From assembly GCA_034087725.1 (NCBI GenBank), contig JAXDXW010000016.1, positions 1,586 through 65,585 on the forward strand: a stretch of DNA of 64,000 nucleotides, given 5' to 3'. Shown piece by piece: positions 1 to 64,000 of the stretch (position 1 is the first letter of the stretch; the number at the start of each line of letters is the position of its first letter). This DNA is from Candidatus Onthovivens sp. GTDB taxonomy: Bacteria > Bacillota_I > Bacilli_A > RFN20 > CAG-826. The notes below the pieces were generated by a model. That model saw only the letters and a program-made list of their open reading frames with translations, ran no database searches and was not told where the DNA came from. The translations under genes were made by a program, and so were the position numbers.

Positions 1-1
1 T

Positions 2-2161
2 GATACAACTACGTTAACAAGTGGAATAAATCCTCTACAATTTAGTGCAGATAAAATGAGTAGAGTTCAAAATTCTTACGATTTTAATATAATTTACGAT
101 AAAAGAGGCAAAAAGTACCCAGTAGTAAATTATGAATCTTTCAATAATCAAGGATTACAAACAGATTCATATTCTTTAACTGAACCTATAAATAATGAAT
201 ACTTTTCGGCTGGATTCCCTTATTATCCTGCAACATCTTATTCTTTAAATTTATTAAAAACTACTCAATTTTCTTCGTCAAAATTAGAAGTTGATGAACA
301 AAATTATCGAGAATATGCGTATTCAAAATATTTAACTATTGAAGACAAATATCAAAGTTATTTTTCTGACTTAAATAAAAAATATGGCATATCATATCAA
401 AAAGGCGATTATACTTGCCTAGATTATATAAATTCCTTCTATTTTACAACATGTACATTTAATTACATGATGAAATCTTATCCAAAAAGTAAAGATCCTA
501 TTATTTATTTTCTCGATGAAGCTCATGAAGGTACATCAAGACATTTTGCTTCAGCTTCTACTTTATGGTTTAGAAGTTTAGGAATTCCTGCTAGATATTG
601 CCAAGGATATATTTCTTATTCGCAAGCAGGTGTTGAAAACACAGTCAACGCCCTTCAATCTCATAGTCGGTGTGAAATTTACATTGATGGATTAGGGTGG
701 ATTCAATTTGATCCTTCTTTGCAATGTTTAGACAGAGAAACACTTTTATATATGTTTTATGGAATTAATCCAGATGATATTGAAATAGATGAATTTGCAA
801 ACAAAACACTTGAATATATTGAAGTAGAGCCTAGTGAAGATGAACTCGTATTTTTTATAAATGATGAGGTTAAGTATGATAAGTTAAAAGTACTTGCATA
901 TTATGATGATAAATCCTCTAGATATGTAAAACCTACATTTGTTAAAACTCCATCCACTGAAACGGAAGGCAAAAAAAATGTATTAGTTTTTTATAATGAA
1001 GGTAGCATCACAAAATATGCAACGTATCAAATAGAAGTGATTATTCCGAAAATAGTTGGTATAAGATTATATACAGATAATGTTCAACGCACTTTCTACA
1101 AAGGTAATAAATTTAATTATGATGGCTTAAAAGTATTTTTGGTATATGAAAATAAAAGAGAAACTTATCTATTTCATGATGTATTAACTATATCAGAACC
1201 AGATTTAACAAAATTAGGTACGCATACAGTTACAGTTTCTTATACTCACGAAGATGGAGTAACGTATACTGCATCATATGAAATTGAAGTTAAAGTTGAC
1301 GGTGTTATAGGTGTTGAATTAGAACTTAATAAAACAACTTATTTTTTAAACGAAGAATTTGATTACGAATCAATGATTATTTCTCTAATTTATAGTCAAG
1401 GAGGGAGAGAACCTACTGAATTTGTTGAAAGTCAGATGTCAATAGAAGGTTTTAGCTCTAAGACTGAGGGAACTAAGAAAGTCAAACTTAAATACATAAA
1501 TAATGATGGTAATGAAATTTATTCCAATGTAGTTATTGTTACTGTTAAAGATAAACCTACTGCAACTTTAGATATTTCAAAAAATCTCACTTTGGATTAC
1601 ACAGGCAGAGAATATACAGGCGAAGATTTTGCCGAATATGTGACCGGTTTGAGAAATGGGGATAGAGCTGAAATTAGTGTTAATTCAAATGGTATTTTAT
1701 TGAATCCGGCTACTTATAGAGTAACATTATCAGTTAGAATTTTAGATTACTTAGGTAATGACGTTACTGAAAGTGAATATAAGGAAATAAAAAATAACAA
1801 TTTTACAATACGTGTAAGAATAACTCCTCCACAGTTGGAATTATCACTTGGCTATAATGAAATTTATCTTATCTATTTAGAAAGTTCGACAGGCAAATAC
1901 TATTATATAAATGAAAAGGATGAAAGGGTCGATATTTTCGGACGGGATCCAACTAATATTTATAATATTACATACATCGGCTTAGCTAGTTATGATTCTA
2001 TAAATATTGAATCTTTATCGATAGAAGCTAAATCTTCGACCGAAGGTATAACTTATGACATTAATTATGATGGATTAGAAATTATAAATAACATAAGTGG
2101 TCAAAATGTAAAAGACATTTATGAAATTTCTACTATACCTCTTACAGTTATCAAGGTGTAA
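2..2161 (+). CDS. Transglutaminase-like core protein with Big_3-type Ig-like repeats (5' end outside window)
   Basis: The frame is open to the window edge. Transglut_core-like motifs are present: EGTSRHFASASTLWFRSLGIPARYCQGY and HSRCEIYIDGLGWIQFDPS. Three ~80-aa segments follow with a group-3 Ig-like pattern (e.g. YKGNKFNYDGLKVFLVYEN..GTHTVTVSY..YEIEV). Confidence 0.75.
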   Translation, partial: DTTTLTSGINPLQFSADKMSRVQNSYDFNIIYDKRGKKYPVVNYESFNNQGLQTDSYSLTEPINNEYFSAGFPYYPATSYSLNLLKTTQFSSSKLEVDEQNYREYAYSKYLTIEDKYQSYFSDLNKKYGISYQKGDYTCLDYINSFYFTTCTFNYMMKSYPKSKDPIIYFLDEAHEGTSRHFASASTLWFRSLGIPARYCQGYISYSQAGVENTVNALQSHSRCEIYIDGLGWIQFDPSLQCLDRETLLYMFYGINPDDIEIDEFANKTLEYIEVEPSEDELVFFINDEVKYDKLKVLAYYDDKSSRYVKPTFVKTPSTETEGKKNVLVFYNEGSITKYATYQIEVIIPKIVGIRLYTDNVQRTFYKGNKFNYDGLKVFLVYENKRETYLFHDVLTISEPDLTKLGTHTVTVSYTHEDGVTYTASYEIEVKVDGVIGVELELNKTTYFLNEEFDYESMIISLIYSQGGREPTEFVESQMSIEGFSSKTEGTKKVKLKYINNDGNEIYSNVVIVTVKDKPTATLDISKNLTLDYTGREYTGEDFAEYVTGLRNGDRAEISVNSNGILLNPATYRVTLSVRILDYLGNDVTESEYKEIKNNNFTIRVRITPPQLELSLGYNEIYLIYLESSTGKYYYINEKDERVDIFGRDPTNIYNITYIGLASYDSINIESLSIEAKSSTEGITYDINYDGLEIINNISGQNVKDIYEISTIPLTVIKV

Positions 2162-2163
2162 AA

Positions 2164-5100
2164 ATGAAGTACGGGAATTATAAGAAAAAAGTATTAATAG
2201 TAAATAAAATTTTGAATTTTTTATTCAAAATTCGTTTTATTATTCTTTCTATCATAGTTGTTTCTTTAACTGCTTTCATTTCAATAAATTCGATTACAGG
2301 AACTAGTGCTACTTTTACAACGAAAATTGAAGAAGTTCATTATGGTGAAGATTATGATTTTTTCTCAAAAGCAACATTAAATAATGGATATGTCGAATAT
2401 AAAAATAAAAGAGATGATAAATGGAGCGATATAAAGCCAAAAAGAGCCGGAGAATATTTGGCAAGATGTTACTCTTTTAATGGATGGAATAATAAAGTAT
2501 ATGGTGAAACTGTTGAATTTAAGATACTTCCAAAAAATTTAGCGGTTACTTATGTTTATAAAACAATTATATATGGGGAAAAAATAGAGTTTGAGTATAC
2601 TGGTTTAGAGTTTTCAGATCATGTTGAAAATATAGTATATGACTTCGGAGAAGACTATTTTAAAGTAAATCCTTTTTTAGAAAATAAAACTTTTGAATGC
2701 GATGTTTTATTTAATGAGGAAAAATTTAAAGTAGTTGATTTAAATGGAAATGACGTTACCTCTAACTACGTTGTCAGTTATCCTAGTGAAAAGATTTTAA
2801 TACAAAAAAGACCTTTATCAATTTTAGGAGATGATAAAACTAAAACATATGATGGAGAAGAACTTTCTTCAACTGATTATAAATTTATAAATAACACCTC
2901 TTTAGCAGAGGGTGATGAAATTGAAATTGTTGGAAACGCAACAATTACTGAACTAGGTACTATTTCTAATAATATTGATTTTAAAATTAAAGATTCAAAG
3001 GGATTTGATCGAACAGCTTATTACGATATAACATCTGATCTTGGCGAATTGTCTGTTACAAAGAGACAAATATCAATTCAAACGAACTCAATTGAAAAAG
3101 TTTATGATGGACTTCCTTTAAAAGAAAGTGACTTTAATTATGAAATTACTGGCGATTCAATATTAGATAATCATTTATTATCTATTGAATTTGAAAATAT
3201 TGGCGTAATTAACGCTAATTCTTGTACAAATTCTATTTCTTATACCATTATCGATAAAGATAGCGGAGCAGATGCTTCAAAATATTATGATATTAGCTTT
3301 GATTTTGGAAGTATCAATATTTCTAAAAAAACTATTACTGTTTCAAGTTATAGTGAAGAAAAAATCTATGACGGAATTGAACTTAAGGGTGATTTTATAT
3401 ATGAAGGTCTTGCAGATAGTGATGAGATTGTTTTTAACACCAATGCGCCTTCAATTATTGAGCCTGGAGATGTTACATATTCACCTAATTTTGATATTGT
3501 TAATAAAGATAGTAAAGAAAGCGTTATCGATAATTATTTAGTTGAAAGTATTGAAGGCACTTTAACTATTAAAATAAGAAATATTAATGTTTTTACTAAT
3601 ACCATTAAAAAAACTTATGATGGTGTTGCTTTAACAAGAGATGATGTTTCCTATAATATCGCGGGTGATGGATTGCTTGATGGACATCATGTAGAAGCAA
3701 TTTTTTCAATGGAAAGTGAAAATATGCTAGGTGGTTATACAAATTATCGTAATAGTTTTGCTAGTTTTAATATTTTGGATGAAGAAAACAATGATGTATC
3801 AAAATATTATAATATTTCTAATTTTTACTTTGGAACTATTACCATTTTAAATCGTGAATTAACTATAAAAAACAGTGCTACACATTATGAATATGATAAT
3901 TTATACCACTCTAATGATGACTTTACTTCTGAAGGTTTAGCTGAAGGAGACACTATTGTTATCGATGATTCTGCCTTGGTATCAATTAAAGAAGTTGGAA
4001 ATAAAAAGAATAAACTAACTTACGAAATTAAAAATCTTAATGGTGAAGATGTCACTAAATATTACAATATTACTGAGGATTTCAATGATATTGTCGTTAA
4101 TAAAAAAGTAATTTATATTGAATCTAATAATTATGATGCTACATATTCTGGAAAAGAATTATCAGAAAGCGAAATTAATTATCAAATAAAAAATGAAGAT
4201 TATCCTTCTTTAAATGAAAAATATCTTTTTGATATCCGAATGGACTTAGTTGATAAAAATATTTCCTCATTTGTTGGTCAAGATACACCAAATACATTTA
4301 AAACAATAATTTATGATCGCGTAACAGGCGAAGATATTACTGATAATTTCGATGTTCAAGAAACTATCGATACTGTACATATTTCAAAAGCTCCGCTCAA
4401 TATAAAAACCAATGATGCAGAATTTGATTATAACGGCACTTATAACGAAGAACTTGGTAATACAATCACCGGTATGCAAGGCGATGATTATATAACGATG
4501 ACCTCAAACACTAAATCAATTAATAAGATAAATACTAAAAATTTCCAGCAATTCAAAATTTATAAAGATAGTTCTTCAAGTACTGCCGATTATGATGTTA
4601 CAAATTGCTACGATATTAATTATGAATATGGCTCTTTCGTTGTTAATGGTAGAGATATTTCTTTAGATTTATCCGAATGTGGCTTTAATAAAGTGTATGA
4701 AAGAGTTTCATCAACTTTCCGTTTTGAAAATTACAAAATTACCTCAGGTTCTTTATTTAGTGGAGATGAAATTAGTTTTAGCTTAAAAAGTGGTAAAATC
4801 GGTTCTTTTTCGGTTCCTGGAACATATAATTTACTCGATTATTATGATATTAAAGTAATGCATGGCAATATTGATGTTACTGAAAGTTATAATTTTTTAG
4901 ATATTATCGGTTGCGATGGAATTATTACAAAAAGGCCTGTTAGTATTCGATTTGATGGTGAAAATAAAACTTATGATGGTTTAGGTGCTTCTATTACTCA
5001 CCAATTTGACGGACTTTTAGATGGTGATGATTTGACTTATACCACTATTAAAGATAAAAAAAGTTATTATAAAGTCACTGATGGCGAAAATTTTTTGAAA

Positions 5101-6669
5101 CAATATTCAATTATTGATAAAACAAACAATAACAAAGATGTTACTGCATATTACGAACCAACCGTTGTTGAAAATCCGATTATAATTCTCAAAAAGGATT
5201 TACTTTTAAAGTTTCCTAACTTTGAAAAAGATTATGATGGGAATGCTGATTTCTCAAGTCAACCAATTCAAGTAATAAGTCCATCACAACTTGGAAATTA
5301 TGATACTGTTAGTGATTTTTCATTAACAGTTAACGATGAAAATTCTTGTTCAGAAACAGCTTATGATTATGATTTATCTGATGTTGTAATTACAAACTCG
5401 TGCTACCGTGAAAATAGTACTAAAAATTATAATATTTCTTTCTTTGGAACCCCAACTTATAAAATAAACCCTATTAGTATTTCTATTTATTTAGACGAAA
5501 GTAGTTATAATTTTGTTTATGACGGAAATGAATATTCTTTTACAAAAAATTTAAGATATAGTGGTGTATTGATTAATAATGACAAAATTAGTGTGGTCAA
5601 TTATGATGATTTTATTGCTAAATACGTTTCCGATTCAGGTAATAAAGTTAATGAAGTATTGCTAGATAATATTGAAATATTGAAAGAAAACGGGGAAAAC
5701 AATACAAGAAACTACTCAATAAATATCGAATCTGATTATACATATAATATTCTTCAAAGAGATTTAACAATTGTATCTGCGTCCTGTAAAAAACCTTATA
5801 ATAACTTACCGGTTGAATCTTCTTTAAGAGATAAGTATCAAATTGCAAGTGGAACTTTAGCAATAACAGACTCACTTCAAGTTACTTTTAATGAAGTTAA
5901 CGATGTAGATGCTGGTAATTATGAAAATTCTTTCGATGTTAAAATTGTAGATAAGAGCACTTTAGATGATGTTACAAGTAATTACAATGTTGTTAAAGTT
6001 TACGGTGATATGACGATAGAACCTATTCGTATTTCTATAACTCAAAATAATATTTCTCAAAAATATGATGGAAAAACATATGACTTAAACATCGAAAATA
6101 ATAGATATGCTTTAACGAATCAAACGACATACTTTACAATTAATAAAGAAACTTTTGATTTACTTAAAGCGATTGACGGACTTGAGTGGTACATAGAATT
6201 TAAAGAAGAGGTTAAAGGAATCTTTAATGTCGGAACTTATTCATACGATTTTTCATTGTTACTTTTGCTTAACGGGGTAGATGTCACATCATCTTCTAAT
6301 TTTGTATTAGATAGTACAACTGAAGGTATTTTTAATATAGACATAACAAAATTAAATTTAATTATCTCGTTTATTGGTGGCGAATCTCCTTATTTTGAAG
6401 ATTTATATTTCCCTGAGATTTTTACTCTTTCAGGTGATGTATATAACATGCAAAAAATAGGTGATGTATTGTATTTTGGAAACGAGAAGCGGGATAAAAA
6501 TAAAGACAATTACGAAGGATTGGAAGATATGATTGAACCTGGAGTTTATGATGAAGAATATTTTGCTGATTTCTTTGCTTCTATTAGAATTTTAAATAAA
6601 AAGGGAGAGGATGTGACCAATTGTTATTCAATAAATATAAATTTTAAAAAGGTAATTATCGAGGAGTAG
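2164..6669 (+). CDS. Giant membrane-anchored surface protein with ~13 tandem MBG/YDG-type repeats
   Basis: It starts 3 nt after the upstream stop. It has an N-terminal TM helix (FKIRFIILSIIVVSLTAFISI). An ITKR/ISK..K.YDG..L motif recurs every 83-90 aa; the YDG codons at 2848, 3103, 3367 and 3616 are examples. Confidence 0.75.
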   Translation: MKYGNYKKKVLIVNKILNFLFKIRFIILSIIVVSLTAFISINSITGTSATFTTKIEEVHYGEDYDFFSKATLNNGYVEYKNKRDDKWSDIKPKRAGEYLARCYSFNGWNNKVYGETVEFKILPKNLAVTYVYKTIIYGEKIEFEYTGLEFSDHVENIVYDFGEDYFKVNPFLENKTFECDVLFNEEKFKVVDLNGNDVTSNYVVSYPSEKILIQKRPLSILGDDKTKTYDGEELSSTDYKFINNTSLAEGDEIEIVGNATITELGTISNNIDFKIKDSKGFDRTAYYDITSDLGELSVTKRQISIQTNSIEKVYDGLPLKESDFNYEITGDSILDNHLLSIEFENIGVINANSCTNSISYTIIDKDSGADASKYYDISFDFGSINISKKTITVSSYSEEKIYDGIELKGDFIYEGLADSDEIVFNTNAPSIIEPGDVTYSPNFDIVNKDSKESVIDNYLVESIEGTLTIKIRNINVFTNTIKKTYDGVALTRDDVSYNIAGDGLLDGHHVEAIFSMESENMLGGYTNYRNSFASFNILDEENNDVSKYYNISNFYFGTITILNRELTIKNSATHYEYDNLYHSNDDFTSEGLAEGDTIVIDDSALVSIKEVGNKKNKLTYEIKNLNGEDVTKYYNITEDFNDIVVNKKVIYIESNNYDATYSGKELSESEINYQIKNEDYPSLNEKYLFDIRMDLVDKNISSFVGQDTPNTFKTIIYDRVTGEDITDNFDVQETIDTVHISKAPLNIKTNDAEFDYNGTYNEELGNTITGMQGDDYITMTSNTKSINKINTKNFQQFKIYKDSSSSTADYDVTNCYDINYEYGSFVVNGRDISLDLSECGFNKVYERVSSTFRFENYKITSGSLFSGDEISFSLKSGKIGSFSVPGTYNLLDYYDIKVMHGNIDVTESYNFLDIIGCDGIITKRPVSIRFDGENKTYDGLGASITHQFDGLLDGDDLTYTTIKDKKSYYKVTDGENFLKQYSIIDKTNNNKDVTAYYEPTVVENPIIILKKDLLLKFPNFEKDYDGNADFSSQPIQVISPSQLGNYDTVSDFSLTVNDENSCSETAYDYDLSDVVITNSCYRENSTKNYNISFFGTPTYKINPISISIYLDESSYNFVYDGNEYSFTKNLRYSGVLINNDKISVVNYDDFIAKYVSDSGNKVNEVLLDNIEILKENGENNTRNYSINIESDYTYNILQRDLTIVSASCKKPYNNLPVESSLRDKYQIASGTLAITDSLQVTFNEVNDVDAGNYENSFDVKIVDKSTLDDVTSNYNVVKVYGDMTIEPIRISITQNNISQKYDGKTYDLNIENNRYALTNQTTYFTINKETFDLLKAIDGLEWYIEFKEEVKGIFNVGTYSYDFSLLLLLNGVDVTSSSNFVLDSTTEGIFNIDITKLNLIISFIGGESPYFEDLYFPEIFTLSGDVYNMQKIGDVLYFGNEKRDKNKDNYEGLEDMIEPGVYDEEYFADFFASIRILNKKGEDVTNCYSININFKKVIIEE

Positions 6670-6672
6670 ATT

Positions 6673-7320
6673 ATGATTAGAAAATTCAGATGTCCAAAAT
6701 GTGGGGAAATATTTACCGGGCGTTTAGATCACTGTCCAAAATGTGGTGTTGAACTCCATTATTTGCAAGAAAATCAAACAAAGAAGACAGAAGATGTCGA
6801 AACTAATTCAAATAAAGAAGTTTTTCATTATAACGACGACAATGTTTTAAAAAATGGCACTGGTGAATTTGATTTTTCTCAAAATAAAACTTCATCTCAG
6901 CAAAATAGCGTTCAAGGTCCAATGGAAGTGACAAAAACAGTACAAGTTATACCTGAAAAATATAAAAATTTAACAAATGACTTCATAATTAACGCTGAAG
7001 AAAGCTCGTATTTTGACGGGAAATTGATACAGCAAATTGGTTATAATATTTTGGCTACTTTGCTTACATTAATTACTGGTACTTTGGGATTACCATGGGC
7101 AATGTGTATTAAATATAGACGGGAATGTAAGCACACAGTAATTAATGGAAAAAGATTACGTTTTGATGGAAAAGGGGCGCAATTGTTCGGAAGATACCTT
7201 TTATGGTTACTTTTGACAATTATTACGCTATTTATTTTCACATTCCGGTTAAATTTGAACTTAAAAAAGTGGAAAATTAAGCATACAGTTTTTGAATCGG
7301 TATATAATTTAGATAAATAG
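6673..7320 (+). CDS. Zinc-ribbon / DUF898 (YjgN-like) membrane protein
   Basis: N-terminal CPKCG..CPKCG zinc ribbon. The C-terminal part matches the DUF898 pattern (LITGTLGLPWAMCIKYRRECKHTVINGKRLRFDGKGAQLFGRYLLWLLLTIITL). Confidence 0.7.
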   Translation: MIRKFRCPKCGEIFTGRLDHCPKCGVELHYLQENQTKKTEDVETNSNKEVFHYNDDNVLKNGTGEFDFSQNKTSSQQNSVQGPMEVTKTVQVIPEKYKNLTNDFIINAEESSYFDGKLIQQIGYNILATLLTLITGTLGLPWAMCIKYRRECKHTVINGKRLRFDGKGAQLFGRYLLWLLLTIITLFIFTFRLNLNLKKWKIKHTVFESVYNLDK

Positions 7321-7329
7321 GAGAAAAAG

Positions 7330-8088
7330 ATGAAGAAAAGTATTATTTTATTAGGTGCTGGAATAATTTCAACGTTACTTGTTTCTTGCTCAAATGTTGG
7401 AAATGGCAAAGGAAACGGAAATAGTGGTGAAAACAATAATCCTAACTCAATGAATTTTAATGATTATTCATTGGAAACGGTTGTAAATACTGTTAAAAGT
7501 TATTGGGCTAGAGAAACTGGATTATCAATAGATTTCGAACTTACTCAATATCACTTTATTATCGATGAAGATACATATGATGTAACAGAAGAAAGCTTGA
7601 AAATAAATGGTGAAATTAGTGGTAAAAAAGACTCTGTTTGGTTTACTATTGATAGAGTTTTAAACGGTGAAACTTCACCAAAGTATGGGTTTGCAGCAAA
7701 ATATGATTCAGATAAAAGTGATGCTATTTGTAAATCATATGAAAATTATAAGTGGGTAGACTTTGATGCTGGAACATATGATTCTATCGAAGAAAAAGCC
7801 CTTGAAGTTTTTAATTATTTCTATATGTCGCCAGAAATAATTCAAAATTTTGCGTCTTATACACCTGATACTTATGTTATTAAAAGTATCGCGGGAAGAG
7901 AGTGTTTTCAATTCAGTATCGATATGAAAAATCACGGTAAGCAAATAGTTCAAACAGTAGCTTTTGATAGTAAAATTTTACTTCCAATGTATATTAACAT
8001 TGTAGACAATATTAACCCATCAATTGTATCAACTACTGCTTTAACTGTTTCCTATTTTGGTGATGCAAAAAACGAACCTTCTTGGTAA
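7330..8088 (+). CDS. Lipoprotein, unknown function
   Basis: Signal peptide with lipobox LLVSC, followed by a Gly/Asn-rich linker. Confidence 0.7.
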   Translation: MKKSIILLGAGIISTLLVSCSNVGNGKGNGNSGENNNPNSMNFNDYSLETVVNTVKSYWARETGLSIDFELTQYHFIIDEDTYDVTEESLKINGEISGKKDSVWFTIDRVLNGETSPKYGFAAKYDSDKSDAICKSYENYKWVDFDAGTYDSIEEKALEVFNYFYMSPEIIQNFASYTPDTYVIKSIAGRECFQFSIDMKNHGKQIVQTVAFDSKILLPMYINIVDNINPSIVSTTALTVSYFGDAKNEPSW

Positions 8089-8238
8089 TTTTATTCTATA
8101 CATTTAAGACCTTTAAATATTGATATTACTCGATTTTATCGGTCTTTTTTTATTTTTATTAATGAATTATTAATGAGGTATATTTTTAGAAATTGATGTT
8201 TCATGGTAATACTAAAATATAAGCAAGGAGGAATAAGT

Positions 8239-10074
8239 ATGAACAAATTAATTAAGATTTGTGCATTATCATTATCTTTAGGTGTTTTAGGAGGAACAAT
8301 TACATCTTGTAACTCAACTCAGACAACACCGGTTGATTATTCTGAAGCTGTTTCGACACCTGATTTAGTCAAAATTGAAGGCGATGATATCGTTGTATTA
8401 GAAGAAACAACACAATTGAGTGTTATTTCAAAAGAAGAGGTTGTTGGATATTGGACGACTAGTGATCCTAGTATTGCAACAGTTGATAAAGAAGGTTTAG
8501 TAACCGCTAAAAGCACAGGTGAGGTAACAATAAGTTATGTTGCTTTTTCTACAGATGGAAAGAAAACATGGATAGCATCAAAAACTATGTATTCTTATGA
8601 GTTTGTCCCATCATTCATTGAAACCGTTAAAGCAATTCAAAGAGGAAAAACATATACTTTAACTGTCAAAAAGAGTAGTGATAAAGTAACTGAAGAAATG
8701 CCAGATCCTGCATTAGAAGAAACATATGAATGGAAATATGCAGGAAATGTCGTTTTATGTACAAACAAAAATACAGGTGCAAAGACAATTTATACAATAG
8801 ATGCAAATGGTCAAGCTATTATTGTCACTGTTGATAAAGAAGGAGAAGTTAAAGTTTCTGAGCCTCAAAAAACAGTTAGTGGATATATTACCGAAGAAAC
8901 ATTCTATGTTGATAAAAACTATCCTTATACAACATTATTTCCATCATTAAATTGCTTAGATACTAATTTCTTACCAGCAATTGCTACAGATAATGGCAAA
9001 TATGATTTAAATTCTTCAACTAACCAAGAAAGTGCTGATCCTGAAGGCAAATCTGATAGAGATACAGGAAATATGGTCAATCTTCAAAGATTAGTTGCAC
9101 CAGATAATATTTCTTTAAGCCAAAGACTTTCTTTAAAACATATGTATGCAGTAGTCAATGACGTATACGATATGACAATTTATATTCAAGGAAAAAATAG
9201 AGTAATTGGTGAAACAGGATTTTATAATTACGAAATTACCTTATCTGATGTCAATGCTACCACAATTGACGAGGATACTCTTGCTTTAATTGAAGGCAAA
9301 ACTGCAACAAAAGAAACTAAAAACGCTTTCTTGACTAGAGCCCAAAAATTACTTTCTTATAAATCGTATACATACACGGCAGCTGATGGAATAAGTATTG
9401 ATGTAGTTGAAAATAAATATATTTGGTACTACTACACTGATGATGCTATTTTAGAGTTATATTCTTCTTATGGTGATGCCTATGGAACAATGGAGTTTAA
9501 AAGCTATGGAAAGATTGTTATTGATGGAATTTGGCAATATTGTGAACAAACAGTAACAGTTGATTCTTCAGACCCTGAAAATCCAGCCGTTGTAAGAGGT
9601 GAAATAATTAATTATGAATGGGGCTGGGAAGATATTGAAACTTATCCTACTGTTAAAGAATTAGGTTATTCAACACCATCAACATGGGGAATAACTAAAA
9701 ACATAGACGCCTTAGTTTCTACTACTACATATTTAGGTGTAGATTATGGATTTGATTCTACAAACAGAGATTTATGCTATGATTTAAACGATCAATTTGC
9801 TTCAATTACAGGTTTAGTTGATAGTACATCGATCGGCGCCACAAATACACCAGCACTAATTCGATTAATGTTTACAGATAGCCCATATGCAGCTTCATAT
9901 TGTGTTGTTGCCGAAGAAGATAAAGATTGTAAGTTAACAGTTGGATTATATTATAGAGATAATAGAATCGTTGATATAACTTCCTCAGGTAACGGGCACC
10001 ATGTTGCATTGTCTAATTTCGGAAATGTAGACAATCCTGAAATCAAAGCATATTTAGAAAGTTTAGCAAAATAA
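8239..10074 (+). CDS. Lipoprotein with Big_2 Ig-like domain
   Basis: The ATG at 8239 is preceded by AAGGAGGA. Lipobox GTITSC. Big_2 pattern WTTSDPSIATVDKEGLVTAKSTGEVTISY. The track start at 8203 lacks an RBS. Confidence 0.75.
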   Translation: MNKLIKICALSLSLGVLGGTITSCNSTQTTPVDYSEAVSTPDLVKIEGDDIVVLEETTQLSVISKEEVVGYWTTSDPSIATVDKEGLVTAKSTGEVTISYVAFSTDGKKTWIASKTMYSYEFVPSFIETVKAIQRGKTYTLTVKKSSDKVTEEMPDPALEETYEWKYAGNVVLCTNKNTGAKTIYTIDANGQAIIVTVDKEGEVKVSEPQKTVSGYITEETFYVDKNYPYTTLFPSLNCLDTNFLPAIATDNGKYDLNSSTNQESADPEGKSDRDTGNMVNLQRLVAPDNISLSQRLSLKHMYAVVNDVYDMTIYIQGKNRVIGETGFYNYEITLSDVNATTIDEDTLALIEGKTATKETKNAFLTRAQKLLSYKSYTYTAADGISIDVVENKYIWYYYTDDAILELYSSYGDAYGTMEFKSYGKIVIDGIWQYCEQTVTVDSSDPENPAVVRGEIINYEWGWEDIETYPTVKELGYSTPSTWGITKNIDALVSTTTYLGVDYGFDSTNRDLCYDLNDQFASITGLVDSTSIGATNTPALIRLMFTDSPYAASYCVVAEEDKDCKLTVGLYYRDNRIVDITSSGNGHHVALSNFGNVDNPEIKAYLESLAK

Positions 10075-10077
10075 ATA

Positions 10078-10110
10078 TCAAAGAGGCGAAATGCCTCTTT
10101 GATCTATTTA
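10078..10110 (+). terminator. Rho-independent terminator
   Basis: 10-bp stem TCAAAGAGGC/GCCTCTTTGA with a 5-nt loop, 4 nt after the stop. The T-tract is weak. Confidence 0.6.
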
Positions 10111-10210
10111 TAAGAGTACTTTTATTAATAAAATATTATTAATAAAAACTCATATATATTTTTTTATAGTTTTGTATTAAAATAAAGAAATACGGAGAAG
10201 GAGGAATATT

Positions 10211-13200
10211 ATGAAAAAACATTTACTCAGTTTGTCGGTGTTTAGTGCTTTTGCTCTTTTTTCATTAGGTTTTGTCGGAACAAAATCTTATGCAAATGAA
10301 GCGACTGCTTTAAATGATGAAGTAATGGTTATTTCAAAAGAAAATGTTGATAACGAAGACCTCTTAAGAGATATTCGTAGTATATGCGGTTACAATTTCA
10401 AAATAACTAATACTTTTACTGGCATTGTTAACGGTTATAAAATTCAAGTAAATGAAAACTACTTACCATACTTAAGAAAATTGAATAGTGTTGAAACAGT
10501 AAGTCATGATAATGTAGTTGCTACTCAAAGTGCTGATGAATACAAAGATTACACTTCAGCTCTTATGACAGAGGCTCCAGAAAATGATTCACTTGCAGAT
10601 ATGCATGTTTCGTCAAAAGCCGGTTCTCGTAGAGGCGAAGGAACACTTATTGCTGTCTTAGACTCTTCTTTTAGTTATAAACATAACGCTTTCAAAGATT
10701 TTGATGCAAGTGAAAATGTTCAAACTAAATTATCACAAGATGATGTTTCTTCAATTAAATCTACTAAAGGTTTTCATGCACCAAATGGTCAATACATTAA
10801 TTCAAAAGTACCTTACGTTTGGGATTACGGCGGAACTTTAACATATAGTGAAGATAACGGCTATAGTGCAAGTAAAGAAGATGCGATTGTTGAATCTACT
10901 TATTCAGATCATGGAATGCACGTTTCAAGTATCGCTTCAGCAAACGGTCAATTTGAAGGTGTTGCACCATATGCTCAACTAGCTTTCTTAAAAGTTTTTG
11001 GTGAAGTTACAAACATTAGATCTACTGCATGTTTAGAATCAATGATTGTTAATGCGCTAAATGATGCTTATTATTTAGGCGCAGATGTAATTAATATGTC
11101 TTTAGGTAGTGATTTAAATGAATTTACTAGAGAAGATGAAAAGAGTGCAAGCGTTATAGCTTGTAATAGATTAAAAGATGCTGGTGTTGTAATTTCAGTT
11201 GCTGCTGGTAACTCTGGTAAAGGAAATTGGTCTCAATCTGGTGCTTATGCATTTGATACAACACAAACTATTGAGCAAGGTATATTAGGATCATATGCAA
11301 CATACGATGCTACAACCGTTGTTGCAGCCTCAACATTATCAAATGACTCTTCAAATAAAGGTTCTTATTCTTATGATGGACATACTTTCCAAGGAAATGA
11401 CCAAGTAGTAAATAGAACAACTTCAAGTGGAGAGACTAAGTTTAAAACTCAAAAACCATTTTATTCATTGATTAAAGAAGGCGAAAGATTTGCTGAAATT
11501 GAATATGTTATGGTACCTGGAGTTGGTGCTGTTCCAACCGATATTTCATCAGACGATCCATCCAAGGTTTTCGAGGATGATTATGCTAATATCGATGTAA
11601 CCGGTAAAATTGCTGTTGTTGAAAGAGGTGATATCGCTTTCTCAGCTAAAGTTAAAAATGCTCATGATCATGGAGCTATAGGCTGTATTATTTATAACCA
11701 TACAAGTGATACAATGGGTTATTTTGATTTATCATCTGCTAACGAGGATGACTTAATTCCTACGTTAGGAGTTGGACACGAAACTGGTGTTGAATTAGGC
11801 GAAGCTGATAATAAGATTATTACAATTTCAGTTGATAGAACTGCAGATTTCTCATCTGACGGTATGCTAGCTGATTTAACAATTAAACCAGAAATTACAA
11901 CTCCAGGACAAAATATTGCTGGTGCTGTTAATTTGGATGCATCTGGTAGAACATCCTACAACACATATGCATATTATAATGGTACATCCATGGCAACACC
12001 TAACTTTACTGGCGTTGTCTCTTCGCTATTAGCTGCTCAACAATTTGAGACAGAAGAAGAAAAATTAGCTTATAAACATACAATTACAACTCGTTTAATG
12101 ACAACTGCAGATCCATTGCTCCAAAGTGATGGAACTCCTGTTGCTGTTAGAAAGCAAGGCGCAGGTCTTGTTAACTTAGATGAAGCATTAAGCGGTATGT
12201 ACTTAGAAAGCGATGCTGGAAATGGTAAAGTTGAATTAAAGAATAACGCTGACATCGCTGCAGGAATTATCGATTTCAACGTAACAATCCATAACCCAGA
12301 TAAATTAACATCTAAATGGGATGCTTTATTAGAAGTTACTATTCCTGATACAGAATATTTAGATGGTGCATCATTCCCTAAATATAAAGGTGTTAAGATG
12401 CAATCTACAAATCAATATAGATTAGGATCATCTGAATTTGAGGTTCAATTAACAGGTGAAGAAACTCAAACCGTTCATGTTAGATATGAATTAAGCAAAG
12501 CTCAAAAAGCATATATTGATTCAATTTATGAAGATGGTATTCAAGTTGAAGGATTCTTGAATTTAACATCTCAAACCGAAGGTGAACCAACATTATCAAT
12601 CCCTTACTTAGGATTCTACGGTGATTTCTCCAAAGGTGATGCTGTCGAACCATTTGATTTCGAAAAAGAAGAAGGCAAGATTTATGGATCTGACTTACTT
12701 AATAGTTTAATGACGGACACTGGATTAAATAGACCTAATTCATCATTTGGCTCATGTGTATTTGTTAGTGGCGGAGGCATTGAAGGTGTTTCTTTAGAAG
12801 GCATTTTAAACAATACTGTTAAACCATATTCATTATACACACCTATTAAAACTACAAAAATAGGTGATACGTATACAATGTATGCTGGTGCTACTGGATA
12901 TGCTGACACAATTGCATTTATGCAATTTGTCAATAGAACAGTCGTTGACAATGTTATCTATCTTAAAGATAGAATGGGAAATACTGTATTAACTGATCAC
13001 ATGTTTGACAGCTTATTTGGCTCAGAAGATGTTTACACACTTTATAAATCACGTGCATCTACTGACTTGACTTCAGGTGATACATATCTCATTGCTCATA
13101 GAGCTTACACAATTATTCCTTTAACTGATTATGCTGATGGAACATATACAATTGAATTCCACTACACATTAGCAAGTGGAGATACACAAACTAAGATTTA

Positions 13201-13927
13201 TAAGTTAAATATTTCTAAAGACGCTACTGTTGGCTCGAGTTCTTACTTTGATTATAGTTCTTCAAGTAACACCTTTGAAATCGATTATTCTGAATCAATT
13301 TACGATGTTATTTGTACCGGAGCACAAGATATTAAAGTTGATGGCAGCAAAATCACAATCAATTTAGGAAAGCTTCAATTAAAGAACAATATTAGTTTCA
13401 AGATTGTTCAAGATAATTACATTTCAATTACTGGAATTATTAATCCTGATGGCACTGCAGTTCTTTTAACTCAAGAAGTTGATGTTGGCGCAAAATTCCG
13501 TTTATCTGCTCAAGAGGACTTTACAAGTGCTAATGGTAAAGTAAGTGGTACTTTATACACAGTCACTCTCTACGGTGCTGATAATAAGAAAGTTACTTTA
13601 AAGAAATCTTACACAATCTTATTAGATACAAATGCGGCAGCATTTACCGGAGCAAAGAATGCTACAGTTTATGAAGTAAACGCAAAAAATCAAACTGTTA
13701 CAAATAAGAATACTTCATTATCTGATAGCGGAGTCTTAAAGATAACTACAAATTATCCTAAATTCTTAATCGGCGTTAAAGGCGGCTCTAATCAACCTTC
13801 AGGCGGTAACGGCGGAGGCTGCGGTGGAAGTGTTATCGCTACTTCTGTAGTACTTGCAACTATTGCATTGGGCGCTGGTGTTCTTGGTGTTTCATATAAA
13901 CACAGTAAGAATAAAAAAGAAGACTAA
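10211..13927 (+). CDS. Subtilisin-like S8 serine protease (lactocepin/C5a-peptidase architecture) with PA domain and C-terminal membrane anchor
   Basis: RBS GGAGAAGGAGGA and a signal peptide. Catalytic motifs are AVLDSSF (Asp), SDHGMHVSS (His), AAGNSG and NGTSMATP (Ser). PA insert KIAVVERGDIAFSAKVKNAHDHGAIGCIIYN. The protein ends with GGNGGGCGGS, a TM helix and KHSKNKKED. No LPXTG motif. Confidence 0.9.
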   Translation: MKKHLLSLSVFSAFALFSLGFVGTKSYANEATALNDEVMVISKENVDNEDLLRDIRSICGYNFKITNTFTGIVNGYKIQVNENYLPYLRKLNSVETVSHDNVVATQSADEYKDYTSALMTEAPENDSLADMHVSSKAGSRRGEGTLIAVLDSSFSYKHNAFKDFDASENVQTKLSQDDVSSIKSTKGFHAPNGQYINSKVPYVWDYGGTLTYSEDNGYSASKEDAIVESTYSDHGMHVSSIASANGQFEGVAPYAQLAFLKVFGEVTNIRSTACLESMIVNALNDAYYLGADVINMSLGSDLNEFTREDEKSASVIACNRLKDAGVVISVAAGNSGKGNWSQSGAYAFDTTQTIEQGILGSYATYDATTVVAASTLSNDSSNKGSYSYDGHTFQGNDQVVNRTTSSGETKFKTQKPFYSLIKEGERFAEIEYVMVPGVGAVPTDISSDDPSKVFEDDYANIDVTGKIAVVERGDIAFSAKVKNAHDHGAIGCIIYNHTSDTMGYFDLSSANEDDLIPTLGVGHETGVELGEADNKIITISVDRTADFSSDGMLADLTIKPEITTPGQNIAGAVNLDASGRTSYNTYAYYNGTSMATPNFTGVVSSLLAAQQFETEEEKLAYKHTITTRLMTTADPLLQSDGTPVAVRKQGAGLVNLDEALSGMYLESDAGNGKVELKNNADIAAGIIDFNVTIHNPDKLTSKWDALLEVTIPDTEYLDGASFPKYKGVKMQSTNQYRLGSSEFEVQLTGEETQTVHVRYELSKAQKAYIDSIYEDGIQVEGFLNLTSQTEGEPTLSIPYLGFYGDFSKGDAVEPFDFEKEEGKIYGSDLLNSLMTDTGLNRPNSSFGSCVFVSGGGIEGVSLEGILNNTVKPYSLYTPIKTTKIGDTYTMYAGATGYADTIAFMQFVNRTVVDNVIYLKDRMGNTVLTDHMFDSLFGSEDVYTLYKSRASTDLTSGDTYLIAHRAYTIIPLTDYADGTYTIEFHYTLASGDTQTKIYKLNISKDATVGSSSYFDYSSSSNTFEIDYSESIYDVICTGAQDIKVDGSKITINLGKLQLKNNISFKIVQDNYISITGIINPDGTAVLLTQEVDVGAKFRLSAQEDFTSANGKVSGTLYTVTLYGADNKKVTLKKSYTILLDTNAAAFTGAKNATVYEVNAKNQTVTNKNTSLSDSGVLKITTNYPKFLIGVKGGSNQPSGGNGGGCGGSVIATSVVLATIALGAGVLGVSYKHSKNKKED

Positions 13928-13947
13928 TTAGAATTTTATTAAAAGAG

Positions 13948-13976
13948 AAAGAACTAGAGAATTCTAGTTCTTTTTT
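13948..13976 (+). terminator. Rho-independent terminator
   Basis: Stem GAACTAGA/TCTAGTTC with loop GAAT, followed by TTTTTT. Confidence 0.8.
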
Positions 13977-14054
13977 GTAGTTTATAAAAAAGGAATTTAA
14001 TGATATTATTATTAAGCAAAGTGTTTTTAATTTATTTTTATTTAATTTATCAAA

Positions 14055-14088
14055 TTTTAAAAAAATATTTGAGTTTTGCAGGGTTTTT
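14055..14088 (-). repeat. Dispersed 34-bp element copy (AAAAACCCTGCAAAACTCAAATATTTTTTTAAAA)
   Basis: 32/34 identical to the copy at 52431. Intergenic, ending 21 nt upstream of the whiA ATG. Confidence 0.85.
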
Positions 14089-14108
14089 ATTTAAAATAGC
14101 GAGTTTTT

Positions 14109-15068
14109 ATGGAAAAAATTACAAGTTTTACACAAGAAATCAAGGAAGAAATTTGCTCACTAAAAGAACTAGATTTTGAAAAATCTATTTCTTTACTTTC
14201 TGCATACATTAGAGCAAACGGATCTTTAGTCTTTAAAGGAGGACATGATTACATTGTTTTAGAATCCGAAAACGCAAAAACAGTTAAATTCATTTATCAA
14301 TTACTTAGAGACATTTTAAAAAATGTTGATGTTCATTTCTCATACAAAAGAACTATGAAGTTGAACAAAAACACTAAGTTTGTTTTAGAAATAAATAACG
14401 CAAAAGAATGTGCAGAATTTTTGAAATTAGATTTTTTAGAAAGTAAAATCCCTTATAGACTTACAGATAAACAAAATAAAATTAAAGGTTATTTTATGGG
14501 GTTATTTTTAGCTTGTGGATCTTGCAATGACCCAATTAGTACAAATTATCATCTTGAATTAGCTTTAAAAGATGAAGATTTTGCTCAGGCAATTTGTAAA
14601 TTATCTACAAAAATTAAATCAGTTAATTTTAATTTCAAAATAATAAAAAGACGTAATAATTTTATCGTTTATTTGAAGAAATCTGATTTAATTAGTGATT
14701 TTTTAGCTTTTATAGAAGCACAAGAAAGCTGTTTGAAATTTGAAGATGTAAGAGTAGAAAGAGACTTTTCTAATATTAATAATAGATTAATTAATTGCGA
14801 CTCATATAATTATAAGAAAACAATTCAAAACTCTAACAAGCAAATTGAGATGATTAATTTCATAGATGCAAAATTAGGAATTAAAAACATTTCTAATTCA
14901 AAGATTAAAGAATTGTGTTTGTTACGAATTGAATATCCAGAAGCGAATTATGTTGATTTAGCCCAATTTTTAGGTGAGAAATTTGGGATTTCAGTTTCTA
15001 AAAGTAGTGTTAACCATTTATTTAGAGCAATAAAAGATATGGCGAGGTCTTTAGGATATGAAAATTGA
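14109..15068 (+). CDS. whiA: DNA-binding protein WhiA
   Basis: Length and sequence are typical of WhiA (ICSLKELDFEKSISLLSAYIRANGSL, LAGLIDADG-like core, C-terminal HTH). It ends at a TGA stop. Confidence 0.85.
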   Translation: MEKITSFTQEIKEEICSLKELDFEKSISLLSAYIRANGSLVFKGGHDYIVLESENAKTVKFIYQLLRDILKNVDVHFSYKRTMKLNKNTKFVLEINNAKECAEFLKLDFLESKIPYRLTDKQNKIKGYFMGLFLACGSCNDPISTNYHLELALKDEDFAQAICKLSTKIKSVNFNFKIIKRRNNFIVYLKKSDLISDFLAFIEAQESCLKFEDVRVERDFSNINNRLINCDSYNYKKTIQNSNKQIEMINFIDAKLGIKNISNSKIKELCLLRIEYPEANYVDLAQFLGEKFGISVSKSSVNHLFRAIKDMARSLGYEN

Positions 15069-15282
15069 ACATATTGATATTAATTATGAGTTCGGGAAAA
15101 GAATTAAATACTTAAGAAAACTGAAAAAAATATCCCAGGAAGAACTAGCATTTAGATGCAATCTTAATAAAAACTATTTAGGCGATGTAGAAAGAGGAAA
15201 AAGAAATCCAACCCTGATGGTTATAGAGAAAATAGCTTCAGGGCTGGATATATCATTAGCAGAATTGTTTTTAGGGATGTAA
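15058..15282 (+). CDS. XRE-family helix-turn-helix transcriptional regulator
   Basis: HTH_3 pattern IKYLRKLKKISQEELAFRCNLNKNYLGDVERGKRNPTL. It overlaps the whiA 3' end by 11 nt. Confidence 0.8.
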   Translation: MKIEHIDINYEFGKRIKYLRKLKKISQEELAFRCNLNKNYLGDVERGKRNPTLMVIEKIASGLDISLAELFLGM

Positions 15283-17175
15283 TTACAACTTTATTTTATT
15301 TATTCTTAATGCGTTTAAAATACAAATTAATGTGACTCCAACATCACCAAATATTGCTAACCACATTGCAAATTGTCCAAGAATACCGGTTGTTGTAAGA
15401 ATTAATATTAAAACTTTTATACCTATACTGAAAATCATATTTTCATATACTATATAAATTGTTCGTTTAGCTAATTTTTTTAATTTATTAATACAACTAA
15501 GATCGTCGTTCATTATTACTATATCACTTGCCTCGATTGCAGCCTGACTGCCAATAAGACCCATAGAAATGCCAATATCAGCTTTCTTTAGACTTATAGC
15601 ATCATTTATACCATCCCCGACGAAGCCTACAACGTCTTTTTTATCCTTATTTTCTAATATTGTATCGAGTATTTTGGCTTTATCAGTAGGAAGAAGATTA
15701 GAATAAACATGTTGAATATTACAAGATGATGCAACCTCATTGGCTACATCTTGATTGTCACCTGTTAACATGTAAACATCGTTAATTTTATATTCACTGA
15801 ATTGCTTAATTGCTTCTTGTGATGTTTCTTTTAATGTATCCTTAATGACAATAAAGCCTAAAAATTGATTGTCGTAACTAACATAAACAATTGTGCCAAT
15901 ATCATTAGATTTAGTATAACTAATGTTATTTTCTTCCATTAATTTTTCATTACCTGAAAGAAGTCTTTTACCATCATAAAGTAGAGAAACACCCTTGCCA
16001 TCAACGAGTGTGTAGTCGCTTATTTTACTTTCTTCAACGATATATGGAGTACCACTTTTTATTGCGATCGCGATTGGATGAGAAGAGTAAAATTCTGAAA
16101 TTTTAGCGAATTTTAAGACACTTTTGTCTGTAAAATCTTGGATTTTTGCGATTTCAAAATTTCCCTTGGTGATAGTCCCTGTTTTATCCAAAACAAGTTT
16201 ATTTAACTTATTTAATTTTTCTAAATAGATACTTCCTTTAATTAATGACTTATATTTGGAAGCATGACCAATACTTACAAAATAGGCCATAGGAACTGAA
16301 ATAACTAAAGAGCAAGGACAGCTAACAACTAAAAAAGAAGCTCCTTTGTAAATCCAATCTGACCAAACTTCCAAACTACTATAATTAATAATAAGAGGTG
16401 GAAAAATTGAAACAATGAAAGCTAAAATTACAACAATAGGTGTGTAATATTTAGAAAATTTTGAAATAAATTTTTCTTCTTTAGTTTTAACGTTCGTTGC
16501 GTTTTCGACCATTTCTAATACTTGAGATACTGTTGAATTGAAAAAAGTAGTATTTGACTTAATAATTAAAGGAGATGTTAAATTAATAACACCACTTATT
16601 ACATTATCGTTTATTGTTACATCTTTTGGTAAACTTTCTCCTGTCATAGAGCTTGTGTCTAAAGAAGATGATCCGCTTATAATTGTTCCATCAAGAGGTA
16701 TTCTTTCTCCTGGTTTTACTATAATAATATCTCCTTCTTTAGCAGAAAACGGATCAATAATTTCTTCTTTTCCATCTTTATAAAGAGTTACCTTATCAGG
16801 ACGAATCGACATAATATCTTTTAAACTATCCTGTGATTTTTTATAGCCTAAATCTTCGATGAATTCTCCCCATTTGAAGAATGTAATAATTGCAAGGCTT
16901 TCAACATAGTCTCCTATGCAGAATGCTGCAATTGTCGCTAATAATGTAAGTGTTATCTCGTCAAAAAATTGTTTATTTAAAATATGTCTAAACATTTTTA
17001 TGAAGAGATCATACGCTAATAGCAAATAAAAAAATAAACATATTGGTAAAATTATTACATTATCAACTACATTGTTGGCAATTGAATCATTCCCATATAA
17101 TAAGTGCATTATAAGCAATATCACTAAAGAAATAGAAACAATAATATTTTTAAATAAAGTTATTTTCTTTTTCAT
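15283..17175 (-). CDS. Heavy-metal (Cd/Zn/Co-type) P1B ATPase without fused metal-binding domain
   Basis: CPC motif (SCPCSLVISVP), DKTGTIT, MLTGDN and GDGINDA. Its start overlaps the stop of the upstream HMA gene (TAATG). Confidence 0.88.
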   Translation of the reverse strand: MKKKITLFKNIIVSISLVILLIMHLLYGNDSIANNVVDNVIILPICLFFYLLLAYDLFIKMFRHILNKQFFDEITLTLLATIAAFCIGDYVESLAIITFFKWGEFIEDLGYKKSQDSLKDIMSIRPDKVTLYKDGKEEIIDPFSAKEGDIIIVKPGERIPLDGTIISGSSSLDTSSMTGESLPKDVTINDNVISGVINLTSPLIIKSNTTFFNSTVSQVLEMVENATNVKTKEEKFISKFSKYYTPIVVILAFIVSIFPPLIINYSSLEVWSDWIYKGASFLVVSCPCSLVISVPMAYFVSIGHASKYKSLIKGSIYLEKLNKLNKLVLDKTGTITKGNFEIAKIQDFTDKSVLKFAKISEFYSSHPIAIAIKSGTPYIVEESKISDYTLVDGKGVSLLYDGKRLLSGNEKLMEENNISYTKSNDIGTIVYVSYDNQFLGFIVIKDTLKETSQEAIKQFSEYKINDVYMLTGDNQDVANEVASSCNIQHVYSNLLPTDKAKILDTILENKDKKDVVGFVGDGINDAISLKKADIGISMGLIGSQAAIEASDIVIMNDDLSCINKLKKLAKRTIYIVYENMIFSIGIKVLILILTTTGILGQFAMWLAIFGDVGVTLICILNALRINKIKL

Positions 17176-17390
17176 TATCTAATACGTGTTAAGCTAACTC
17201 CGTCCTCAAAAACCCTGCAGATCTCAACTATTTTTTCAAAATTTAAAGAGTCTGTATGTTCTAAAATCATTTTTTTATTCATAAAATTTATAGTGCAAGT
17301 TGTAACGCCTTCTACTTTAGAAATTTTTCTAGATAATATTTCTGCACAGTTTGCACAATCTAATCCACTTACTAAAAATACTTTTGTCAT
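17175..17390 (-). CDS. Heavy-metal-associated (HMA) domain protein, stand-alone
   Basis: GLDCANCAEILSRKI CxxC metal-binding motif in a 71-aa protein. Confidence 0.8.
   Translation of the reverse strand: MTKVFLVSGLDCANCAEILSRKISKVEGVTTCTINFMNKKMILEHTDSLNFEKIVEICRVFEDGVSLTRIR
17208..17241 (+). repeat. Dispersed 34-bp element copy (AAAAACCCTGCAGATCTCAACTATTTTTTCAAAA)
   Basis: 32/34 identical to the copy at 52431. It lies antisense inside the HMA CDS. Confidence 0.85.
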
Positions 17391-17392
17391 TG

Positions 17393-17728
17393 TTAATGAT
17401 CCTCCTTAAGGTGCTTTCGTGCTGTCTCGATGATAATGGAGACATGTTCATCGTCCAGCGAATATATTACATTTTTGCCAATTTTCTTGTACTTAACTAA
17501 TTTATTATCTTTTAAGGTTTTTAATTGATGTGAAATTGCTGACTTTGTCATTTCCAGAGCGACACAAAGTTCGCTTACAGTCATTGATCTCGTATCTAAA
17601 GCCCAAAGGATTTTTATTCTTGTTGAATCTCCAAAGACTTTAAAAAAATCAGATATATCATAAATTTCCCTTTCGTTTATCATCTCTTTTTTAATAGAAG
17701 ATATTTTTTTATTTAATGTTTCCGCCAT
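17393..17728 (-). CDS. ArsR/SmtB-family metalloregulator (CadC-like)
   Basis: FKVFGDSTRIKILWAL..SELCVALEMTKSAISHQLKTLKDNKLV winged-HTH signature. RBS AGAGGAGAGGAG. Confidence 0.85.
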   Translation of the reverse strand: MAETLNKKISSIKKEMINEREIYDISDFFKVFGDSTRIKILWALDTRSMTVSELCVALEMTKSAISHQLKTLKDNKLVKYKKIGKNVIYSLDDEHVSIIIETARKHLKEDH

Positions 17729-17751
17729 TGCTCCTCTCCTCTTTATTAATT

Positions 17752-17781
17752 ATCATAGTTGAGCAACTATTCAACTGTCAA
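17752..17781 (-). promoter_or_regulatory. arsR-operon promoter with embedded palindromic operator
   Basis: On the minus strand: TTGACA (17776-17781), an 18-nt spacer, then TATGAT (17752-17757). The perfect 7-2-7 palindrome ATAGTTGAGCAACTAT (17755-17770) fills the spacer and overlaps the -10. Confidence 0.55.
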
Positions 17782-17833
17782 GAAATAAATGCATATAATG
17801 CAAAAGATTTATCATTTCTTGTATAATGTTTTT

Positions 17834-18358
17834 ATGAAAAACATAATTATTTATAAAACTAATACCGGTTTCACAAAAGAGTATGCAGAAATGCTTGCGC
17901 GAAGGATTGATGGAGAAGTGATACCGGTAAATAAACTAAAAACTAAAACACTTAAAGAAGCAGATAACATTTTTTATGGTGGCCCACTAAGAAATAACGT
18001 CATTTTAGGAATCAATAAGTTTCTTAAAAAATATAACGTCTATAAGGATAAAAATATTTTTATATTTGCTGTTGGCATACAACCAGAAGATAGTGAAAAA
18101 AGGGAAAATGTAATTGCGGCAAATGGATTAGATTTGTATCATGTAAGACTATATTTTTTGCTTGGAGGTATGGACTTAAATAGAATGAGTAAAATTAAAA
18201 GATTTTTTATTGCTCAAGGGATGAAAATGGCTTCCAAACAACAAGGGATTAGTGAGGACTTAATTAAATCTAGGCTTGAAAATCCAATAAATATGGTTAA
18301 TTCATCTAATTTGGATAAAATGGTAGATGTTTATAGAAGGGTTATAGTTCGAAAATAA
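17834..18358 (+). CDS. Flavodoxin-like domain protein
   Basis: MKNIIIYKTNTGFTKEYAEMLARRI is a flavodoxin-fold N-terminus. I prefer the ATG at 17834 to the track start at 17789. TATAAT (17822-17827) lies 6 nt upstream. Confidence 0.65.
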   Translation: MKNIIIYKTNTGFTKEYAEMLARRIDGEVIPVNKLKTKTLKEADNIFYGGPLRNNVILGINKFLKKYNVYKDKNIFIFAVGIQPEDSEKRENVIAANGLDLYHVRLYFLLGGMDLNRMSKIKRFFIAQGMKMASKQQGISEDLIKSRLENPINMVNSSNLDKMVDVYRRVIVRK

Positions 18359-18360
18359 GC

Positions 18361-20583
18361 ATGGAAAAACTTTTTCAATGTTCGAATATGCATTGTGCTG
18401 CCTGCAAGGCAAATATAGAAAATGCAATTAATAAATTGAATAATGTAGTGTCTGTTGAAGCTAATGTTGTTACTTCATCAATAAAAGTAATTACAAAAAA
18501 AGATATACCTAGTGAAGAGATTATTAAAGCATGTAAAACAATTGGATATAATGTAAAAGAGTTGCAAGACTTTGATCTATTTAATAATTCTATAAAAGTA
18601 AAAGAAATTATTATTAAAATAATTTTAGGTATCATTTTACTTATACCGCTCATGTATTTAGGCATGGGAAGTATGTATCCTTCTGTTATACCAGAATTCG
18701 TTAAGACTCCTATATATGTAGGCGAATGGATTCAATTTGGTTTTGCTACATTAATTATAATTTTGTTTCTTGAATATTTTAAAAGTGGTTTGCTCTCTTT
18801 AATTAGACTTAAGCCAACTATGTATTCTTTGATTTTTATTGGAAGTTCACTATCTTATGCTTATAGCCTTTATCTAACTATAACGCATACCATTAATCCT
18901 CCACTTCCAATGCATTATTCTCATATGCATCTTTATTATGATGCAAGTGCAATGATATTGGTCATTGTAACAATTGGTAAATTAATAGAGAATTTATCAA
19001 AGAGAAAAGCGCAAAAATCTTTACAAAAATTAGTAAACTTAAAACCTAAAATCGCACATTTATATAAGGATAATACAATTTTTGATGTAGAAAGTAAATT
19101 TTTGAAGAAAAACGATATAGTTATTGTTAACGCAGGAGAAAGCATCCCTGGCGATGGAATTGTATTAAACGGAAATAGTAGTGTCGATGAATCGGTTTTG
19201 ACTGGAGAATCGTTGCCTATTTTTAAAAAGGAAGATGATTCGGTTATATCGGGCTCGATTAATTTAGATAGTACCTTAAAAATACACATAACTAAGGATT
19301 ATTCAGATTCAACTTTATCAAAAATAATTTCTATGGTTATGGAAGCTGGAAATATGAATACTAAACTAACTAACAAAATAGATAAAGTTGCTCTTTATTT
19401 TTGCCCGGCAGTTATTATTTTAGCTATTCTTACTTTTATTCTTTGGATTACTATTGATCCTTTGCATAGTTTTGATAAAGCATTTTCTTTTATGATTAGC
19501 GTCGTTGTTATTAGTTGCCCTTGCGCGCTAGGTTTAGCTACACCAATATCATTGATGGTTGGAAGCAGTATCTTTTCTGGCAAGGGGATATTGGTAAATA
19601 ATAGCGAGGCAATAGAAAATATTAAACTCACAAATTGTTTGGTTTTAGACAAAACGAACACTATAACAACTGGCTCTCTCAAAGTACAAAAGTGCTTATT
19701 TTTCGAAAAAACCCCGCAAATCCTTGATGAAATTTTAACTTTAGAGAGTTTTTCATCACATCCTTTAGCTAATGCAATAGTTTCATATTTATCAGATTCA
19801 AAAATTTCAAATGACTTTATTAATAACGGCATAGAGCCTGGAAAAGGTGTGTTCGGTAAGTTTAAAAATCACAATTTATATGTTGGAAATTATGCTTATC
19901 TTAAAGAAAAATTTATAAATATCTATAATGAATATTCAAAAATTATTGCGGAAGAATTAGATAAAGGATTTTTGCCTATTATCGCTTTTGATGACAAAAA
20001 AGTATTTGCTATTTTTTCATTGAAAGATCAACTAAAACCCGAATCAATTTCCTTTATAGAAGAAGCAAAGAAATATTTCAAAAAAATAGTTCTCCTATCT
20101 GGCGATAATAAAAAAATAGCTGAATCAATCGCAAAAGAAGTAGGTATTGAGGAAGTCATAAGCGAAGTTTTACCTAATGAAAAAGACAATTACATCAAAA
20201 GGCTTCAAGATGAAGGATATAAAGTGGTAATGATGGGCGATGGAGTAAATGATGCTATTGCTCTAAAAAGAAGTGAGGTAGGTATAGGAGTAGCGAAAGC
20301 AACTGATATTGCTTTAGCGAGTAGTGATTTTATTTTATTGAACGATAACTTAATTTCTACTTTAGATATAATTAAAATCTCAAAAAGAATTAGAAGAAAT
20401 ATTAATTTTAATTTATTTTGGGCGATTTTCTATAATATAATTTTCATCCCTGTGGCTGCTGGAGCATTTAGTTTCTTTGGCTTCACTCTTTCCCCAATGA
20501 TTTGTTCGGTTTTGATGGCTTGTTCTAGTGTTACAGTTTGCATAAATTCGTTATCATTATTTATCCAACATAAAATAAAGTAG
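18361..20583 (+). CDS. copA: Copper-translocating P1B ATPase
   Basis: N-terminal HMA motif (MHCAACKANI), CPC motif (SCPCALGLATP), SSHPLA, LSGDN and GDGVNDA. The phosphorylation motif reads DKTNT. Confidence 0.88.
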   Translation: MEKLFQCSNMHCAACKANIENAINKLNNVVSVEANVVTSSIKVITKKDIPSEEIIKACKTIGYNVKELQDFDLFNNSIKVKEIIIKIILGIILLIPLMYLGMGSMYPSVIPEFVKTPIYVGEWIQFGFATLIIILFLEYFKSGLLSLIRLKPTMYSLIFIGSSLSYAYSLYLTITHTINPPLPMHYSHMHLYYDASAMILVIVTIGKLIENLSKRKAQKSLQKLVNLKPKIAHLYKDNTIFDVESKFLKKNDIVIVNAGESIPGDGIVLNGNSSVDESVLTGESLPIFKKEDDSVISGSINLDSTLKIHITKDYSDSTLSKIISMVMEAGNMNTKLTNKIDKVALYFCPAVIILAILTFILWITIDPLHSFDKAFSFMISVVVISCPCALGLATPISLMVGSSIFSGKGILVNNSEAIENIKLTNCLVLDKTNTITTGSLKVQKCLFFEKTPQILDEILTLESFSSHPLANAIVSYLSDSKISNDFINNGIEPGKGVFGKFKNHNLYVGNYAYLKEKFINIYNEYSKIIAEELDKGFLPIIAFDDKKVFAIFSLKDQLKPESISFIEEAKKYFKKIVLLSGDNKKIAESIAKEVGIEEVISEVLPNEKDNYIKRLQDEGYKVVMMGDGVNDAIALKRSEVGIGVAKATDIALASSDFILLNDNLISTLDIIKISKRIRRNINFNLFWAIFYNIIFIPVAAGAFSFFGFTLSPMICSVLMACSSVTVCINSLSLFIQHKIK

Positions 20584-20591
20584 AAAATATT

Positions 20592-21467
20592 GTGTATAAT
20601 ACTTCCATGAAGCCTTTTGAATATTTTATTACCTATTGTTTTCTTTTTATTATTGGTGGAACGGGTGGATATTTAATTGAAATTTTATTTAGAAGATTTT
20701 TTAGTATGAAAAAGCGGATTAATCCAGGCTTTTTAAAAGGTCCTTGTTTACCATTATATGGTTTTGGTGTATGCATTTTGCATTTTTTATCAACATTGTT
20801 TTTTCAATACTGTATAAAAGAAGGGACATATAATAGTTTTTATAATTCTCCATTTTACACACCAAGTGGTAACCTACCTTTTTGGGGAGCCTCAATAATT
20901 ATTATATTTGTTGTAGGTGTATCGATGACTCTTCTCGAATATATTGCGGGTATAATTTTTGTTAAAGGATTTCATATAAAATTATGGGATTATTCATCTA
21001 TGAAAGGAAATATTCAGGGATTGATATGTCCTTTATTTTCTTTTTTACGGCTATGCGTTGGCGCTATCTATCGGTTCACACTTAGACCTTTAATTGATCG
21101 ATGCATTATGTTTTTTATAAACCATATGCTTGTAATAACTTTTTTCATAGGCGCATATCTAGCTGTGTTTATTTTGGATTTTTATAATAGTGTTCAATTA
21201 TCGTTGAAAATACGAACTGAATCAAAAATGTCTAAAATTGTTACCGATTACGAGCAATTAAAGCTAAAGATGAAAGAAAAACACTTCAAAAATACGAAAA
21301 AGAATCTTTTCTCTTCAGCGGTAAAAGAAAGCGCTGCACCAATAACAAGTAAATTGAACCGATTATCTTATAATTTGAAAAAACATTTATATATAAATAA
21401 TGAAATTCCATCAAAAACAGCTGCAGAAATCGATGAAACTCCACGAACAATAGATAAAAATAAATAA
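20592..21467 (+). CDS. Polytopic membrane protein (putative ABC-transporter type IV / CmpB-like family)
   Basis: The GGTGGYLIEILFRRFF N-terminus and multiple TM segments resemble the CmpB-like family. Start is GTG, or the ATG at 20607. Confidence 0.55.
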   Translation: MYNTSMKPFEYFITYCFLFIIGGTGGYLIEILFRRFFSMKKRINPGFLKGPCLPLYGFGVCILHFLSTLFFQYCIKEGTYNSFYNSPFYTPSGNLPFWGASIIIIFVVGVSMTLLEYIAGIIFVKGFHIKLWDYSSMKGNIQGLICPLFSFLRLCVGAIYRFTLRPLIDRCIMFFINHMLVITFFIGAYLAVFILDFYNSVQLSLKIRTESKMSKIVTDYEQLKLKMKEKHFKNTKKNLFSSAVKESAAPITSKLNRLSYNLKKHLYINNEIPSKTAAEIDETPRTIDKNK

Positions 21468-21509
21468 AGATGTAAATGCTGCCTCTTTTAACAAAATTGA
21501 TTATTTTAA

Positions 21510-21518
21510 TGATATAAT
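21510..21518 (+). promoter_or_regulatory. Extended -10 element (TGATATAAT) directly upstream of smpB
   Basis: TGnTATAAT ends 7 nt before the smpB ATG, and no Shine-Dalgarno sequence lies between. Confidence 0.5.
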
Positions 21519-21525
21519 CTAAAAC

Positions 21526-21990
21526 ATGAACACATCGGAAGGCTGCAAAATTATTACAACAAATAAAAAAGCTTACTTTAATTATTTTTTGAGCGATTTT
21601 TTAGAATGTGGTATTGAGCTTTCTGGAACTGAGATTAAATCCATAAAAAATCATGGCTGTTCTATTAACGAAGCGTTTGTTGTTATTAAGAATTTAGAAG
21701 CTTTCGTAATTAATATGAATATTGCCCCTTATGAAAAAGGAAACATTTATAATCATGATCCACTTAGGAATCGAAAATTGTTACTTCATAAATATGAAAT
21801 TTTGAAATTGAACAATAAAATTATCAAAGATGGTTTCACTTTAATCCCTACAAAAGTCTATTTAAAAAAAGGTCGTGCAAAGGTAGAAATCGCCTTAGGT
21901 AAAGGTAAAAAATTATACGATAAAAGAGAAACAATTAAAAAAAGAGACGACGAGATTAACATGGCAAAAGCTATGAAGAAGGATTACTGA
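21526..21990 (+). CDS. smpB: SsrA-binding protein SmpB
   Basis: NKKAYFNYFL..GIELSGTEIKS..LLLHK..KGKKLYDKRE motifs. Confidence 0.92.
   Translation: MNTSEGCKIITTNKKAYFNYFLSDFLECGIELSGTEIKSIKNHGCSINEAFVVIKNLEAFVINMNIAPYEKGNIYNHDPLRNRKLLLHKYEILKLNNKIIKDGFTLIPTKVYLKKGRAKVEIALGKGKKLYDKRETIKKRDDEINMAKAMKKDY
21843..21870 (+). repeat. Diverged copy of dispersed element (AATCCCTACAAAAGTCTATTTAAAAAAA)
   Basis: Shares the exact 13-mer CCCTACAAAAGTC with the copy at 42793. Lies inside smpB. Confidence 0.5.
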
Positions 21991-22799
21991 TGAAGAAACA
22001 AAGTTTACTTTATAAAATTTCATATACTGCACTATTTACAGCGCTAACAGTTATTTTATCTAGATTCTTTGCTGTTCCTGGATTATTTGGCCTCCCCTTT
22101 TTAAAAATTTCTTTTGCTAATAGTGTTGTTATTTTTTCGTCGTTTTATTTAGGCCCTTTTTGGGGAATGATAGTTGGAGGAGCTGCGGACGTACTTGGAG
22201 CTGTTTTATTTCCGCAAGGAGGCGGATTCAACCCTATTTATACTATTCCAGCACTTTTGACAGGATTAGCTCCATATTATTTATATAAGTTAAGTGAACT
22301 TTCAAAATTAGAGAAGAAAATACCTTCTTTCTTGATAATTATTCTTTCTGTTTTTTTTATTTTTACTACTATTATTTTATTTACAAACGATCAAATAATC
22401 AGTGGAAAAACCGTATATGTTTTTACTCAAGCTCAAAAAATCACTTTTGTTTGCTTAATTCTTTGCTTTTCAATTTTCTATATTGGAATTTCGATTTTTA
22501 TACGTATTAAGTTTAAAGATAAAAAAATTAATCAAGAATATAATATGAATTCATTATTATCGAGCATTTTTCTAACTTATATGTTAATAAAGATTCCAAT
22601 TAGTAGCGCTATTAAAACTTATATGCTTAATTATGATTTTTTGTTTGTATTATTTTTGCAACTTTTAACCGGATTTTTTACTTGTTTAGTACACAGCGTT
22701 ATTGTAATATCTGCTTTAAATATTGCGTCGACGATTAACAATAGAAGTGCATTACTGAAAGAGAGTCAGAGACATGGTGGAGAAGAAAAAAGTAATTAA
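21990..22799 (+). CDS. ECF transporter S component (FolT-like) with extended C-terminal TM region
   Basis: ISYTALFTALTVILSRF..GPFWGMIVGGAADVLGAVLFPQGGGFNPIYT resembles folate-family S components. Its start overlaps the smpB stop (TGATG). Confidence 0.6.
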   Translation: MKKQSLLYKISYTALFTALTVILSRFFAVPGLFGLPFLKISFANSVVIFSSFYLGPFWGMIVGGAADVLGAVLFPQGGGFNPIYTIPALLTGLAPYYLYKLSELSKLEKKIPSFLIIILSVFFIFTTIILFTNDQIISGKTVYVFTQAQKITFVCLILCFSIFYIGISIFIRIKFKDKKINQEYNMNSLLSSIFLTYMLIKIPISSAIKTYMLNYDFLFVLFLQLLTGFFTCLVHSVIVISALNIASTINNRSALLKESQRHGGEEKSN

Positions 22800-22932
22800 A
22801 ATCATTTTAATTACTTTGGTTGTCACTATTGTGATTACAGCTATAACATTGATTATTATAGGTTTGATACCTGGTGGAAATTTAAATAACAGCGGTTCAT
22901 CTTGTATTGAAGATAGTTGCACTATAGGTTAA
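22774..22932 (+). CDS. Small single-pass membrane protein (52 aa), absent from the ORF track
   Basis: ATG at 22774. Translation: MVEKKKVIKIILITLVVTIVITAITLIIIGLIPGGNLNNSGSSCIEDSCTIG, ending at TAA 22930-22932. It overlaps both flanking genes. Confidence 0.35.
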   Translation: MVEKKKVIKIILITLVVTIVITAITLIIIGLIPGGNLNNSGSSCIEDSCTIG

Positions 22933-23698
22933 TTTTGTATACCTTTTTAGCGTTTTTATACATTAATTTTTCAAAGTCTGACTTATTTAATTTAATTTGA
23001 TTATTAAAATAATTTTGATAAATTTCTTGATCGAGAGTTTTATAACCATCTATTGGATTGTCTGTTCCAAACATAATTCTATCCATTAAATTATTTTGTT
23101 TTATGACTTGAATAAACTCCATATTAACCCAAGCAGTATCAGCATAAAGGTTAGGACATTCCTTCATTGCGCTAATAATTTCCATATGATTGCTCTCTAA
23201 CACACAATGAGCAGCAACAAAAATAATGTCTGGAAACTCTTTCGCTGCTTTAACGATATATTTCAACTTTGAATAGTTATCTGTAGCAGTGTGAACAAGT
23301 ATCGGAAAATTAAACTTTCTTGCGATTTCAAAATATGGATAATTACGCTGATCTGAAATTCTCATTCTTGATAGATATGGATGGAATTTTAAACCATGAA
23401 TAAAATCTAAATGTTTTTTTATAAAATCTTCGAGTTCCGCAGGGTTTTTTTCTAAATGAGGGCGATACCAAACAAGCATCCCTAGTTTATTTTGATGCTT
23501 TTTGCATAAAGCCAAAGCTTTCTTAGAACCTTCGAGCTGGCTCGTAAATTTTGTTCTACCCTCTCTAAATTCGGTGCCATCAAAAGAAAATAAAGTGAAA
23601 TTCACTCTATTCTTTTCCATTGATTTAAGTATCATATCTTCACATTTAGTCATTGTTGGCCAATAGCCATAATGTGCATGAGAATCAATAATTTTCAT
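22922..23698 (-). CDS. Amidohydrolase-2 family metal-dependent hydrolase
   Basis: N-terminal IIDSHAHYG motif and a TIM-barrel hydrolase pattern with later His/Asp residues (HTATD, AAHCV, GTDNP). Confidence 0.75.
   Translation of the reverse strand: MKIIDSHAHYGYWPTMTKCEDMILKSMEKNRVNFTLFSFDGTEFREGRTKFTSQLEGSKKALALCKKHQNKLGMLVWYRPHLEKNPAELEDFIKKHLDFIHGLKFHPYLSRMRISDQRNYPYFEIARKFNFPILVHTATDNYSKLKYIVKAAKEFPDIIFVAAHCVLESNHMEIISAMKECPNLYADTAWVNMEFIQVIKQNNLMDRIMFGTDNPIDGYKTLDQEIYQNYFNNQIKLNKSDFEKLMYKNAKKVYKINL
23421..23450 (-). repeat. Diverged copy of dispersed element (AAAAAACCCTGCGGAACTCGAAGATTTTAT)
   Basis: Core AAACCCTGC plus AACTC. Lies inside the amidohydrolase CDS, on the sense strand. Confidence 0.55.
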
Positions 23699-24489
23699 TA
23701 TTTAACTTTTGGGTAATAATATTTTGAACCTTTTTCTTTATTGCTTTTTGGCATATTTGCAGGTCTATTTGTACTATTTCCATAAGCAGGAGTTACTCTT
23801 GTAGTGTATGGAGCAGTTCCTGGTTGTGTATAGTAGTTTGAAACATAATAGTAATTTTGAGGAGCAGCATTTTGTTTTGTATAATCAATCTTTCTTCTGT
23901 TAGCTTTTGAAACATAAGCACTTCCTGTATTTAAGAAAACAAATAAATTGACAACGATACAAATCGCTAAAATCCATAAAATTAAATCGTATCCTATTGT
24001 TTGAAGTGCGCTAATTAATTGAGCTTGTTGAGAAAAATCGATAGTTTTAAAATCAATATTTTTAAAGCAAGCAGCATCCCAAAGCTGTGTAAACTTTGCT
24101 AAAACAAAAGCTCCGTCAGCATTAATGAAATATGAATATATAACAGAACCGACTATTAAATATCCCCCACCTAAAATTAAAAGCCAGAAACAATAGAATA
24201 GAGGCATCCATTTATTTCTAACAACCATTAAAATTAAACACAAAATAATAAATAATGCACAAATTGCAGGAAATGTGTAAGTAATTAAAAAATATAAATT
24301 AAAATGTGAAAGTGGAGTAGTAACACCAAAATATATATTATTTAAAATTGTCTTAATATCGAAGAAACCTGTTGTTCCAAAAATAGTTTTGGCAGCAGTT
24401 GCTTCTCCTAACATATAAAGAATTCCAACGAGCACAGCAAGTGCGATAAAATTAAGAATGAATTTTCTTGTTACTTTTATAGGTTCCAT
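23698..24489 (-). CDS. Polytopic membrane protein with Tyr/Pro-rich C-terminal tail
   Basis: Several TM helices, then NYYYVSNYYTQPGTAPYTTRVTPAYGN. TAATG overlap with the downstream amidohydrolase gene. Confidence 0.6.
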   Translation of the reverse strand: MEPIKVTRKFILNFIALAVLVGILYMLGEATAAKTIFGTTGFFDIKTILNNIYFGVTTPLSHFNLYFLITYTFPAICALFIILCLILMVVRNKWMPLFYCFWLLILGGGYLIVGSVIYSYFINADGAFVLAKFTQLWDAACFKNIDFKTIDFSQQAQLISALQTIGYDLILWILAICIVVNLFVFLNTGSAYVSKANRRKIDYTKQNAAPQNYYYVSNYYTQPGTAPYTTRVTPAYGNSTNRPANMPKSNKEKGSKYYYPKVK

Positions 24490-24617
24490 ATGTATTATTT
24501 TAAAATAATACAGGGTTTTTTTCTATAAGAAATTAGTAATTAAATGATGATGTTTATAAAAGATGTTAAGAATATGACACATAATAATTGTGATATAATA
24601 AAAAGCAAGAGGTTATT

Positions 24618-25817
24618 ATGAATATCGAAGAAAGATTTAAAAAATATATAGCAATTGACACAATAAGCGATGAAAATAGTACAACTTTTCCATCAACTCA
24701 ATCTCAAATTGAATTTGGAAAGATTTTATTACAAGATTTAAAAGAACTTGGACTAGAAAATTGTTATCAAGATGAATTTGGTTATATTTACGGAAGAATT
24801 GATAATAATTGTTCAAAAACAATTGGATTAATTGCTCATATGGATACAGCTCCTACTTTTCCTGGTGGCTGCAAAAATACATTAACTATTAGAAATTATG
24901 ATGGTGAAGATGTAACACTAGCAAATGGTTTAAAAGTTACTAATAAAGACTTCTTTTTTCTTAAATTGCTTAAAGGAGAAGATTTGATTTTTACAGACGG
25001 TGAACATCTTTTAGGTGGAGATGATAAAGCTGGTATTGTTATTATTTTTGATGTTATTGAATATTTTTTAAAGCACAAGGAAGAACTTACTTATAATTTA
25101 GCAATATGTTTTACTCCTGATGAAGAAATTGGCTTGGGTGCAAGCAAGTTTGATGTTAATAAAATGAAAGCAGATATTGCTTATACACTTGATGGTGGTC
25201 CTATTAATTATGCAAGCTATGAAAATTTTAATGCCGCAAGTGCAAAAATAATAATAGAAGGCGTAAATATTCATCCAGGAAGTGCCAAAAATATAATGCA
25301 AAATGCTTGTTTAATAGGAAATGAAATAATCTCTGCACTTCCGCCAGATATGATACCTGCAAAAACGGAAGAATACGAAGGTTTTATCCATTTAGAAGAA
25401 ATTAAAGGAGATGTTAATCATCTTGAAATGAGTTTAATTCTTAGAGATCATGATCTTAATCTTCTTAACGAGAAAAAACATATTATAGAGGATGCTGTTC
25501 GAAAAGCTCAGGAAAACCATTTAACTGCTAAAATATCTCTGTCAATAAAAGAGTCATACTTCAATATGGCACCACAGATTATTAAAAATCCGGAAGTAAT
25601 AGAATTAATTAATAAAGTTTATCTCAGTATGCATGAAATGATTAAGTATGTACCTATTAGAGGTGGAACAGATGGAGCAACAATTACTTACATGGGATTG
25701 CCTTGCCCAAATTTAGGAGATGGCGATTTTAATTGCCACGGAAGGTACGAATTTGTATCTATTACTCAAATGAAAAAAATGGTTGAAATTTTAAAAAACC
25801 TTTTAAAACTCCACTAA
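24618..25817 (+). CDS. pepT: Peptidase T (tripeptide aminopeptidase, M20B)
   Basis: IAHMDTAP, GGDDKAG and PDEEIG motifs. RBS AGAGG. Extended -10 TGATATAAT at 24591-24599. Confidence 0.88.
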   Translation: MNIEERFKKYIAIDTISDENSTTFPSTQSQIEFGKILLQDLKELGLENCYQDEFGYIYGRIDNNCSKTIGLIAHMDTAPTFPGGCKNTLTIRNYDGEDVTLANGLKVTNKDFFFLKLLKGEDLIFTDGEHLLGGDDKAGIVIIFDVIEYFLKHKEELTYNLAICFTPDEEIGLGASKFDVNKMKADIAYTLDGGPINYASYENFNAASAKIIIEGVNIHPGSAKNIMQNACLIGNEIISALPPDMIPAKTEEYEGFIHLEEIKGDVNHLEMSLILRDHDLNLLNEKKHIIEDAVRKAQENHLTAKISLSIKESYFNMAPQIIKNPEVIELINKVYLSMHEMIKYVPIRGGTDGATITYMGLPCPNLGDGDFNCHGRYEFVSITQMKKMVEILKNLLKLH

Positions 25818-25831
25818 AATTTTAAATTTTT

Positions 25832-26248
25832 TCATTTATTATCAATATTTTGTTTCGAATAATATAAATAAGTAATTATAGATTTTCTTGTGATGATACC
25901 AATAAAGTTATTTTTGTCGTCTAATACTGGTACAAAATTTTGATTGTTTGCGCATATCATTAAAGAGTCCATTTCTGAATCGTAACTGATTGGTACATAA
26001 TCGATGTGACGTTTAATTTCTGACATGGAAATATTATCAAAATCCGAAAGTGAATTAAAAGGATGATCTTTTAAAAAATATAGTAAATCTCCTTCAGAGA
26101 TTGTTCCAACATATGATCCATCTTTTGAAAGAATTGGTATAACTTGATACCTATAAAATTCAAACAATTCTAAAACTTGTCTTACAGTCATACTATTAAG
26201 GCAATATTTAATTTGACTCTTAGGAGTCAAGAAAAATAAAACATTCAT
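25832..26248 (-). CDS. CBS domain pair protein
   Basis: Two CBS-like repeats (VIPILSKDGSYVGTISEGDLL and FVPVLDDKNNFIGIITRKSI). Confidence 0.75.
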   Translation of the reverse strand: MNVLFFLTPKSQIKYCLNSMTVRQVLELFEFYRYQVIPILSKDGSYVGTISEGDLLYFLKDHPFNSLSDFDNISMSEIKRHIDYVPISYDSEMDSLMICANNQNFVPVLDDKNNFIGIITRKSIITYLYYSKQNIDNK

Positions 26249-26311
26249 GAAAACATTATAACATTACAGTATTTTAGTGTAAAATAAACGATGACTTTAA
26301 AAGGAGTATTT

Positions 26312-26779
26312 ATGGATAGATTAAGCTGGGATGAATATTTTATGGGGATTGCACTATTAAGTGCAAAAAGAAGCAAAGACCCTTCTACTCAAGTCGGCGC
26401 TTGTATAGTCGACCAAGATAATAAGGTTGTTTCAATCGGCTATAATGGGATGCCCAGAAATTGTGATGACTCTCAATTAACTCGGGAAAAAGGAGAAGGC
26501 TTAGATAGCAAATATTTGTATGTTTGTCACGCTGAATTCAATGCTATATTAAATACTCGCGATGGTTCACAGCTGAAGGGTTGTAAAGTTTATGTAACTT
26601 TATTCCCTTGTAACGAGTGCGCTAAAGCTATAATTCAAACCGGTATAAAAAAAATTATCTATTTATCGGATAAATATAGTGATCAAATTTCAACACAAGC
26701 TAGTAAAAAATTACTAAAACTTGCTGGTGTTGAGGTTGAAGAATATAAAGGAAGATATACTGAAATTACACTTCATTAA
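26312..26779 (+). CDS. dCMP deaminase (ComEB-type)
   Basis: HAEFNAI and PCNECAKAI zinc motifs. The ATG at 26312 follows RBS AAAGGAG. Confidence 0.88.
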   Translation: MDRLSWDEYFMGIALLSAKRSKDPSTQVGACIVDQDNKVVSIGYNGMPRNCDDSQLTREKGEGLDSKYLYVCHAEFNAILNTRDGSQLKGCKVYVTLFPCNECAKAIIQTGIKKIIYLSDKYSDQISTQASKKLLKLAGVEVEEYKGRYTEITLH

Positions 26780-27606
26780 TGGAATACGCAATAGAAGCAA
26801 AAAATATTTCCTATAGTTATGATGGGAAAGTTGATGTAATAAAAGACATATCATTTAAAATACCTATCGGTTCCTATGTAACCCTTATTGGACATAACGG
26901 AAGTGGTAAATCTACTCTTGCAAAATTAATATGTTACTTAATTGAGCCTTCTAAAGGTTTCATTTATTACAATGGTAAAGAAATGAATGAGGAGAATATT
27001 ACTGATATTAGAAAAAATATTGGTATTGTTTTTCAAAACCCTGATAATCAATTTATTGGAAGTTCGGTAGAAGATGATATTGCTTTTGGGTTAGAAAATA
27101 GAAATATTGAATTAAAAAAAATGCGAGAACTAGTCCATACTTTTGCGAAGAAAGTCGGGATGGAAAAGTTTTTAGATAAAGAACCTACTGAATTAAGTGG
27201 TGGCCAAAAACAACGTGTTGCCATTGCTGGAATTTTAGCTTTAAATTTAAAAATTATTATTTTTGACGAGGCAACTTCAATGCTAGATCCTGAAGGTGTT
27301 AGCGAGATTAAGAATCTAATTTTTGAAATGAAAGAAGCTGATCCAAATTTGACTTTTATCTCTATAACACACGATATTGAAGAAGCTTACTTAAGTGATT
27401 TTTGTATTATTTTAAAAAACGGAACTATATATAAGGAAGGTAAGCCTGAAGATATATTTGCTAATGAGCAAGATATTTTAGATGTAGATTTAGATATTCC
27501 TTTTGTTCTTAAAATCAAAAACGCATTGGCTAGAGAAAACATAGAAATCCCTTCGTCAATTAAAACAATTGAATCTTTATCGGAGTATTTATGCAAATTG
27601 AAGTAA
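26779..27606 (+). CDS. ecfA1: ECF transporter ATPase EcfA1
   Basis: Walker [30 protein letters not shown], and the conserved ecfA-ecfA'-ecfT-truA gene order. Confidence 0.9.
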   Translation: MEYAIEAKNISYSYDGKVDVIKDISFKIPIGSYVTLIGHNGSGKSTLAKLICYLIEPSKGFIYYNGKEMNEENITDIRKNIGIVFQNPDNQFIGSSVEDDIAFGLENRNIELKKMRELVHTFAKKVGMEKFLDKEPTELSGGQKQRVAIAGILALNLKIIIFDEATSMLDPEGVSEIKNLIFEMKEADPNLTFISITHDIEEAYLSDFCIILKNGTIYKEGKPEDIFANEQDILDVDLDIPFVLKIKNALARENIEIPSSIKTIESLSEYLCKLK

Positions 27607-28490
27607 AAAATGTGTCATATTTTTTTAATCATAAAAAGCCAAATGAAGTTCAAGCTTTAAATGATATCTCGCTTACCATAAATTCTGGTGAATTTGTTGC
27701 TTTTGTAGGACAAACGGGTAGTGGAAAATCTACATTAATGCAGTGTTTAAACGGCCTTCTTTTGCCACAAGAAGGTTATATTAAGATAGATGATTTTATT
27801 ATTTCCGGAAATAAAAAAATCAAAAAAGAGATATTGAAAAATTATTCAAAAGAAGTAAAAAAAGAAAATAAAAAACTGTATTTGTTAAGAAAAAAAGTAG
27901 GCATGGTTTTTCAATTTCCTGAATATCAACTTTTTGAGGATACTGTTATAAAAGATGTCATGTTTGGACCAAAAAATTTTAAGATTCCCGAAGAAGAAGC
28001 GAAGAAAAATTCTGTTGAAGCGCTTAAAAATGTTGGTATAGACGAATCGTATTTTGAAAGAAGTCCGTTTGAATTAAGTGGAGGCCAAAAAAGAAGGGTT
28101 GCTATTGCGGGGATTTTAGCAAGTAATCCTGATATTTTGATTTTAGATGAGCCAACAGCTGGTCTTGATCCAAACGGTAAAAAAGAAATAATGAACCTTG
28201 TTAAAAGCATACACGAGAAAGGAAAAACTATAATTTTAGTAACGCATGATATGGATGTTGTCATGGACTATGTGGATAAAGTTTTTGTGTTAAACAGTGG
28301 AAAGTTAGTTGATATTAGAGACCCTCACGATTTATTTAGAAGTAACGATTTAAAGACTCTTTCTTTAGAAATTCCTACATTCTATAAGTTCCAAAATCTT
28401 TTAAAATACGGGGGTTTTGCAGGGAATTTTGATAAAATTGACACTTTTGATAGTTTAATTTCTTTGATTAAGGATACGATAAATGACTAA
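27591..28490 (+). CDS. ecfA2: ECF transporter ATPase EcfA2
   Basis: Walker A GQTGSGKST, VFQFPEYQLF, LSGGQKRRVAIA. Confidence 0.9.
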   Translation: MQIEVKNVSYFFNHKKPNEVQALNDISLTINSGEFVAFVGQTGSGKSTLMQCLNGLLLPQEGYIKIDDFIISGNKKIKKEILKNYSKEVKKENKKLYLLRKKVGMVFQFPEYQLFEDTVIKDVMFGPKNFKIPEEEAKKNSVEALKNVGIDESYFERSPFELSGGQKRRVAIAGILASNPDILILDEPTAGLDPNGKKEIMNLVKSIHEKGKTIILVTHDMDVVMDYVDKVFVLNSGKLVDIRDPHDLFRSNDLKTLSLEIPTFYKFQNLLKYGGFAGNFDKIDTFDSLISLIKDTIND

Positions 28491-29364
28491 TATTTTTGGA
28501 AAATATAGAAACTATAATACTTTAGTTCACAGAATTGATCCACGCATTAAAATTTGCGGTTTAATAATCATTATGGTTGCTTGTTTTTTACCTTATGGAA
28601 ATTTGATGAATTCAATATTCATATTAGGTATTCTTGCAATTTTGATTATTTTTTTGATGATTGCTAGTAAATGCTCTTTTATCGATTTCTTTAAAAGTTT
28701 AAAGGTTATGTGGTTTATGGCAATATTTTTGCTAATTATTAACGTTTTTATACCTAATAATACTTATACACATTCAATGATCATCTTTCCTAATGGATAT
28801 ACTATTTATTACGAGGGATTATTAAATACTTTTATGGTGTTATTTAGATTAATTTTAATGATTTCACTTACATTAATTTTAACTAGTACAACTACCCCAA
28901 TGGATATTACTTATGGCTTTGAGTGGTTTATGCACCCTTTAAAATACATAAAATTTCCTGTTTCAGCAATCGCTATGACATTATCACTTGCCCTTCGCTT
29001 TATCCCTACTTTATTAGAAGAAGCTAATAGAATTATGAAAGCTCAAAAAAGTAGAGGTGTAGATTATGACAGAGGCTTTATTAGCAAAAAAATTAAATCA
29101 ATTATTACATTAATTGTTCCTTTACTTGTCAGCTGCTTCAGCATTAGTGATGACTTAACTTTAGCAATGGATGCTAGAGGATACGATCCATACGGAAAAA
29201 GATCGAGATATAGGGTATTAAAATTTACTCACATAGATTTATATTCGATTATTTCGCTGCTGATAGTTTTAGCATTTTTTGTATTTATTTCTTGCATAGT
29301 AGGAATTCAACATGTAGATATTTTATCCTTTGTTTTTGGAATACCTTCGGGAGTAACTTTCTAA
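28483..29364 (+). CDS. ecfT: ECF transporter transmembrane component EcfT
   Basis: Polytopic protein with ARGYD and ALRFIPTLLEEANRIMKAQKSRG motifs. Confidence 0.88.
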   Translation: MTNIFGKYRNYNTLVHRIDPRIKICGLIIIMVACFLPYGNLMNSIFILGILAILIIFLMIASKCSFIDFFKSLKVMWFMAIFLLIINVFIPNNTYTHSMIIFPNGYTIYYEGLLNTFMVLFRLILMISLTLILTSTTTPMDITYGFEWFMHPLKYIKFPVSAIAMTLSLALRFIPTLLEEANRIMKAQKSRGVDYDRGFISKKIKSIITLIVPLLVSCFSISDDLTLAMDARGYDPYGKRSRYRVLKFTHIDLYSIISLLIVLAFFVFISCIVGIQHVDILSFVFGIPSGVTF

Positions 29365-30092
29365 TGAAATATAAAGCAGTTATTTCATATGATGGTACAA
29401 ATTACTATGGTTATGCATCCCAACCTGGTTTAGTAACTATTCAGTCTGACATTGAAAAAGTGTTATCGCTTATATGTGACACACCAATTAAAATTTATGC
29501 TAGCGGAAGAACTGATCGTTATGTCCATGCAATTGGACAAGTAATAGATTTTGAGTTACCTATAGCTTTTGATTCTGACATTTTAAAGAATAAACTTAAT
29601 CGAATGCTTCCTAAAGATATAAGAATTATTTCAGTTAAAAGAGTAAAAAATTCTTTTTCGAGTAGATTTTCAGCGACCAAAAAAACCTATATTTATGTGA
29701 TAAACCCTGCAGAACCCACACCTTTTTTCAGAAATTACGAATGCTCATTGTCTAATTTAGACCTTGAAAAGATTGAAAAAGCAATGCCGCTTTTTATAGG
29801 AAAGCATTGCTTTATGAATTTTACATCTAAGGAAGAAGACGAAAAAAATTTTCTTAGGGAAATATATTCTTTTAAAATTGTTAGAAAACATAACAAATAT
29901 ATATTTGAGATTACTGGTGATGGTTTTATGCGTTATATGGTTAGAAAGATTATCGGGACACTGATAGAAGTTGGCAAAGGGAAAATTGACGAGGAATTTA
30001 TCAAGCAAAACTTATCGTCAACAGATAGAAAAATAGTTACTTATACAGCAGAACCTCAGGCGTTATATTTAAAACGTGTTTTTTATCGATAA
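29364..30092 (+). CDS. truA: tRNA pseudouridine(38-40) synthase TruA
   Basis: MKYKAVISYDGTNYYGY..SGRTDRYVHA. The ATG overlaps the ecfT stop (TAATG). The track extension to 29292 overlaps ecfT and is unlikely to be real. Confidence 0.9.
   Translation: MKYKAVISYDGTNYYGYASQPGLVTIQSDIEKVLSLICDTPIKIYASGRTDRYVHAIGQVIDFELPIAFDSDILKNKLNRMLPKDIRIISVKRVKNSFSSRFSATKKTYIYVINPAEPTPFFRNYECSLSNLDLEKIEKAMPLFIGKHCFMNFTSKEEDEKNFLREIYSFKIVRKHNKYIFEITGDGFMRYMVRKIIGTLIEVGKGKIDEEFIKQNLSSTDRKIVTYTAEPQALYLKRVFYR
29700..29734 (+). repeat. Diverged copy of dispersed element (ATAAACCCTGCAGAACCCACACCTTTTTTCAGAAA)
   Basis: Shares the exact 15-mer AAACCCTGCAGAACC with the copy at 49925, plus the T-tract. Lies inside truA. 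Confidence 0.7.
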
Positions 30093-30157
30093 ACGTTTGT
30101 TTTGATTGTATCTAATAGACCAAAATAGTAAAATTATTAAGATAAAAGGAGAAATTT

Positions 30158-30862
30158 ATGGGTAGACATTTTGAAGTTAGAGCCGCTGCGATGGCTGCAA
30201 CAGCAAAACAAAAGAGCGCAGTTTATATGCGTGCAAGTAAAGAAATTTATATGGCAGCTAAAAGAGGCGTTCCTGACCCTAATTCAAACTTAGCTTTAAG
30301 AGCAGCAATTGATAAATATAGAAAATCATGTCCAAAAGATGTTATTGAAAGAGCAATCAAAAAAGCCCAAGGTGGAGATGCTACAAATTATATTGAAGGT
30401 AGATATGAAGCATATGGACCAGGCAATAGTTATTTAATTATTGATACACTAACCGATAATACAAATAGAGCGTTAGTTAATGTTAGAACAGCTGTCACTA
30501 GAAAAGGCGGACATCTTGGTAGTGTTATTTACAATTTTGAACAAGGTGGAGTACTTGCTTTTAGTTTTTCCGGCAGTGAAGAAGAACTTGAAGAAATATT
30601 AATTTTAGGAGATGTTGATCTTAGAGAGGTTTCTTTAGAAGATGGAACTGCTGAAATTGTTGTCGCACCAACTGATTTCGATAAAACTAAAGAATTATTA
30701 AAAGAAAACGGTGTACAAGAGTTTGACATGGCTGAAGTAACGATGATTCCTAACGAAAAAATAACTCTTGATGGCGATGATTTAAAGAAATTTAATGATT
30801 TAATGGATGCGCTTGATGATTGCGAAGACGTTCAAGCGGTGTATCATAACGTTGAAAGATAA
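30158..30862 (+). CDS. yebC: YebC/PmpR-family transcriptional regulator
   Basis: MGRHFEVRAAAMAATAKQKSAVYMRASKEI and the C-terminal DDCEDVQAVYHNVE signature. Confidence 0.9.
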   Translation: MGRHFEVRAAAMAATAKQKSAVYMRASKEIYMAAKRGVPDPNSNLALRAAIDKYRKSCPKDVIERAIKKAQGGDATNYIEGRYEAYGPGNSYLIIDTLTDNTNRALVNVRTAVTRKGGHLGSVIYNFEQGGVLAFSFSGSEEELEEILILGDVDLREVSLEDGTAEIVVAPTDFDKTKELLKENGVQEFDMAEVTMIPNEKITLDGDDLKKFNDLMDALDDCEDVQAVYHNVER

Positions 30863-30906
30863 TAAAAAAAGATGAGGTTTCATCTCTTTTATTAATGGGA
30901 GAAATT

Positions 30907-31782
30907 ATGAAAAATGAAGTAAAATTTGCCGTAATTCCTTGTGCAGGTAAAGGAACAAGGTTTTTGCCAATAACAAAGGGTGTTCCAAAAGAAATGCTAA
31001 ACATTGTTGATAGACCAACTTTGGACTTTATCGTTGATGAATTGATTGACAGTGGAATAACTGAAATAGTTTTTGTTGTAAGCAAAGATAAAGATGACAT
31101 TAAGAAATATTACGACAGAGATTTTGCTTTTGAGCAAGATTTAATTAACCATAAGAAAGATAAATATGCAGAAATTATTAAAGTCAACTCCACAAAAGCT
31201 AATTTTTATTATTGTTTGCAAGAAGAACAACTTGGCTTAGGACATGCTGTTTTATGCGCAAAGGAGATAGTTGGTGACAATAATTTTGTTGTGTGTTGCG
31301 GAGATGACATTACCACTTATAAAGGTGTAGCTCCTACAAAAGAACTTATTGATGCGTTTTTAAAAGCTAATGCTACGATTGTTGGTGGTCAAGAAGTTGA
31401 ACATTCTCAAATTAATAAATATGGATGCATGGATATTGAACAAGACTGTGGGAATGGTTTGTTTAAATTAAAGAACATTGTCGAAAAACCTGAAATAGAT
31501 AAAGCAACAAGTGATTATGCTTCTTTAGGAAAATGGATCTTTAAACCAAATATCTTTGCTGAATTAGAACATACACCAAAAGGAAAAGGTGGCGAAATTC
31601 AATTAACTGACGCTATTTCTTCCTTGTTACAAAAAGAAGATGTATATTTTAAGATTTTCAATGGAAAAAGATACGATTGCGGTGACAAGTTAGGGTTTTT
31701 GAAAGCAATAGTTGATATATCTCTTGAAAATCCAGAACTTGGCGAATCTTTTAAAGAATTCTTGAAAACTCGAATTAAATAA
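30907..31782 (+). CDS. galU: UTP-glucose-1-phosphate uridylyltransferase
   Basis: AVIPCAGKGTRFLPITKGVPKEML motif. The ATG at 30907 follows GGGAGA. Confidence 0.9.
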   Translation: MKNEVKFAVIPCAGKGTRFLPITKGVPKEMLNIVDRPTLDFIVDELIDSGITEIVFVVSKDKDDIKKYYDRDFAFEQDLINHKKDKYAEIIKVNSTKANFYYCLQEEQLGLGHAVLCAKEIVGDNNFVVCCGDDITTYKGVAPTKELIDAFLKANATIVGGQEVEHSQINKYGCMDIEQDCGNGLFKLKNIVEKPEIDKATSDYASLGKWIFKPNIFAELEHTPKGKGGEIQLTDAISSLLQKEDVYFKIFNGKRYDCGDKLGFLKAIVDISLENPELGESFKEFLKTRIK

Positions 31783-31802
31783 CAAAATATTTACATCACC
31801 TT

Positions 31803-31831
31803 AATCCCTATGAAATATAGGGATTTTTTTA
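31803..31831 (+). terminator. Rho-independent terminator of galU
   Basis: Stem AATCCCTAT/ATAGGGATT followed by T7. Confidence 0.85.
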
Positions 31832-31832
31832 T

Positions 31833-31875
31833 AAAAAAACCGGCTTTTAATTTTATAAAAAAGCCGGTATTTTTA
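31833..31875. terminator. Bidirectional hairpin terminator
   Basis: Stem ACCGGCTTTT/AAAAGCCGGT, flanked by an A-tract and a T-tract. It could serve the minus-strand ferritin gene. Confidence 0.75.
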
Positions 31876-31877
31876 GT

Positions 31878-31909
31878 AAAAACCTTCTAAAACTCAATTA
31901 TTTTCTAGA
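31878..31909 (+). repeat. Dispersed element copy (AAAAACCTTCTAAAACTCAATTATTTTCTAGA)
   Basis: 26/27 identical to the copy at 39251 over AAAAACCTTnTAAAACTCAATTATTTT. It overlaps the ferritin stop codon on the antisense strand. Confidence 0.75.
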
Positions 31910-32383
31910 TTTTAATGATTTATCAAATTCAAATAATCCAAGTCCGGTATCACATAAAAGATCATATTTTTCAATAAGTTCTTTGCTGTGTTTTTCTTCT
32001 TCGAATTGTTCAGAAATAAACCAATTCATAAAGTTCATAACTGTGACGTCATCTAATTTATGAGCAACACTTTGAATATTTTTAATTAAACTTGTGACAA
32101 GCTTTTCATGCTCAAGTTGGAAAACAAGAGGTTCTCTTAAATCTTTAAAAGTCTTGTGTGGAGCTTCGATAGGCTTTAAGACAAATGCGACATCAGAATC
32201 GTGCAAAAATTCCATAAATTTTTCTGCGTGTTCAACTTCCTCTCTAGCTTGTGCTTCAAACCATGAATGTAATCCATCCATTCCCTTTGCTCTATAGTAT
32301 TCAGCGATATCTAAGTATAAATAAGCACTCCAAAGTTCTTTATTTACTTGATCTTCCATTAATAATCTTAATGATTCTTCCAT
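31898..32383 (-). CDS. Non-heme ferritin
   Basis: Ferritin-like diiron ligand pattern: NKELWSAYLYLDIAEYY, AREEVEHAEKFMEFL, ISEQFEEE. Confidence 0.88.
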   Translation of the reverse strand: MEESLRLLMEDQVNKELWSAYLYLDIAEYYRAKGMDGLHSWFEAQAREEVEHAEKFMEFLHDSDVAFVLKPIEAPHKTFKDLREPLVFQLEHEKLVTSLIKNIQSVAHKLDDVTVMNFMNWFISEQFEEEKHSKELIEKYDLLCDTGLGLFEFDKSLKSRK

Positions 32384-32521
32384 AGTTTTCTCCTTTTTAG
32401 AATATTTTATTCTTAATAGACATTATTTTAAATAGTAATGCTCAAAAATATGAAAAATAATAATTATTTATTTTTGAAGAAAGAGGAAAAAATGTTATTA
32501 TTTTTACCAGAGGTAAATTTT

Positions 32522-33325
32522 ATGAAAAGATTAGAGAATAAAGTAGTAATTGTAACTGGTTCTACGAGTGGAATCGGAATTGGAATTGCTAGATTATGTG
32601 CTTTAGAAGGCGCTAAAGTAGTCGTTTGTGGTAGAAGAGAAGATAAAGGACAAGCAGTAGTTGAAAAAATTAAAAGCGAAGGCGGTGACGCGGTTTTCCA
32701 TTTCTTCGATATAACTAAATTAGAAACTATTGAATCATTAATTAAAGATACAGTAGAACAATTTGGACACATTGATGTTCTTGTTAATAATGCTGCCAAT
32801 GTTGCTTTAAAAGATGGCAGAGTAGATGAATTAACAGTTGAAATGTGGGATGCTATTTTTGAAAGCGATATGCGTGGAACATTCTATGCAACAAAGATTG
32901 CACTTCCTTATTTAATGCAAAATGAAAAAGGTGGATCAATTATTAATATAGGATCTATGGCTTCTACAGCAGGAGACTTAAGTTCTACTGCATATGCTTG
33001 TGCAAAATCTGGTGTTGACATGTTAACTAAAATGGTTGCATTACAATATGGCAAGAAAAATATTAGATGTAATTGCATTAGACCAGGACTTATTGTCACG
33101 CCTGAAAATGATGCCCATGTCCCACAATTCCTTAAAGATATATTCTTAGATAATATTGAAGTAAATAGATATGGCTGTCCAGAGGACATTGGAAATTTAG
33201 CTGTATTCTTTGCTAGTGATGAAAGCGAGTATGTTACAGGTCAAATTATTAATGTTGATGGCGGCATGAATTCTCATGTTCCAACTGTAGCTCAAATGAG
33301 AGCATTAAATAAAAGAACGTGGTAA
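32522..33325 (+). CDS. Short-chain dehydrogenase/reductase (SDR)
   Basis: TGSTSGIGIGIA cofactor motif, NNAA, and the YACAKSG catalytic Y-x3-K. The ATG at 32522 follows AGAGG. The track start at 32438 adds an implausible leader. Confidence 0.88.
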   Translation: MKRLENKVVIVTGSTSGIGIGIARLCALEGAKVVVCGRREDKGQAVVEKIKSEGGDAVFHFFDITKLETIESLIKDTVEQFGHIDVLVNNAANVALKDGRVDELTVEMWDAIFESDMRGTFYATKIALPYLMQNEKGGSIINIGSMASTAGDLSSTAYACAKSGVDMLTKMVALQYGKKNIRCNCIRPGLIVTPENDAHVPQFLKDIFLDNIEVNRYGCPEDIGNLAVFFASDESEYVTGQIINVDGGMNSHVPTVAQMRALNKRTW

Positions 33326-33330
33326 TATTT

Positions 33331-33361
33331 TATAATTTTAGTGAGGTTTTGAAGGGTTTTC
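33331..33361 (-). repeat. Diverged copy of dispersed element (GAAAACCCTTCAAAACCTCACTAAAATTATA)
   Basis: The core resembles AAACCCTGCAAAAC-TCAC. It coincides with the 5' arm and loop of the SDR terminator. Confidence 0.5.
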
Positions 33362-33383
33362 TTTTCAAAATCTCACTTTTTAT
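33340..33383 (+). terminator. Rho-independent terminator of SDR gene
   Basis: 14-bp stem AGTGAGGTTTTGAA/TTCAAAATCTCACT (one G-U pair) followed by TTTTT. Confidence 0.8.
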
Positions 33384-33443
33384 CTAATTCTAAAACATTA
33401 TTCCTTCCATTTTTATATTTTTATTAGTAAAATATTTATTAAT

Positions 33444-33529
33444 GGGGGCATGGCGTAATGGCAGCCGCGATAGACTCAAAATCTATTGGTCGTGAGACCG
33501 TGTCGGTTCGAGTCCGACTGCCCCCACCA
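33444..33529 (+). tRNA. tRNA-Leu (anticodon CAA), class II with long variable arm, CCA encoded
   Basis: Hand-folded. Acceptor stem GGGGGCA/TGCCCCC, anticodon stem ATAGA/TCTAT with loop CTCAAAA, variable arm GGTC-GTGA-GACC, T arm GTCGG-TTCGAGT-CCGAC. Confidence 0.9.
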
Positions 33530-33543
33530 TTTCTAGAGCGCAG

Positions 33544-33571
33544 GCGCAATATCAAAATATTGCGTTTTTTT
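33544..33571 (+). terminator. Rho-independent terminator after tRNA-Leu
   Basis: Stem CGCAATAT/ATATTGCG with loop CAAA, followed by T7. Confidence 0.8.
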
Positions 33572-33770
33572 CATACTTTTTAGCATTTTTCAACGTCTTT
33601 TTGAAACGTCTAAATTCAAATTGGTAAGTGTTAGTAATCCACACCATGTGGAATATGGGCTTGTAAATTAAGTCCCTAACGTAGTGTGCACCCTTATAGG
33701 TTGTCAATAATATTTGAATTTTCCCCAATTGGTAAAAATTTTGTTGCTTTTATCAAAATAGTTTGATTAG

Positions 33771-34010
33771 GAATTATTTTTTCTTTTTAAATATTTATAT
33801 AATTTTGGTTTTAATAAAATTTTTATTGCTGCTGAAATAAGCAATATTGCTAATAATCGTGTTATTGAAAAGTGTGGGTTCACTTTTACTCATCAAGAAA
33901 CATGACAATGGTCCAAAATAAAAGTTTATCCAGTCACTATTAATTGGTACAAATTATACTTACCAAATGGATTTGCTGTTCAGCTAAAACATTTAATAAT
34001 TTTTTATTAA
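33771..34010 (+). pseudogene. C-terminal fragment of a GNAT (RimJ/RimL-like) N-acetyltransferase with in-frame TGA
   Basis: Translation YLYNFGFNKIFIAAEISNIANNRVIEKCGFTFTHQET*QWSKIKVY.. matches the GNAT C-terminal signature (N..S.rv.EK.GF). There is no N-terminal half and no start codon. In-frame TGA at 33903-33905. Confidence 0.65.
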
Positions 34011-34094
34011 TATAATTAAATTATTCCTTTAAAACCCAACAAAAGGAGGGATAGGTACTATAGGGGACATTAAATATTTGTTACCGATTTCAAT

Positions 34095-34622
34095 ATGGCG
34101 TTGAAGAAAATCGCCAGTAAGTGGGGAATGTTTAAAGACGCAATTAAAGGTCTTGTGACGCTCGGGATAGGAATCCTATTAATTATTTTAGGTTTCGCCA
34201 CACTTGCTATTTTGCCTTTAGCAATTATTTGTTTTATTGCTGGAGGATCGATGACTTTTACAGGTCTTGGATTAATAATTCATAATAAGAGAAATAATTC
34301 TTTTCTTATTGATCCAGAAAATAGGCCATCATCTAAATCTACTTCAGCTTTAAAAACAAGTAATGACCTGGTTAATGAATTTAAAAGTAGAATAGAAAAT
34401 TATTCATCAAGAATTAGTGTTAGCTATACTTTAGGGAATAATGGAAAAATAATCTTAACAGCTTATATTGATTGTAGTGTGTGGACAGGAGCCGGAGAAG
34501 CAGCTGACGCTAGAGAAGGAGATAAAATTTATAATTCAATATCAACTGAAGCTGTAAATATTTATCGTAAAGTTGCTAAAAATTGTCCGTTTGTTTTAGA
34601 AATAAAGTGCTATCGCGAATAA
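34095..34622 (+). CDS. Hypothetical membrane protein (two N-terminal TM helices)
   Basis: Intact 175-aa ORF with TM helices LVTLGIGILLIILGFATLAILPLAIICFIAGG. I recognise no family. Confidence 0.5.
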   Translation: MALKKIASKWGMFKDAIKGLVTLGIGILLIILGFATLAILPLAIICFIAGGSMTFTGLGLIIHNKRNNSFLIDPENRPSSKSTSALKTSNDLVNEFKSRIENYSSRISVSYTLGNNGKIILTAYIDCSVWTGAGEAADAREGDKIYNSISTEAVNIYRKVAKNCPFVLEIKCYRE

Positions 34623-34846
34623 AAAAGTTTTAATAAATAATTTTTTATTTCAAAAACCTAGCTTATTTAAATTTTATTTTATATAGTAATCATTTTTTTA
34701 ATAAAATTTTTGTGTAATTAAATGGTTTTAAATATACAAATTATTCTTTTTGTAACAATTTATTTCTTAAAGATTATATAAAATACATTATCTACTTTTA
34801 AAAATTAATTTTTACTCTATAATTTATTTAATTGCGAGGTTTTATT

Positions 34847-36268
34847 ATGAACAAGAAAATAACTATTTTATTACTAGCACCGGCTCTATTATTAACCGGT
34901 TGTAATCAATCAGGAGACAGTCGCTCTCAAATCGAAATTGCTTTAGAAAGCAACAAAGGATCTGTTCTTTTTACTGGAAGTTTTACAGATAAAGCTGAGT
35001 ATACAAGTTTTGTTAGTCAAGCTAACAACTATACTAAAGTTTATAAAGCAGATATAGGCTTTACTGGGGACGCTACAACAACCCGATTAACTCCATATTT
35101 AGCAGAGGGTAATTTAGACGAAGAAAATGCATCAATTGAATCTTATTTTAAAACAGAAGATGGGTTATTAGCTAAACAAATCGTTAATCCAACTAATGTT
35201 GTTGAATTAGAAACAATTAAGGATTTTGATGGAAAAACACAGCTATGGTCTGAGACTAGAAGTAATCCTTTTTCTTTGTTGAGTTTATCAGATTATAAAG
35301 TTTCTTCTTCAAATAGCTATTTATTTACCTTAGAAAGAAATAAGGCAAACATATTTGCAAGTCATTTAATAGGAGAAACAGTGACTGGTGCACAAGTTAG
35401 CTTTAGTGTTTCAACTTCTTCAAATATTACAGTTTCAGTTTCGTCTGCAAAAGCTACAAGTTATGTATTTAATCCATCAAGCACTTCATATTCAGAAGTA
35501 TTACATACTTATTCTGCAACTTTAGATGTTAAATTTGAAATCCCAGAAATTTATAATTTAGAGCCACTAACAGTCAAACAAGAACTAAATGAATTAGAAA
35601 CTTGGTTCGATGGTTTTAATTACAATAATTTTACTATGGGCTTTGCACAGTCTGATTCTACAGAAGTCACAAGCGCTTTCTTCTTCCGCGAAGGTAAAAT
35701 CTATGGCCAAACTATGATGTATGGAATGCCAGAGCCATTTATGCTTGACATTTATTTTGAAGAAAACAGAGACACTGGCTTTATGGATTCTTGTTGGGCA
35801 ACGCTTTCAGAAACAACTGAAGAATTAGTTTGGATTAAAACATCAGATGATCCAAACGAAAAGGATAATTTATTGGTTCCTCATAATAAAACATATGAAA
35901 ATTTATCTTGTAGGGCAGATCGTGTTAGTTCTGCATTATTTGATGTCATAAATGCAGGTACAGAAAATGAATATTATTTATCAAGTGGAGAAAATGCAAA
36001 ATATATGTCTTCATATTTGCTTCCTGGGGTCTTTGAAGCCTATACAGCTGTTTCTGGAGCTGTTCCAGAATTTCTGCGTAATGCATGTTCTTCTGTAAAA
36101 ATTATGCCAGATAGCGATGGTATGTGGTTTACAATTGAGGGATTTGCTTCTCAAGGTGGAGCTTCACTTAGAGCTAGTACAAGATTTAAATTATTTAACA
36201 TCGGAACTACAGAAATTCCATTTACAGTAGATATTTCTAAAGCTATTGATTTTGCTGATTTTAAATAA
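34847..36268 (+). CDS. Lipoprotein, unknown function
   Basis: The ATG at 34847 follows GAGG. Lipobox LLLTGC. I recognise no family. Confidence 0.65.
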   Translation: MNKKITILLLAPALLLTGCNQSGDSRSQIEIALESNKGSVLFTGSFTDKAEYTSFVSQANNYTKVYKADIGFTGDATTTRLTPYLAEGNLDEENASIESYFKTEDGLLAKQIVNPTNVVELETIKDFDGKTQLWSETRSNPFSLLSLSDYKVSSSNSYLFTLERNKANIFASHLIGETVTGAQVSFSVSTSSNITVSVSSAKATSYVFNPSSTSYSEVLHTYSATLDVKFEIPEIYNLEPLTVKQELNELETWFDGFNYNNFTMGFAQSDSTEVTSAFFFREGKIYGQTMMYGMPEPFMLDIYFEENRDTGFMDSCWATLSETTEELVWIKTSDDPNEKDNLLVPHNKTYENLSCRADRVSSALFDVINAGTENEYYLSSGENAKYMSSYLLPGVFEAYTAVSGAVPEFLRNACSSVKIMPDSDGMWFTIEGFASQGGASLRASTRFKLFNIGTTEIPFTVDISKAIDFADFK

Positions 36269-36285
36269 AACTTGTTAAAAAATAT

Positions 36286-36319
36286 AAAAAGCCTGCAAAA
36301 GTCAACTATCTTTCTAAAA
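36286..36319 (+). repeat. Dispersed element copy (AAAAAGCCTGCAAAAGTCAACTATCTTTCTAAAA)
   Basis: Begins 18 nt after the lipoprotein stop. Its 5' end AAAAAGCCTGC pairs with GCAGGCTTTTT at 36330-36340. Confidence 0.75.
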
Positions 36320-36394
36320 TTTTAGACCGGCAGGCTTTTTAATTGCTCAATTTTTTATTTTAAAAAAAGAATTATAAATTTAATAACTCTCATC

Positions 36395-36422
36395 TTGACA
36401 TATGTATAAACTTATATAGAAT
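36395..36422 (+). promoter_or_regulatory. Sigma-70-type promoter of the riboswitch-controlled operon
   Basis: TTGACA (36395-36400), a 16-nt spacer, then TAGAAT (36417-36422). Confidence 0.6.
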
Positions 36423-36430
36423 ATAGAAGA

Positions 36431-36643
36431 AGATTGATAGAGGCGCGGCCTAAAATAGTAACTTGATGAAGAGGCATCTAGTGATTCAAGCGAAAGGGAG
36501 GGCTGCCGAAACATCAATAAGGCATTATTGATGATTGGGCTATGGGAGAATATCCCTATAGACTCCTAGATTAAATCTAGAGGCGCTATCGATGTGATTC
36601 CGAATTTGTGATTGCATCGATTGTGATGCAATCTTTTATTTTT
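36431..36643 (+). ncRNA. Lysine riboswitch (L-box) with intrinsic terminator expression platform
   Basis: L-box signatures are present in the correct order: GATAGAGGCGC, AGTA, GAAAGGGAGG, GCCGAA, TTGGG, GGAGA and the closing GGCGCTATC. The terminator is GATTGCATC/GATGCAATC (36610-36633) plus TTTTATTTTT. The RBS GGAGGA lies just downstream. Confidence 0.8.
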
Positions 36644-36654
36644 CGGAGGACATT

Positions 36655-37557
36655 ATGAAAAACAAATCATTAATCTTTGCATGCTTCTCACTCCTTGCAG
36701 CATGTACCATGAGCAGTTGTTCAAATTCTAATAATGGACCAGTTTATAAATTAATTATTGCTGGAATGACTGATACAGCAGAAAGAAGGCAATCAATCGA
36801 TTTCTCTAATCCTTATTATCAAAGCGAATTAGTTTTGGTTTGCAAATCTAGTGAAGGAATCGATTCAAACAAAGTTTATTCAGAATCTGAAGTTGCCGAA
36901 ATTTTAGATGGAAAAATCTTAATTTCACAGACAGGTACAGTAACCGACGACATGATTGAAGATGTATTTGTTAAAAAGTTTAATGCAATCAGAGCAAATA
37001 GTGTTGATAGTTTTACAACCGCTAGTATTAGTGTTTTAAATGGACAAGCTTTTGCTTTCACTGCTGAATTACCGGTTGCTAAGGCATATGTCGGAGGTAG
37101 TGAAGGTCAATTAACAATAATGCATATTGATGAAAACATTTTAGGTGAAGAAAACTTAGCTTCCTTAGGTGTTTCAATCGGTATTAAAAAGGGCCAAAGT
37201 GAATTTGTTTCAAAACTAAATGAAGCATTAGACGCAATTAGCAATGATGCAAGAAATTCAATAATGGAAGAAATGGTTTCATTTAATATGAATAATAATG
37301 AAGCTAAAGATAATATTAGATCTAAGTTAACTGGAGAAAATGGCACTATTATTATTGGCTTGGAATGCAATTATCCATCTTTTAACTGGACAGAATTTGA
37401 ACAAAATAATTATACATACAATATAACTGGCAAAAGTACTGAATTTGCTGAGGGGTATGATGTAGAAATCGCATATAGAATCGCCTCCTATTTAGGAATG
37501 ACATTAGAAATAGAAAAGATGGAATGGGATGCCCTTTTACCTTGGGCAAATATTTAA
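36655..37557 (+). CDS. Amino-acid ABC transporter substrate-binding lipoprotein (SBP_bac_3 fold, circularly permuted order)
   Basis: Lipoprotein signal (LLAAC/MSSC). The mature N-terminus, KLIIAGMTDTAERRQSIDFSNPYY, is normally mid-protein. The C-terminus, IIIGLECNYPSFNW..GYDVEIAYRIASYLGMTLEIEKMEWDALLP, is normally the N-terminal unit. Confidence 0.75.
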   Translation: MKNKSLIFACFSLLAACTMSSCSNSNNGPVYKLIIAGMTDTAERRQSIDFSNPYYQSELVLVCKSSEGIDSNKVYSESEVAEILDGKILISQTGTVTDDMIEDVFVKKFNAIRANSVDSFTTASISVLNGQAFAFTAELPVAKAYVGGSEGQLTIMHIDENILGEENLASLGVSIGIKKGQSEFVSKLNEALDAISNDARNSIMEEMVSFNMNNNEAKDNIRSKLTGENGTIIIGLECNYPSFNWTEFEQNNYTYNITGKSTEFAEGYDVEIAYRIASYLGMTLEIEKMEWDALLPWANI

Positions 37558-37559
37558 AA

Positions 37560-38318
37560 ATGCGGGATATTTTTGTAAATAACATCACAAGTTTTGGTTA
37601 TGGTATTGCTACTACTTTATTTTTAGCAGTAGTTGGTACTTTTGGTGGTCTTTTAATAGGAATATTTTTAGCTTTAGGAAGGACCCTAAAAATTAATGCT
37701 CATGATAATAAAGTAGTTTTATTAATTAAGAAGTTTATTAATTTTATATCATATATTTATATTCAAGTTTTTAGAGGAACTCCAATGATGCTTCAAGCAA
37801 TGATTTTTTTCTTTGGAATCCCTTTATCTTGGTCTAAATTAGGGGACCATCCAATTTTTAATGGTTATCTTTTGTGTGGAAGTATTGTTATAGTATTAAA
37901 TACTGCTGCATATATTGGCGAAATTTTAAGAGGTGGTATTAATTCTGTCGATGTTGGTCAAGAAGAAGGAGCACTTTCTTTAGGGATGACTCATTTTCAA
38001 GCAATGTTTTTAGTTGTTGTACCACAAGCTCTCAAAAATTCTATACCTGCTATTGGAAATGAGTTTATTGTCAATATTAAAGATTCATCTGTATTAAATG
38101 TAATTGGTTTAACCGAGTTATTTATGTATGGAAAGATTATTGTAAATAACACTTATAAAGCAATTGAAACGTATGTAATATTGGCGATTATTTACTTATT
38201 CTTAACAGTTGTCGCTTCTTTAATCTTGAAGCTGATAGAAAAAGCAATGAAAGGCGATATTCATTTTGATATTAATTATTTCAAACATGCTGGTTCGCTT
38301 TTCGGAGGTAAAAAATAA
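37560..38318 (+). CDS. Amino-acid ABC transporter permease
   Basis: HisM/GlnP-type permease with the EAA-like loop ([19 protein letters not shown]). The ATG lies 3 nt after the SBP stop. Confidence 0.85.
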
Positions 38319-39250
38319 TGAATAGAGAAAAAATTATCTCCATTAGGAATTTAGCTAAACATTTCGAAGACACAAAAGTTTTGCGAGATATTAATTTAGA
38401 TGTTTACAAAGGTGATGTTATTTCAATTATTGGACCATCGGGTAGTGGAAAGTCTACTTTTTTGCGTTGTATTAATCAATTAGAAGAAGCTACAAAAGGT
38501 CAAATATATTTTAATGATTATTTAGTCGGTGACTATTATACTTATTATTTAAATAGAATTAAAAGGGAAAGAATTAAGTTTAAAGAAGCTAAAAAAAGCG
38601 TTTTGAGTAACGCAGAATTAAACAAAGATGAAAAGAAAAAACAAATTGCAGAATTAAAGAAAAACTTAGATTCTATTGTTGCACAGCACAAAATAACTAT
38701 TCAAAATATCAAAAATCATGTAAAAGAATCAAAAAATCTAGATATTAATGTATACAGATCTAAGGTGAATATGGTATTTCAACAATTTAATTTATTTAAT
38801 AATTATAATGTTTTAGAAAATTGTGTTATGCCTCAAGTTAAGATTTTGAAAAGAAGCAAAGAAGAAGCTACAAAAATCGCTAAAGAGTATTTAGAACTTG
38901 TCGGAATGTCTGATAGACAAAAATATAAAATTAGTCAAATCAGTGGAGGACAAAAACAACGTGTTGCTATAGCAAGATCCCTCTGTATGAATCCTGACGT
39001 TATTCTTTTCGATGAACCAACATCTGCTTTGGATCCTGAAATGGTAGATGAGGTTTTAAATGTTATGAAAACTCTTGCAGAAAGAGGCATGACCATGATC
39101 GTTGTAACTCATGAGATGAATTTTGCTAAGAATGTTTCAAATTATGTAGTCTTTATGGACAAGGGTTATATTGTTGAAGAAGGCAATCCTAAAGAAATAT
39201 TGGAACACCCAAAAACTGAAAGGTTGAAAGAATTTTTAAATCTTGCATAA
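38318..39250 (+). CDS. Amino-acid ABC transporter ATPase with Lys-rich insertion
   Basis: Walker [11 protein letters not shown]-loop [21 protein letters not shown], Walker [12 protein letters not shown]. About 60 extra residues lie between the Walker A region and the Q-loop. Confidence 0.88.
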
Positions 39251-39283
39251 TTAAAAAAATAATTGAGTTTTACAAGGTTTTTT
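39251..39283 (-). repeat. Dispersed element copy (AAAAAACCTTGTAAAACTCAATTATTTTTTTAA)
   Basis: Begins immediately after the ATPase stop codon, in antisense orientation. Confidence 0.75.
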
Positions 39284-39345
39284 GTTGAATTTAAGACTTT
39301 TTTGAAAAATTATAATGACACAAAATTTCATAAATAAATATATTT

Positions 39346-40680
39346 ATGAAAACAACTGTAGTAAAATATATCATGCGTATGAAGCAGGATTTAAAGAAAG
39401 AAAAAAAGAAAAGATATAAATATTTGATATATCTTTTTTTAATTATAGGACTAACTGCATTTGTTCTATATTTTTCTTTGCGAGGTAATACAAAATATAA
39501 CGGCGAAGACATCCTGACGATCATTGCTATTGGAAAAATCTTTGCTGATATTGATATCGGCTACTTATTTTTGTTTCTTGGATTAGTACTTTTGTATCAT
39601 TTTTTAAGTTCCTTTTGCATCTATTTTTTTGCAAGATTATATACACGAAAATATAAGTTTTATGAAGCGATTGCCAATGAATTAGTTGGTACTTTTTATA
39701 ACTGTATAACACCTGGGACTAATACTGGAGGCCAATTTGCTCAGGCCTTTACATATAAGAAACAAGGAATGAATATTTCTAATGCTGCGAGTATTATGGT
39801 TATGCAGTTTATAATTTACGAATTTGCACTATTATTTGTGGGCTTCGTATCACTTTTCAATTTAGAAAATGTTTTAAGCATTAAATATATTTCTTTATTC
39901 AATGTTAATATTCCTATTGTTATCTTTGTCATCCTTGGATTTATTATTTCTTTATTTAAAATCCTTGGTATTATTTTTATGGCGGTTTCTAGGAGACTCC
40001 ACAACTTTATTACAAATAATGTAATTGATTTTTTATCCAAAATTAGAATTATAAAAGATGCTGAACCTATTAAGTTAAATTTACGTATTCAAGTTGAGAA
40101 CTTTAGATTGGAAGTAAGAAGATTATCTAGTAATATTCCATTCACAATTTTAATGCTTCTTATATATATTTTTATGATTAGTTTGTATTATTTGTTTCCA
40201 TTTTTTATTGGATTATCATTAAATTCCTTTGAATTAGTTGGCCACCCATATATAAATATGTATGAGAGCATTTCCTTTTCTTATTTTCATCAGTTAATAA
40301 GTGGCATAATTCCTATACCTGGAGGAGCTGGTATCTCTGAGTTTATATTTAATAGTTTGTTTAGTGGATATTATAGTGAAGAATTTGTTAGCAATGGCGG
40401 ATGTAAAGCTGCAATGCTTCTTTGGAGAATGTTTACCTATTATATTCCATTTTTGATATCTGCATTCGTTGCTTTTACATACAAAGGCAAGGGAGTGAAG
40501 AAAGAAGATAGATTGTATTCACTTGACAATAAAACATTTGTTACATTGCAACTTGATGCAATTGAGGAAAAAAACAATAATAATTCACCTCGCCATTGGA
40601 CTAAATCTATTGATAGAAATGAAATAATAGAAAGACTAAAGGAAGAAAAAAATAGTAAAATGAATACAGAGGACAAATAG
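39346..40680 (+). CDS. UPF0104 / LPG_synthase_TM-type flippase-like membrane protein
   Basis: VGTFYNCITPGTNTGGQFAQAFTYKKQG motif and about 8 TM helices. Confidence 0.7.
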   Translation: MKTTVVKYIMRMKQDLKKEKKKRYKYLIYLFLIIGLTAFVLYFSLRGNTKYNGEDILTIIAIGKIFADIDIGYLFLFLGLVLLYHFLSSFCIYFFARLYTRKYKFYEAIANELVGTFYNCITPGTNTGGQFAQAFTYKKQGMNISNAASIMVMQFIIYEFALLFVGFVSLFNLENVLSIKYISLFNVNIPIVIFVILGFIISLFKILGIIFMAVSRRLHNFITNNVIDFLSKIRIIKDAEPIKLNLRIQVENFRLEVRRLSSNIPFTILMLLIYIFMISLYYLFPFFIGLSLNSFELVGHPYINMYESISFSYFHQLISGIIPIPGGAGISEFIFNSLFSGYYSEEFVSNGGCKAAMLLWRMFTYYIPFLISAFVAFTYKGKGVKKEDRLYSLDNKTFVTLQLDAIEEKNNNNSPRHWTKSIDRNEIIERLKEEKNSKMNTEDK

Positions 40681-40681
40681 T

Positions 40682-41854
40682 ATGAAGATTGGTATTTTTA
40701 CAGATACTTTTGCACCTGAAGTAAATGGTGTAGCCGTCAGTTGCAAATCATTAAAAGAAACGCTTGAAAGTGGTGGCCATGAAGTTGTTCTTTTTGCGCC
40801 ATCAAAGAAAACTTATTACGATGAAGAAACACATATATATCATTTGCATGGACTATTTTTAAAAAAATTGTATGGTTACAGATTAGTTTCTCCTTTTAGG
40901 AGAAAAATCTACAAATTTATTAGAGATTTAAATTTAGATTTAATTCACATAAATACTGAATATGGTGTTGGCTTAATAGGCATTTATTCATCACGCAAAT
41001 TTAGTATTCCTATAGTTTATACTTATCATACGAATCTAGAAGATTATACTTATTACATCACTCATGGTTTCATGGATAAGAGTGCAAAAAAAGTTCTTAG
41101 GAAAATTTTAAAAAAATATTGTGAAGATGTCGATGAAATAATTGCACCTAGTGAAGATACTAAATTAAGACTCCAAAAAATGAACATTAATAAAATGATT
41201 AATGTTGTACCAACTGGTTTTAATTTCAATCGTTTTTCAAATGGTGCATCGAACAAAGAAAAGTGCCTAGAAATTAAAAAAAACCTACAAATCTCGGACC
41301 AAAATTTTATTTTATTATGTTTAGGGAGAATTGCAAAAGAAAAAAGCTTTGACATAATCATTGATAATTTTAGATACTTTTTGAACAAAACTAAAAAGTA
41401 TGATGTTAAACTTCTTTTTGTCGGCGATGGGCCAGCAATTAAAAAACTAAAAAAACAAGTAGAAAAATATAAGTTAGAGAAAAATGTTATTTTTACAGGT
41501 AAAGTGCCGATTTCAGAAGTTCAATACTATTATGCTATAAGTGATATTTTTCTTAACGCTTCTACAACTGAAACTCAGGGTTTGACATATATGGAGGCTA
41601 TGGCTGCAGAGAAAATTGTTTTATGCAAAAGAGCAAAATGTCTAGAAGATTTAGTTGTTGATGGTGTTAATGCTTTCTATTTTGAAGATGAAAAGGATTT
41701 TACTAAAAAAATAGTTAACATAATGTCTCTATCTGAAAAAGAAAGAAAGAAGATAACAGATAATGCATTAGCTTCAATCGATAAATATTCTTCTGAAAAT
41801 TTCTTAAAGAATATAATGAGAGTTTATAATAGAGCAATTAGGGATAGATTCTAG
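40682..41854 (+). CDS. GT4 glycosyltransferase (diacylglycerol glucosyltransferase-like)
   Basis: MKIGIFTDTFAPEVNGVAVS N-terminus and an E-x7-E region (TETQGLTYMEAMAAE). It resembles glycolipid synthases of wall-less and Gram-positive bacteria. Confidence 0.75.
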   Translation: MKIGIFTDTFAPEVNGVAVSCKSLKETLESGGHEVVLFAPSKKTYYDEETHIYHLHGLFLKKLYGYRLVSPFRRKIYKFIRDLNLDLIHINTEYGVGLIGIYSSRKFSIPIVYTYHTNLEDYTYYITHGFMDKSAKKVLRKILKKYCEDVDEIIAPSEDTKLRLQKMNINKMINVVPTGFNFNRFSNGASNKEKCLEIKKNLQISDQNFILLCLGRIAKEKSFDIIIDNFRYFLNKTKKYDVKLLFVGDGPAIKKLKKQVEKYKLEKNVIFTGKVPISEVQYYYAISDIFLNASTTETQGLTYMEAMAAEKIVLCKRAKCLEDLVVDGVNAFYFEDEKDFTKKIVNIMSLSEKERKKITDNALASIDKYSSENFLKNIMRVYNRAIRDRF

Positions 41855-41863
41855 GAGGTGTTT

Positions 41864-42781
41864 ATGATTTCTGAATTAAAAAGCGGATTTCCAGGAAATG
41901 GTGTTTATTTAATAAAAGACGCTGTGAATGGCGTAACAACTAACGGTTTAAATTATCTAACAATTGTATTTCAAGATAAAAGTGGCACTATTGAAGGAAA
42001 AATGTGGGAAGTCTCTAAGCAAGCTTTAGAAGTGTTTAAAAAAGGTAATATTGTAAAAGTCGATGCTGACGTCATACTTTATAAAGATAAATTACAACTT
42101 AAAGTATATGGCGGAAAAGTTATGGATGATTATGAAAGCTTAGACGATTTTATTATTTCATCCCCTATTCCTATTTCTTCACTAATAGATGAGTTCAATA
42201 AATTTAAGAACAGTATAAAACAACCTCAACTAGCTGAATTGTTGGATTTGATTTTTAAAAAATATTATAAACAATTTATTTCTTATCCTGCAGCGATGAA
42301 AAATCACCATGAATTTATGCACGGTTTAATTCATCATTCGGTAAGTATGGCAAGATTAGGCGAATCTATAGCTGCACTTTACCCTAATGTTGATAGAGAT
42401 TTATTAATTTCTGGGTGCTTATTACACGATATTGGCAAGGTTATAGAACTTACTGGTCCTGTATCTACTGCGTATTCTTTAGAAGGAACTCTACTTGGCC
42501 ATATTTCTATTGGCTTTAATATTATTAAACAAACTGCAATAGAAAATAATTTAGAGTGTGAGGAAGTTTTATTGCTTGAACACATGATATTATCACATCA
42601 TGGTAAATTGGAATATGGATCTCCAGTTTTGCCACGTGTTAGAGAAGCTTTATTACTATCAATGATTGATGATTTAGATTCTAAAATGATGATTTTAGAT
42701 AAAGCGCTTGATGGAAAAGAAAACGGAGAATTTAGCGATAAAATTAGTTCAATGGATTTTATAACTTATTATAAAAAGTAA
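41864..42781 (+). CDS. yhaM: 3'-5' exoribonuclease YhaM (OB-fold + HD domain)
   Basis: OB-fold N-terminus, then HD motifs HHSVSMA..LLHDIGK..LSHHG. The ATG at 41864 lies 5 nt after AGGAGG. Confidence 0.8.
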   Translation: MISELKSGFPGNGVYLIKDAVNGVTTNGLNYLTIVFQDKSGTIEGKMWEVSKQALEVFKKGNIVKVDADVILYKDKLQLKVYGGKVMDDYESLDDFIISSPIPISSLIDEFNKFKNSIKQPQLAELLDLIFKKYYKQFISYPAAMKNHHEFMHGLIHHSVSMARLGESIAALYPNVDRDLLISGCLLHDIGKVIELTGPVSTAYSLEGTLLGHISIGFNIIKQTAIENNLECEEVLLLEHMILSHHGKLEYGSPVLPRVREALLLSMIDDLDSKMMILDKALDGKENGEFSDKISSMDFITYYKK

Positions 42782-42792
42782 AGTTTTTAAAG

Positions 42793-42826
42793 AAAAACCC
42801 TACAAAAGTCCACTATTTTTTTAAAA
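42793..42826 (+). repeat. Dispersed element copy (AAAAACCCTACAAAAGTCCACTATTTTTTTAAAA)
   Basis: Begins 12 nt after the yhaM stop. Confidence 0.8.
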
Positions 42827-42828
42827 TT

Positions 42829-42858
42829 AAAAGAGTAAGCGTTTGCTTACCCTTTTAA
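42829..42858. terminator. Hairpin terminator between convergent yhaM and HIT genes
   Basis: Stem GTAAGC/GCTTAC with loop GTTT. Flanking partial pairing, and A/T tracts on both sides. Confidence 0.5.
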
Positions 42859-42874
42859 TTTGATATAAAATTAT

Positions 42875-43297
42875 TTATAGATTTTCTTTTATTTGCTCTG
42901 CAATTTGAGGTAAATCTAGGCTAACTAATTGACCATTCATTGTAATTTGGAAACCATCAGTAGATTGATATCTAGGAATAACATGAATATGGAAATGCTT
43001 AACTACTTGTCCAGCTGCTTCATAACAATTAGTTAAAATGTTTACACCTTTTGCGCCTAATTGTTTGATTTGCGCTTGACCTATACGTTGTGCCACATTC
43101 ATCATTTTATTCATAATCTTCTTAGGACAACTGAGGAAATTATCATAATGTTCCTTACTTATAACTAGAGTATGACCATAAGTTGCAGGATTTATATCTA
43201 AAAAAGCTAAAACATCATCATCTTCGTAAATTATATTTGCTCCAATCAAATGAGAACTAATTTTGCAAAAAATACAATCATTGTCAAATTTTTTCAT
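42875..43297 (-). CDS. HIT-family (histidine triad) protein
   Basis: VKHFHIHVIPR histidine triad, and CIFCKI at the N-terminus. Confidence 0.9.
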   Translation of the reverse strand: MKKFDNDCIFCKISSHLIGANIIYEDDDVLAFLDINPATYGHTLVISKEHYDNFLSCPKKIMNKMMNVAQRIGQAQIKQLGAKGVNILTNCYEAAGQVVKHFHIHVIPRYQSTDGFQITMNGQLVSLDLPQIAEQIKENL

Positions 43298-43341
43298 GTA
43301 GGGCCTCCTATTAAAAAAGCGAGCTGTAACTCGCTTTAGTC

Positions 43342-45168
43342 TTAATCGAATAAATCAGGATATGTTTCTTTCATGTAATCGTATAACGATTGATCATTAT
43401 ACTTAATATCGAGTTTTTCGAGATAACTTAAGAATGCTGTATTCTTATATGTATCACCACTAGCCATTGTATAACCAATCTTACGAGCGATCTTATCTTT
43501 TTCACTAATTGAATAATCGGTTGTATTATAAGCAAGTTTAGATTGAGAAATAGCTGCATTAATTTCGACAATATAGAATGTTGAGCCATCTCTTAATAAG
43601 ATTGAGTCTTCAAGTTGTTCACTTTGTGCATTTTGCTTCTTTAAGAAGTAGTGACCGTTGATTTCGTAAACATAGTCAGAACGTGTAAAGAGTTCTGGAT
43701 TTGTTGGAGTATCAACAGAGACATTATACTTGTATAAATTATCTTTAATTGATGATGGCAAAGAAGATAAACCATTATCTTTTGTTGCCCAGTCAGTTAC
43801 AGTGTAATCGTGGGTTTTAATTTCGTTTATTTTCTTTTCTAGGCCGACACTAACAGGTTGTGTTGAATTACTGGAGAATGTTGAATATTGAGAATTAGAC
43901 TCAGTATCGTTAACATCGTTATTAATCTTTGAATAATCAGTAATTAAATTACCATATTCAGTGTTTTTGTAGAAATAGTGATCGGTTTCACCGTCTATAT
44001 AAGTTGTACCTGTTTTGTCAGAAAGTTCAGCAATTTCTTCGTGTTTTTTAACTAGTTTGAAACCACTATTTTTGAGTAAATCAGCTGCTTTTTGTTTTGA
44101 AGGCAAAACTTGATTTGTTGAGAAATCGAAGACATCACCTTTCCAAGCATCTTCAAGGACTTTGTAGTTGATAGTGTCATTCTTAGTTGCAGAAGCAATT
44201 TCAGTTTTAATGAATTCTCTTAATAAGCTACGAGCATCGTTGATGTTAGTTGTATCTGTAGAAATAGAAACATAAGAAACATTACGAGCTTGTGTTCTTG
44301 ATAAGGTTGTATATTGATTATCAATGATATATTGTTCAACAAGAAGTGTAATCATAACATTTGGGATTACTTCTCTGTTTATGTAATCGCTATATAATCC
44401 AAGGTGGAGAATAGGAACTCCTGTTGAATTGTCAGTACCAATAATTGATTCAATGTTTTCTAAAGAAATCGATGAATCAATAAGAATTTTATTTGAGAAT
44501 GGATAAGTAGCTCTTTCTTCACTAGTTAATGAAGTGTAATCTTTTTCCCATTGATAACTATAAATATTTTTTGCATCAGTTTTGCTTAAATCTTCTGAAA
44601 AATCACCAACTTTTGAAGATTCAAATTTTGCACGAGCATATTTATATTCATAGAAGAAGTTGTCAGTTTTATAAGAAGAGTTATTAGCTTCATTAAAAAT
44701 TGTTTTAACAACCTCTAATTTAACAATTTCTTTAACGCTTTCTACACGATTAGTAATTGTTGCGGTTAAAGAAGTTGGTTCTTTTGGCTCATAAATATTT
44801 GAGCCTTGAGATGTTTCTTCTTTATCCCGATACATTTTATGTTCTTTAACAAATTCTAATTGTTCGGCACTTGTTTTCCCATCATATCCTTCTAAAACAA
44901 CAGCACCATTAGAGTTAACTGAGAACTTACCAACAAGTTCATCGGCATATTTAGAAAGGATTAAATCTCTAATTGTTGATGAGGTAGAAGAAGTATCGTG
45001 AAGTTTTTCGTAAATATAGACAATATCTTCTTGTGTAAAGACATCATTTTCAGTAATTGTAACTTTATCACTTAAGCCAGGATAAATTTCACTTTCATTA
45101 CAACCTGTTAATAATAATGAACATGCGGCTAAAGCAATAAATCCAACTTTATTGTGCTTTCTTGACAT
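43342..45168 (-). CDS. Large lipoprotein with PrsA/SurA-N-like N-terminal region, no PPIase motif seen
   Basis: The ATG at 45168 follows GGAGGA. Lipobox LLLTGC. It overlaps the upstream gene's end by 20 nt. Confidence 0.7.
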   Translation of the reverse strand: MSRKHNKVGFIALAACSLLLTGCNESEIYPGLSDKVTITENDVFTQEDIVYIYEKLHDTSSTSSTIRDLILSKYADELVGKFSVNSNGAVVLEGYDGKTSAEQLEFVKEHKMYRDKEETSQGSNIYEPKEPTSLTATITNRVESVKEIVKLEVVKTIFNEANNSSYKTDNFFYEYKYARAKFESSKVGDFSEDLSKTDAKNIYSYQWEKDYTSLTSEERATYPFSNKILIDSSISLENIESIIGTDNSTGVPILHLGLYSDYINREVIPNVMITLLVEQYIIDNQYTTLSRTQARNVSYVSISTDTTNINDARSLLREFIKTEIASATKNDTINYKVLEDAWKGDVFDFSTNQVLPSKQKAADLLKNSGFKLVKKHEEIAELSDKTGTTYIDGETDHYFYKNTEYGNLITDYSKINNDVNDTESNSQYSTFSSNSTQPVSVGLEKKINEIKTHDYTVTDWATKDNGLSSLPSSIKDNLYKYNVSVDTPTNPELFTRSDYVYEINGHYFLKKQNAQSEQLEDSILLRDGSTFYIVEINAAISQSKLAYNTTDYSISEKDKIARKIGYTMASGDTYKNTAFLSYLEKLDIKYNDQSLYDYMKETYPDLFD

Positions 45169-54757: not shown

Positions 54758-56434
54758 ATGAAGCGTAAATTTGATATTGTTTCTATAATCGGAGCTACAA
54801 ATATTATTTTAGGTGTTATTTCGGTAACCATGTCTATTGTACTTTATGAGGTAGGCAAAGAAGGCATTAAGCAACAAGAAATTGAAATTGTTAATAAGTC
54901 AACACAAAATTATCTTAATAGAATAGACGCTTTATTTTTAAAATTTAGTGAATTATCATTTTCAATTTCGACATCCAATGAAACTGCAAAGTTAAGAAAT
55001 TATTCGTACGATAAAGCTGGTGATATTTATGGAAAAGTACAAGCTTTGAATGATTTTGATAAAAAACTAGAAAATTATCTTCTTTTTAATTCGTGCGTTA
55101 CAAATGTAGCAGCAAAGTTTTCTGATGTTGAAGAATATTCTTATGGGATTAGGCATTTAGCGAAATCTAGTTCAACAGAAGAGATGGATTACGTTTTAAA
55201 TAATTTTAATTTTTTCAGTTATTCAATTAAACTTCAAACCTATAATGAAAAATTATACTACTTATATTCCGATTCAGAAAACGAAGAATTTAAGATTATT
55301 GTGGAGTTGGATGATCAACAATTCATTAATTTTTTTGATCTTGAAACTAATTTAACTACTTCCTTTGGCAAGGGCTTTTTTGTTAATGATAAATTTATAT
55401 ATTCGATTTCTAATTATGATGTCCCTTTCGAAGTAATTATGAATGAAAATTTTGATAATTTATTGAATGCTAAATCTTACATTAAGTATCAAGTTTATAA
55501 TGACGTTTTTGTATTTAGATTTTCTATTGATTTGACGAATATTAAAAATAGAGGAATTATACCAATTGTATATCTCATAATTGGTGTTATTTTGATTTTA
55601 ACAGTTTCTATTTTAAGCTTTGTTACAACAATAAATTATTTAAAAAAGCCTATTAAAGAATTAAAAATAGGTATGAAAGAAGTTTCAAAGGGAAATTTTT
55701 GCTATAAGCTTAATATTAAAGTTAATACTGATTTTAAAGAATTAATTGATGGCTTTAACTCAATGACTCAACTTTTAAATACATATATTGAAGAAAAATA
55801 TTTAAATGAAATTCGTGTAAAAGATGCAAATTTTAAAGTTTTGCAATCACAGATTCACCCTCATTTTTTATACAATTGTTTTGCTACAATACAAAGTCTT
55901 TTATCTTTAGAAGAGTATGATAAAGCGAAAGAATTGTCAAAAGAACTATCATTATATTATTCGTATATTACAAAGAATAAAAATATATTAGTTTGTTTAA
56001 AGGAAGAACGGGATCACATGAATCGCTACTTAAAGATACAAAAAATTCGTTTCGGTGACTCTGTAAAATATGATATAGATCAACTGGATGAAAAATTTTT
56101 TGAATATAAAGTACCAAAAATAATTTTTCAGCCAATAGTCGAAAACAGTTTCAAATATTCTTTTAAAAACATCGATAACGGGCAACTAAAAATCAGCATC
56201 TCTGAAGATGATACTTACTTAAAAATATCTTTTGAGGATAATGGAACTATTACAGATGAAAAGATAGAGGAATTAAATAATAAAATTTTTGATCAAAATA
56301 TAGAAATTAGTGGCTTAATAAATGTTGTTCAACGAATTTTAAACTACTCGCAAAAAACTTCTTCAGTAGAAATTTCAAAGGGGACGGATTTAAAAGGCTT
56401 AAATGTTACTTTTAAATTAAAAAAAGTTATATGA
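54758..56434 (+). CDS. Sensor histidine kinase, YesM-like (two TM helices, HAMP, His_kinase/HATPase)
   Basis: HAMP region after the second TM helix, QIHPHFLYNCF His_kinase motif, and an HATPase C-terminus. Confidence 0.85.
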   Translation: MKRKFDIVSIIGATNIILGVISVTMSIVLYEVGKEGIKQQEIEIVNKSTQNYLNRIDALFLKFSELSFSISTSNETAKLRNYSYDKAGDIYGKVQALNDFDKKLENYLLFNSCVTNVAAKFSDVEEYSYGIRHLAKSSSTEEMDYVLNNFNFFSYSIKLQTYNEKLYYLYSDSENEEFKIIVELDDQQFINFFDLETNLTTSFGKGFFVNDKFIYSISNYDVPFEVIMNENFDNLLNAKSYIKYQVYNDVFVFRFSIDLTNIKNRGIIPIVYLIIGVILILTVSILSFVTTINYLKKPIKELKIGMKEVSKGNFCYKLNIKVNTDFKELIDGFNSMTQLLNTYIEEKYLNEIRVKDANFKVLQSQIHPHFLYNCFATIQSLLSLEEYDKAKELSKELSLYYSYITKNKNILVCLKEERDHMNRYLKIQKIRFGDSVKYDIDQLDEKFFEYKVPKIIFQPIVENSFKYSFKNIDNGQLKISISEDDTYLKISFEDNGTITDEKIEELNNKIFDQNIEISGLINVVQRILNYSQKTSSVEISKGTDLKGLNVTFKLKKVI

Positions 56435-57624
56435 ATATTGTAATTATTGATGATGAGCAAATCATTGCAAATGCTTTTTATAAATTGATAAAGGACAAAT
56501 TTCCAAATCATAATATATTTGTTTTCTATAAAAGCACAAATGTTTTGGATTTTGCAAAAAATAGCAAAATTGATTTATTAATTTGTGACATTGATATGCC
56601 TGTAATGGACGGAATTGAGTTAGCTTCTTATTTAAAGAACCAATTTATTCATATGGAAACTATATTTTTAACAGGAATGGACACATTTGACTACGTGTAT
56701 AAAGCAAACAAAATACAAGACTCCAAATATTTGTTAAAAATCGAAGATCAAAAAATAATTTTAGATAATATATCTTCATCTTTAGAAAAAATCGAGATTA
56801 ACAACGAACATGATATTAATCATTTTGAATTAAAAGCAGAGAATGAAATTTTGAATTTAGAGAAAGAAAATAATGAAATTAAAGAAGTTATTTTAAATGA
56901 TCAAAGTAATTCATGCATCCAATTTAACAACTTATTTTTTAATTTTGCCGTATTTAATAATGAGCTTACTTTTGATGAAATTAAGAAATTATATGGCGTT
57001 TTTAGAGGGTTTTTTAATTTAAAAGTAGGAAATATCGTAAACTTGAGTAACACTGAATTTGCATTATTTTCTTCTGAAATAATTGCAGAAGAATCATTTA
57101 AAAGAGTTAAAGATATAATTAAAAACGAGTTCGATATTGCAATAAATGTGTGCGTTTGTACAAATAAAATTAATGACGAAAATATTAATAAAATTTATAA
57201 AAGGTCATTAAACATATTAAATATTTATGATCTAAACATAGGAAATTATATCATTTACGAAGATATAATTAAAAACGAATTAGATGACTCGCATAAATTA
57301 ATAGTCCTTATTAAAGATTATATTTATCAAAATACTGATAAGGATATTTCTTTAAAACGAATTTCTAATTTAGTTCATTATAATGAGTCTTATTTATCAA
57401 GATTTTTTAAGAAAAATACAGGGAAAAATTTTAAAGATTTCGTTACTGAAATAAAAGTTGAAAAAGCAAAGAATTTACTCGCAAGCAGCGATATGCAAGT
57501 TAAAGAAATTTCAAAGAATTTAGGATTTGAATCCACATCTCATTTTCAGTATTTTTTTAAGAAAAACATCGGTTGTACCCCGCTAGAATATAGACACAAT
57601 AATATTGGGTTTAATAGTAAGTAA
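56431..57624 (+). CDS. Response regulator, YesN-like (REC + AraC-type HTH)
   Basis: REC domain (IVIIDDE..LLICDIDMPVMDG) and a C-terminal AraC HTH (ISKNLGFESTSHFQYFFKKNIGCTPLEYR). ATGA overlap with the kinase gene. Confidence 0.85.
   Translation: MNIVIIDDEQIIANAFYKLIKDKFPNHNIFVFYKSTNVLDFAKNSKIDLLICDIDMPVMDGIELASYLKNQFIHMETIFLTGMDTFDYVYKANKIQDSKYLLKIEDQKIILDNISSSLEKIEINNEHDINHFELKAENEILNLEKENNEIKEVILNDQSNSCIQFNNLFFNFAVFNNELTFDEIKKLYGVFRGFFNLKVGNIVNLSNTEFALFSSEIIAEESFKRVKDIIKNEFDIAINVCVCTNKINDENINKIYKRSLNILNIYDLNIGNYIIYEDIIKNELDDSHKLIVLIKDYIYQNTDKDISLKRISNLVHYNESYLSRFFKKNTGKNFKDFVTEIKVEKAKNLLASSDMQVKEISKNLGFESTSHFQYFFKKNIGCTPLEYRHNNIGFNSK
56991..57015 (-). repeat. Partial copy of dispersed element (AAAAAACCCTCTAAAAACGCCATAT)
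   Basis: Shares the exact 16-mer AAAAAACCCTCTAAAA with the copy at 54603. It lies antisense inside the response-regulator CDS. Confidence 0.45.
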
Positions 57625-57710
57625 AAAATTCGATATTTTGTAAAATATACAAAATTGATAAGGAATTTCTCCTTTTTTAGAATAAAAATGAATTCAAATA
57701 AGGAGTTATC

Positions 57711-59351
57711 ATGAAAAAATTTTTTAAAGCAACAATAATTTCTCTTGCAGGTTTGCTTTGCTTTTCCTTAGGAAGTTGTAGTAAAGGCGGAGCCCAAGAA
57801 GAAGATTATTACGATCCTGAACATCGTCCTTTTGGCAAATATGATGAGCCAGTAAGAGTCAAAGGTGTTATGGAATTTTTACCACATAATGACAGTAGAG
57901 TTCCATCAAATATCACGCCAGAAACTAACGTTTATATAAAAAAAATAAAGAGTGAAATGAACATTCAATGGGAATATTTATGGAAAGTTCCATCAACTCA
58001 ATATGAGCAAAAGTTGACTTCTCAAATGCTTTCAAAGACCCACCCAGATATTCTTAAGTTAAATGCTGGTCAATATGAACAATTTTTGAAAAGAGGTCTT
58101 TTAAAAGACTTAACTGAGACATACTTATATGCATCAGATAAAACTAAAGCATTTTTAAATAGAAATCCAGAAGTCATAGAGAACTTAAAAACAAGTGATG
58201 GAAAAATTTATGCAATTCCACAATACGATGATATTAATCGCGAAGTTCCTGTTATGTATTATCGTAAAGATTGGCTAGATAAAAATAAATTATCAGTTCC
58301 TACAACTCCAGAAGAATTAAAGAATGTCTTAACTGTATTTAAAGAAAAAGAAGGAGCAACAAGTGCATTAGGCTTATCTAAATCGTTTGTTGGATCTTAT
58401 TTAACATTAGATAGATATCTCCAAACATACGGAGCAAATCCATTTTCTTGGATTGATGTTAACGGAGAATTAGTGGCAAGTGAAATCACTGACAATTCTA
58501 AAAACGCTTTAAAGTATTTGAATTCGCTTTATAAAGCTGGATTAATTGCTATCGATTTTGCTTCAACCGATGTTGCTGGAGCAGAAAATGCAATTAAAAA
58601 TGAAAAAACAGGTGTTATTTTTGGACCACGGTGGCAATATGAATATCCTCTTGCAGATATTTTGCCATCTCAAGATTGGGCTTGCGCTCCAATTCCATTA
58701 GCAGAAGGTGCTTCTATAATTATTCCAAAGCAACAAATTAGTTATTACTATGTTTGTACAAAAGACTTTACTCATCCAGAAATTTTAATGAAGATGATAA
58801 ATGCTTACATTGAACGGGATGGAATCGAGGGATGCAAACCTGAAGACGGTTATGTTTGGAGCTGGGTGCCTACTCAATTTTATGATCCAAACGAAGTAGA
58901 TACTCAATATCATCAATTCCAAGAAAGAATAAAAACTGATCCAGAAGCATCTCAACCTGCTCCCGAAGAATGGTCCAACCATTTAAAGAATTTATGGAAG
59001 GTTTATCCTCAATATAAAAAATGGAAAGAAGATCACGGAAGCGAAAAATATAAAGCAAACCGGTTTGCAAATATCTTAGGTAGATTAACTGACGAAGGAG
59101 CTTGGAAAGCTATTTTAGACACGCGAGAATCTGGCAGAGTTATTTTCGAACAATATTATGATTTACCTACTCAATCTCAAAAAGATTTTGGTGGTCAAAT
59201 GTCTACTCATGTAAATCAATACTTTATTGCTGCAATAATGGGAAATGTTGATATTGATAAAACTTGGGATTCATATGTTGCTGAGTGGAAATCGCTTGGT
59301 GGAAGTAAGTGTACAGCTGAAGTTAATGAGTGGTATAAAACTCATAAATAA
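57711..59351 (+). CDS. Sugar ABC transporter substrate-binding lipoprotein (LplA/YtcQ-like)
   Basis: Lipobox SLGSC. A large family-1 SBP positioned before two sugar permease genes. Confidence 0.8.
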   Translation: MKKFFKATIISLAGLLCFSLGSCSKGGAQEEDYYDPEHRPFGKYDEPVRVKGVMEFLPHNDSRVPSNITPETNVYIKKIKSEMNIQWEYLWKVPSTQYEQKLTSQMLSKTHPDILKLNAGQYEQFLKRGLLKDLTETYLYASDKTKAFLNRNPEVIENLKTSDGKIYAIPQYDDINREVPVMYYRKDWLDKNKLSVPTTPEELKNVLTVFKEKEGATSALGLSKSFVGSYLTLDRYLQTYGANPFSWIDVNGELVASEITDNSKNALKYLNSLYKAGLIAIDFASTDVAGAENAIKNEKTGVIFGPRWQYEYPLADILPSQDWACAPIPLAEGASIIIPKQQISYYYVCTKDFTHPEILMKMINAYIERDGIEGCKPEDGYVWSWVPTQFYDPNEVDTQYHQFQERIKTDPEASQPAPEEWSNHLKNLWKVYPQYKKWKEDHGSEKYKANRFANILGRLTDEGAWKAILDTRESGRVIFEQYYDLPTQSQKDFGGQMSTHVNQYFIAAIMGNVDIDKTWDSYVAEWKSLGGSKCTAEVNEWYKTHK

Positions 59352-59353
59352 TT

Positions 59354-60310
59354 ATGGAAGAAGTTTTAATTGATACAAAATCAGAGAAGAAAAAGTTTAG
59401 AATAAAAAGCTTTGACAAGAAAAATGGCCAATTAATTTGGCGGTTGATGCTTTTGCCTGGTTTGATATTTACATTGATATTTAAATATGGACCAATGTTT
59501 GGTGTTATCATTGCTTTTCAGGACTTTGGCTTGGGATCTCAATCTTTTTTCGGAAATACATGGGTAGGCTTTGATAACTTCACATATGCGTTTCAGTTAA
59601 AACAATTTGGACAATCAATTATTAATACTTTAATTATTAGCGGAAGTAAGATTGTTTTAGGTATTATTGTCCCTTTAGTTTTAGCTCTTCTAATTAACGA
59701 AGTTGGAAAAAAACGGTTTGCAAAAATCGTTCAAACGGCTTATTTTCTTCCTTTTTTCCTTTCTTGGGTTATCTTAGGTGGTATTTTTAATCAACTATTC
59801 TCTTATAACGGAATTATAAATACCTTAATTGAGATATTTGGAATGGAAAGAATTATGTTTTTAACTGATAACAATTGGTTTAGGGCAATAATTATTATTT
59901 CCGACGTTTGGAAAGGAATGGGGTATAACATGATCATTTTCCTTGCAGCTATTACTGGAGTTGATATGTCTTTGCACGAAGCTGCTGAAATCGATGGAGC
60001 AAATAGACTTCAAAGAGTATTTCATGTTACATTACCAGGGATTTTCCCAACAGTAGCTTTAATCTCTACTTTATCAATTTCAGGTATTTTAAACGGAAAT
60101 TTTGACCAAGTTTATATTTTATATAATCCAACTGTTTATGCAGGTGGAGATATTATTGATACATTTATTTATAGAATCATTAATGAGAATGCTGACAGAG
60201 GAATGGGAGTTTCAAGCGCTGTTGGTTTAATGAAATCGTTAATTGGTAGTGTTTTAGTTGGCGGTACATATTATTTTGCTTACAAAAAACTTGGCTATCG
60301 TATATTTTAG
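59354..60310 (+). CDS. Sugar ABC transporter permease (LplB-like)
   Basis: EAA loop HEAAEIDGANRLQRVFHVTLPG, six TM segments. Confidence 0.85.
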   Translation: MEEVLIDTKSEKKKFRIKSFDKKNGQLIWRLMLLPGLIFTLIFKYGPMFGVIIAFQDFGLGSQSFFGNTWVGFDNFTYAFQLKQFGQSIINTLIISGSKIVLGIIVPLVLALLINEVGKKRFAKIVQTAYFLPFFLSWVILGGIFNQLFSYNGIINTLIEIFGMERIMFLTDNNWFRAIIIISDVWKGMGYNMIIFLAAITGVDMSLHEAAEIDGANRLQRVFHVTLPGIFPTVALISTLSISGILNGNFDQVYILYNPTVYAGGDIIDTFIYRIINENADRGMGVSSAVGLMKSLIGSVLVGGTYYFAYKKLGYRIF

Positions 60311-60319
60311 GAGAAAATT

Positions 60320-61222
60320 ATGGCTATAAAATCATCAAAATCTAGAAAAGTATTCGTAGTTTTCAACTATATATTTTTAGGACTGTTAGCTATTATTTGC
60401 ATTTTCCCATTTATTCATTTATTAGCTGTATCTTTCTCAAGTGATGCATATACATCTCGAGGTTTGGTTTCGATTTACCCTATGGGCTTTACAACTGATG
60501 CTTATGAAATATTAGCTTCAAAGCCTGAATTTTTTAAAGCTTTTGGAATAAGCGTTGGAAGAACAATATGTGGCACATTACTTGCCTTATTTGTTATTAT
60601 TTTAACCGCCTATCCTCTTTCTAAATCACATAAAATTTTAAAAGGAAGAACTGCAATATGTTGGTTCTTCGTCTTTACCATGTTTTTTGGCGGCGGTCTA
60701 GCTGCTCAATATATGTTATATTTAAGTTTAGACTTAATTGATAATTATTTAGTTTATATCTTACCAGGTGCTTGCGATGTATGGTTCGTTTTAATGCTGA
60801 TGAACTTTTTTAGAGGAATACCAAAAGAAATAGAAGAGGCAGCAGTTATTGACGGATGTAATCAATTCCAAATATTATTTAGAATTTTTGTACCAATATC
60901 TGTACCTGTTATCGTTACAATTGTTCTTTTTACAGCAGTTGGCCATTGGAATTCGCGGTTTGATGGTGTTTTCTTTATGAATGATATATCTAGTTATCCA
61001 TTACAATCATATCTTTATGTCATGCTCGAAAGTTCAGATCCTGCTAAATTAGCTACTAGCGGTAATTTAACTCCTGAACAAATTGAAGCACTTAAAAACT
61101 TAGGTAATAAAAATTTACAAGCGGCACAAATTTTCTTAGGAATGTTGCCTATTACCTTAGTTTATCCATTTTTACAAAAATACTTTATTAAAGGTATCAC
61201 TATCGGGAGTGTTAAAGGTTAA
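60320..61222 (+). CDS. Sugar ABC transporter permease (LplC-like)
   Basis: EAA loop EEAAVIDGCNQFQILFRIFVP. Confidence 0.85.
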   Translation: MAIKSSKSRKVFVVFNYIFLGLLAIICIFPFIHLLAVSFSSDAYTSRGLVSIYPMGFTTDAYEILASKPEFFKAFGISVGRTICGTLLALFVIILTAYPLSKSHKILKGRTAICWFFVFTMFFGGGLAAQYMLYLSLDLIDNYLVYILPGACDVWFVLMLMNFFRGIPKEIEEAAVIDGCNQFQILFRIFVPISVPVIVTIVLFTAVGHWNSRFDGVFFMNDISSYPLQSYLYVMLESSDPAKLATSGNLTPEQIEALKNLGNKNLQAAQIFLGMLPITLVYPFLQKYFIKGITIGSVKG

Positions 61223-61223
61223 T

Positions 61224-62906
61224 ATGAAATTTAAAAAACCAATCTTATTTTGTGTCCCATTATTAATTTTGTCTTCTTGCAATAGCAATCAATCACCATA
61301 TGAAAAAACTAGTATTTTATGTGTGATGAGTGGATATGAAGGGGAGTCGTCTTTTCATAATGATATTTATAGAGAATTAATAACAACACATAAAAATAAT
61401 TATTACAATGTAGATTTAAATTTATATGATTTAGGAAACGAAAAGAGTTCATATAGTTCAACTTTTAAAGAAATAATCATGCAAAAAAATTACGATTATA
61501 TCGTTATTTTTGGTAATGATTTAGATTTTTATTTAAATGACACGATTGATATTTATCAAGGAATTAAATTTTTAAGGTTCGATAATGAAAACGATAAGAA
61601 GACTTTTAATTCCAAGTCGTATAATTTTTCTCCAGAACAATTTGGAGCATTAGCTGCCAAAAAAATAGAAGAGAAAAACGATGAAAAAATCGGCTATTTT
61701 TATCAATATCAAGATAGTTTTTATAACCGAAAATTATACGGATTATTATCGTCATTAACTAAAAATAATATTCAAATTTTTCCTTATAATTTAGAAGAAA
61801 GAAATAATAAAGAAAAAGTAGAAACGTATTTAGAAAGATCGAAATTAAATTATGATTGCTCTTTATTTTTCGAAGATATTAGCGATAATTTAGAATATTT
61901 TTATTCAAAAGTTAATTCAAGTGACACAATCTTTTCAACTTATTTTAGTCAAATAAAAAACGAAAAATCTTACATATATAAAGATTATAATAAAATGTTT
62001 GAGTTAATGCTTTCAGAGATAGCAAAAAAAGAAGTAAATATCGAAAGCAATACAGAAGTAGGCATTGAAGGTGGATATTTGTCTGCTAATGATGTTGAAA
62101 CATCATCTCTATTTGTGAATAAGTACACCGAAGAAAAAAGGGATGAGTTAAAGGCTTTAAAGAGGAAATATTTCTTTGATTTAGCTTCGGATTACGACAC
62201 TAAAGACAGTGTTTATGGCAAATTTCATGAAGCAGTTCCACATTGCGATGATATAAATGATTGGAAATATGCACCTCGACCTGGAGGAGATAATGGCAGA
62301 AAACCTAAAGATTGGAAGGCTTTAGGGATTTGGGCTACAATCTATGCTCAAGATGGAAAAGTTCGTTGCAATAATACAGGTATTGAATTTAAAAATATGA
62401 AAATTTATGGATATTCTTCAAGAAGAGGGCGGGTATTTATTGAACACGCAAACCCTGTTGGAGCATTTTATGATGAAAATTTCGTAAATGATTACCATAC
62501 AAATTTTGAAGGAAAATATTTTAATAGTAAATTAGATAAATCAACGAAGATACTTTTAGATCGCGAAACAAATGGATTTAATTATCATCCATTTGGAGAA
62601 CAATCTGATTTAGAACAACTCGATATGGTTGATATCGAATATGTTTATTCAACAATGGATATTAGGTTAATTCAATGGGATAAGAATCAACCTTCAGATA
62701 TGGAAGACGCAAAATATGTCGCAAATATTGGCGGTGACCGGTGGGTTTATAAGGGTGCAACTTGGAAGCCTGATCGGAGCGCTAATAAAGATGTATCTGT
62801 AGGTCAATTTCGAACAATCACAGAGGATTGGAAAACTTTAGAAATGTGTTCTGTTCCTTTAGAATTAGCTGACCAAATATTAGGGAGTAAAGAATTTTTA
62901 CAATAA
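61224..62906 (+). CDS. Lipoprotein: BMP-like N-terminal half fused to an unknown C-terminal domain
   Basis: The ATG at 61224 lies 1 nt after the permease stop. Lipobox LILSSC. The N-terminal half resembles BMP/PnrA-type binding proteins. The C-terminal ~230 aa (PHCDDINDWKYAPRPGGDNGRKPKDW..) are unrecognised. Confidence 0.6.
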   Translation: MKFKKPILFCVPLLILSSCNSNQSPYEKTSILCVMSGYEGESSFHNDIYRELITTHKNNYYNVDLNLYDLGNEKSSYSSTFKEIIMQKNYDYIVIFGNDLDFYLNDTIDIYQGIKFLRFDNENDKKTFNSKSYNFSPEQFGALAAKKIEEKNDEKIGYFYQYQDSFYNRKLYGLLSSLTKNNIQIFPYNLEERNNKEKVETYLERSKLNYDCSLFFEDISDNLEYFYSKVNSSDTIFSTYFSQIKNEKSYIYKDYNKMFELMLSEIAKKEVNIESNTEVGIEGGYLSANDVETSSLFVNKYTEEKRDELKALKRKYFFDLASDYDTKDSVYGKFHEAVPHCDDINDWKYAPRPGGDNGRKPKDWKALGIWATIYAQDGKVRCNNTGIEFKNMKIYGYSSRRGRVFIEHANPVGAFYDENFVNDYHTNFEGKYFNSKLDKSTKILLDRETNGFNYHPFGEQSDLEQLDMVDIEYVYSTMDIRLIQWDKNQPSDMEDAKYVANIGGDRWVYKGATWKPDRSANKDVSVGQFRTITEDWKTLEMCSVPLELADQILGSKEFLQ

Positions 62907-62919
62907 GAAAGGAGATAAT

Positions 62920-64000
62920 ATGAAAAAATTCGCTATTGCTACTTTACTTTGTTTGACCACTTTAGCAATAACTGGATGTGGAGTCCCTGTTGATCCAGGA
63001 GATAATCCTCCTATTACAGAAGTCAAAGTCGTCGGATTAGAACTTGACGAAACTGCGAAGGTAGACTGTGGCTTTACAAAAACGTTAACTTACAACGTAT
63101 TACCAGAAAATGCTACAAACAAAAACGTTACTTGGACGAGTGAAAATCCATCCATTGCAACTGTTGATCAAAACGGTGTTGTTACTGGTGTCAGTAATGG
63201 AACGACTAAAATCACTTGCACCACTGAGGATGGTGGCCTTAAAAGAGAATGTGCTGTAACTGTCGAAGGTTATAGACTCTCATCAAAAGTTTTTACAAAC
63301 ATCGGAAAATTAGAACTTCATACTTATAATGAAGAAGAAGGTCATAAAAACTATACAATTGATGATTCTCATGAGGACTATTTTGAGTTTTCCTTTAATA
63401 GAAAAGATGTGAGAGAATGGTCATCAACAATGCTTTGGTACGACCAAAAGGATACATATTCAGCAGTTGATATTGAAGTTGAACTAGTTTCTGGCCATTT
63501 GCCAGCAATTATGGTTGAACTTGCTGGTGAGGATACGTTTAAGCAATTCAAGAGAATTAATTTAACTCAAGGAGAAACGTCAACACTTCATTTCAATATT
63601 TCTGATTATAATATTAAAACTGGAGTAGATGGAGAAGGCTCATGGGGATATTTACTTCTAGAATTAAATAATCCAAATGATAAATCCGATACTTATAGAG
63701 ACACAGATGATGAAGTCGTTTTAAGATTTAAAAAGATTTCTATGACCGAGGGAACAAAAGAAGCTCCTGAAAAAATTAATAATTTACGTTTTGAATCAAG
63801 AATTAAAAAGCTCGTTTTCGAAAAAGATATTGCATCTCAAGATTATGATTTAGAAGTATATAAAATTGAAGAAGGCAGTGAAACTAAATTAGAATTGGAC
63901 ACAGCAATGCCTAGATTTATTACCTACGGTGAAAAAATTCCTAATATGGAAGTTGCATTTACTCCAAAATCATCAGGCACTGTCGATCAAGATTTCTCTA
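62920..64000 (+). CDS. Lipoprotein with Big_2 domain and putative carbohydrate-binding region (3' end outside window; not in ORF track)
   Basis: RBS AAAGGAG. Lipobox LAITGC. Big_2 pattern VTWTSENPSIATVDQNGVVTGVSNGTTKITC. The frame stays open to the window end. Confidence 0.75.
   Translation, partial: MKKFAIATLLCLTTLAITGCGVPVDPGDNPPITEVKVVGLELDETAKVDCGFTKTLTYNVLPENATNKNVTWTSENPSIATVDQNGVVTGVSNGTTKITCTTEDGGLKRECAVTVEGYRLSSKVFTNIGKLELHTYNEEEGHKNYTIDDSHEDYFEFSFNRKDVREWSSTMLWYDQKDTYSAVDIEVELVSGHLPAIMVELAGEDTFKQFKRINLTQGETSTLHFNISDYNIKTGVDGEGSWGYLLLELNNPNDKSDTYRDTDDEVVLRFKKISMTEGTKEAPEKINNLRFESRIKKLVFEKDIASQDYDLEVYKIEEGSETKLELDTAMPRFITYGEKIPNMEVAFTPKSSGTVDQDFS

Follow-up and report, generated by a model that had tools for sequence, protein, structure and literature searches.

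A circularly permuted family-3 binding lipoprotein in a lysine-riboswitch importer operon of Candidatus Onthovivens sp.

Judged from its sequence, the binding lipoprotein of a lysine-riboswitch-controlled ABC importer in Candidatus Onthovivens sp. has a genuinely circularly permuted chain compared with canonical family-3 (SBP_bac_3) proteins. Its gene lies in the window, the 64,000-nucleotide stretch of DNA analysed here. We divide the chain into three segments, A, B and C; the canonical order is ABC, the window gene reads BCA, and a second permutant found among its relatives reads CAB. The imported substrate is most likely L-lysine, and the permuted gene most likely arose from a tandem fusion of two substrate-binding domains (SBDs) and a permease. 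We assign this reading as a whole a probability of about 0.85. The operon runs from a promoter-like site through the lysine riboswitch, terminator, binding protein and permease to the ATPase, with the following features (window positions):

36395..36422, forward strand: promoter-like site TTGACA-16 nt-TAGAAT, 11 of 12 matches in a consensus scan, immediately 5' of the riboswitch
36430..36596, forward strand: lysine riboswitch aptamer (RF00168), full length, cmscan 80.2 bits, E 5e-21
36610..36643, forward strand: intrinsic-terminator hairpin GATTGCATCGATTGTGATGCAATC followed by TTTTATTTTT (terminator scan), putative expression platform
36655..37557, forward strand: binding-protein ORF, 300 residues, TAA stop at 37555-37557
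36655..36720, forward strand: lipoprotein signal peptide, residues 1-22, lipobox cysteines C17 and C22
36736..37104, forward strand: segment B, residues 28-150, canonical strand β4 (YKLIIAGMT) through all of lobe 2
37105..37293, forward strand: segment C, residues 151-213, back into lobe 1 (LTIMHID, GVSIGIKKG), with the canonical C-terminal helices
37294..37344, forward strand: linker, residues 214-230, a lower-confidence loop connecting the old C-terminus with the old N-terminus
37345..37557, forward strand: segment A, residues 231-300 plus stop, the canonical N-terminal unit moved to the C-terminus
37560..38318, forward strand: permease, single TMD gene of the polar-amino-acid type (PF00528, 82 bits)
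38318..39250, forward strand: ABC ATPase, GlnQ/HisP-like (PF00005, 120 bits in two stretches)

The initial annotation had described a family-3 binding lipoprotein under riboswitch control with a permease gene after it, and all of these elements were recovered, together with an ATPase gene downstream. The riboswitch is of the lysine type, an identity that the annotation had missed; its match covers model positions 1-182 at a score well above the gathering score of 30. The upstream site would serve as the promoter, given its consensus match and position. The terminator has a stem of 10 pairs, a loop of 4 nt and a T run, and because it follows the aptamer and precedes the GGAGG ribosome-binding site, the expression platform would act as a lysine-dependent transcription OFF switch. 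The N-terminus of the binding protein is hydrophobic and contains two lipobox-like cysteines (LLAAC17 and MSSC22), of which C22 is invariant in the 18 BCA homologs compared. As first described, the ORF is intact and the permease ATG at 37560 begins 3 nt past the last base of the stop, with 2 nt between; the binding domain and TMD are thus separate polypeptides in the window. An alternative in-frame ATG for the permease is present upstream at 37524. The permease scores 139.5 bits against NCBIfam GlnP, under the equivalog cut-off, and the ATPase scores 286 bits against NCBIfam GlnQ, its best stretch being query 137-308 on profile 66-237. The ATPase has an insert of ~70 residues; a long insert is not a clean marker of the permuted topologies, as the ATPases found with the different topologies are between 242 and 346 aa long. 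With one permease and one ATPase, the three-gene polar-amino-acid importer presumably forms a TMD2-NBD2 complex.

The swapped order is evident in every type of comparison. In phmmer searches of the PDB, which matched 40 sequences at E <= 0.01, query residues 228-296 correspond to the N-terminal unit of solved binding proteins (residues 35-93 of 4ymx, and 9/10-62/63 of 4prs and 6svf), and query 32-200 corresponds to the canonical second part (chain residues 71-222 or 101-244). Profile searches gave the two partial matches in reversed order that the permutation predicts: NCBIfam TIGR01096 matches query 31-198 at profile positions 84-239 of 250, and PRK11260 matches query 215-295 at positions 26-93 of 266. 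Pfam SBP_bac_3 (PF00497) scores 70.2 bits against a cut-off of 26.4, with its best stretch from query 33-199 at profile 61-120 of 132. BLAST of the native protein against P0026, a close relative with canonical order, yields a pair of HSPs whose order is exchanged (E 1e-56 and 6e-21). When the protein is de-permuted by placing its last 75 residues at the front, the two collapse into one colinear HSP of 254 columns with 51.6% identity, 4 gaps and E 1e-83. The claim that the joined termini recreate the canonical junction also held: the rejoined ends (...WDALLPWANI/GPVYKLIIAGMT) align to ...WESLITDLQLG SI-NAVIAGMT of the canonical relative with one 1-residue gap, and the old termini rebuild the α3-β4 loop to within one residue. 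No search with phmmer, NCBIfam or BLAST aligned the native protein to canonical proteins colinearly over its full length.

In segment B, β4 bears the R44 motif that binds the carboxylate; the chain then crosses the hinge for the first time, covers the whole of lobe 2 and ends with TAELPVAKAYV. The segment aligns to residues 71-~175 of solved binding proteins and to residues 103-222 of P0026. The linker falls between the two matched stretches of the alignments. Segment A comprises β1-α1-(hairpin)-α2-β3-α3 with the motifs TIIIGLECNYPSFNW...AEGYDVEIA...KMEWDALLPWANI, and its counterparts are residues 9-63 or 35-93 in solved binding proteins and residues 28-95 in P0026 (E 6e-21). In tandem relatives the permuted order is found colinear, as expected if BCA is read across two adjacent copies: in a profile search that gave 2171 matches at E <= 1e-3, BCA profile positions 32-295 match residues 100-358 of P0122, and positions 29-294 match residues 104-351 of P0124, in both cases over B1-C1-A2.

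The AF2 model (pLDDT 86.7, pTM 0.80) contains every canonical secondary-structure element and predicts a two-lobed Venus-flytrap fold of family 3 (type II, cluster F). The blocks of segment B have pLDDT 90-98, and segment A has 81-96, falling to ~63 in the 241-250 loop. The linker shows no secondary structure from 214 to 230, with pLDDT ~63 at residues 211-220, and the signal region is poorly modelled (pLDDT <50 in residues 10-12 and 16-21; averages of 47 and 46 in blocks 1-10 and 11-20). Foldseek matches family-3 binding proteins with probability 1.00 over the B-C part. Because Foldseek aligns sequentially it is unable to superpose a permutant, and its TM-scores of ~0.4-0.5 understate the fold similarity. 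Single SBDs align over only ~180 columns, whereas the tandem SBD1-SBD2 structure 6h30 aligns over 270-274. No solved structure with BCA or CAB order was matched by sequence or by Foldseek.

In the proposed topology, the canonical chain would be cut in a lobe 1 loop, between helix α3 and strand β4, and the mature protein would therefore begin at β4. It would run from there through lobe 2, return to lobe 1 with the old C-terminal helices, and then pass through a loop of ~17 residues into the old N-terminal unit (β1 to α3), which would complete lobe 1 and the binding site; the AF2 confidence scores suggest that this C-terminal unit does pack into lobe 1. Fifty-four positions are at least 95% conserved across the ABC, BCA and CAB orders, including R44, T39, S91, Q92, E138, E237, Y240 and Y268, and across 115 sequences that span every topology, eight (R44, T39, S91, Q92, T95, E138, Y240 and Y268) are conserved at 99-100%. 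We take these eight to have the binding roles of their counterparts in LAO-BP. Since the 54 positions are conserved across topologies, ligand capture and permease docking would be expected to proceed as in canonical proteins. The permutation would shift the attachment point of the lipid anchor and, in sister lineages, that of the permease tether as well.

A gene with no colinear match to any binding-protein model at first sight invites the suspicion that its order is a misassembly, or that it is a rearranged pseudogene remnant encoding no working binding protein, and in some NCBI records the annotated part of a BCA homolog is confined to its final 97 residues, labelled a 'hypothetical protein'. 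We consider this highly improbable. Misassembly is ruled out by an independent contig (L088) that is 98.96% identical and colinear across 2217 nt. Decay is ruled out by conservation and by codon changes: L088 and the window gene differ by 6 synonymous and 1 nonsynonymous changes, and two further BCA loci (L010 and L011) by 50 and 11. Among the 120 best matches, 25 have the BCA order (22 full-length and 3 fragments, at 55-66% identity with coverage of 93-100%). It is present in the representatives of 5 GTDB species, and ENA, Logan and NCBI sources together contribute over 20 protein clusters that keep it, with the same ends and intact ORFs. The BCA sequences are monophyletic in 60/60 bootstraps, with a mean column identity of 73% and a fixed C-terminal end, and the relocated A unit is their best-conserved part (invariant GLEC-YPSFNWT, AEGYD-EIA and KM-W motifs). 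The riboswitch has been kept, as have the permease and ATPase, which are tightly coupled. The homologs thus show a conserved architecture. It could still be that the A unit is the leftover of a second domain, which either hangs loose or, in a domain-swapped dimer, completes B-C of a second molecule. The C-terminal helix swap of Thermotoga ArgBP suggests that domain swapping is possible among family-3 binders, the linker at 214-230 is modelled with low confidence, and the transporter is probably a homodimer in which two binding domains could be close in the fused relatives. Against this, the AF2 monomer reaches pTM 0.80 with a confident A unit, and the termini rebuild the α3-β4 loop within one residue, as expected for canonical placement in the same chain. 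Furthermore, the linker of ~17 residues is longer than the 12-residue (GGS)4 that suffices in an engineered cpLAO-BP (PMC5087393). The A-unit residues lining the canonical binding site are invariant, a point that also fits a swap. We therefore regard a swapped or dangling A unit as improbable, and read the window protein as a permuted fold within a single chain.

The BCA protein belongs to a family in uncultured gut Bacilli in which the ABC, BCA and CAB orders all occur, each monophyletic, in importers that share the same riboswitch and 45-65% identity. The CAB order, which the initial annotation had missed, would leave the two lobes joined by a single hinge strand. The suggested search for homologs with the same order, or with tandem SBDs fused to the permease, turned up both. 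In-frame BCA-TMD fusions (P0121 and loci L009-L012) lie basal to the split BCA clade, with weak support for the fused-versus-split branching order (24/60 and 39/60 bootstraps). Tandem ABC-ABC-TMD proteins also exist among the relatives (P0122 and P0124), both from more distant subfamilies and neither a direct ancestor of the BCA gene. P0122, a recent duplication, is preceded by a lysine riboswitch; its locus (L089) is on a contig of 134 kb that has been polished. The tandem proteins P0124 and P0142 each directly follow an unrelated gene and have no lysine riboswitch, so only P0122 ties the tandem forms to the lysine regulon. No second copy or tandem ABCABC gene was found within 2.5-6 kb of the 87 homologous loci or in the whole window; each locus carries one copy.

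A lysine riboswitch is found upstream in 84 of the 87 homologous loci, across all three topologies, and the other 3 have too little upstream sequence. A five-sequence nhmmer model of the riboswitch missed 22 loci; Rfam found it in 20 of these, namely those with enough upstream sequence. Riboswitches normally govern the transport or synthesis of their own ligand. A lysine riboswitch hence makes lysine the likely substrate, and together with family membership it points to L-lysine as most likely. Plentiful lysine would act through the riboswitch and terminator to turn the operon off.

The initial annotation had proposed a tandem GlnP-type ancestor trimmed at both ends. This candidate route gains circumstantial support from P0122, P0124 and the basal BCA-TMD fusions. 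In the scheme that we consider most likely, a tandem SBD-SBD-permease fusion would have lost its first A unit and its second B-C part, leaving signal-B-C-A-permease, and a later stop codon would have split off the binding protein in the lineage of the window. A tandem relative behind the lysine riboswitch fits such permutation by duplication. Alternatively, a single-domain gene could have been rearranged internally, or a gene split and later fused again, to give the same order, the permease fusions being secondary. This is a less probable course that nonetheless deserves to be taken seriously: the closest subfamily has no tandem protein among the loci and profile matches examined, the fused-versus-split branching is poorly resolved, and permease fusion and fission are clearly recurrent in the family, as 9 canonical ABC loci are fused to the permease and others are split. 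It must contend with the existence of tandem SBD-SBD-TMD relatives, one of them with the same riboswitch, and with the fact that an ABCABC tandem would yield, as stretches within it, exactly the BCA and CAB orders; moreover, split A / B-C gene pairs occur in 0 of 88 loci. As to the substrate, the riboswitch may only link expression to lysine status, with another polar amino acid or lysine-related compound (arginine, ornithine or diaminopimelate) as the main cargo. The best matches are Arg, Gln and Lys-Arg-Orn binders, no NCBIfam equivalog cut-off for Lys/Arg/Orn, Gln or Arg binding proteins is reached, and the lysX-lysY assignment in the literature is itself genomic inference only (PMC5584792). 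We think a different cargo unlikely, as the linkage of riboswitch and transporter is conserved in the 84 loci with all three topologies.

The window protein is homologous to canonical family-3 proteins (LAO-BP, HisJ, GlnH, ArtJ/ArtI 4ymx and AncQR 4zv1) over its whole mature chain, and shares with them the α-carboxylate Arg (GMT-T-ERR), the acidic residue of lobe 2 and a gene neighborhood of PAAT-type permease and ATPase. It differs in its B-C-A order, which places the N-terminus and lipid anchor at β4 and lets the C-terminus exit after α3 of lobe 1. Like GlnPQ-type systems, in which the permease carries 1 or 2 fused SBDs (L. lactis GlnP, 6h30), it belongs to families that include SBD-TMD fusions; the sister BCA lineages are such fusions, whereas the window gene stops 2 nt before the permease. 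In the BCA fusions the tether exits the SBD from α3 of lobe 1 and not from the canonical C-terminal helix. LysXY, as summarized in PMC5584792 from Rodionov 2003, is a candidate ABC transporter of lysine, encoded downstream of lysine riboswitches in Firmicutes and in a phytoplasma. That summary places a lysine riboswitch 5' of a COG0834-type amino-acid ABC system, as in the window, and its two-gene lysX-lysY form (an SBD-permease fusion plus an ATPase), compared here by description only, is the form of many of the relatives found here. The binding protein of the window is instead separate and permuted; no permutation of LysX is described in the literature open to search.

The known permuted binding proteins are engineered family-3 ones, and the sole natural case that we found is a sugar binder of another fold class, TpMglB-2 (Tp0684) of Treponema pallidum. 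This 'Type Ic / Cluster Bc' protein is a natural, conserved circular permutation that keeps ligand binding, and permutation of its type occurs mainly in organisms with a membrane-tethered protein (PMC4990184). It is likewise a permuted ABC binding lipoprotein, and an analogue, not a relative: TpMglB-2 has the type I / cluster B sugar fold, another cut site and no sequence relationship to the window protein, all of whose sequence and fold matches are cluster F amino-acid binders. Engineered cpLAO-BP still binds lysine, indicating that the family-3 fold tolerates joined termini and a new break; its termini are joined by the (GGS)4 linker, and sensor affinity falls 36-fold (PMC5087393). It is cut in the hinge strand, the site of the natural CAB relatives and not the α3/β4 cut of the window gene. 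Work by Okada in 2009 also reportedly produced engineered circularly permuted type II binding proteins. We found no natural permutant of the family-3 fold in the literature searched, which was mostly outside subscription journals, so that this absence is weak evidence.

The permutation may be neutral in its functional consequences. More speculatively, and with considerable doubt, this orthologous importer family may have tried out each of the three cyclic orders in two or more separate natural permutations that were adaptive and not neutral. If so, the lipid anchor or permease tether would have been relocated, to another point of lobe 1 in BCA and to separate lobes in CAB, and this shift would alter the docking geometry, hinge dynamics or affinity of the tethered binding domain.

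For annotation, the consequence is that profile pipelines detect a partial domain only, and the relocated unit is sometimes recorded as a 97-residue hypothetical protein. The bacterium, an uncultured gut member of the Bacilli with low GC content, would obtain L-lysine through the importer. The binding proteins of ABC importers serve as textbook cases in studies of how folds evolve and hinges move, and in the design of biosensors. A single importer under a single riboswitch, occurring in the canonical and two permuted orders as well as in fused and tandem forms compatible with intermediate stages, constitutes a natural experiment. It opens the questions of whether permutation by duplication truly occurred in the lysine-riboswitch importer family, which cut sites are tolerated in nature and could be useful for sensor engineering, and what the connectivity of the chain and the position of the tether mean for folding, affinity for the ligand and handover to the permease.

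We divided a canonical family-3 binding protein into segment A (the N-terminal unit), segment B (β4 and lobe 2) and segment C (the return to lobe 1 and the C-terminal helices). In a phmmer search of PDB sequences, the four best hits each give two stretches in swapped order: residues 228–296 of the window protein align to residues 35–93 of 4ymx and to residues 9/10–62/63 of 4prs and 6svf, which is the N-terminal β1–α3 unit, and residues 32–200 align to chain residues 71–222 or 101–244. NCBIfam models likewise match twice in swapped order, and Pfam SBP_bac_3 matches significantly (70.2 bits), its best stretch (33–199) covering the B–C part only. Against P0026, the closest canonical (ABC) relative, the native protein matches in two HSPs of swapped order, whereas the de-permuted protein (216–300 placed before 28–215) gives a single HSP of 254 columns with 51.6% identity (E 1e-83). 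As the initial annotation had proposed, joining the termini rebuilds the canonical junction: with de-permutation at residue 226, the rejoined ends (...WDALLPWANI followed by GPVYKLIIAGMT) show a single 1-residue gap relative to the canonical α3–β4 connection, which places a clean cut in the α3–β4 loop with no loss or duplication. At the sequence level, the permutation to the order BCA is real.

The AlphaFold2 model (pLDDT 86.7, pTM 0.80; input alignment of 52 sequences) contains every canonical secondary-structure element. It runs from β4 (residues 30–38) through lobe 2, the return strands (153–158 and 172–178), the C-terminal helices (182–213) and a low-confidence loop (214–230) to β1 (231–237) and its following hairpin, α2 (268–280), β3 (283–289) and α3 (291–299), and the A unit is predicted to pack intramolecularly. 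Foldseek, which aligns sequentially, gives only ~180 columns against single binding domains (TM about 0.4–0.5) and 270–274 columns against 6h30, the tandem SBD1–SBD2 crystal structure of L. lactis GlnP, a pattern that classically marks a permutant.

Misassembly is ruled out by a contig from another sample (L088), which is colinear and 98.96% identical over 2217 nt; of the differences within the gene, 6 are synonymous and 1 is nonsynonymous. A protein search shows a sharp step, in which clusters P0001–P0023 cover 93–100% of the query at 55–66% identity and later hits of ~283 aa cover only ~58%. By the order of segments A, B and C, 63 of the 120 listed hits are ABC, 32 CAB and 25 BCA (three of these being fragments). 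The 18 BCA proteins aligned have a mean column identity of 73%, their longest invariant runs lie in the relocated A unit, and all end 3–4 residues past an invariant Trp. Between two close BCA loci, 50 codon differences are synonymous and 11 nonsynonymous. A decaying gene is ruled out by this shared order, the excess of synonymous changes and the conserved A unit. The original observation is confirmed, and the interpretation placed on it is supported.

The gene lies in a three-gene importer with the following surroundings:

34095–34622, forward: membrane protein, 175 aa, upstream of the importer
34832–36268, forward: predicted lipoprotein, 478 aa, N-terminal LLTGC, upstream of the importer
36395–36422, forward: promoter-like site, TTGACA-16-TAGAAT, near consensus
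36430–36596, forward: full-length lysine riboswitch aptamer (RF00168, 80.2 bits)
36610–36643, forward: 10-bp hairpin then a T run, followed by GGAGG and the start codon
36655–37557, forward: binding-protein ORF, 300 aa, intact, TAA stop
37560, forward: permease start ATG, 2 nt past the binding-protein stop
38318–39250, forward: ABC ATPase, 310 aa
39346–40680, forward: membrane protein, 444 aa, sole domain LPG_synthase_TM (PF03706, 87 bits), directly downstream of the importer
40682–41854, forward: GT4 glycosyltransferase, downstream of the PF03706 gene

The riboswitch control, intact lipoprotein ORF and closely following permease start described by the initial annotation are all borne out. The N-terminus has a hydrophobic signal, and of its lipobox cysteines, C17 (LLAAC) and C22, the latter is invariant among homologs; an additional in-frame permease ATG lies at 37524. 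From the upstream layout we infer a lysine-repressed transcription-termination (OFF) switch for the importer. In the ATPase, ~70 Lys/Glu-rich residues are inserted after the Walker A region, ahead of the remaining domain; the GlnQ match is split in two, its second stretch being query 137–308 (profile 66–237). Homologous operons encode ATPases of 242–346 aa, and this length does not track topology cleanly. The lysyl-phosphatidylglycerol-synthase-like domain beside a lysine importer may be a coincidence. A Pfam search of the two upstream products gave no significant match, and an Rfam scan of the window found, besides the riboswitch, only a tRNA (33444–33526). GC content is 28–32% throughout the window (1–64000), and GC skew is positive over its whole length.

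Scanning GTDB species representatives, we found 80 loci (L008–L087) in uncultured gut Bacilli, labelled Mollicutes, Acholeplasmatales, Erysipelotrichaceae and Candidatus Onthovivens among others, some bin names being evidently wrong. Each has one binding-domain copy followed by permease and ATPase, in the order BCA in 5, CAB in 8 and ABC in 67, and the lysine riboswitch lies immediately upstream, in all three topologies, wherever the upstream sequence suffices. Across 115 sequences, 54 positions are ≥95% conserved whatever the order, including the Arg of the GMT-T-ERR motif, the lobe-2 motifs S-Q/T-x-T and T-A-E, and the A-unit motifs E-x-x-Y...F-N-W and G-Y-D; this makes the three topologies look isofunctional. 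Lysine is the likely substrate, in agreement with 'lysX-lysY', a candidate lysine ABC system earlier inferred from riboswitch context (PMC5584792).

Cyclically re-ordered alignments show each order to be monophyletic, BCA and CAB each forming a clade in 60/60 bootstraps. CAB, a second natural permutant distinct from BCA, comprises P0030, P0120 and 30 other proteins, and loci L002, L003, L006, L007, L065, L072, L075, L077, L082–L084 and L087, each of these loci having the lysine riboswitch. Its chain starts at the strand returning to lobe 1 and ends past the last lobe-2 helix, so that the lobes would be linked through one hinge strand only (AlphaFold2 of P0120: pLDDT 83.6, pTM 0.80).

In L009–L012 (four species representatives) and P0121, BCA and the permease form a single in-frame fusion (...WDALLPWAAIEGEASSNSV...QFGYGIATT); in L001, L008, the window and most protein clusters, a stop codon occupies the fusion point. 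When ABC and CAB sequences are used as the root, the BCA tree places fused forms basally and split forms together, with modest bootstraps (24/60 for the fused clade and 39/60 for the split clade). When 1.84 billion representatives were searched with a BCA-clade profile, 2171 relatives emerged (E ≤ 1e-3), among them fusions of ABC and CAB to the permease domain (TMD), so that permease fusion is seen in all three topologies; multi-domain relatives have up to 9 matched stretches. P0122 and P0124 are tandem ABC-ABC-TMD proteins to which the profile is colinear across B1-C1-A2, and P0142 is a CAB-CAB-TMD protein. A lysine riboswitch precedes P0122 on its polished 134-kb contig; none was found upstream of P0124 or P0142. 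P0142 (L090 965–3445, 826 aa, order C-A-B-C-A-B-TMD) comes from another lineage, apparently of higher GC, where it follows an Mrp/ParA-like ATPase gene; it could consist of a pair of CAB domains, or of a canonical ABC domain nested between pieces of another. Fusion and fission of SBD and permease, and tandem SBD duplication, are frequent in the family (fused or tandem cases: proteins P0121–P0125, P0133, P0142, P0171; loci L009–L012, L014–L016, L018, L024, L028, L030, L049, L059, L089).

The most economical history, to which we give slightly better than even odds, would start from signal-ABC-ABC-TMD, lose A1 and B2C2 to yield signal-BCA-TMD, and then acquire a stop codon, the fission leaving a separate binding protein as in the window. 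Because the tandem proteins come from subfamilies further away, they are evidence of a propensity for duplication, not the actual ancestor; the alternative is permutation by fission and re-fusion, or another rearrangement.

Public annotation does not recognize the architecture, and those relatives that have names carry generic substrate-binding-protein ones. Three 97-aa 'hypothetical proteins' from Candidatus Onthovivens or Mollicutes MAGs (MCI7601767.1, MDY4857118.1 and MDY4937603.1; P0284) are identical to the final 97 residues (linker and A unit) of P0286, a 300-aa BCA protein of the P0004 cluster, which points to truncation or splitting of the permuted gene by homology-guided annotation, although these records may instead reflect a real frameshift in those genomes. 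TpMglB-2, a cluster B sugar binder, is a binding lipoprotein for which circular permutation in nature has been described (PMC4990184). Artificial permutants of family-3 proteins, built as FRET sensors with one hinge strand cut and the termini joined, keep lysine binding (PMC5087393); the natural CAB relatives equal this design, which is that of cpLAO-BP, whereas the window gene is cut at α3/β4. The literature searched, with incomplete coverage, held no report of natural family-3 permutants, and sequence and Foldseek searches found no solved structure with BCA or CAB order. The window gene is a circular permutant of the cluster F fold, both natural and conserved, in an otherwise ordinary ABC importer that is probably lysine-specific; its wider interest comes from a family in which three cyclic orders, together with fusions and tandems, share one riboswitch.
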